Positions 1 to 24,000 of a DNA stretch of 24,000 nucleotides are shown piece after piece. The DNA comes from Enterococcus montenegrensis (GTDB taxonomy: Bacteria > Bacillota > Bacilli > Lactobacillales > Enterococcaceae). The notes under the pieces were generated by a model. The model was not told the origin of the DNA and did not search any database. It saw nothing but the letters and a program-made list of their open reading frames with translations. Positions within the stretch are counted from its first letter, which is position 1. The number at the start of each line of letters is the position of its first letter. The stretch is from the NCBI RefSeq assembly GCF_029983095.1, contig NZ_CP120467.1:2778933-2802932 (forward strand), given 5' to 3'. The translations under genes and the position numbers were made by a program.

Positions 1-2212
1 CATAGCAAGATAAATACGTTCCCGCTAAGAAATTATCTTCGATATATTGAACTTCTTTTTTCAAGTGGTCAAATAACGTGTAGCTTTCAGCCGTTTTATG
101 GAAATCACTTCGTTTTGTATAAGGCAATTTTTCTTGCAAAATACTGTAATCAGCTGTTTTAGCTAAATAATCTGCAATAATTTTCATTGGCCAAACGATT
201 ACATCCCCATGGCTTTCATCAGCTTTTTGCGTTTCATAACGATCAAACATGAACCATTGCGGCCAGTTGCCGTCATCGTCAAACTGGTTGGCATACACCT
301 TTTTAATAATATCTTTTACAACTTCTGGTCGGTTAATTGCAAAGAAAAATTCAGTTGGACCTTGGGAAACATCCCGCGTCCCCCAGGCAGCCCCGCCATA
401 TTGTTCTAACCCATGTGGGGATAAGTAGTGAACGAGCATATTGTGAACATACCAGCGGCTCAAATAATTCATACTGCTAACGTCTGCCGTTTCATGCTCC
501 AATTTGAAATTGTGTAATAAGCTGTCAACAAAAGTTACATAGGCTGCATCTTCTGCAATCAAATCCGTTTTGGTTTCAACAAAATCTGCCCCTGTTAATG
601 TGCCTTGGATAATACTTTCAAAACCTGAAACATCTTCTAAAACTACAACTTGCAAGTCAGAAGATTCTACTCCAAAGAGACTTTCATCTGTCACGCTAAA
701 TGCTGTATCCATGGTCATATAATAGGTCAAATCAGGGTATTCACTGTTTACAGGTGAGCTTGCTGCCGGTTTAATCGTCATTTGATTGCCCGTTTGTGTC
801 ATTTGATACGTTGGTGTTTCTTGTGCTCCCATCAAAAGATGACTCGTTAAAGCAAAGGTATAATTTTTGCCAATGGCACTGTGGCAATTCAGACGAATTT
901 CGCGGCCATTTGCAATCGTATAGGTCGTAATTGTCAGTAAATCATCGTCTAATTGGTAATACCAAGTTGCCGAATTTAAGCCCATTTCAAAAGCAGAAGG
1001 CATGGTTAGAACACGCCAGTTCTCGCCTTCTTTTACATACAGGCGTTGGCCAGAATGTTTTAAAACATTTAAGCTGTTACGGCTGTTACTCATTAATTTA
1101 TTCATGGAAGTGTTGCCTAAAACTACTTGGGAGTTGAAAATTCCGTACATATAAGCTGTCGTTGCTAGAAGCGGTTTATCGACAGTTAAGTCCGTCCCAC
1201 TTAGTAAAATGTGGCCGGTTGCCCGTTCCATCTGTTCTTCTTTTTCTTGTAAAACCACGTGATGATAATTTGGTGTAAAGAAAGACAACACGCTGCCATC
1301 AACTACTTCGACTTGGTTTTTTTCTGGGAATAAGGCATCAATTTCAGCGGCAGTTAATTTTTTCCCCGTTAAAGGCGCACCGATTTTTTTCTGACGCGTG
1401 TTTCCTTGTTCATTTTGTAAAACTACTGGTTTCTGGTAGGCTGCAGCAACTTGCTCTTTGGTAAAAAGTGCTTCTGTTATTTCTTTAGGATGATTACTTT
1501 TAAAGCCGCCGTAAAAAACTACTTCTGCTTCACCTTGTAAAGTCATTTTTTCAGATTGTAATACGGGATAAGCAAACTCGTATTGATAAACTTCATTTTC
1601 AAATTGATCAATCGCTAAAGCTTGCGGTGTCGCTGTAGTTTTATAGTTTGTTCCAAAGAATTGATAGCCATCGGTTAAAAAGCCGCGGTTTTTCGTTAAG
1701 CTACCATGTTCCACTACTGGAAATTCTCCACCTTGTGGTTGGTTTTGACGTGAAGTGATAATATAGCCGTTTTCTTGTTGTGTTACTTTGTGGTCAACAT
1801 ATTGGGACATGTATGCTTCGTTTGATTGCACAGCACCTTTGGCGGCGTTGCCTAAATCCTGCCCAAAGATGACATCCACAACTTGTCCTTCACCTTTTAA
1901 TGTGACCGTCCAAAACCAGATATTTTTTTTGCTTAAGGTAAAGTCCACTTGGTACCTAATTTCTTCAACGCTACCTTGCCACGTTACGCCATTTTCATTT
2001 TGCGAAAAAGTACTGTTAGTATTTGAACCAATTAAAGGTATCGCTGTGATTTTTTCATCAAAAATACGTAAATAAATTTGATTGACGCTACCATCTAAGG
2101 CGTTACCATCTAATTGATTAATCATAATTTCATTGCTGCACAACTCGTATAAATCCCCTGTGGGTAAAAATGCCGCTTGGACATCTCCGGCGTTCAAAAT
2201 GATTTGCTTCAT
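1..2212 (-). CDS. GH94-family glycoside phosphorylase, N-terminal ~737 codons; the 3' end lies beyond window position 1. Large type, 1,2-beta-oligoglucan (sophorose-series) phosphorylase-like.
   Basis: My manual minus-strand translation from ATG 2212-2210 (RBS GGGAG at 2219-2225) to position 1 has no stop. The ORF track omits it because its stop is outside the window. It starts MKQIILNAGDVQAAFLPTGDLYELC. It contains the GH94-type stretch HGLEQYGGAAWGTRDVSQGP and ends at GTYLSCYG, just before the expected DGDWND catalytic region. That motif lies beyond residue 730, which implies a ~1000+ aa enzyme rather than an ~800 aa cellobiose phosphorylase. Confidence 0.7.
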   Translation of the reverse strand, partial: MKQIILNAGDVQAAFLPTGDLYELCSNEIMINQLDGNALDGSVNQIYLRIFDEKITAIPLIGSNTNSTFSQNENGVTWQGSVEEIRYQVDFTLSKKNIWFWTVTLKGEGQVVDVIFGQDLGNAAKGAVQSNEAYMSQYVDHKVTQQENGYIITSRQNQPQGGEFPVVEHGSLTKNRGFLTDGYQFFGTNYKTTATPQALAIDQFENEVYQYEFAYPVLQSEKMTLQGEAEVVFYGGFKSNHPKEITEALFTKEQVAAAYQKPVVLQNEQGNTRQKKIGAPLTGKKLTAAEIDALFPEKNQVEVVDGSVLSFFTPNYHHVVLQEKEEQMERATGHILLSGTDLTVDKPLLATTAYMYGIFNSQVVLGNTSMNKLMSNSRNSLNVLKHSGQRLYVKEGENWRVLTMPSAFEMGLNSATWYYQLDDDLLTITTYTIANGREIRLNCHSAIGKNYTFALTSHLLMGAQETPTYQMTQTGNQMTIKPAASSPVNSEYPDLTYYMTMDTAFSVTDESLFGVESSDLQVVVLEDVSGFESIIQGTLTGADFVETKTDLIAEDAAYVTFVDSLLHNFKLEHETADVSSMNYLSRWYVHNMLVHYLSPHGLEQYGGAAWGTRDVSQGPTEFFFAINRPEVVKDIIKKVYANQFDDDGNWPQWFMFDRYETQKADESHGDVIVWPMKIIADYLAKTADYSILQEKLPYTKRSDFHKTAESYTLFDHLKKEVQYIEDNFLAGTYLSCY

Positions 2213-2224
2213 TGTTTTGGCTCC

Positions 2225-4375
2225 CTACTTCACTAAATTAAATGTTACCGCAGTTAAATCACGGCTGTTTGGTCCCACCATTGCCAAAAAGGCACCTGCA
2301 TCACTAATCCTTCTTTGATCTTGATGGACATAGCGCAACATCTCTTCTGTAATGGCAAAAGAAACTTTGCGGCTTTCTTTACCGGCTAAAACAACTTGCT
2401 GGAAGGCCTTTAATTCTTTTATCGGACGTACAACTTGTCCCACTAAATCTTGAATGTACAACTGCACTGTTTCTTTGCCTGTTTGCTCACTTTCATTTGT
2501 AATTGTCACTGTGAGCAGAATTTGGTTTTCTGGCGTTAATTCTGTCTGGTCAATCACGACGTCTTGATAAGAAAATTGGCTATAACTTAAGCCAAAGCCA
2601 AAAGGATATTTCGCATAATTGGAGACATCTAAATATTTTGAAACATATTTTTCATTCGGTGCACTCTCATATGGGCGGCCCGTGCTATCACAATTGTAAA
2701 AAATCGGTACTTGGCCAACGCTTTCAGGAAATGACATGGACAAGCGCGCCGTTGGATTAAAAGCCCCCCATAAAATATCGGCTAAGGCATTCCCAGCTTC
2801 TGTACCTGCAAACCATGCTTCCACAATGGCTTTGGCTTCATCGATGCCATTTAAATCCAAAGGACGACCATTGTATAAGGTCACAATAATATTGGGATTG
2901 ACTGCTTTAACAGCTTCAAACAAGGCAATTTGCGCTTTTGGCAAAGTAATATCGCTACGACTTGCCGCTTCGCCGCTCATCCATTCTGCTTCGCCTAAAG
3001 CCAACACAACTTTATCGGCTTTTTGCGCCAATGAAACGGCTTCTGCCACAGCTTTTTGACTTGGGGTAAAGTAATCAAACTCTTCTTTGCCGACTAATAA
3101 ATGTGAGCTATACGCTTGGGCCCCTTCTAAAAGTGAAACGGCTTCTTTCATTTTTCCTTGCCAAGACCATGCCCCTAAAACATCGTGACTTGCAGCCGCG
3201 GGGCCAATAATTGCGACTGTTTCTTCTGAATTTAAAGGTAGAATATCTGCTTTATTTTTTAATAAGACGATTGATTTTTGCGCGATTTCACGAGCTGCTT
3301 GGCGATGCTCGGGTGATAAAATCACCTTTTCATCTTCAACACTGGCACCACGATAGGGATTTTCAAATAACCCCAAATCGTTTTTCAATTCTAAAATGCG
3401 TAAAACAGCTTCATCTAATAACGCTTCATCCACACTGCCTTCTTCAATTAATTCCGCTAAATAATGGGTGTAACAGGTCGTCATCATTTCAATATCAACG
3501 CCAGCTTCAATGGCTAATTGCGCCGCTTGTTTTTCATCAGCGGCAACGCCGTGAAAAATCAATTCCTTTACTGCGCCCCAGTCTGAAATCACGACGCCGT
3601 CAAAATCGTATTCTTGACGTAAAACATCACGGAATAACCACTTGTTCCCCGTGGCAGGAATGCCGTCAACGGTATTAAAAGAGGTCATAACTAATTTAGC
3701 ACCGGCATCTAAGGCAGCTTTATAACCTGGTAAATAACTTTCCCGCAACTGTCTTTCTGACATATTGACAGTATTGTAATCCCGACCAGCTAAAGCTGCC
3801 CCATAAGCTGCAAAGTGTTTTACACAAGCGGCAACGCGCGTGAAATCATTTTTTAAGTCATCCCCTTGATAACCTTTAACAAAGCTTTCAGCAAAGCGGG
3901 CATTTAAATATGGATCTTCTCCTGTAGATTCCATCACCCGGCCCCAACGTGGATCTCTTACCAAATCGACCATTGGTGAAAAGGTAACGTGTAAGCCAGA
4001 AACTGCTGCTTCTTTGGCAGAAATTTGCGCCATTTCTTCTGCGGCTGCTAGATCCCAACTGCTGCCAAGAGCCAATGGAATCGGAAAAATTGTGCGAAAG
4101 CCATGAATAATATCGGCCATTAATAGTGTAGGAATACCCAAGCGATTTTTTTCCATATACTCTTTTTGAATTCGCTTGGCTTCACTGGCTCCGGCTAAAC
4201 CTAAAATAGTACCGGCATTTTGAATATTTTCATCTTTTAAGCCCATTTCTGTCATGGGACCAGTTTTTTCTTCTGCGGCCTGTGAATAAAAATCGGCAGC
4301 CAATTGTAAAAGCTGATCGACTTTTTCAGCCAATGTCATTTCTTGTACCAATGCAGTTAATTTTGCCTGTTCCAT
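2225..4375 (-). CDS. GH3 beta-glucosidase (BglX-like)
   Basis: 725-aa track ORF. GH3 motifs are KHFAAYGA and the nucleophile region GVVISDWGAV. I prefer the start at the second Met (MEQAKLTAL, 4375) because AAGGAGG lies 6 nt upstream. The ATG at 4402 has no RBS and sits 5 nt from the upstream stop. Confidence 0.85.
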   Translation of the reverse strand: MEQAKLTALVQEMTLAEKVDQLLQLAADFYSQAAEEKTGPMTEMGLKDENIQNAGTILGLAGASEAKRIQKEYMEKNRLGIPTLLMADIIHGFRTIFPIPLALGSSWDLAAAEEMAQISAKEAAVSGLHVTFSPMVDLVRDPRWGRVMESTGEDPYLNARFAESFVKGYQGDDLKNDFTRVAACVKHFAAYGAALAGRDYNTVNMSERQLRESYLPGYKAALDAGAKLVMTSFNTVDGIPATGNKWLFRDVLRQEYDFDGVVISDWGAVKELIFHGVAADEKQAAQLAIEAGVDIEMMTTCYTHYLAELIEEGSVDEALLDEAVLRILELKNDLGLFENPYRGASVEDEKVILSPEHRQAAREIAQKSIVLLKNKADILPLNSEETVAIIGPAAASHDVLGAWSWQGKMKEAVSLLEGAQAYSSHLLVGKEEFDYFTPSQKAVAEAVSLAQKADKVVLALGEAEWMSGEAASRSDITLPKAQIALFEAVKAVNPNIIVTLYNGRPLDLNGIDEAKAIVEAWFAGTEAGNALADILWGAFNPTARLSMSFPESVGQVPIFYNCDSTGRPYESAPNEKYVSKYLDVSNYAKYPFGFGLSYSQFSYQDVVIDQTELTPENQILLTVTITNESEQTGKETVQLYIQDLVGQVVRPIKELKAFQQVVLAGKESRKVSFAITEEMLRYVHQDQRRISDAGAFLAMVGPNSRDLTAVTFNLVK

Positions 4376-4407
4376 TGCTGCATCCTCCTTTAGCTGGTGC
4401 ATTTTTT

Positions 4408-5238
4408 TTATTTATTTCCTGAAACGTTATAGCCTTCCAAGATATATTTTTGTAAGAACATGAAGATGATTAAAATTGGCACGACCATAAAGGTTGAACC
4501 TGCCATCTGTAGGGAGTAATTATTCGCATATTGTCCTTTTAACAACTGCAAGCCAACAGATAAGGTGTAATATTTTTCGTCGTTTGCCATAATCAACGGC
4601 CATAAGAATGAATTCCAACCACCGATAAATGTCGCAATCCCTTGTACGGCCAACACCGGTTTGGAAATAGGTAAAACGATGCGGGTGAAGATATACCATT
4701 CACTTGCGCCATCCAAGCGAGCAGCTTCTAAAAGTTCATTGGAAATAGCGGAAGCAAATTGGCGGAATAAAAAGATCCCATATGCCCCCACTAAGCCGGG
4801 CAAAATAATCCCTGCCATAGTATTGGTTAATTTTAAAGAGTTCATAATCAAGTAAACAGGAATCATCGTTACCTGACCGGGAATCATCATTGTTGCTAAG
4901 ACCAAGTAAAACAAAGGTTCACGGCCTTTAAAGTTGTATTTGGCAAAGCCAAAACCTGCCATAGCGTTAAAGAACATGCCTAAAAAGGAGAAGGCTACAA
5001 CGATTAACGTATTTTTCAAATACACGATAAAATTGAAGGCACCGAATAACTCTTTGAAGTTATCCATAGAAAAATGTTCCGGTAAAATTTTCGGAGGAAA
5101 TTGCATAATCTCCGCATCTGTTTTAAAAGAAGAAAGGATCATCCATACAAAAGGAATCATCCAAATAATCGCACCAATGGCTAAGGCAATCCCGATTGCA
5201 ATTTTGGCACGACGGTTACTTTGCATTTCTTTTGTCAT
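4408..5238 (-). CDS. Carbohydrate ABC transporter permease (MalG/BPD_transp_1 type)
   Basis: 276-aa polytopic membrane ORF with the EAA-loop-like stretch LEAARLDGASEWYIFTRIVLP, in an operon with an SBP and a second permease. Confidence 0.85.
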   Translation of the reverse strand: MTKEMQSNRRAKIAIGIALAIGAIIWMIPFVWMILSSFKTDAEIMQFPPKILPEHFSMDNFKELFGAFNFIVYLKNTLIVVAFSFLGMFFNAMAGFGFAKYNFKGREPLFYLVLATMMIPGQVTMIPVYLIMNSLKLTNTMAGIILPGLVGAYGIFLFRQFASAISNELLEAARLDGASEWYIFTRIVLPISKPVLAVQGIATFIGGWNSFLWPLIMANDEKYYTLSVGLQLLKGQYANNYSLQMAGSTFMVVPILIIFMFLQKYILEGYNVSGNK

Positions 5239-5253
5239 CTTTGATTACCTCAC

Positions 5254-6147
5254 TTATAATTGATTTTCTGCATTTTTGCGTTGCATTCTAAATTGTAGCA
5301 ATGTCACGATAATGATAGCTGCAAATAAAATGAACGATCCCGCTGCAGCATAGCCAAATTTACTTAATTGGAAACCATTGCGGTAGATAAACAACGCAAC
5401 AGAAGTCGTAGAATCTAGCGGTCCACCATTGGTTAAAACAAATGGTTCTTCGAAGAATTGCAACCAGCCGATTAAAGTTGTGACGGTAACAAAGAACGTT
5501 GAAAAGCGTAACGACGGAATGGTAATGTACCAAGTTTGCTGCCGTTTTGAAGCACCATCTAGTGAAGCGGCTTCATATAATTCTTTTGGAATACCTTGAA
5601 TGGCAGCCAAGAAAATCAACATATTGGCCCCGACTGCGCGCCATACCCCTAAAATAATTAAGGAAATTTTTGCCATGACCGGATTGGTTAACCATGGCAC
5701 CGCATCAATGTGTAAAAGTGACAACAAATAATTTAAAAAGCCGAAACTTGGATTATATAAATAGGCAAAAACTACTGCCACGGCAACCACGTTTGTAATC
5801 GCCGGTGTGTAAAAAATCATCCGAAAAGCAGAAAAAATTCGATTTTTACCAAAATTAATCATTAACGCCAAACCCATTGATAAGGCAATAACAACCGGCA
5901 CCCCGAATACCACATAAAAGAGCGTATTTTTAATACTCTTTAGAAAAACAGGGTCCAAAACAATATCTTGATAGTTTTTAAACGCAACAAATTTAATTTG
6001 TGACCAGTCGGCGAGCCCAACAAGACTCATATCAGTAAAACTAATAAAAAATGCAACAAAGATAGGAATAATTGAAAATAGCAAAAGTAAAATCAAGGCT
6101 GGAGCAATGAAAAGATATGGTGCTTTGGTGGTTTTGGCTTTTCGCAA
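5254..6147 (-). CDS. Carbohydrate ABC transporter permease (MalF type)
   Basis: Membrane ORF with EAA loop YEAASLDGASKRQQTWYITIP. The track start (TTG 6201) abuts a strong hairpin and has no RBS. A TTG at 6147 is preceded by GAAGGGGG at 8 nt and gives the typical N-terminus (M)RKAKTTKAPYLFIAPAL. The start is uncertain. Confidence 0.8.
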   Translation of the reverse strand: MRKAKTTKAPYLFIAPALILLLLFSIIPIFVAFFISFTDMSLVGLADWSQIKFVAFKNYQDIVLDPVFLKSIKNTLFYVVFGVPVVIALSMGLALMINFGKNRIFSAFRMIFYTPAITNVVAVAVVFAYLYNPSFGFLNYLLSLLHIDAVPWLTNPVMAKISLIILGVWRAVGANMLIFLAAIQGIPKELYEAASLDGASKRQQTWYITIPSLRFSTFFVTVTTLIGWLQFFEEPFVLTNGGPLDSTTSVALFIYRNGFQLSKFGYAAAGSFILFAAIIIVTLLQFRMQRKNAENQL

Positions 6148-6201
6148 TGGAAGCGCCCCCTTCAAAATAATTTCGTGAATTGTAGGAATTGACAAAAGCA
6201 A

Positions 6202-6241
6202 GGAGTGGTTAAAAGTCCAAACAGGACTTTTGGACCACTCC
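6202..6241 (-). terminator. Intra-operon stem-loop after the SBP gene (partial terminator or mRNA-stabilising hairpin)
   Basis: GGAGTGGTTAAAAGTCC-AAACA-GGACTTTTGGACCACTCC, about 16 bp with a small internal mismatch. On the minus strand it is followed by TTGCTTTTGTC. It lies 57 nt downstream of the SBP stop. Confidence 0.5.
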
Positions 6242-6298
6242 TAAAAAATTTGTGGTGACAATCTAACACTTCTTAGCTGTTAAATTTTTATACCACGA

Positions 6299-7549
6299 TT
6301 ATTTGTTTAAAGTAGTTTCTGACTCTTGGTTGAAAGCGTCCATTTCTTTTTGAACGTTGGCGCCGCCAAGATAGATTTGTTCAAAGTGTTTCAAGTAGTT
6401 TTGTGCGATTTCTTCAAATTCAGGGATTAAAGGCATTGGTTCAGAGTTTTGTAATTGTTCGTTAAAGACGCTGTAAACGGGATCAGATTTCAAAGAATCA
6501 TCTTCCCAAGCTTTTAAAGCAGTTGGAAGTGCGTCAGTTAATTTCATCCACTCTAATTGGTTTTCAGGACGGGCCATAAATTCGATGAATTTCGCTGCAT
6601 CATCTTTTTTCTTAGAGTATTCAAAAATAGTTAAGTTTGAGCCACCCATTGAAGAAATGTTGTTTTCTTTTTTCGGCAATGTTGCAATCGCCCATTTGCC
6701 ATCTACATCTTTTACTGTATCTTTTACAGTTTTTGCCATCCAAGGACCACTGATAAACATTGGTACCATTGCATCGTCACCAGAGAAAGTTTGCGATACA
6801 TCCAAACCTAAATCTTCTTTTGGTGAGTAACCTTTTTGGATAAAGTCATTCAAGTAAGAAACAGCGTCAACAAAAGGTTTTTTATTGAAGACAGGTTTGC
6901 CATCTTCTAATAATGGTGAACCATTTTGACGAGCAAACATAAAGCCTAGTGTTTGTTCTTTGCTGTCGATGTTGATACCGTATTTGTCATCGCCACGAGC
7001 AGCTAATTTTTTAGCAGCATCTTCTAATTCTTCCCAAGTTTTTGGCGCTTCTTTATAGCCAACTTTTTCTAAAACATCAGTACGGTAAAATAGTACGCGT
7101 GTTTCAGCTGCCCACGGAATACCGTAATATTTGTCGTCAAATTTTGTCGTTTCAACAGAACCATGATAGAAGTTTTCAGCTTTTAAATTGTCGTATTTTT
7201 CAATGTACTTGCTCATGTCTGCTAAAGCACCAGCTTTTTGGAATTCAGGCATCCAAGTTGTCCCCATTTGCAATACGTCTGGGCCACTCTTAGAAGCAAC
7301 AGCTGTTAATAATTTATCGTGGGCATTTGACCAAGGAATAGACTGTATTTTAACTTCGATCCCAGTTTCATCTGTGAATTTATCCGTCATTTTGGATAAT
7401 TGTTTCACTTCTTCTCCCATACCCCAAATATTTAAGACCTTGTCATCTTTAGCAGAATCTCCGCCAGAACCTGATCCGCAACCTGCTAAAACACCCAGTG
7501 TCATCGCTGCTGTTACACCCAATAAACAAAGCTTTTTCGAAATCTTCAT
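6299..7549 (-). CDS. ABC transporter sugar-binding lipoprotein (family 1 extracellular solute-binding protein)
   Basis: Signal peptide plus lipobox (MKISKKLCLLGVTAAMTLGVLAGC). GGAGGA lies 7 nt upstream of the ATG at 7549, and the track start at 7570 lacks an RBS. It is the first gene of the operon. Confidence 0.85.
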   Translation of the reverse strand: MKISKKLCLLGVTAAMTLGVLAGCGSGSGGDSAKDDKVLNIWGMGEEVKQLSKMTDKFTDETGIEVKIQSIPWSNAHDKLLTAVASKSGPDVLQMGTTWMPEFQKAGALADMSKYIEKYDNLKAENFYHGSVETTKFDDKYYGIPWAAETRVLFYRTDVLEKVGYKEAPKTWEELEDAAKKLAARGDDKYGINIDSKEQTLGFMFARQNGSPLLEDGKPVFNKKPFVDAVSYLNDFIQKGYSPKEDLGLDVSQTFSGDDAMVPMFISGPWMAKTVKDTVKDVDGKWAIATLPKKENNISSMGGSNLTIFEYSKKKDDAAKFIEFMARPENQLEWMKLTDALPTALKAWEDDSLKSDPVYSVFNEQLQNSEPMPLIPEFEEIAQNYLKHFEQIYLGGANVQKEMDAFNQESETTLNK

Positions 7550-7575
7550 CTTTCTTCCTCCGTATTTCATTTTTG

Positions 7576-7590
7576 GTGAAACGTTTCTAC
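7576..7590 (+). promoter_or_regulatory. Candidate operator GTGAAACGTTTCTAC, downstream of the SBP promoter
   Basis: It shares the 11-nt core GTGAAACGTTT with the inverted copy at 7782-7795. It lies between the predicted -10 and the RBS. Confidence 0.45.
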
Positions 7591-7596
7591 GAACAG

Positions 7597-7625
7597 AGTA
7601 TATAATGCCGCGATTTAATTTGCAA
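7597..7625 (-). promoter_or_regulatory. Sigma-A promoter of the SBP-permease-GH3-GH94 operon
   Basis: On the minus strand: TTGCAA (7625-7620), 17-nt spacer, TATACT (7602-7597). It lies about 50 nt upstream of the SBP RBS. Confidence 0.55.
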
Positions 7626-7634
7626 CCGTTTTCT
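7620..7634. promoter_or_regulatory. cre (CcpA/HPr-Ser-P) catabolite-responsive element overlapping the -35
   Basis: TTGCAACCGTTTTCT fits every defined position of WTGNAANCGNWNNCW. Confidence 0.55.
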
Positions 7635-7781
7635 ACGATTTTTTATAAAAAAACTTTTCACAATGAGTAAAATCAGTGTTAAATAAGCATTTATCAAAAA
7701 TTAAATGACAATATTTTAATAAAACAACCATTTGAAAACAATTTCATGGTAAAATCTAGCTGCAAATATTTTACCAAATAA

Positions 7782-7795
7782 GAAAAACGTTTCAC
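7782..7795 (-). promoter_or_regulatory. Candidate operator (GTGAAACGTTTTTC on the minus strand) upstream of the GH13 gene
   Basis: Inverted copy of the 7576-7590 motif, located between an extended -10 (TGGTAAAAT, 7747-7755) and the GH13 RBS. Confidence 0.45.
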
Positions 7796-7827
7796 TAAAA
7801 GTTTGTTTTTTTGAAAGGAGTTTTATC

Positions 7828-9447
7828 ATGGCATCAAAATGGTGGCAACAAAGCGTTTTTTATCAAATTTATCCCCGGAGTTTCCAAGATAGCAACAATG
7901 ACGGCATTGGCGATATTAAAGGAATTACCGCGCGTTTATCTTACTTAGAAAAATTGGGGATCGACGCCATTTGGCTCTCGCCAGTTTTTGCATCTCCTAA
8001 TGTCGATAATGGCTATGATGTGAGTGATTATTGCGCTATTATGCCAGAATTTGGCACGATGGCAGATATGGAAGAATTAATTGCCACAGCAAAAAAAGCA
8101 GGCATAAAAATTATCATGGACTTAGTAGTCAATCATACCTCCAGTGAACATCCTTGGTTTAAAAAAGCCTTAGCAGGCGATCCACATTATAAGGATTATT
8201 ACATTTTTCGTTCTGATAAAAATGGGTTGCCAAATGACTTAAATTCATTTTTTGGCGGCTGTGCGTGGGAACACTTACCCGCAACAAACGAATATTATTT
8301 CCATCTATTTGCCAAAGAACAACCCGATTTGAATTGGGAAAATCCTGCTGTGCGCAAAGAAGTATGGCAAATTATGAATTTCTGGCTGCAAAAAGGCGTC
8401 GGTGGTTTTCGCTTAGATGTGATCGAATTAATTGGTAAAATTCCCGATCAAAAAATTATTGGGGACGGCCCCGCCTTACATCCATATTTACAAGAAATGT
8501 ATCGCGAAGTTTTAGCAGGACACGACGTTGTAACCATCGGCGAGACTGGTAGTGTCACGCCACTAACTGCTCCTTTGTATACAGATCCTAAGAGAAAAGA
8601 GCTGTCGATGGTCTTTCAATTTCAACATATGGCCTTAGATGAAGTTGCCAAAACTTCAAAATGGAATTTGAAGTCCTTAAATGTCTCCGTGTTAAAAACG
8701 GTGCTATCCCGCTGGCAAACAGACTTACCAAAAGAAGCTTGGAATAGTTTATTTTGGAGTAATCACGACCAACCACGGATTTTATCTCGTTGGGGCAATG
8801 TAGCTGATTACCCCACGAAAAGCAGTAAGATGTTGGCCATTTTACTCCATTTGATGCGGGGGACTCCTTTTATTTATCAAGGTGAAGAATTGGGCATGAC
8901 CAACCAATACGTCGATAAAATTAGCCAATTAGATGATATTGAAAGTATTCATTACTATGAAGAAGAAAAAACTAAAGGCAGCAGTGAGGCAACAATTTGG
9001 CAAGCCATTAATACTAAAGGACGTGACAACGCCCGTACGCCAATGCAGTGGTCTAATGTGCCTAATGCTGGCTTTACAGGAGAAAACGTAACTCCGTGGT
9101 ACAATTTAAATCCCAATTACACAACTATTAATGCGCAAACCCGGCTGGATGATCCTGAATCCATTTTTTACACCTACCAAAAATTAATTCAGTTGCGAAA
9201 AAATTATCCGCTAATTGTCTGGGGAGATTATGACTTACTGGATACCGCTGAAAATATTTTTGCCTATACTCGCAGCTACGAAGGGGAAACTTGGCTTATT
9301 TGTGCGAATTTTTCTGACAGCAAACAAGCACTCTCATTGCCTTATGCCGCCACAGAAACGATTATCACAAACTATCCCCATACGTATCACCATTTAAATC
9401 AGTTGAACTTACTGCCTTACGAAACATTTGTCGTAAAACTAGCATAA
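7828..9447 (+). CDS. GH13 alpha-glucosidase (oligo-1,6-glucosidase / glucan 1,6-alpha-glucosidase type)
   Basis: 539 aa. The N-terminus WWQQSVFYQIYPRSFQDSNNDGIGDIKGI and the conserved regions DLVVNHTS, GGFRLDVIE and SNHDQPR are GH13 hallmarks. RBS is GAAAGGAG. Confidence 0.9.
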   Translation: MASKWWQQSVFYQIYPRSFQDSNNDGIGDIKGITARLSYLEKLGIDAIWLSPVFASPNVDNGYDVSDYCAIMPEFGTMADMEELIATAKKAGIKIIMDLVVNHTSSEHPWFKKALAGDPHYKDYYIFRSDKNGLPNDLNSFFGGCAWEHLPATNEYYFHLFAKEQPDLNWENPAVRKEVWQIMNFWLQKGVGGFRLDVIELIGKIPDQKIIGDGPALHPYLQEMYREVLAGHDVVTIGETGSVTPLTAPLYTDPKRKELSMVFQFQHMALDEVAKTSKWNLKSLNVSVLKTVLSRWQTDLPKEAWNSLFWSNHDQPRILSRWGNVADYPTKSSKMLAILLHLMRGTPFIYQGEELGMTNQYVDKISQLDDIESIHYYEEEKTKGSSEATIWQAINTKGRDNARTPMQWSNVPNAGFTGENVTPWYNLNPNYTTINAQTRLDDPESIFYTYQKLIQLRKNYPLIVWGDYDLLDTAENIFAYTRSYEGETWLICANFSDSKQALSLPYAATETIITNYPHTYHHLNQLNLLPYETFVVKLA

Positions 9448-9452
9448 AAAAA

Positions 9453-9501
9453 GCAAGTGCAGGCAAAGTCTCGTGACTTTACCTGCGCTTGCAGTTTTTT
9501 T
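9453..9501 (+). terminator. Rho-independent terminator of the GH13 gene
   Basis: 18-bp stem GCAAGTGCAGGCAAAGTC / GACTTTACCTGCGCTTGC, loop TCGT, then AGTTTTTTT. Confidence 0.85.
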
Positions 9502-9751
9502 AATTACAGACAGATTTTTAGTAGGTTTTGCCACCCATTAAAATGGCACCTACACTTTTACTGTCGGTTATATCATTTATATCATCCTGGGATTATACTT
9601 CTATCTGATTGCAAACATTCTAGTTATTTAACCAAAAGATAGACCACGATTGTAAATTGAATTCCTGTTTTTTTCAATCCGAATCATTTCAGCAAATTTA
9701 TAACTTGTCACAAAATGACGACCTATTACTAATAAAATAAGCTGACTATGT

Positions 9752-9997
9752 CTATGCTTTTCTACCAAAAAAGAACGATACGACTGCCACTAAAATAACT
9801 GCACCAATAATAGAAGGTACAATTGCCATTCCAGCTAGAGTTGGACCCCAATGACCCAATAAAGACTGCCCAATCGCAGAACCAATTAGACCGGCAACGA
9901 CATTTACAATAATTCCCATTGAACCACCTTTATTTGTAATCGCACCTGCGATCGCACCAATGACACCACCAACGATTAAAGACCAAATTAAACCCAT
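9752..9997 (-). CDS. GlsB/YeaQ/YmgE family (transglycosylase-associated) small stress membrane protein
   Basis: Glycine-zipper membrane sequence MGLIWSLIVGGVIGAIAGAITNKGGSMGIIVNVVAGLIGSAIG, typical of this family. The ATG at 9997 is preferred over the GTG at 10003. Confidence 0.8.
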   Translation of the reverse strand: MGLIWSLIVGGVIGAIAGAITNKGGSMGIIVNVVAGLIGSAIGQSLLGHWGPTLAGMAIVPSIIGAVILVAVVSFFFGRKA

Positions 9998-10203
9998 TTT
10001 CACTCACTTCTTTCTACCAATATTTATAATAATTTTCATTTTATTGCTTTTTTGGGTATCCATAGAATACCCTCTTCTTGCCTAAATTAAAAACAAAACG
10101 ACTTATTTTTATCTTTTTTATGCAATATATTTTAATTTTTAGAAAATTTTAGGTGGATTTGTTTTGTGGGGTGCAAAATAAAGTGTTCGAACTTTTTTCA
10201 GTC

Positions 10204-10245
10204 AAAAAAAACATAGACCAAGTCATTTACATAACTTAGCCTATG
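10204..10245 (-). terminator. Rho-independent terminator closing the tldR/gRNA locus
   Basis: On the minus strand: CATAGGCTAAGT-TATGTAAATG-ACTTGGTCTATG (12 bp, 2 G:U), followed by T8 (10211-10204). Confidence 0.75.
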
Positions 10246-10464
10246 CCCCAGCCTCTTTTTAAAGAAGCTGACAATGGTTTATCATAATTAGTGAGCGGAT
10301 TCCTAGAAACAAAAGTGCTGGTGCACTTTTTATATACCCAAGGCGATCCCTGGAGCCCCTTCCAGTTCTTAAAAAAGAAACACTTTGCAGTTAGTGTTTC
10401 TTTTTTTATCTGTCGGAAATAGTTTTTCAATCAAATTCTCTTAAACTAAAAAAATTTTCTAATT
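10246..10464 (-). ncRNA. Candidate TldR guide RNA (omega-RNA-derived scaffold plus guide). Boundaries are not resolved, and the scaffold may begin inside the tldR 3' end (to about 10660).
   Basis: About 220 nt of non-coding sequence lies immediately 3' of a TnpB-like ORF, which is the canonical omega-RNA position. It has dense local hairpins: CTGGA-AGGGGC-TCCAG, CCAGGG-ATCG-CCTTGG, AAAAGTGC-ACCA-GCACTTTT and CAGCTTCT-TTAAAA-AGAGGCTG. It is locally GC-richer than the flanks and is bounded by a terminator. There is no credible ORF. Confidence 0.5.
10371..10407. terminator. Palindromic A/T-flanked hairpin (bidirectional terminator shape) inside the post-tldR non-coding region
   Basis: AAAAAAGAAACACT-TTGCAGTT-AGTGTTTCTTTTTT(T). 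It could terminate tldR mRNA and a short gRNA, or it could be a scaffold stem. Confidence 0.45.
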
Positions 10465-11550
10465 TTAGTTGGCTTTTTGCTTTGAACAAAAGACTAACTC
10501 TTTTTCATACCAATCGGCTTTATATTTCAATTTCAAAAGGAGACGATTCCAGTCACTTAAAGTAAATTTCTCTTCAATATTTTGCAAAACTGGGGTACTT
10601 TGATTATTTTTCTGCGTTTTAAGGGCTTTGTTGCCCTTGTTTTTTGTTTCATCGTCTCCTGCTGCTGGCATTGTGACCACGATACAATCAAATTGGCGCA
10701 CAAGAGCAATCGACAGTTGTTCTGTAAAGTCTTCTTTTTGCTTCATTTTGCGGATATATAATTGTTGGAGGCGCAATTTTTGTTTTTGATAATTTTTAGC
10801 TTGTTCCAACTTTACATTGCGTCGCTGTGCACTCTTAGCTCGGATGGCAAGGCGCCGCTGCGCTTTTTTTAGCTGCGCTAAAAGTTGCACTTGGCAAAGC
10901 GTCGGTATGCCGCGCACTGCCACACTTGGCTCAATTAGTGTTGTCCCATTATAGGTAATTTCAATTTTGCTACCGGTTTTTGGCAAAGCAGTACTATCTT
11001 CTTCACATAATAAAGAAACATAAAATTCCTGCCGATTTTTAGCAGAGATAGTGGCCGAGCGAATTTTTCCCGTCACATTACGATGTTGATGCAACAAAAC
11101 TTTACTTTTTAACTTTGGAAGCTTCAAGCCATCTTTTTCAAGATAAATAGTATGGCCTTGATTATTTGTAGTATAAGACTGCCACGCACTTTTTTTGCTC
11201 TTTAGTTTCGGATAACTGGCATGGCCGCGATAATAATTTTGAAAGGCTTTTTCCAAGTTACGTTGCGCATTAGCCAAAGCTAAACTATCCGTCGCTTTTA
11301 AAAACGAATACTCCTTTTTTAGTTTAGCTGGCGTTAACTTTTGCGTCTTTAACCGCTCTGAAGCTGGATTTGTAAAAGTTTCGCTGTTATCTTGATAGTT
11401 TGTCTGCCGCAGTGTCAATAACGTGTTATAAGTAAAACGAACACAGCCAAAAGTTTGAATAAAAAATTGTTTTTGCGCTTCATCAGGATAAAGCGCAAAT
11501 TTATAAGCTTTTAATATTTTAATTGGTACCTGCCTCCCCTCACTGATCAT
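10465..11550 (-). CDS. tldR: TnpB-like nuclease-dead protein (TldR-type RNA-guided DNA-binding repressor candidate), oppF-associated
   Basis: 361 aa. The N-terminus KAYKFALYPDEAQKQFFIQTFGCVRFTYN is the OrfB_IS605/TnpB signature. FYVSLLCEE precedes the RuvC-I position, where GIDLG is replaced by KIEIT (D to E197). The RuvC-II motif IxIEDLNVKG is replaced by IVVTMPAAG (E to T293). The ORF stops 12 aa after YKADWYEKEL, so the zinc finger and the RuvC-III DRDxNAAxNI motif are absent. No tnpA is nearby. The start codon is uncertain because GAGGGGAGG lies inside the first codons. Confidence 0.8.
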   Translation of the reverse strand: MISEGRQVPIKILKAYKFALYPDEAQKQFFIQTFGCVRFTYNTLLTLRQTNYQDNSETFTNPASERLKTQKLTPAKLKKEYSFLKATDSLALANAQRNLEKAFQNYYRGHASYPKLKSKKSAWQSYTTNNQGHTIYLEKDGLKLPKLKSKVLLHQHRNVTGKIRSATISAKNRQEFYVSLLCEEDSTALPKTGSKIEITYNGTTLIEPSVAVRGIPTLCQVQLLAQLKKAQRRLAIRAKSAQRRNVKLEQAKNYQKQKLRLQQLYIRKMKQKEDFTEQLSIALVRQFDCIVVTMPAAGDDETKNKGNKALKTQKNNQSTPVLQNIEEKFTLSDWNRLLLKLKYKADWYEKELVFCSKQKAN

Positions 11551-11572
11551 TACTTCAGTTGTGGTGGCTTTT

Positions 11573-11616
11573 GGTAGGGACGTTCCCCTTGTCCCACCTA
11601 ACCTTACCTAACCTAA
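11573..11616 (-). repeat. Hairpin plus (TTAGG)-like pentamer tract immediately upstream of tldR
   Basis: On the minus strand: TTAGG TTAGG TAAGG TTAGG (11616-11597), running into the hairpin GGTGGGAC-AAGGGGAAC-GTCCCTACC (11598-11573). Confidence 0.6.
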
Positions 11617-11626
11617 CAAATTTTTT

Positions 11627-11750
11627 AAAAGAAAAGCTGAATGAACTTGGTCAACTCGCTAGCAATAAGGCGAAATCTTGATAAATTGTTCTTCAAATTT
11701 ATCAAGATTTTGACTTATTGTCGCCGAGAGTTAGTTCATAAAGCTAGACA
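11627..11750 (+). repeat. Palindromic intergenic repeat unit A (REP/MITE-like, reminiscent of Enterococcus EFAR elements)
   Basis: 124-bp unit AAAAGAAAAGCTGAATGAAC...GTTCATAAAGCTAGACA that folds as a long imperfect hairpin. It is about 80 percent identical (by eye) to 16099-16222. Confidence 0.8.
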
Positions 11751-11870
11751 AAAAGAAAAGCTGAATGGATCGTTTAGCCCTGAGCCATAAGATCAAAATT
11801 TGCTAAAATGCCTTTTTCATTTTCGTAAATTTTAGCTTATGCCCGAAGGGCTGATTCATGAAGCTAGACA
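11751..11870 (+). repeat. Palindromic intergenic repeat unit B (same termini, divergent core)
   Basis: It starts AAAAGAAAAGCTGAATGG and ends TTCATGAAGCTAGACA. The interior is again a long imperfect palindrome (GCCCTGAGCCATAAG... / ...CTTATGCCCGAAGGGC). Confidence 0.7.
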
Positions 11871-11911
11871 GCTAGAAAAGCTGATTGAACTTTCTCAGTC
11901 CGCAAGAATCC
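11871..11911 (+). repeat. Partial third repeat unit abutting the oppF stop
   Basis: GCTAGAAAAGCTGATTGAAC repeats the unit's 5' terminus and is then truncated. Confidence 0.55.
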
Positions 11912-11913
11912 AA

Positions 11914-12867
11914 TTACAGTGCCACTTGGCTTTGCGTCGTTTTTTGCTGTAATTTTGCTTGGTACATGGTAATTTCATCTTCTGAACAATAAATATAATG
12001 TCCTTCTGCAATTTCATGCATTCCTCGCTGTTTGCCATCATCAGGTTGGGCCTGATATTTAATCCGCTTGCGATTACGTTCATGGTCTGGATCTGGTAAT
12101 GGAATTGCCGACAGCAAACTTTCCGTATATGGATGAACGCCGTGATTATAAATGGCATCACTGGTACCCACTTCCAGCAATTTGCCTAAGTGCATAACAC
12201 CAATGCGATCACTGATATGTTTTACCATCGACAAATCATGGGCGATAAATAAATACGTCAAATTTTGCTGTTCTTGCAAGTCTTGCAATAAATTTACCAC
12301 TTGGGCTTGAATGGAAACATCCAAAGCTGAAATTGGTTCATCACAAATAATAAATTTTGGTTTTACGGCTAAGGCGCGGGCAATACCGATACGTTGCCGT
12401 TGTCCGCCGGAAAATTCATGGGGATAACGCGTTCCATGACTGGGATTTAACCCCACCGTTTCTAACAGTTCATCCACTTGGGCATTGCGTTCTTTTTCAT
12501 TTTTGGCAAGACCATTAATATCAATGCCTTCTGCGATAATGTCCCGCACTTTCATGCGAGGATTTAAAGAGGCATACGGATCTTGAAAAATCATCTGTAC
12601 ATCGCGACGAAATGTTTTTAAGCCTTCTTTGCCTTTAATTTTCATCACATCTTGGCCAGCAAAATCAATTTCTCCATCAGTTGGCGTATTTAAGCGGATA
12701 ATCGTGCGCCCGGTGGTGGATTTGCCACTACCGGATTCTCCCACTAAGCCAAAAGTCTCGCCTTCGTAAATGTGAAAGCTAATATCATCCACTGCTTTGA
12801 CTTCGTCTTTACGTCCGACATTGAAGTATTGTTTCAAGTGAGTTACGTTTAATAAAACTTTTTTCAC
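11914..12867 (-). CDS. oppF: Oligopeptide ABC transporter ATP-binding protein OppF
   Basis: Walker [10 protein letters not shown], signature FSGGQRQR, Walker [13 protein letters not shown], and the oligopeptide/dipeptide C-terminal domain (HPYT). GTG start with GGAGG 7 nt upstream. Confidence 0.9.
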
Positions 12868-12879
12868 GCGGCTACCTCC

Positions 12880-13929
12880 TTAGGCTTCTTGTTTTTCTTT
12901 GAAAATTTCCCAACGACGAACAATTTCGGCCGGTGGGGTTACTTTAGGGGCTTGTGGTGCTAAGAGCCACGTTGCCGCTTTGTGGGTTTCAGAGACGTCA
13001 AAATATGGTGGTGCTTGCTCGGTATCGATTTTTAAAGCAAATTCATTACGAGGATAAAAAGCGTCCCCTTTTGGTGGTTGCAGTAAATCTGGTGGCGAAC
13101 CTGGAATAGCATATAGGCGTTCTTCGCCCCCTTCTAAAGTCGGCATTGAACCTAACAGCCCCCATGTATACGGATGTTGCGGGTTGTAAAAAATTTCTTC
13201 TGCCGTTCCAACTTCGATAATTCTGCCCCCATACATGACTGCCACGCGATCAGCCACGTTTGCCACAACACCTAAGTCATGGGTGATAAAAATGATCGAC
13301 GTGTTAATTTTTTTCTGAATATCTTTCATCAACTCTAAAATTTGGGCTTGAATTGTTACATCCAAAGCGGTCGTTGGTTCATCAGCAATCAGAACTTCCG
13401 GGTAGCAAATAAGCGCAATGGCAATTACGATCCGTTGCCGTTGTCCACCGGAAAATTGGTGGGGATAGTTTTTCAATCGTTTTTCAGCATTGGGAATACC
13501 AACTAAGTTTAACAATTCCAATGCGGAAGCTAAGGCCTCTTTTTTAGACACTTTGTTGTGAATAATCAAAGACTCCGCAACTTGTTTGCCAATTGGCATG
13601 GTTGGATCTAAAGAGGTCATGGGATCTTGGAAAATCATCGCAATTTCCTTACCTCGAATCTTCTGCATTTCTTTTTCCGATTTTTTGACAATATCGGAAT
13701 TTTTAAAAATAATTTCACCCTTATCAATATTGGCGTTACTGGCTAAAAGTCCCATGATACTGCGAGTAGTTACCGATTTACCGGAACCTGACTCCCCTAC
13801 AATCGCCAAAGTCTCTCCTTTATAAAGGTCAAAACTAACATTGCGGATTGCGCGGACTGTTCCCGCATAAGTATCAAAGGAGATTTCCAAATCTTTAACT
13901 TCTAATACTTTTTCTGGCATCATCATCAC
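12880..13929 (-). CDS. oppD: Oligopeptide ABC transporter ATP-binding protein OppD
   Basis: Walker [37 protein letters not shown]. It overlaps the oppC stop by 4 nt (ATGA). Confidence 0.9.
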   Translation of the reverse strand: MMMMPEKVLEVKDLEISFDTYAGTVRAIRNVSFDLYKGETLAIVGESGSGKSVTTRSIMGLLASNANIDKGEIIFKNSDIVKKSEKEMQKIRGKEIAMIFQDPMTSLDPTMPIGKQVAESLIIHNKVSKKEALASALELLNLVGIPNAEKRLKNYPHQFSGGQRQRIVIAIALICYPEVLIADEPTTALDVTIQAQILELMKDIQKKINTSIIFITHDLGVVANVADRVAVMYGGRIIEVGTAEEIFYNPQHPYTWGLLGSMPTLEGGEERLYAIPGSPPDLLQPPKGDAFYPRNEFALKIDTEQAPPYFDVSETHKAATWLLAPQAPKVTPPAEIVRRWEIFKEKQEA

Positions 13930-14969
13930 TCTTTCATTTTCGGATCAAAGGCATCACGAAGACCATCAGCTAGTAAGTTGAAGGCAATCATAATGACAGA
14001 TAACGTAACTGCTGGTACCCACAATAGGTAAGGCAGATATTGGAAGGTTTTATACCCGTCACTTAACATTGTACCCAGTGAAGCATTCGGTGGTGTTAAA
14101 CCTAAACCGATAAAGCTCAAGAAGGCTTCAAAGAAAATCGCCGTTGGAATACTGAACATCATCTGGACAATAATCACGCTGGAGATGTTGGGCAAAATAT
14201 GTTTAAAGGCTATTTTGAAATTACTTTCCCCTAAAGTTTGGGCAGCCAACACAAATTCTTGGTCTTTTAATTTCAGCGTCTGTGCCCGAACGATCCGCGC
14301 CATTGGAATCCAGTTAGTGATGGCCATGGCAGCAATAATCGATGGAATACCCGGTTCAAAAACGACCAACATTAAAATCATCACAACTAAGTTTGGAATA
14401 CCAGAAAGAATTTCCAAAATACGTTGCATTAACGTATCCACTGTACCGCCTTTTAAACCAGAGATTAATCCGTAAGTAACACCAAAAATAATGTCGAACA
14501 TCGCCGCGATAAAGGCGATCAATAAAGAGACCCGCGTTCCCATCAAAAGACGGCTCAAAACATCACGGCCCAATCCGTCAGTCCCAAAATAATAATTCAA
14601 ATTATCCGGTACATTCGCTGCGGCATATTTATCGACTAATTGTCCGCCAACCATTGCTTTTCCGTTTAAGCCATTAATATCAATCCCAGGAATTCGTGGT
14701 GGCAAATTCATATAAGCAACATTTTGCTTCGTGGGATTATGGGGTGAAAAGAAAATTGAAATAATCGAAATCACAATAATCACAAGTAGTATCGCCATAC
14801 ATACGACCGCTGCTTTATTTTTTCGAAGGCGCCGCCAAGAATCTTGTAAGAAAGTCAAAGACGGAGCGGCAATCATTTCCCGTTCTTTAATGGTACTACC
14901 GTGGTACAGCTCAAATTCTGACGCCGGGATTTTGGCAATAGTATCATATTTTGGTTTTGCATTTTCCAT
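13926..14969 (-). CDS. oppC: Oligopeptide ABC transporter permease OppC
   Basis: 347-aa polytopic ORF with an OppC-type N-terminal extension and BPD_transp_1 core. Translationally coupled to oppB (TAATG overlap). Confidence 0.9.
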   Translation of the reverse strand: MENAKPKYDTIAKIPASEFELYHGSTIKEREMIAAPSLTFLQDSWRRLRKNKAAVVCMAILLVIIVISIISIFFSPHNPTKQNVAYMNLPPRIPGIDINGLNGKAMVGGQLVDKYAAANVPDNLNYYFGTDGLGRDVLSRLLMGTRVSLLIAFIAAMFDIIFGVTYGLISGLKGGTVDTLMQRILEILSGIPNLVVMILMLVVFEPGIPSIIAAMAITNWIPMARIVRAQTLKLKDQEFVLAAQTLGESNFKIAFKHILPNISSVIIVQMMFSIPTAIFFEAFLSFIGLGLTPPNASLGTMLSDGYKTFQYLPYLLWVPAVTLSVIMIAFNLLADGLRDAFDPKMKE

Positions 14970-15910
14970 TAGCCTTTGCTCCCTCCTGACACGCGGATTC
15001 GTGGATCAACGATGCCGTATAATAAGTCAACCACTAAAATGACAATAATCAACATTGCCGAGTACAAGACGGTTACCGCCATAATGGTTGGATAGTCGTT
15101 GGTGGTAATTGATTTTACAAATTGCTCCCCAATACCAGGGATCGCAAAAATATTTTCTACTACTAAAGAACCAGTCATTAAAGCAACTGCTAAAGGTCCG
15201 AGTAATGTCATCAAGGGAATCAAGCTATTACGCAAGCCGTGTTTAAAGGCGATTTCCCAACGGCTTAATCCTTTAGCTCGAGCTAGTTCTACGTAATCAC
15301 TGTGCATAACTTCCACCATTTCTGTTCGAATAAAACGTGCCGAATCGGCTAAAGGCGACATTGCCAGCGCAATCGTTGGTAAAATCGTATAGGCAAAACC
15401 TTCCCACTTAGCAATCGGCAAAATGTGCAATTTAATCGCAAAAACATATTGCAGTAAAACGGCGAAGACAAAGTTTGGAATCGAACGACCCAAAATCGCA
15501 ATTAAAGTCGCTAACGTATCCACCCATGTATTTTGTTTCATGGCTGAAATCGTCCCTAAAATAATCCCCACGAAAGTCCCCAGTAAAATCGCCTGCATCC
15601 CTAATTGTAAGGAAGGTCCCACGCGACCAGCCAATAAGGCTGCAACTGGTTGATTTTTAAACTGGAAGGAAATTCCGAAATCACCTTGAAGTAAGTTTTT
15701 CAGATACGTTCCATATTGCACGATAACCGGCTTATCCAAACCCATTTGCTTATTTAACAACGCAATTTGGTCTGGGCTTAAACGTTCTGCATTGGTATAA
15801 GGCGTTCCTGGTAACATTTTTGATAAAAAGAATGTAATCGTAGCAATCAGCCACAAGGTTACCAGCATAAAAAATAGCCGTTTTAGAAAATATTTGAGAA
15901 AGTCATTCAA
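14969..15910 (-). CDS. oppB: Oligopeptide ABC transporter permease OppB
   Basis: 313 aa with an OppB/DppB-type N-terminus (FLKYFLKRLFFMLVTLW). TTG start, with GGAGGAG 7 nt upstream. Confidence 0.9.
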   Translation of the reverse strand: MNDFLKYFLKRLFFMLVTLWLIATITFFLSKMLPGTPYTNAERLSPDQIALLNKQMGLDKPVIVQYGTYLKNLLQGDFGISFQFKNQPVAALLAGRVGPSLQLGMQAILLGTFVGIILGTISAMKQNTWVDTLATLIAILGRSIPNFVFAVLLQYVFAIKLHILPIAKWEGFAYTILPTIALAMSPLADSARFIRTEMVEVMHSDYVELARAKGLSRWEIAFKHGLRNSLIPLMTLLGPLAVALMTGSLVVENIFAIPGIGEQFVKSITTNDYPTIMAVTVLYSAMLIIVILVVDLLYGIVDPRIRVSGGSKG

Positions 15911-16098
15911 ATTATTTCTCCTCCTAAATAAAATTGAGAATATGCAACAAGAACAAAAAATGCATCAACTGCACATGAAGTGAAAAATTTTTTGCAGGTG
16001 GGGAAAGCTTCTGTTTTTTAAAACAAGTTCCCTACCTTAAGAAGTAAATGGTGCTAAAAAAAAACTCTTTTGACTTTGCCAAATGGATTCGATAAAGT

Positions 16099-16222
16099 AA
16101 AAGAAAAGCTTTTGAAACTTGGTTAGCGCTCAAGCAATAAGACAAAAATTTGATAAATGGTTCTTCAAATTTCTCGAATTTTCTGCTTATTGTCGCCGAG
16201 AGTTAGTTTGAAAAGCTAGACA
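16099..16222 (+). repeat. Palindromic intergenic repeat unit C (homolog of unit A)
   Basis: AAAAGAAAAGCTTTTGAAACTTGGTTAGCGCTCAAGCAATAAG...CTTATTGTCGCCGAGAGTTAGTTTGAAAAGCTAGACA, in the same orientation as 11627-11750. Confidence 0.8.
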
Positions 16223-16257
16223 TTGGAAAAGCTTTTGAAACTTGGTTGGCACTAGTC
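16223..16257 (+). repeat. Partial repeat unit following unit C
   Basis: TTGGAAAAGCTTTTGAAACTTGGTTGGCACTAGTC repeats the 5' arm of unit C. Confidence 0.6.
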
Positions 16258-16313
16258 TTTAGCTAAAAAACTTGCCCTGTATAAAAGCTACAAAAACCAA
16301 CAAGGAGTCCATT

Positions 16314-16655
16314 ATGAAAAAATATCCTCCCGCGTTTATTGCCGTCATTATCTTCGTTATCGCTATTATCTGGGGTCTGATCAAAAAAAATTTAAGTCTG
16401 ATCATGTTATCAGACACTCTGTTTATGTTGGGACTGCCTTTTTTGATTATTGGCATTTTGTTATGGGTTTTTTCCTCTGGCTTCTTCGATACTTTTCAAC
16501 GATCCATGCATGAAGCTGTAGGAAGAAAGCAAAAGAAAAAAGCTAACTATACGCCTTTATCACAAGTTGGCCAGGGTGTGTATCTTTTTTGGCTAAAAAT
16601 TGCCGGTATCATCTTAGTCTGCTCGCTCATTTTTTATGCCATTGGCAGCATTTAA
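16314..16655 (+). CDS. Small membrane protein (possibly DUF3899 family)
   Basis: AAGGAG lies 6 nt upstream of the ATG at 16314. 113 aa with 3-4 hydrophobic helices and a basic loop (GRKQKKKANY). A strong terminator follows. Confidence 0.65.
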   Translation: MKKYPPAFIAVIIFVIAIIWGLIKKNLSLIMLSDTLFMLGLPFLIIGILLWVFSSGFFDTFQRSMHEAVGRKQKKKANYTPLSQVGQGVYLFWLKIAGIILVCSLIFYAIGSI

Positions 16656-16704
16656 TAATTATTAATTTCTAAAGTATGACTACACCAATAGCAAAAATAG
16701 TTGC

Positions 16705-16732
16705 AAGAGGCTGGCAGTGCCAGCCTCTTTTT
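16705..16732. terminator. Bidirectional terminator between the convergent membrane-protein gene and oppA paralog 1
   Basis: AAGAGGCTGG-CAGTG-CCAGCCTCTT followed by TTT on the plus strand. A T-rich tract (CTATTTTTGC) follows on the minus strand. Confidence 0.8.
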
Positions 16733-16775
16733 ACTATTTAAATGACGTTTTGAGTAGCAACTTAAGTGTTACTTA

Positions 16776-18449
16776 TTATTCGGTTACATATGTCCATTTG
16801 TAATCCCATGAAGCGCCGGCAGCGTGATGAACGATACCTTTTACTTTCGGATTAATCATGTGACCTTCTGCTTTTTGGAAAACGCCGATAACTCCAGCAG
16901 TTGAGCTGATAATTTTATCTGCTTCTTGCAAATTAGCCCAACGTTTCATCGGATCACCTGCATTGGTCGTATTAGATTCTTTCACAACTTTATCGTATTC
17001 TTCATTTGACCATTGCCCACGGTTATATGAATTCCCTGTAACAAATAAATCTGTAAAGCTTGATGGGTCTGAGTAGTCAGCACCCCAACCACCTAATACC
17101 ATGTCGAATTCACCGTTATTTGAACGATCTAACCGAACAGAAAATGGTACTGGCGTTGGTTTAATTTTGATACCAGACAATGTTTCTTCGAGTGTGCTTT
17201 GCAAATATTCTAAAACTTTTTTAGTTCCGTCATCGTCAGAAGCGACAATATCAAAGGTAAAGCTATCTTTTCCTAAAGCTTTTTTAGCCTTTTCCCAGTG
17301 GTCTTTTGCCTTTTTCGCATCAAAGCTGACCAAATCGCCCGCCTCTTTGGTGAAATCTTCGTTGGTTTCTGGATTTTTAGACATATCCGATGGAATCAAA
17401 CCAGTAGAAGCAACCGAGCCATCGCCTAAAACAGAATTAACGATTGCATTGCGGTCAATTGCGTAAGAGATTGCCAAACGCAAATCTTCATTCATAAATG
17501 GTGAATCTTCTTTTCGTTGATTTAATTCTAGATAAGAAGTGCGGGCTTCTTTAACCGATTGGAAAGCTTCTTGATTGGCATTTTGTTGTGCCAATTCACC
17601 GGTTAAAATTGCATCGTCTGTTTGTCCGTCATTAAATAAGTTCAACCCTGTGGAGGATTCTTTCACTACGCTGACTTTGACAGCGTCTAATTTTACTGTA
17701 TCTTTATCCCAGTAAGTATCGTTTTTCTTGTATTCCCACTCTGTATCAGTACCAGGACCGTCAAATCCGGCTAAAACAAATGGACCGTTGTAAACAGAAT
17801 TTTCTGATTTTGTAGCAAATTTGTCGCCATTTTTTTCAACAACTTTTTGTGGTTGTGGGAAAAATGAAGGGAATGCGAATAAATAATCCATATAAGGCGT
17901 TGGACGCGTTAACGTAATTTCCAATTCGTAGTCGTTGACAGCCTTAATGCCTAACTCAGATTTATCTTTTTTGCCGGCAGTAATATCGGCTGCATTCACA
18001 ACGGGTTCATATAAATAAGCATATTCAGATGCGGTTTTGGCATCGACTGTTCGTTGCCATGCAAAGACATAATCAGAAGCCTTAACGGGTGTTCCGTCAG
18101 ACCATTTGGCATCTTCTCTTAATTTAATCGTATATTTCAAACCGTCTTCACTAACTTTGGCTTCTTCAGCGGCACCAGCTGGCACTGGCTTGCTATCTTT
18201 GTCCAAACGATAAATTCCTTCGTAGACATTGTTTAACGCAGTGAAACTAATGGTATCTGTCGCAAGTGATAAATCAGCACTCGGCATTTCTTGTAAGACA
18301 GAAACTCTAAATTCTTGTTTGTCCGCTTCTTTACCAGAACCGCCTGCAGCACTGCTGCCATCTGTTGTGCCACTACCGCTGCCACATGCTGATAACACAA
18401 CACCGCAGACAGCAATAACGCCAAATAATGATGTCTTCTTCATTTTCAT
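16776..18449 (-). CDS. oppA: Oligopeptide-binding lipoprotein OppA (paralog 1)
   Basis: 557 aa with signal peptide plus lipobox (VVLSAC) and a family 5 SBP fold signature (FTALNNVYEGIYRLD, WSDGTPV). Confidence 0.9.
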   Translation of the reverse strand: MKMKKTSLFGVIAVCGVVLSACGSGSGTTDGSSAAGGSGKEADKQEFRVSVLQEMPSADLSLATDTISFTALNNVYEGIYRLDKDSKPVPAGAAEEAKVSEDGLKYTIKLREDAKWSDGTPVKASDYVFAWQRTVDAKTASEYAYLYEPVVNAADITAGKKDKSELGIKAVNDYELEITLTRPTPYMDYLFAFPSFFPQPQKVVEKNGDKFATKSENSVYNGPFVLAGFDGPGTDTEWEYKKNDTYWDKDTVKLDAVKVSVVKESSTGLNLFNDGQTDDAILTGELAQQNANQEAFQSVKEARTSYLELNQRKEDSPFMNEDLRLAISYAIDRNAIVNSVLGDGSVASTGLIPSDMSKNPETNEDFTKEAGDLVSFDAKKAKDHWEKAKKALGKDSFTFDIVASDDDGTKKVLEYLQSTLEETLSGIKIKPTPVPFSVRLDRSNNGEFDMVLGGWGADYSDPSSFTDLFVTGNSYNRGQWSNEEYDKVVKESNTTNAGDPMKRWANLQEADKIISSTAGVIGVFQKAEGHMINPKVKGIVHHAAGASWDYKWTYVTE

Positions 18450-18474
18450 TCCCTTTACCCCTTGTCTTGTATTG

Positions 18475-18489
18475 AATTTTCAGAATATT
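18475..18489. promoter_or_regulatory. CodY box (14/15 match)
   Basis: AATTTTCAGAATATT versus consensus AATTTTCWGAAAATT. A weaker overlapping box follows (CATTTTCTGAAGTTA). It lies between the proximal promoter and the oppA RBS. Confidence 0.6.
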
Positions 18490-18513
18490 AAACATTTTCT
18501 GAAGTTAACGAAA

Positions 18514-18542
18514 ATTTTAATCAATAATTATTAAAAAAGCAA
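18514..18542 (-). promoter_or_regulatory. Proximal sigma-A promoter candidate for oppA paralog 1
   Basis: On the minus strand: TTGCTT (18542-18537), 17 nt, TAAAAT (18519-18514). Confidence 0.45.
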
Positions 18543-18573
18543 TACTTTATTCATTAAAAAACAAATATATATA

Positions 18574-18588
18574 AATTTTCTGATAATT
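18574..18588. promoter_or_regulatory. CodY box (14/15 match)
   Basis: AATTTTCTGATAATT versus AATTTTCWGAAAATT. Confidence 0.55.
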
Positions 18589-18649
18589 CAAAAAACAAGA
18601 CGTGAAATTTACGTGAAGAAAATTACTTACAATCAAATTCTTGAAAAGT

Positions 18650-18677
18650 ATTATAAAAACAGGTTTTCCTATTCAAA
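18650..18677 (-). promoter_or_regulatory. Distal promoter candidate for oppA paralog 1 (perfect -10)
   Basis: On the minus strand: TATAAT (18655-18650), with TTGAAT or TTTGAA 15-16 nt upstream. Confidence 0.35.
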
Positions 18678-18775
18678 AAGCGGAAATAATTCTTCAAAAT
18701 AATTCAGTAAAATAATTATTTGTGAAATATTTTGACGAATTCAAAAACCAACAAAAACTGTCAAAAATAACTAAA

Positions 18776-19999
18776 TTATTTTGCCTCACCGGCTACTTTA
18801 ACGATTTCAACGATGGTATCGCGGGCTTTTTCCATTGCTTCAAGGGTGATAAATTCATATGGTCCGTGAAAGTTTTCGCCTCCGGTAAATAAATTTGGGG
18901 TAGCAATTCCTTTATACGAAATTTTCGATCCGTCAGTACCACCACGAAATGGGGTGACAATCGGTTTTATCCCTAAATTTTTCAGCGCTAAAAGTGCATA
19001 GTCTACCGCCCGGGGTTCTTTATCTACGATTTCTTTCATATTGTAATATTGATCAAACAGGCGATACGTAATGCGCGGATAGGTGAAGGTGGCATTCAAG
19101 GCGTCAATAATCGCTACGATTTGGTTTTTTCTGGCTATAAATTTGGCTTGATCATGATCCCGGATAATGTAATCCAACTGCGCTAAAGAAATATCCCCGC
19201 TAAATTTATTCAATAAATAAAAACCTTCATAATCTTGCGTTAATTCCGGTACTTCTGCTTGAGGGAGGCGACTGTCAATGGTCTCCCCAATCTTTATGGC
19301 GTTCACCAATTGCCCATACGCCGTACCAGGATGGACACTGGTCCCTTCAATTGTGATCTCAATTTTGGCAGCATTAAACGTTTCATATTCAAAATGCCCA
19401 ACACGACCACTGTCAAGTGTATAGGCAAAATCCACCGGAAAATCTGCAACCTCAAAATTATCTGCCCCACGACCAATTTCTTCATCTGGCCCAAAAGCGA
19501 CCCAAACATCCCCACGCTTTTCTTTTGGAACTTCTTTTAAGTTTCGCAACGCGGCCATAATTTCAGCAATCCCGGCTTTATCATCGGCACCTAAAAGAGT
19601 CGTCCCATCTGTCGTAATTAGCGTTTGGCCTACATAGTCTTTTAAATTGGGAAACTGGCTAGGAGACAAAACAATATTTTGAGCTGCATTTAAAACCACC
19701 TCATTGCCATCGTAATTGTAATGAACTTGCGCTTGAATATTTTCTGCATTAAAATCCGCCGTATCCACATGGGCAATAAAACCAATTGCAGGTTTTGCGG
19801 CATTTCCTTTTAAAGCCCCAATCACAAAGCTATTTTTCTCAAAATAAGCAACATTACTTAATCCCAATTGTTCCAGCTGCTCTTTTAATTGCAGCGCCAG
19901 ATCAATTTGACCTTGCGTAGTGGGAATGAAGGTGGATTTTTCATCTGAGCGGGTATTCACTTTGACATAACTTAAAAAATCTTCCAATAATTGACGCAT
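18776..19999 (-). CDS. pepT: Peptidase T (tripeptide aminopeptidase, M20B)
   Basis: 407 aa. IGFIAHVDTA, TTDGTTLLGADDKAGIAEIM and FGPDEEIG are M20/PepT metal-ligand motifs. It starts 11 nt after oppA paralog 2. Confidence 0.9.
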   Translation of the reverse strand: MRQLLEDFLSYVKVNTRSDEKSTFIPTTQGQIDLALQLKEQLEQLGLSNVAYFEKNSFVIGALKGNAAKPAIGFIAHVDTADFNAENIQAQVHYNYDGNEVVLNAAQNIVLSPSQFPNLKDYVGQTLITTDGTTLLGADDKAGIAEIMAALRNLKEVPKEKRGDVWVAFGPDEEIGRGADNFEVADFPVDFAYTLDSGRVGHFEYETFNAAKIEITIEGTSVHPGTAYGQLVNAIKIGETIDSRLPQAEVPELTQDYEGFYLLNKFSGDISLAQLDYIIRDHDQAKFIARKNQIVAIIDALNATFTYPRITYRLFDQYYNMKEIVDKEPRAVDYALLALKNLGIKPIVTPFRGGTDGSKISYKGIATPNLFTGGENFHGPYEFITLEAMEKARDTIVEIVKVAGEAK

Positions 20000-20010
20000 A
20001 CTTTCTCTCC

Positions 20011-21660
20011 TTACTTCACAGATGCTGTCCGTAAATTGAAATAATCACCATAGGCGTGAAAAACGATACCTTTTACTTTTTCATTGATTAAATAATTTGA
20101 AGCACTTTGATATAGCGGTACTTGCGCTGCATCATCTGCGAGCAATACTTTTTCTGCTTCTTGGTAATCTTTAAAAAATGCGTTAGGATCATTCGCATCT
20201 GTAGTGCGGGCTTTTTCGACTAAATCTGTGTAGGTTTTGTTAGCATACCCGCCGTAATTGTAAGAAGAACCCGTCTTATATAAATTGAAATAGGAATCCA
20301 GTTCACTAGAACCGGCAATCCAACCAGAAACCGACAATTCGTAATTTCCATCGGTACGGGATTGGTTCAAATTCACTTTTGGTTGTTTGTTAATAACAAT
20401 TTTCAAGCCGGACAATGTTTCTTGTAACTGGCTTTGCAAATACTCACCAACTTTTTCACCGTTATCATCATCGGTTACCAATAATTTCAACGTTAAGCTA
20501 TCGCCAATGACCGCTTTGGCTTTGGACCATTCACTTTTAGCTGCTTTTACATCATAGGTGTTGTAGTCGCCGCTAAATTTGCGGAAATCTTCTTTTGTTT
20601 GAGGATTTTTATAAAGACCCGTTGGAATCAAGCCATTTAAAGGGGTGGCGCCATCATTTAAAACATTTTTTGCCAGCTGTTCTTTATTAATTGCTTGGGC
20701 AATTGCTTTACGAACATGTACATTTCCTAAGGCTTTGTTGGCTTTTTTGTTAAAATCTAAAAATTGATTGGCCACATCTTTTTCTGTCACTAACCGTGGA
20801 TCATTTTTGAATTGTTCCACATATTGACCACTAATGCGCTGTAAATCCAATTCTCCACTGTCCACTAACTGAATCCCGGTATTTTCTTCCTTGATCGTAG
20901 AACCGTGAACCTCTGACAATTTGACAGCTTTTTTATCGTAATAATCATCATTTTTCACCAAGGTCCACTCATCTCCGGTCTGTTTCCAATCTTTTAATGC
21001 AAAAGGTCCCGTATACAAAAGATCCTCACTGGTGCGGCCATACTCATCTTTTTTGTCGGTGACAAATTTTTCATTTTGCGGTGCCAACCAACCAATGGAA
21101 ACCACAGATAAAAATGACGGCTGGGCTTGTGTTAGTTTCACTTCAAAAGTCTTTTCATCCGGTGCAGCTAAACCAATTTCATCAATTGCTTTTTTACCTT
21201 CACGAATTGCTTGACTGTTCACCACATTATCCAGTAAATACGCATTTGGCCCCATTGTTTTCGGATTTACTAGTCGTTTCCAGGCAAAAAGAAAATCATT
21301 GGCGGTTACTTTTTCCCCATTACTCCACTTCGCGTCTTCTCTTAAAGTGAAGGTATATGTTTTTCCATCTGGGCTAATGTCAACTTTTTCTGCTAAAGCA
21401 GGCACTGGTTGACTCTTATCATCAAAACGATATAGCCCTTCAAACAAATGCTGTACCACAGTAAATGTGATTTTATCGGTTGTTTGCGTTGTATCTAACG
21501 TACTTAACGGCGCCGGTAAACTGACACTGATTTCTTGTTTTATTGCTTGTTTTGCTGTTGAACTAGCACTTTCCTTAGCTGCCCCGCCAGTTTTACACCC
21601 GGCTAACGTCACCGCAGCCAAAATTCCTGTTACCACCAAAATACTCTTTTTCACTTTCAT
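20011..21660 (-). CDS. oppA: Oligopeptide-binding lipoprotein OppA (paralog 2)
   Basis: 549 aa with lipobox LAGC and family 5 SBP motifs (FTVVQHLFEGLYRFD, WSNGEKVTANDF). Confidence 0.9.
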   Translation of the reverse strand: MKVKKSILVVTGILAAVTLAGCKTGGAAKESASSTAKQAIKQEISVSLPAPLSTLDTTQTTDKITFTVVQHLFEGLYRFDDKSQPVPALAEKVDISPDGKTYTFTLREDAKWSNGEKVTANDFLFAWKRLVNPKTMGPNAYLLDNVVNSQAIREGKKAIDEIGLAAPDEKTFEVKLTQAQPSFLSVVSIGWLAPQNEKFVTDKKDEYGRTSEDLLYTGPFALKDWKQTGDEWTLVKNDDYYDKKAVKLSEVHGSTIKEENTGIQLVDSGELDLQRISGQYVEQFKNDPRLVTEKDVANQFLDFNKKANKALGNVHVRKAIAQAINKEQLAKNVLNDGATPLNGLIPTGLYKNPQTKEDFRKFSGDYNTYDVKAAKSEWSKAKAVIGDSLTLKLLVTDDDNGEKVGEYLQSQLQETLSGLKIVINKQPKVNLNQSRTDGNYELSVSGWIAGSSELDSYFNLYKTGSSYNYGGYANKTYTDLVEKARTTDANDPNAFFKDYQEAEKVLLADDAAQVPLYQSASNYLINEKVKGIVFHAYGDYFNLRTASVK

Positions 21661-21688
21661 TTTTCCAACTCCTCCAAATTGATCTAAA

Positions 21689-21716
21689 TCTATAAATCGT
21701 CAAAAAATTCCGTCAA
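21689..21716 (-). promoter_or_regulatory. Promoter candidate for oppA2-pepT
   Basis: On the minus strand: TTGACG (21716-21711), 16 nt, TATAGA (21694-21689). It lies directly downstream of the upstream terminator. Confidence 0.35.
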
Positions 21717-21741
21717 ATCGTGATGAGCTCTTATCAAAAGC

Positions 21742-21791
21742 AAAAAAAAAATCTCCATCCCTTTGTTTGTCAAACTATGACAAACAAAGGG
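21742..21791 (-). terminator. Rho-independent terminator after the PTS remnant
   Basis: On the minus strand: CCCTTTGTTTGTCA-TAGTT-TGACAAACAAAGGG, then ATGGAGATTTTTTTTTT. Confidence 0.85.
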
Positions 21792-21820
21792 ACGAAGACT
21801 TTTCGCGTTACCACCCTTAT

Positions 21821-22531
21821 TCATATTATCCTCACAAATAATATCTCAACGGTACCTGTTGATACCCGGCATTGATAACGATTGCTTTTCCGTCCAAATA
21901 GCGTAAACCATTTGAAATACTCAGAGCTCATCTTCACTAAATCGCGCAATGTCCTTTCCCACCAACCGGACTCTCTTGGATCACTCTTTTTAAGAAGAGG
22001 TACTACAGACTCAAATGTTGCAGCAACCATTTCTGGTAAACCCTTTATTCTAATACTTAAATTTTTCACAATAAATAGTTTTAAGACCTCTACTACAGCA
22101 AGAGATGAAATAATCGCAACAAAAAGACCTCTGGAGTCTAAAAATTGGCTATCTAAAACACCATCTATAAATCTTGTATTTAAAACCAACGTGGTAAGTA
22201 CTGCTCCTACTATGCTGTGCAAAATAGGTGCTCCAATTTGTTTTGCATGATTGTAAGAAATCGTTATAGCGGCATAAATTGACAAAAGACCAAAGGTAAA
22301 CTGAAATGGTAAAGAAAGTAATTCTTGATTCTCCACAAAAAAATTCTTAATAATCGTTCCATCCGGAAACAAATTGCCTAGTGAGGTTATAATTAACGTA
22401 AACGAACCAATGATTAATACAGCAATGAGTGATACCATGCCATTTTTTATTGAGGCAATAAATTTCTGCTTTTCAATTTTTGCAGCAATTGGAGAAAACC
22501 TCGTCTCCATAAACTCCATAAATGTATTCAT
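21821..22531 (-). pseudogene. PTS cellobiose/lactose-family EIIC, truncated (about 180 of ~430-450 aa recognisable)
   Basis: AAGGAGG lies 8 nt upstream of ATG 22531. The N-terminus MNTFMEFMETRFSPIAAKIEKQKFIASIKNGMVSLIAVLIIGSF is typical of EIIC(cel). Membrane character ends after ...ATFESVVPLL (about 21991). A hydrophilic, unrelated 56-aa tail and a stop follow. Confidence 0.7.
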
Positions 22532-22547
22532 CTGTGCTTCCTCCTTT

Positions 22548-22898
22548 TTAAATTGTCTCTTTTTGCGCATTCAGGCTCAGAAGAATTGCAGCCTTTAAAA
22601 TATTCCCTCCATCGATGCGACCATAGTCCTTAGAATCAATTACAGCAATAGGTTTATTATATTGATTCGCAAGCTTTGTTAACTCTGCTAACTGATGTTT
22701 GATCTGAGGACCAAGCATAACTACATCAAAGTATTCTATAAATTCTCTTAATTCTCCTGCAGGATGTGCCTCAATTTTTACGTCTGTTGTTTGCAATGCT
22801 TTAGAAGAGGCTGCAACTTCTCGCATTTTTGTCACCATAATTCCAGTTGAATATCCAAGATTGCAAACTAAAAGTACATGTAATTTTTCTAATTTCAT
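22548..22898 (-). CDS. PTS cellobiose-type EIIB
   Basis: The active-site region KLHVLLVCNLGYSTGIMVTKM is the PTS_IIB(cel) Cys-loop. GGAGGAG lies upstream of the tandem ATGs. Confidence 0.8.
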   Translation of the reverse strand: MKLEKLHVLLVCNLGYSTGIMVTKMREVAASSKALQTTDVKIEAHPAGELREFIEYFDVVMLGPQIKHQLAELTKLANQYNKPIAVIDSKDYGRIDGGNILKAAILLSLNAQKETI

Positions 22899-23265
22899 CA
22901 TTACTCCTCCATTTCATAAATAAATGTCTTTTTTCTAAATATTTGATTTCCTCTTCTAATTCTTTAATTTTTAAATTCATCTTTGATAATTGTTTTATAA
23001 ACGTCTCTGCTAAAATTGTATTCATTAAAGTATCTTGTGCATGAATCAACAAAACATTAACATCTACTTCTCCACCCTGGGCTTCTGTTACCAATAACTT
23101 TGTCTGCTCATTATGTGCCTCATTCATCAACTGTGTAGCCTCTGACATGAGATTGGAATACTCTTCTTGATCTCCATTTAAAGAAGCTTCATTTGCCTCC
23201 AGTAACTTACTCATTGCATCTCCTGCTAAAGAAATTAAACTAAAAGAAATCTCTTCTGACTTCAT
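22801..23265 (-). CDS. PTS lactose/cellobiose-type EIIA with an abnormal C-terminal extension overlapping EIIB
   Basis: ISLAGDAMSKLLEA ... AHNEQTKLL ... LLIHAQDTLMN (HAQD phospho-His motif). The ORF is 154 aa against about 105-116 expected, and it reads 101 nt into the EIIB gene. Confidence 0.7.
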   Translation of the reverse strand: MKSEEISFSLISLAGDAMSKLLEANEASLNGDQEEYSNLMSEATQLMNEAHNEQTKLLVTEAQGGEVDVNVLLIHAQDTLMNTILAETFIKQLSKMNLKIKELEEEIKYLEKRHLFMKWRSNDEIRKITCTFSLQSWIFNWNYGDKNARSCSLF

Positions 23266-23278
23266 TTTTCTCTCACCT

Positions 23279-24000
23279 TTATCCTAAAAAATTTATTTTT
23301 AAAAATTGATATAATTCTTCTCTGGAATCAATTGTTCTCAATTCAGCAATTTTTTGTTTATCTTTTGAAAAGCTCAAAGTGTTCTCTAATACTAAATTTG
23401 TCTCAATATCCTTAAATGCTAAAGTCAAAATAATATCTACTGGTTCTTCTTGATCTGGAATAAATTTGATTCCCTTTTGAAATTTTGTTAGTGAAATTGC
23501 ATTAAAATTACATCCATCTTCTGGCCCCGCATGTGCGAAAAATATTCCCGGTGCCACAATCATATAAGGACCAAATTCTCTGGTATTTAATTTAATTTTT
23601 TCACGATACTGTTTTGTAATTGCATTAATTTCCATAAGATGTTCAGTAGCTTTATCTATAGCAACTTCCCATGTTTTAGCCTCTGGAAGTAATTGTATTG
23701 ACTCTTTACTAAAATCTACATTTACAGTCTCTGTAAATCTTGTTTTCACTTTTTTTGTCAGAATATCAATAATCTCAAATTCAAGTTGTGACCAATCTTT
23801 AACTATACAGTTTCTTGAAATAGCGTTCATCACTTCTCCAAAATACTTGATGCTGTCTTTATCTTTTTTAAACTTCCAAGGCAAGTATTCCGAGATATTC
23901 TTCAAATCAGCCTGATTAAGCTCTGGAGATACCTGAATCACATTATGATTCTTATATATATCAGATAATCCTACGGTAGTAATAACAAAATCATATTCAG
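23279..24000 (-). CDS. BglG/LicR-family PRD transcriptional regulator, C-terminal part (PTS EIIB-like plus EIIA(Mtl/Fru)-like domains); the 5' end lies beyond the window
   Basis: The frame stays open from 23941 to 24000 (EYDFVITTVGLSDIYKNHNVIQVSPEL, an EIIB-like segment). The C-terminal segment GPYMIVAPGIFFAHAGPEDG ... PVDIILTLAFKD is the PTS_EIIA_2 pattern. Confidence 0.7.
   Translation of the reverse strand, partial: EYDFVITTVGLSDIYKNHNVIQVSPELNQADLKNISEYLPWKFKKDKDSIKYFGEVMNAISRNCIVKDWSQLEFEIIDILTKKVKTRFTETVNVDFSKESIQLLPEAKTWEVAIDKATEHLMEINAITKQYREKIKLNTREFGPYMIVAPGIFFAHAGPEDGCNFNAISLTKFQKGIKFIPDQEEPVDIILTLAFKDIETNLVLENTLSFSKDKQKIAELRTIDSREELYQFLKINFLG

Follow-up and report, generated by a model that had tools for sequence, protein, structure and literature searches.

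The structured stretch 3' of tldR in Enterococcus montenegrensis as the probable guide RNA gene of an oppF-associated TldR

What is encoded by the structured stretch that follows tldR, the gene directly after oppF, in Enterococcus montenegrensis? An initial annotation of the window (the whole 24,000-nucleotide stretch of DNA analysed here) had proposed a guide RNA (gRNA) locus at this position and had named beforehand the comparison of orthologous loci as its test. Conservation and covariation across 52 such loci support the proposal, and it is very likely that the non-coding stretch is the gRNA gene of an oppF-associated TldR. The guide RNA call is correct and the system is already published, not new: oppF-associated TldRs were described earlier (Wiegand 2023, 10.1101/2023.11.30.569447; Xiao 2026, 10.64898/2026.09.22.753285), and native-host tests and a solved structure of these proteins with their gRNAs have been published. 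As a discovery the locus carries little weight, and four small but usable refinements result. These are the precise positions of scaffold and guide in a subclade of which the sole tested representative failed, covariation backing for a specific pseudoknot pairing (the loop of the 5' hairpin with the four bases before AC|guide), the tying of the Rfam orphan sRNA Ref70 to the TldR gRNA, and a second candidate binding site in the subclade of the window.

The genes concerned are the following:
18449..16776, minus strand: oppA (SBP_bac_5, Pfam 1e-85), the predicted regulated gene
12867..11914, minus strand: oppF (Pfam ABC_tran and oligo_HPY), last gene of oppABCDF and directly upstream of tldR
11550..10465, minus strand: tldR, encoding a 361-aa TnpB-like nuclease-dead protein (from Pfam, NCBIfam, PDB relatives and RuvC alignment)

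The open reading frame map and Pfam matches give the order oppA, antisense DUF3899, oppB, oppC, oppD, oppF, tldR, which is the published one. The tldR product matches Pfam HTH_OrfB_IS605 (2e-15) and, weakly, OrfB_IS605, the Pfam scan detected no Zn ribbon in it, and it scores 126 bits with NCBIfam guided_TnpB (cut-off 100); its best PDB relatives are ISDra2 TnpB (8h1j/8bf8). In the alignment the RuvC triad is dead, with 0 of 3 residues kept: position 1 has T for D, position 2 is not E, and position 3 has gone with the C-terminus. Judged from its sequence, TldR is a RuvC-dead, C-terminally truncated TnpB homologue and is predicted to be unable to cut DNA. The TAM-reading Gln of Efa1 (Q116) is retained as Q131. 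The protein is identical at 357 of 361 positions (98.9%) to both WP_206902980.1 and WP_230709759.1, which are listed in the published TldR catalogue.

The initial annotation had taken 10204-10660 as non-coding. This holds downstream of tldR, while 10465..10660 is tldR coding sequence. Within the non-coding part a conserved element was delimited:
10370..10291, minus strand: gRNA scaffold, 80 nt, AAGAACUGG...GCUCAC (homology to the mapped Efa1 gRNA; covariance model)
10290..10282, minus strand: guide UAAUUAUGA (junction conservation)
10290..10276, minus strand: 15-mer UAAUUAUGAUAAACC, conserved genus-wide (orthologous loci)

Both ends of the scaffold coincide in sequence with those of the 97-nt scaffold that RIP-seq and cryo-EM defined for Efa1; the mapped Efa1 gRNA has the same 5' end, AAGAACUG, and the same junction, CAC|UAAUUAU. 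By BLAST, a 95-nt element is 70-95% identical downstream of tldR in 52 loci, and the flanks have diverged. A covariance model built from the orthologues finds a single match in the window (10370..10276, 99 bits) and, in 52 of 56 related loci, one match that directly follows tldR. Over 53 loci the junction ...CAC|TAATTAT does not vary, and the guide starts where the guides predicted in print for Efa1, Eca, Emu, Efa2, Ece and Tos start; mature guides in relatives are 9-16 nt long. GC content is 0.49 in 10291..10370 as against 0.22 in the spacer that precedes it and 0.38 in the window. Contrary to expectation, the scaffold does not overlap the tldR open reading frame at this locus. The scaffold is not unusually stable by itself (z = -1.2), and the significant fold of the whole 271-nt region (z = -5.8) is due to three flanking hairpins and not to the scaffold.

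For the analysis of covariation Efa1 and 51 loci were aligned. The structure was specified by hand and the loci then re-aligned with the covariance model, because RNAalifold on a MAFFT alignment gave the 5' hairpin only, with the variable stem misaligned. The elements, all on the minus strand, are:
10365..10350, minus strand: P1, the 5' hairpin, CUGGA (10365..10361) with UCCAG (10354..10350), loop AGGGGC
10343..10302, minus strand: long composite hairpin, lower stem, CCUUGGG (10343..10337) with UUUCUAG G (10308..10302)
10330..10323 with 10318..10311, minus strand: upper stem of the same hairpin, AAAAGUGC with GCACUUUU
10358..10293, minus strand: pseudoknot, loop GGGC (10358..10355) with GCUC (10296..10293), before AC|guide

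Across the 52 orthologous loci 92% of cells are paired and 11 base pairs have changed on both sides; the covariation score of 0.215 compares with 0.106 in shuffles (0/500) and collapses when the partners are slid. In P1 94% of cells are paired and three of the five pairs change on both sides (e.g. CUAGU/ACUAG, CUGAC/GUUAG), and in the upper stem compensatory change is seen at five of seven pairs, with 92% of cells paired. The lower stem is mostly invariant (87% paired), and the window carries a U-U mismatch at one of its pairs. The pseudoknot is paired in 98% of cells, its column pair 15-100 occurring as AU 26, GC 14 and GU 12 times and its column pair 16-99 as GC 35 and AU 17 times. A pseudoknot and a triplex are reported in the Efa1 cryo-EM structure, and we infer that this pseudoknot maps onto GGGC 10358..10355 / GCUC 10296..10293.

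The expectation that a scaffold would be conserved with compensatory changes is thus borne out for two stems and the pseudoknot, at 11 pairs. The GC-rich block that had been suggested as the scaffold core is scaffold down to 10291, and the four hairpins drawn in it are all present, two of them being real scaffold stems: CTGGA/TCCAG (10365..10350), which the covariation supports, and AAAAGTGC/GCACTTTT (10329..10310). The fourth lies beyond the guide. The remaining one, CCAGGG/CCTTGG, is rejected as spurious since it shares CCAG with the covarying P1, so that both cannot form, and since the CCTAGG of most species breaks its pairing.

The same pattern bears on whether the region might encode a small protein. 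It had been stated that no credible open reading frame was present, and a 64-aa frame does exist mechanically (10430..10236, minus strand), but the conservation pattern of the block is that of an RNA. The frame begins with TTG, a Shine-Dalgarno-like motif was not noticed before it, and a terminator-like hairpin, the scaffold and the guide all fall inside it. Within it the orthologous loci carry 1-20-nt indels that are not multiples of three, together with paired compensatory substitutions. A coding function has in our view a close to negligible probability.

On the 5' side the scaffold is separated from tldR as follows:
10464..10371, minus strand: AT-rich spacer, 94 nt, from the tldR stop to the scaffold, its 3' end being a hairpin (GC 0.22)
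10407..10371, minus strand: A7/T6-flanked hairpin, A7-GAAACACT-AACTGCAA-AGTGTTTC-T6 (fold)

The A/T-flanked hairpin had been noticed in the initial annotation, which left it undecided between the end of a short gRNA and a scaffold stem. It is present (-14.9 kcal/mol, z = -5.8, 0/200 shuffles) and it is neither of these. It adjoins the 5' end of the scaffold, is lineage-specific, and lies outside the scaffold because the scaffold start is set by homology to the mapped 97-nt Efa1 scaffold. E. canintestini lacks the hairpin, and E. dispar has a different one. A hairpin conserved family-wide at this place was considered and rejected, as the mean z just 5' of the scaffold is -0.4 over 53 family loci, among which the window is an outlier. 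Near-identical strains vary solely within its stem, from A-U to G-C, and pairing is preserved. We prefer to read it either as a leaky terminator or as an element that would stabilise the 3' end of the tldR mRNA once the transcript has been cut at the scaffold boundary.

Being strong and U6-tailed, this hairpin between tldR and the scaffold could terminate read-through, which counts against the gRNA model. No independent gRNA promoter in the spacer passed the scan, and reading by eye gave only weak matches such as TTGAAA-16-TAAAAA.

Two further hairpins lie on the other side of the guide:
10271..10250, minus strand: first 3' hairpin, CAGCUUCU/AGAGGCUG, without a U-tail (fold)
10249..10204, minus strand: intrinsic terminator, long stem and U8 (terminator scan, fold)

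The first of these, drawn earlier as CAGCTTCT/AGAGGCTG within the scaffold block, is stable (-11.8 kcal/mol, z = -4.6), and both E. canintestini and E. dispar retain it, but its position 3' of the guide means that it is not scaffold. The strong terminator that had been placed at the end of the region is confirmed, with a stem at 10249..10208, T8 at 10211..10204 and 19 pairs in the scan, folding at -22.2 kcal/mol (z = -6.8). In one strain (L062) synteny stops immediately past its T-run. The T8 terminator closes the gRNA unit. In most other species the guide is directly followed by a hairpin, which often carries a U-run.

For orthologues, RIP-seq and RNA-seq have established that the RNA is expressed, that it is processed to a scaffold with 9-16 nt of guide, and that TldR binds it. 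Expression and processing sites at the window locus are predicted. The primary transcript would most likely be read-through from tldR that ends at the U8 terminator (~10204), and host RNases may then trim it to a protein-protected scaffold and a guide of 9-16 nt. The 80-nt scaffold would fold into the 5' hairpin, the long two-part hairpin and the pseudoknot, and be bound by TldR.

The 12-mer of TAM and seed occurs at two sites:
18535..18524, minus strand: predicted target, TAM TTTAA (18535..18531) and 7-nt seed TAATTAT (18530..18524)
16651..16662, plus strand: second conserved TAM and seed site, on the stop codon of antisense DUF3899, in the interval from the oppA terminator to oppB

These two occurrences of the TAM and seed 12-mer in the window compare with 0.05 expected. 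The predicted target is on the sense strand and starts 86 nt before the oppA ATG (18449), and TTTAA+TAATTA lies 65-86 nt upstream of oppA in 37 of the 37 loci that have both the gRNA and an oppA start. Contiguous identity between guide and target extends over 7 nt only, since at positions 8-9 the guide has GA where the target has TG; this falls short of the 9 bp used in the Efa1 work and counts against the model. It had been anticipated that the guide would co-vary with its target. This was not borne out, and no such covariation is available across the genus because seed and target are both (nearly) invariant. A weak promoter-like match lies at 18591..18564, upstream of oppA.

A search for a full-length target, TAM plus 15 nt (TTTAATAATTATGANAAACC), returned 49 metagenome-contig matches, mostly in low-GC contigs (0.20-0.54), none with an OppA match, and these are read as chance.

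Repression of the oppA orthologue has been demonstrated in E. faecalis V583. In the window the guide from 10290 (UAAUUAUGA...) would direct the complex to 5'-TTTAA-TAATTAT-3' at 18535..18524, where bound TldR-gRNA may block RNA polymerase and lower oppA expression.

It might be asked whether the RNA is instead a protein-independent, trans-acting sRNA of the Ref70 type, which would pair with mRNAs (e.g. in the oppA 5' UTR) and lead no protein to DNA. Its E. faecalis orthologue was indeed first catalogued simply as an sRNA (RF02841; Ref47-Ref120 naming, PMC4408782), and the target would fall within a transcribed 5' UTR if the promoter-like match is real. However the guide is the oppA sense strand, and would therefore be identical and not complementary to the mRNA. 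The element is also strictly linked to tldR in 52 loci, and in E. faecalis both cryo-EM and genetics have shown DNA targeting to be protein-bound and TAM-dependent. We regard such a function as highly improbable.

A further question is whether the scaffold might be a conserved leftover of the ancestral TnpB omega-RNA, neither bound nor used any more in this subclade, with the hairpins serving to terminate tldR and protect its mRNA. The short contiguous match of the guide and the strong U-tailed hairpin that parts tldR from the scaffold are in keeping with this, as is the published result for the closest tested relative, EsaTldR, whose gRNA was not enriched in RIP-seq (Wiegand et al. 2023, 10.1101/2023.11.30.569447). 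EsaTldR (E. saigonensis VE80, WP_232061298.1) belongs to the same subclade and its protein is 75% identical to that of the window. The scaffold and guide of the Esa construct equal an E. dispar locus (L001) over the compared stretch, where the latter is ~89% identical to the window. However, the published predicted Esa guide (CATTCCGGCTTC...) begins 14 nt further 3' than the junction that every other homologue keeps, and the listed protein starts IQTFGC, some 30 N-terminal residues short, whereas the window encodes the full N-terminus. The Esa expression construct thus appears to have been mis-designed, with its guide 14 nt too far 3' and its protein N-terminally short. Between the window, E. 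dispar and E. canintestini, moreover, the flanks have diverged but scaffold and guide are nearly invariant, stems and pseudoknot are maintained genus-wide by compensatory changes, and the subclade keeps the TAM and seed site upstream of oppA at equal distance. Loss of function in the subclade is therefore considered very unlikely, and a working gRNA is the reading that we retain.

The upstream hairpin, which would be under selection and insulate the gRNA from tldR, the two-hairpin 3' tail of the gRNA and the second TAM and seed site raise the tentative idea, which we think unlikely, that the E. dispar/E. saigonensis/E. canintestini/MJM12 subclade is wired differently from E. faecalis, with two-site control. 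If true, such control might for example uncouple oppA from oppBCDF-tldR or provide feedback on tldR/gRNA, and the published Esa negative would be a construct artefact and not biology.

Comparison with known systems helps to define the locus. It resembles the omega-RNA (reRNA) of ISDra2-type TnpB in its homologous protein, its TAM-dependent recognition, and an RNA that comes from the 3' side of the gene, its scaffold 5' and its guide 3'. In contrast to IS200/IS605 omega-RNAs, its guide is fixed and conserved across the species of the genus, and is not set by a flanking insertion site, its scaffold lies outside the open reading frame, and its protein has a RuvC triad of 0/3. A canonical IS200/IS605 omega-RNA is also at odds with the gene neighbourhood, as no transposase domain was found among the neighbouring genes scanned.

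Ref70 (Enterococcus sRNA 70, RF02841) is typed by Rfam as a plain sRNA and its link to TldR is not stated there, but its consensus gAAGAACuGuaGGGACuaCaGG...CUAAUUAUUAgUu is the E. faecalis gRNA. In a permissive scan RF02841 aligns over its whole model to 10371..10279 (37.4 bits, E = 3e-5), far below the gathering threshold of 115 bits, and at gathering thresholds Rfam gave nothing across the whole window. The window RNA is a homologue that the curated family does not take in, and this family seems too narrow for other species.

The closest characterised system is that of E. faecalis Efa1/V583, for which RNA binding, a 97-nt scaffold with a 9-11-nt guide, a TTTAA TAM and oppA repression are described. 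Several differences set the window apart. Its scaffold is 80 nt as against 97 nt, with a shorter upper stem and without the 3' scaffold hairpin of Efa1 and the E. faecium clade. Its TldR shares only 38% identity with Efa1, and its RuvC remnant holds an insertion of ~25 aa. Stop and scaffold are parted by the 94-nt spacer and strong hairpin, whereas in most species they lie within ~25 nt, two hairpins and not one follow the guide, and the contiguous guide-target match is 7 nt as against 8/9. The two systems share the operon context (oppA, antisense DUF3899, oppBCDF, tldR, gRNA), the nuclease-dead protein, the scaffold 5' end, the core motifs GGGAUCGCCU.GGG and UUCUAGGAA, the junction, the TTTAA TAM and a target upstream of oppA. 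Four features expected of an oppF-TldR gRNA are found in the window: a place directly 3' of a TnpB-like, nuclease-dead gene that comes after the oppF of an oppABCDF operon; a scaffold whose sequence and structure (stems and pseudoknot) are homologous to those mapped for Efa1; the junction ...CAC|UAAUUAU; and, upstream of the cognate oppA, a TAM (TTTAA here, TTTAT being the accepted variant) with a seed match of 7 nt, where 6 nt would suffice.

Judged by sequence comparison, the window matches the oppF-associated TldRs, RuvC-dead TnpB homologues that have already been described (Wiegand et al. 2023; Xiao et al. 2026), in both its gene context and its protein type. The features of the locus are as follows.

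18535..18524, minus strand (oppA sense strand): predicted target (TAM plus seed, copy 1), 86 nt before the oppA ATG
18449..16776, minus strand: oppA
16651..16662, plus strand: candidate second site (copy 2), an exact TAM with 7-nt seed (TTTAATAATTAT)
16272..16655, plus strand: DUF3899 gene, antisense
15910..11914, minus strand: oppB, oppC, oppD and oppF
11551..11913: oppF-tldR repeat region (2394..3000 in locus L057, 2146..3000 in locus L059)
11550..10465, minus strand: tldR, a 361-aa ORF coding for a TnpB homologue
10407..10371, minus strand: A/T-flanked hairpin (-14.9 kcal/mol, z = -5.8)
10358..10355 with 10296..10293: pseudoknot, P1 loop GGGC with GCUC
10271..10250, minus strand: hairpin CAGCUUCU/AGAGGCUG (-11.8 kcal/mol, z = -4.6)
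10249..10204, minus strand: terminator with U8 (-22.2 kcal/mol, z = -6.8)

In Pfam searches the 361-aa protein matched HTH_OrfB_IS605 (2e-15) and, weakly, OrfB_IS605, and no zinc ribbon was found; its NCBIfam guided_TnpB score is above the cut-off and its nearest solved structures are those of ISDra2 TnpB. Alignment with an active E. cecorum TnpB and published TldRs indicated that T stands in place of the first RuvC aspartate, that the glutamate is missing, and that the protein lacks the C-terminal segment carrying the third acidic residue and the zinc finger. The TAM-reading glutamine (Q116) of Efa1, the experimentally mapped E. faecalis system, is retained as Q131, and 357 of 361 residues are identical to two published TldR list entries, Enterococcus sp. 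MJM12 and SMC-9. Only a weak Shine-Dalgarno sequence precedes the annotated ATG at 11550, and since a strong Shine-Dalgarno-like GGGGAGG (11539..11533, minus strand) is found 9 nt before an in-frame ATT (11523..11521), it is possible that the ATT is the true start, the protein then beginning IKILKAYKF..., like the E. saigonensis sequence. The oppF-tldR intergenic region is made up of units some 122 nt long, and every unit contains CATTCAGCTTTTCT together with a long palindrome (25-nt arms at 11663-11687/11696-11720, for instance). Unit copy number differs among strains with identical TldR, with gaps of 363, 607 and 855 nt and about six copies in L059 (TRF), and the window has an (ACCTA)4 run at 11596..11617.

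Comparison of 56 loci coding for relatives of the window protein, one genome per species, defined the RNA itself. A BLAST query with the window's downstream region showed that 52 of them carry, just 3' of tldR, a single conserved stretch of roughly 95 nt (70-95% identity), with flanks that differ between loci. The junction ...CAC|TAATTAT is common to every copy; the 15 nt after CAC (TAATTATGAnAAACC) are nearly invariant, and beyond them the sequence is species-specific, mostly a hairpin and often then a U-run. The Efa1 scaffold, defined by RIP-seq and cryo-EM, is 97 nt long, starts AAGAACUG and ends ...GUCCAC in published constructs and datasets; its window counterparts are AAGAACUGG at 10370 and GCUCAC, which ends at 10291. 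TAATTAT starts all published predicted guides. Because the Efa1 ends, their window counterparts and the published guide starts agree, the predicted scaffold is 10370..10291 (80 nt), with the guide from 10290.

Four helices were specified and their pairs counted on MAFFT and covariance-model alignments of 52 distinct sequences: P1 (CUGGA/UCCAG), the pseudoknot, a lower stem (CCUUGGG with UUUCUAG G) and an upper stem (AAAAGUGC/GCACUUUU). Paired cells make up 92% over these helices, and the covariation score of 0.215, against 0.106 in shuffles, was reached by none of 500; sliding the partners by 1-3 columns makes the signal collapse. The initial annotation had expected a scaffold conserved with compensatory changes among orthologous loci, and this was borne out, with 52 loci conserved and both-sided changes at 11 pairs. 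A pseudoknot, two stems and a triplex have been reported for the Efa1 structure; the assignment of GGGC with GCUC in the window is our own, and this pseudoknot covaries most cleanly (98% paired, both variable pairs alternating AU/GC/GU in step). The covariance model matches the window once (10370..10276, 99 bits) and the other loci once each.

A permissive Rfam scan aligned RF02841 (Ref70), the consensus of which is the Efa1 gRNA, over its full length to 10371..10279 on the minus strand (E = 3e-5; score 37 bits, gathering score 115). In E. faecalis the orthologue of the TldR guide RNA is Ref70, catalogued in Rfam as Enterococcus sRNA 70. Innocenti et al. introduced the names Ref47-Ref120 in their mapping of 5' ends; neither TldR paper (Wiegand et al. 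2023; Xiao et al. 2026) mentions Ref70 or Rfam.

Every hairpin listed in the initial annotation was found at its coordinates; the three strongest (10407..10371, 10271..10250 and 10249..10204) far exceed shuffled sequence in stability, and GC is 0.49 in the block between strong hairpins versus 0.22 in the spacer. Two hairpins of that block, CTGGA/TCCAG and AAAAGTGC/GCACTTTT, are genuine scaffold stems, while CAGCTTCT/AGAGGCTG, placed in the same block, lies 3' of the guide and forms with the U8 terminator a two-hairpin tail conserved in the window's subclade. CCAGGG/CCTTGG was rejected, as it clashes with CTGGA/TCCAG and is not conserved. The A/T-flanked hairpin had been considered as a possible scaffold stem, but it ends exactly at the scaffold start and is therefore not scaffold. 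It is an outlier within the family; E. canintestini lacks it, and in E. dispar it differs. Its predicted role would be that of a leaky terminator or mRNA 3' stabiliser. Over the 320 nt 3' of tldR, near-identical strains (L059 and L062) differ from the window almost only inside this stem, where GAAACACU/AGUGUUUC becomes AAACGUU/AGCGUUU or GAAACGCU/AGCGCUU; such pairing-preserving variation suggests a structure under selection. In one strain synteny is lost immediately after the U8 run, which thus marks the end of the unit.

The window has two copies of the TAM (TTTAA) followed by the seed (TAATTAT, the first 7 nt of the guide), with 0.05 expected. TTTAA+TAATTA lies 65-86 nt upstream of oppA on the sense strand in all 37 gRNA-bearing loci with an oppA start inside the fetched flank, and such 11-mers total only 50 in 0.9 Mb of loci, both strands counted. 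Contiguous guide-target identity in the window is 7 nt, and a search for a TAM-flanked full-length guide match found none. Guide and target had been expected to co-vary; this was not seen, both being invariant, and the comparison therefore speaks for conservation and not covariation. A promoter-like match at 18591..18564 is weak and no better than chance; if real, it would place the target within the 5' UTR, which is the arrangement of E. faecalis V583. Guide positions 8-15 (GAnAAACC; window 10276..10283, minus strand) are nearly invariant in most of the genus even though the oppA target matches positions 1-7 only; Efa1 (TAATTATTAATGATC) is the exception. The second site overlaps with the DUF3899 stop codon, in the interval from the oppA terminator hairpin (16705..16729) to oppB; E. 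dispar and E. canintestini conserve it, and no other locus examined has a counterpart.

By homology, gRNA-bound TldR would recognise TTTAA, the guide would pair with the template strand upstream of oppA, and the bound complex would block RNA polymerase, a mechanism demonstrated for the E. faecalis orthologue; we infer expression, processing and repression at the window locus. The main caveat is EsaTldR of E. saigonensis, the subclade's tested representative and the one homologue that did not enrich its gRNA in RIP-seq. In its construct the engineered guide was placed after TAATTATGATTAAC, 14 nt past the conserved junction, and the listed protein starts IQTFGC, about 30 N-terminal residues short; the offset guide and short protein may explain the failure. 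Relative to the junction that all other homologues conserve, the start of the published predicted EsaTldR guide (CATTCCGGCTTCTTTTAAAG) is shifted 14 nt downstream, and E. dispar has the same sequence as the published construct (10255..10290 of its locus).

Second TldR paralogues occur in E. eurekensis, E. lemanii and E. alcedinis (L006 at about 9906, L020 at about 9927, L056 at about 9930). At these three loci a hairpin directly follows the stop codon, with a T-run next in two, and the gRNA scaffold was not detected; the same genomes hold another tldR locus with a gRNA (L039, L005 and L007).

The initial reading of a guide-RNA locus 3' of tldR was thus correct and well reasoned. The window scaffold is shorter than that of Efa1 because its upper stem is shorter, and it is without the 3' hairpin of Efa1 and the E. 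faecium clade. The locus is a member of a system already published and structurally characterised, and its interest is therefore low.

Follow-up and report, generated by a model that had tools for sequence, protein, structure and literature searches.

The locus described here, in a 24,000-nucleotide stretch of DNA (the window), is likely to be the TldR-guide RNA module of the oppA-DUF3899-oppBCDF-tldR cluster in an Enterococcus close to E. dispar, and we extend that judgement to the mechanism set out below. The window has every sequence feature that defines the oppF-associated TldR clade, for which RNA-guided repression of oppA has been shown (10.1101/2023.11.30.569447; 10.64898/2026.09.22.753285). 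The preliminary description of this DNA, made from the raw sequence, had recognised a TldR-type candidate, a domesticated RNA-guided regulator and not a transposon, and its account of the TldR literature agrees with the same two reports. Fold, synteny, a guide RNA encoded downstream and a seed-matched site at oppA all support that reading. What we add is the location, within the window, of the guide RNA and its predicted target. Since the family is already published and has been tested in E. faecalis, the window TldR is an ortholog of a characterised system and not a new candidate class.

Results

A nuclease-dead TnpB homolog at the 3' end of the opp operon

The features of the locus are collected in Table 1. 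The TldR protein matches the Pfam HTH_OrfB_IS605 profile (E=2.4e-15), with a sub-threshold match only to OrfB_IS605, and scores 126 bits against NCBIfam guided_TnpB (cutoff 100); on the NCBIfam IS200_TnpB profile it covers only positions 2-311 of 360. A phmmer comparison with ISDra2 TnpB gave 6e-23. Ranked by sequence, its closest relative of solved structure is an AI-designed nuclease, 9yyg (E=3e-24), followed by ISDra2 TnpB, and the best PDB match to the predicted fold (AF2 model, pLDDT 86.7) is again ISDra2 TnpB (Foldseek E=9e-20). These are the profile and structural comparisons that the preliminary description had proposed, and they were used with sequence alignments to examine the catalytic triad, which is not intact.

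Table 1. Coordinates and strands of features of the tldR-opp locus in the window
Feature	Position	Strand	Remarks
Post-guide hairpin and intrinsic terminator	10205..10270	-	hairpin 10270-10249; terminator with U-run 10248-10205
Guide	10275..10290	-	TAATTATGATAAACCA; placed by the published target string TAATTATTT and locus comparison
Guide-RNA scaffold, conserved core	about 10291..10371	-	near-identity to E. dispar and E. canintestini
Hairpin, 14 bp, A-tract and U-tract	10371..10406	-	between tldR stop and scaffold core
tldR	10465..11550	-	361 aa, ATG start; TnpB homolog, nuclease-dead, C-terminally truncated
Shine-Dalgarno-like sequence, 9-nt spacer and ATT	11521..11541	-	GAGGGGAGG 11541-11533; ATT 11523-11521
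Array of alternating 120-/124-nt hairpin-forming repeat units	11611..11906	-	fills the oppF-tldR gap
oppBCDF	11914..15910	-	oppB 14969-15910; oppC 13926-14969; oppD 12880-13929; oppF 11914-12867
Extra 124-nt repeat unit	16102..16222	-	upstream of oppB; 79% identity over 121 nt
DUF3899 gene	16272..16655	+	antisense; interrupts the operon as in E. faecalis
Predicted site 2	16651..16671	+	TTTAA (its TAA is the DUF3899 stop codon) and TAATTATTAATTTCTA
oppA_T, substrate-binding protein gene	16776..18449	-	Pfam SBP_bac_5 E=1.3e-85; 96% identity to E. dispar
Candidate oppA promoters (two)	18514..18591	-	predicted
Predicted target site 1	18515..18535	-	TAM TTTAA (18535-18531) and TAATTATTGATTAAAA

The N-terminal TnpB signature and the EFYVSLLCEE strand reported earlier are present at residues 14-42 (KAYKF...FTYN) and 175-184, and the two degenerate RuvC motifs lie at residues 195-199 (KIEIT) and 290-298 (IVVTMPAAG). 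In the alignment with four intact relatives of 383-387 aa, RuvC-I has changed from IGIDLG to KIEITY, placing E197 at the position of the catalytic Asp; E197 also falls opposite D191 in a pairwise alignment with ISDra2. RuvC-II has changed from IICIEDLN to CIVVTMPA, with T293 at the position of the Glu. Both replacements are those first described, and where the pairwise HMMER alignment sets M294 instead of T293 opposite ISDra2 E278, either residue is non-acidic. The CSECG...CPICH zinc finger and the HDRDINAS motif of RuvC-III are absent from TldR in the alignment with the intact relatives, also as claimed, while the end of the protein needs a correction, lying 9 and not 12 residues past YKADWYEKEL. 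Across the TldR clade the RuvC-I position is unconstrained, being E, T, K, G or A, and lineage-specific disordered inserts occupy residues 63-68 and 301-324. The residues that read the TAM in the cryo-EM study (10.64898/2026.09.22.753285) were mapped with a 3-residue numbering offset (-3), offsets of 0 to +3 having failed to fit; S74, L75, N79, Q81, N114 and Q116 then correspond to the invariant S89, L90, N94, Q96, N129 and Q131. Five further residues were left out, of which Y307, W311, L4 and L167 were ambiguous and V82 had no match nearby.

Scanning the large ORFs of the window against Pfam detected no Y1 transposase domain and no prophage context, and tblastn found no second copy of the gene in the window; the absence of tnpA and of a second copy had both been noted before.

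The annotated ATG may not be the start codon of tldR. The block formed by the Shine-Dalgarno-like sequence, its spacer and ATT does not differ at a single base, even at synonymous positions, between the window, E. dispar and E. canintestini, and the ATGs upstream of ATT11523 are not conserved among the three. Homologs begin MK[VIL]LKAYKF, and the ATT stands where most of them have their ATG, which makes it a candidate for the true, non-AUG start.

Gene order, spacing and selection

The full oppA-DUF3899-oppBCDF-tldR order recurs in 40 related loci, which bears out the synteny that the preliminary description had suggested examining. It had also described tldR as fused to the 3' end of the opp operon: the position is right and the word is loose, as the oppF stop (11914) and the tldR ATG (11550) are 363 nt apart, with hairpin repeats in between. 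This spacing varies by strain, with 364 bp here, 607 bp at locus L083 and 855 bp at locus L084, and TldR is identical in all three. The repeat unit had no match among PLSDB plasmids, and its Rfam matches were dismissed as noise.

Against E. dispar, tldR has a dN/dS of 0.09 (dS about 1.45), and against E. canintestini 0.095, and the gene is maintained by purifying selection. It evolves faster than the opp genes, whose dN/dS is 0.007-0.028 against E. dispar; the dN of the TldR protein is about 5 to 20 times that of the neighbouring Opp proteins, and TldR is 76% identical to the E. dispar protein where the Opp proteins are 94-99% identical. A dN/dS of 0.09 rejects decay as the cause of the low TldR identity. 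More than 50 species have the ORF intact and in the same place on the chromosome, and the scaffold and first 7 guide bases stay constant while the protein changes.

The guide RNA

Directly downstream of tldR lies a block of about 100 nt that is near-identical in E. dispar and E. canintestini despite saturation at synonymous sites, between flanks that cannot be aligned. An nhmmer profile of this scaffold had one match directly 3' of tldR in each of 55 TldR loci and none in the 25 intact-TnpB loci searched. RNAalifold on the MAFFT alignment gave only 4 pairs because loops were misaligned; the alignment was then used to test the MFE structure predicted from a single sequence. Covariation across 51 loci supports two helices and exceeds that in every one of 500 shuffles and in every slid control; in the same test the CCUUGG/CUAGGA helix showed none and is unproven. 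The fold has a z-score of -7.3, and in the MFE structure the guide is unpaired, with a terminator following. A terminator 3' of the guide is present in every species, with a different sequence in each.

Published work supplied the guide length and the target string TAATTATTT (10.64898/2026.09.22.753285; 10.1101/2023.11.30.569447), and by analogy with E. faecalis the mature guide probably comprises the first 9-11 nt. A placement of the guide after ...AACCATT, with CAGCTTCTTT as the searched sequence, was tried and rejected: CAGCTTCTTT is the stem of the post-guide hairpin, and the published target string puts the guide start 16 nt earlier. Guide positions 12-16 (AACCA) are conserved throughout the clade and have no known pairing partner; pairing with the known target takes up 7-9 nt only.

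Preceding the scaffold core is a hairpin that could serve as partial terminator, processing site or 5' scaffold stem. Strain variant L084 keeps its stem through a double change from A-U to G-C, and other species have a different hairpin in its place. No promoter-like site for the guide RNA was found in the window. At gathering thresholds, Rfam matched neither the window nor any of six related loci.

Predicted target sites near oppA

We used the published seed criterion of at least 6 nt of guide match beside TTTAA (methods of 10.64898/2026.09.22.753285). An initial search, for at least 8 exact bases after TTTAA or TTTAT matched anywhere downstream of tldR, had returned nothing at oppA. Under the seed criterion site 1 matches the first 7 nt of the guide (TTTAA and TAATTAT, 18535-18524), with mismatches at positions 8 and 9; the TAM lies on the sense strand and starts at -86 bp relative to the oppA ATG. 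It lies within a block that is invariant in 8 species, and a comparable TTTAA-flanked site is found at -66 to -86 of oppA in 39 of 40 opp-linked loci. The string TTTAATAATTAT occurs twice in the 24 kb against 0.05 expected. Site 1 also forms part of a near-palindrome of 14 nt, which a dimeric protein regulator could bind as well; the sequence is TTAATAATTATTGA here, with a single mismatch, and in E. faecalis a perfect TTAATAATTATTAA.

Two oppA promoters are predicted. With TTGAAT-16-TATATT (18591-18564) the target would fall in the 5' UTR; with TTGCTT-17-TAAAAT (18542-18514), which was picked by eye within the 8-species invariant block, the spacer would hold both TAM and target.

Site 2, which has the DUF3899 stop on one side and the oppA terminator on the other, matches the guide at 8 of its first 9 positions. 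Its conservation is limited to the window, E. dispar and E. canintestini, in a spacer that has otherwise diverged. A search of viral and metagenome contigs with the TAM and 14 leading guide bases (position 10 free) gave 53 matches, none enterococcal and all in unrelated low-GC environmental contigs.

Discussion

Mechanism and alternative readings

In the reading we favour, TldR retains the WED/REC/RuvC scaffold of TnpB, would be unable to cut DNA, and would bind the RNA of about 100 nt encoded directly downstream of its gene. [quoted passage not shown] The oppA_T substrate-binding protein would thereby be lowered with oppBCDF still on, and different peptide-binding proteins would feed the transporter. 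RNA binding, DNA binding and repression by the window TldR are inferred from homology to Efa1TldR of E. faecalis. Guide RNA binding, target binding without cutting, and repression were demonstrated in E. faecalis and a few homologs only (10.1101/2023.11.30.569447; 10.64898/2026.09.22.753285). For the E. faecalis protein the TAM is TTTAA and the guide 9-11 nt (same reports); in V583, where native oppA repression is already demonstrated, overexpression of tldR-gRNA gave guide-dependent, ~40-fold repression of oppA_T (10.64898/2026.09.22.753285).

Several observations weigh against this reading. Guide and target are complementary over no more than 7 contiguous nt, to which the TAM is added, and the near-palindrome coincides with the target. 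A U-tract hairpin separates the tldR stop from the scaffold, with no promoter-like site found for the RNA. The tested homolog is 47% identical, and deletion of tldR-gRNA in E. faecalis caused almost no change in standard culture, repression having required overexpression (10.64898/2026.09.22.753285).

A functional TldR-gRNA whose main target in the E. dispar lineage is something other than the oppA promoter, either site 2 or seed-matched sites elsewhere in the genome, of which the search covered 24 kb, seems unlikely to us. Site 2 is the better guide match (8/9 against 7/9 for site 1) and has been kept in three species amid diverged sequence; further putative targets and high mismatch tolerance are reported for some TldR homologs (10.1101/2023.11.30.569447), and the clade-wide AACCA at guide positions 12-16 extends past the 7-9 nt that pair with the known target. 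Site 2 is nevertheless confined to the dispar group, in contrast to the clade-wide site upstream of oppA; it follows a stop codon and precedes a bidirectional terminator, where a roadblock would have no obvious effect, and the contig scans for other targets gave unrelated environmental matches only. That tldR is a decaying IS200/IS605 remnant with no present function is considerably less probable still. Lost catalytic residues and C-terminus, disordered low-complexity inserts and faster divergence than the Opp proteins are what such a remnant might display, but the dN/dS of 0.09 at saturating dS, the intact ORF in place in more than 50 species, the near-invariant, covarying scaffold and the invariant TAM-reading residues speak against it. 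An ordinary active TnpB nuclease with its C-terminus hidden by a sequencing frameshift, a case the preliminary description had raised against itself, has nothing more than general TnpB similarity in its favour and is almost certainly wrong: the identical protein is found on 18 independent contigs from different samples, truncation occurs at the same point across the clade, the DNA past the tldR stop is RNA scaffold and not zinc-finger coding sequence, and two of the three catalytic positions, both inside the ORF, have already lost their catalytic residues.

The TldR-guide RNA module of the E. dispar lineage might also have been rewired, such that site 2, the repeat array and a weak ATT start turn TldR dose into a strain-variable dial on oppA_T; we regard this as improbable. 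Given its place at the oppA/DUF3899 convergent junction and its better guide match, site 2 would let TldR bracket oppA_T at both ends. If so, the 120/124-nt array could set the level of read-through transcription of tldR-gRNA, and the invariant Shine-Dalgarno and ATT could make translation deliberately weak.

The findings leave the published model unchanged. In an ortholog as divergent as 47% identity, protein, scaffold, guide, TAM and target could all be placed to the base, and the locus is of comparative value for its constant scaffold and guide seed beside a fast-evolving protein, its conserved guide positions 12-16 and its strain-variable repeat spacing from oppF.

Comparison with known systems

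The closest system is that of E. faecalis (Efa1TldR of strain WE0851 and its V583 homolog). Both have the gene order oppA_T-antisense DUF3899-oppBCDF-tldR-gRNA, the scaffold core and first 10 guide nt (TAATTATGAT), and a sense-strand TTTAA-flanked site ~80 bp upstream of oppA; both proteins have lost the zinc finger and RuvC-III and conserve the TAM-reading residues. Protein identity is only 47%, however, and the RuvC-II Glu lost here (T293) is kept in E. faecalis. The window protein carries a 22-residue disordered insert at the lid position and another in REC, and its ORF stops ~90 nt short of the scaffold core, the intervening DNA containing a hairpin, whereas the E. faecalis ORF reads into the scaffold. 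The oppF-tldR spacing is 363 nt of repeats here and 16 nt there; the guide-target match is 7/9 here and 8/9 there, with position 8 alone mismatched. Unlike E. faecalis, the window has a second TAM-flanked site, and its start codon is possibly ATT.

With ISDra2 TnpB, the nuclease of an IS200/IS605 element (PDB 8exa/8h1j/8bf8), TldR has its fold in common, and over residues 10-353 it is 41-43% identical to intact 383-387-aa TnpB proteins of Ligilactobacillus, Fusobacterium, Amphibacillus and Bacillus. These elements too carry their guide-RNA sequence at the 3' end of the gene or beyond it. The window TldR differs in having no catalytic triad, zinc finger or tnpA, in being single-copy in the window, and in a position beside oppF that is fixed across the genus; its guide is fixed, whereas that of an IS200/IS605 TnpB is whatever flanks the element, and the scaffold profile does not detect the RNAs of intact TnpB elements.

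Among Rfam families, RF02841 Ref70 (Enterococcus sRNA 70) alone matches the scaffold in a non-trivial way. The match spans the whole model and ends in CUAAUUAU; at 37 bits (E=2e-5, search of 251 nt) it falls far short of the gathering threshold, which is 115. In E. faecalis, E. dispar, E. lactis, E. durans, E. mundtii and E. villorum the gRNA regions miss that threshold as well, so Ref70 is a related RNA and not the TldR gRNA.

The fliC-associated TldRs of enterobacterial prophages (10.1101/2023.11.30.569447; PMC13418256) likewise join a dead TnpB to a gRNA that represses a host promoter. They represent an independent domestication, prophage-borne, with a 16-nt guide, a flagellin target and another TAM (10.1101/2023.11.30.569447).

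A nuclease-dead TnpB homolog

The tldR gene of the window is a divergent new member of a kind of gene already published and experimentally tested, and its product almost certainly belongs to the oppF-associated TldR clade. The preliminary description of a nuclease-dead TnpB homolog was confirmed by aligning the ORF with four intact relatives (383-387 aa) taken from genomes. RuvC-I reads KIEITY where the intact relatives have IGIDLG, with E197 aligned to D191 of the active nuclease ISDra2 TnpB; RuvC-II reads CIVVTMPA where they have IICIEDLN, so that the Glu position is T293; and neither the CSECG...CPICH zinc finger nor the HDRDINAS RuvC-III motif is present. YKADWYEKEL is followed by 9 residues before the stop, not by the 12 first described.

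A Pfam search of the ORF returned the TnpB N-terminal domain HTH_OrfB_IS605 (E=2.4e-15), with OrfB_IS605 matching only below threshold, and of the 360 positions of the NCBIfam IS200_TnpB profile the ORF covers 2-311 only. An AlphaFold2 model built from a 91-sequence alignment was confident (pLDDT 86.7; residues 63-68 and 301-324 disordered), and its top PDB matches were ISDra2 TnpB complexes; ISDra2 TnpB is also the closest natural sequence relative among solved structures (E=6e-23). At the lid position lies a 22-residue disordered insert, the lid being disordered and dispensable according to the cryo-EM paper (10.64898/2026.09.22.753285). Allowing a 3-residue numbering offset relative to that paper, its TAM-reading residues map to invariant S89, L90, N94, Q96, N129 and Q131 in TldR. 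As the preliminary description had also stated, no transposase domain was found among the large ORFs of the window scanned against Pfam, and the window has no second tldR copy.

Features of the tldR-opp region (window positions unless a locus is named)
Feature	Position	Strand	Remark
tldR	10465..11550	(-)	361-aa ORF
14-bp hairpin with U-tract	10406-10371	(-)	5' of core
gRNA scaffold, conserved core	10371-10291	(-)	
Guide	10290-10275	(-)	
Post-guide hairpin and terminator	10270-10205	(-)	
oppF	11914..12867	(-)	upstream of tldR, same strand
oppD, oppC, oppB		(-)	beyond oppF, upstream of tldR
Single repeat unit	16102-16222	(-)	upstream of oppB
DUF3899 gene	16272..16655	(+)	antisense, beyond oppB
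Predicted site 2, TTTAA + TAATTATTA	16651-16671	(+)	overlaps DUF3899 stop codon, just before oppA bidirectional terminator
oppA (oppA_T)	16776..18449	(-)	
Candidate oppA promoter TTGCTT-17-TAAAAT	18542-18514	(-)	
Predicted target site 1, TTTAATAATTAT	18535-18524	(-)	86 bp upstream of oppA ATG, sense strand
Candidate oppA promoter TTGAAT-16-TATATT	18591-18564	(-)	
M20 (PepT-like) peptidase gene	18776..19999	(-)	
OppA-type binding-protein paralog	20011..21660	(-)	
Repeat array, strain variants	L083 9401-9921; L084 9156-9922		
Repeat fragment	L002 10331-10404		3' of E. canintestini gRNA

Guide RNA

A block of ~100 nt 3' of the tldR stop is almost identical in the window, E. dispar and E. canintestini, and both of its flanks are unalignable. 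A profile search found exactly one copy of the scaffold core, just 3' of tldR, in 55/55 fetched TldR loci and none in 25/25 intact-TnpB loci. In every locus the core terminates in ...CAC, followed by TAATTAT[G/A]A.[A/T]AACC[A/G], after which comes a terminator hairpin with an unrelated sequence. The 206-nt gRNA region folds far better than its shuffles (z=-7.3) with the guide left single-stranded, and covariation of the proposed pairs among 51 distinct sequences exceeded that of all 500 shuffles and all slid controls, helices 73-77/85-89 and 109-116/121-128 carrying the double changes. In a strain variant, a compensatory change preserves the hairpin 5' of the core.

All 16 nt 3' of the scaffold (TAATTATRANAAACCA) are kept clade-wide in the window and L001-L055, positions 12-16 (AACCA) included. 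The published mature guide is 9-11 nt (10.64898/2026.09.22.753285; 10.1101/2023.11.30.569447), and pairing with the oppA site spans 7-9 nt only, against 16 conserved. No partner for the distal AACCA was found, and full-length target scans returned nothing relevant.

Rfam has no family for the TldR gRNA; its sole signal, in a 251-nt search, was a sub-threshold match at 10279-10371 (-) to RF02841, Ref70 ('Enterococcus sRNA 70'), whose consensus ends in CUAAUUAUUAGUU (37 bits, gathering score 115; E=2e-5). All TldR gRNA loci tested fall short of the family threshold, so Ref70 probably represents a related omega-RNA-like transcript that originates at a different locus.

Target site upstream of oppA

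The published target search used the strings TTTAA + TAATTATTT (10.64898/2026.09.22.753285). The window contains the 12-mer of site 1 twice, where 0.05 occurrences would be expected, and the guide matches the site at 7 contiguous bases. Of 40 opp-linked loci, 39 have TAM plus seed between -66 and -86; the surrounding block, TTGC..TTTTAATAATTATT.ATTAAAAT, does not vary among eight species. Of the two candidate promoters, TTGAAT-16-TATATT would possibly put site 1 in the 5' UTR, the position reported for V583 (10.64898/2026.09.22.753285); TTGCTT-17-TAAAAT could put TAM and target in its spacer, an arrangement first proposed in 2023 (10.1101/2023.11.30.569447).

The paralog and the peptidase gene adjoin each other directly upstream of oppA_T, and no TAM plus seed site stands ahead of either. 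At 18475-18489 (-), after the TldR site and before the ribosome-binding site of oppA, AATATTCTGAAAATT agrees at 14/15 positions with AATTTTCWGAAAATT, the CodY box consensus of the Lactococcus literature. A weaker second box (11/15) lies just upstream, at about 18493-18507 (-), and the CodY-like element is present in 6/8 aligned species; oppA_T may therefore be under dual control by CodY and TldR.

Species, selection and related loci

At 76% and 67% identity, respectively, the TldRs of E. dispar and E. canintestini are the nearest named homologs; that of E. faecalis, a widespread protein, is 47% identical. Opp protein identity to E. dispar is 94-99%, and with synonymous sites at saturation (dS 0.9-1.5) the organism is a sister species of E. 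dispar and not a strain. An identical TldR is encoded on 18 contigs of assembled metagenome and SRA data, and a scaffold of 389 kb is 99.7-99.9% identical to the window. The dN/dS of tldR (0.09 against E. dispar, 0.095 against E. canintestini) indicates that the gene is maintained, evolving faster than the neighbouring opp genes (0.007 to 0.06).

The same scaffold and guide accompany truncated TldR-like genes at loci with no opp genes nearby (L003, L010, L018-L021, L035, L044), and E. dispar has a second TldR-like copy away from opp. Others (L004, L006, L025, L041, L042) adjoin a distinct ABC transporter operon with ATPases only 49-56% identical, and four of these five, L042 being the exception, have a TTTAA+TAATTA site close to the binding-protein gene, on the opposite strand.

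Features of the dispar lineage

The spacer array, site 2 and a possible ATT start, like the lid insert and the conserved distal guide positions described above, seem to fall outside the published picture (10.1101/2023.11.30.569447; 10.64898/2026.09.22.753285); those specific to the lineage are leads, not findings. The oppF-tldR gap (array at 11611-11906 (-)) consists of alternating 120- and 124-nt hairpin-forming repeat units and is 364 bp long in the window, against 607 and 855 bp in the strain variants L083 and L084, respectively, TldR being identical in all three; the unit has no match in PLSDB plasmids or Rfam. Site 2 matches the guide at 8/9 positions and is conserved in the dispar group only (window, E. 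dispar, E. canintestini), being absent from other species. A perfect palindrome of 14 nt, TTAATAATTATTAA, forms the core of site 2 and recurs at the E. faecalis oppA-upstream site and, with one mismatch, at that of the window. Three species with synonymous sites otherwise at saturation share GAGGGGAGG-N9-ATT (11521-11541 (-)) base for base, and its ATT lines up with the start ATG in most TldR homologs; the window ATG (11550) is not conserved, being ATA in E. dispar, which has another ATG further upstream. The start codon of tldR may be non-AUG.

Proposed function

From the E. faecalis experiments we infer that TldR would bind the gRNA, read the TTTAA TAM and, at the oppA promoter or 5' UTR, form a short heteroduplex with the template strand; there bound TldR would block RNA polymerase. 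OppA_T would then fall, and OppBCDF would stay free for other binding proteins, such as the paralog in the window. The module's anatomy, conservation, covariation, selection and target geometry are direct observations, and on our analysis repression of oppA is fairly probably the real role of TldR in this organism. Against that role stand the short seed match and an E. faecalis deletion with almost no phenotype (10.64898/2026.09.22.753285). The palindrome-like element containing site 1 could also bind a protein, and transcription of the gRNA would have to pass the hairpin with its U-tract. The preliminary reading of a TldR-type RNA-guided regulator is supported by the guide RNA, the TAM-flanked target and the published clade.

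Comparison with published systems

Wiegand et al. (10.1101/2023.11.30.569447) defined TldRs, among them an oppF-associated clade 'mainly present in Enterococci', and demonstrated gRNA binding, RNA-guided DNA binding without cleavage, and reporter repression; oppA promoters were predicted as targets, with TAM TTTAA/TTTAT and guides of ~9 nt. Xiao et al. (10.64898/2026.09.22.753285) described the oppA-DUF3899-oppBCDF-tldR-gRNA layout, solved cryo-EM structures with a 9-bp heteroduplex and reported guide-dependent ~40-fold oppA_T repression on overexpression in E. faecalis V583. The E. faecalis gRNA has the scaffold core in common with the window, and its guide-target match comprises the window's 7 contiguous bases plus position 9. 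The two systems differ in that E. faecalis has a 16-nt oppF-tldR spacer, whereas the window has a 364-bp spacer filled by the repeat array.
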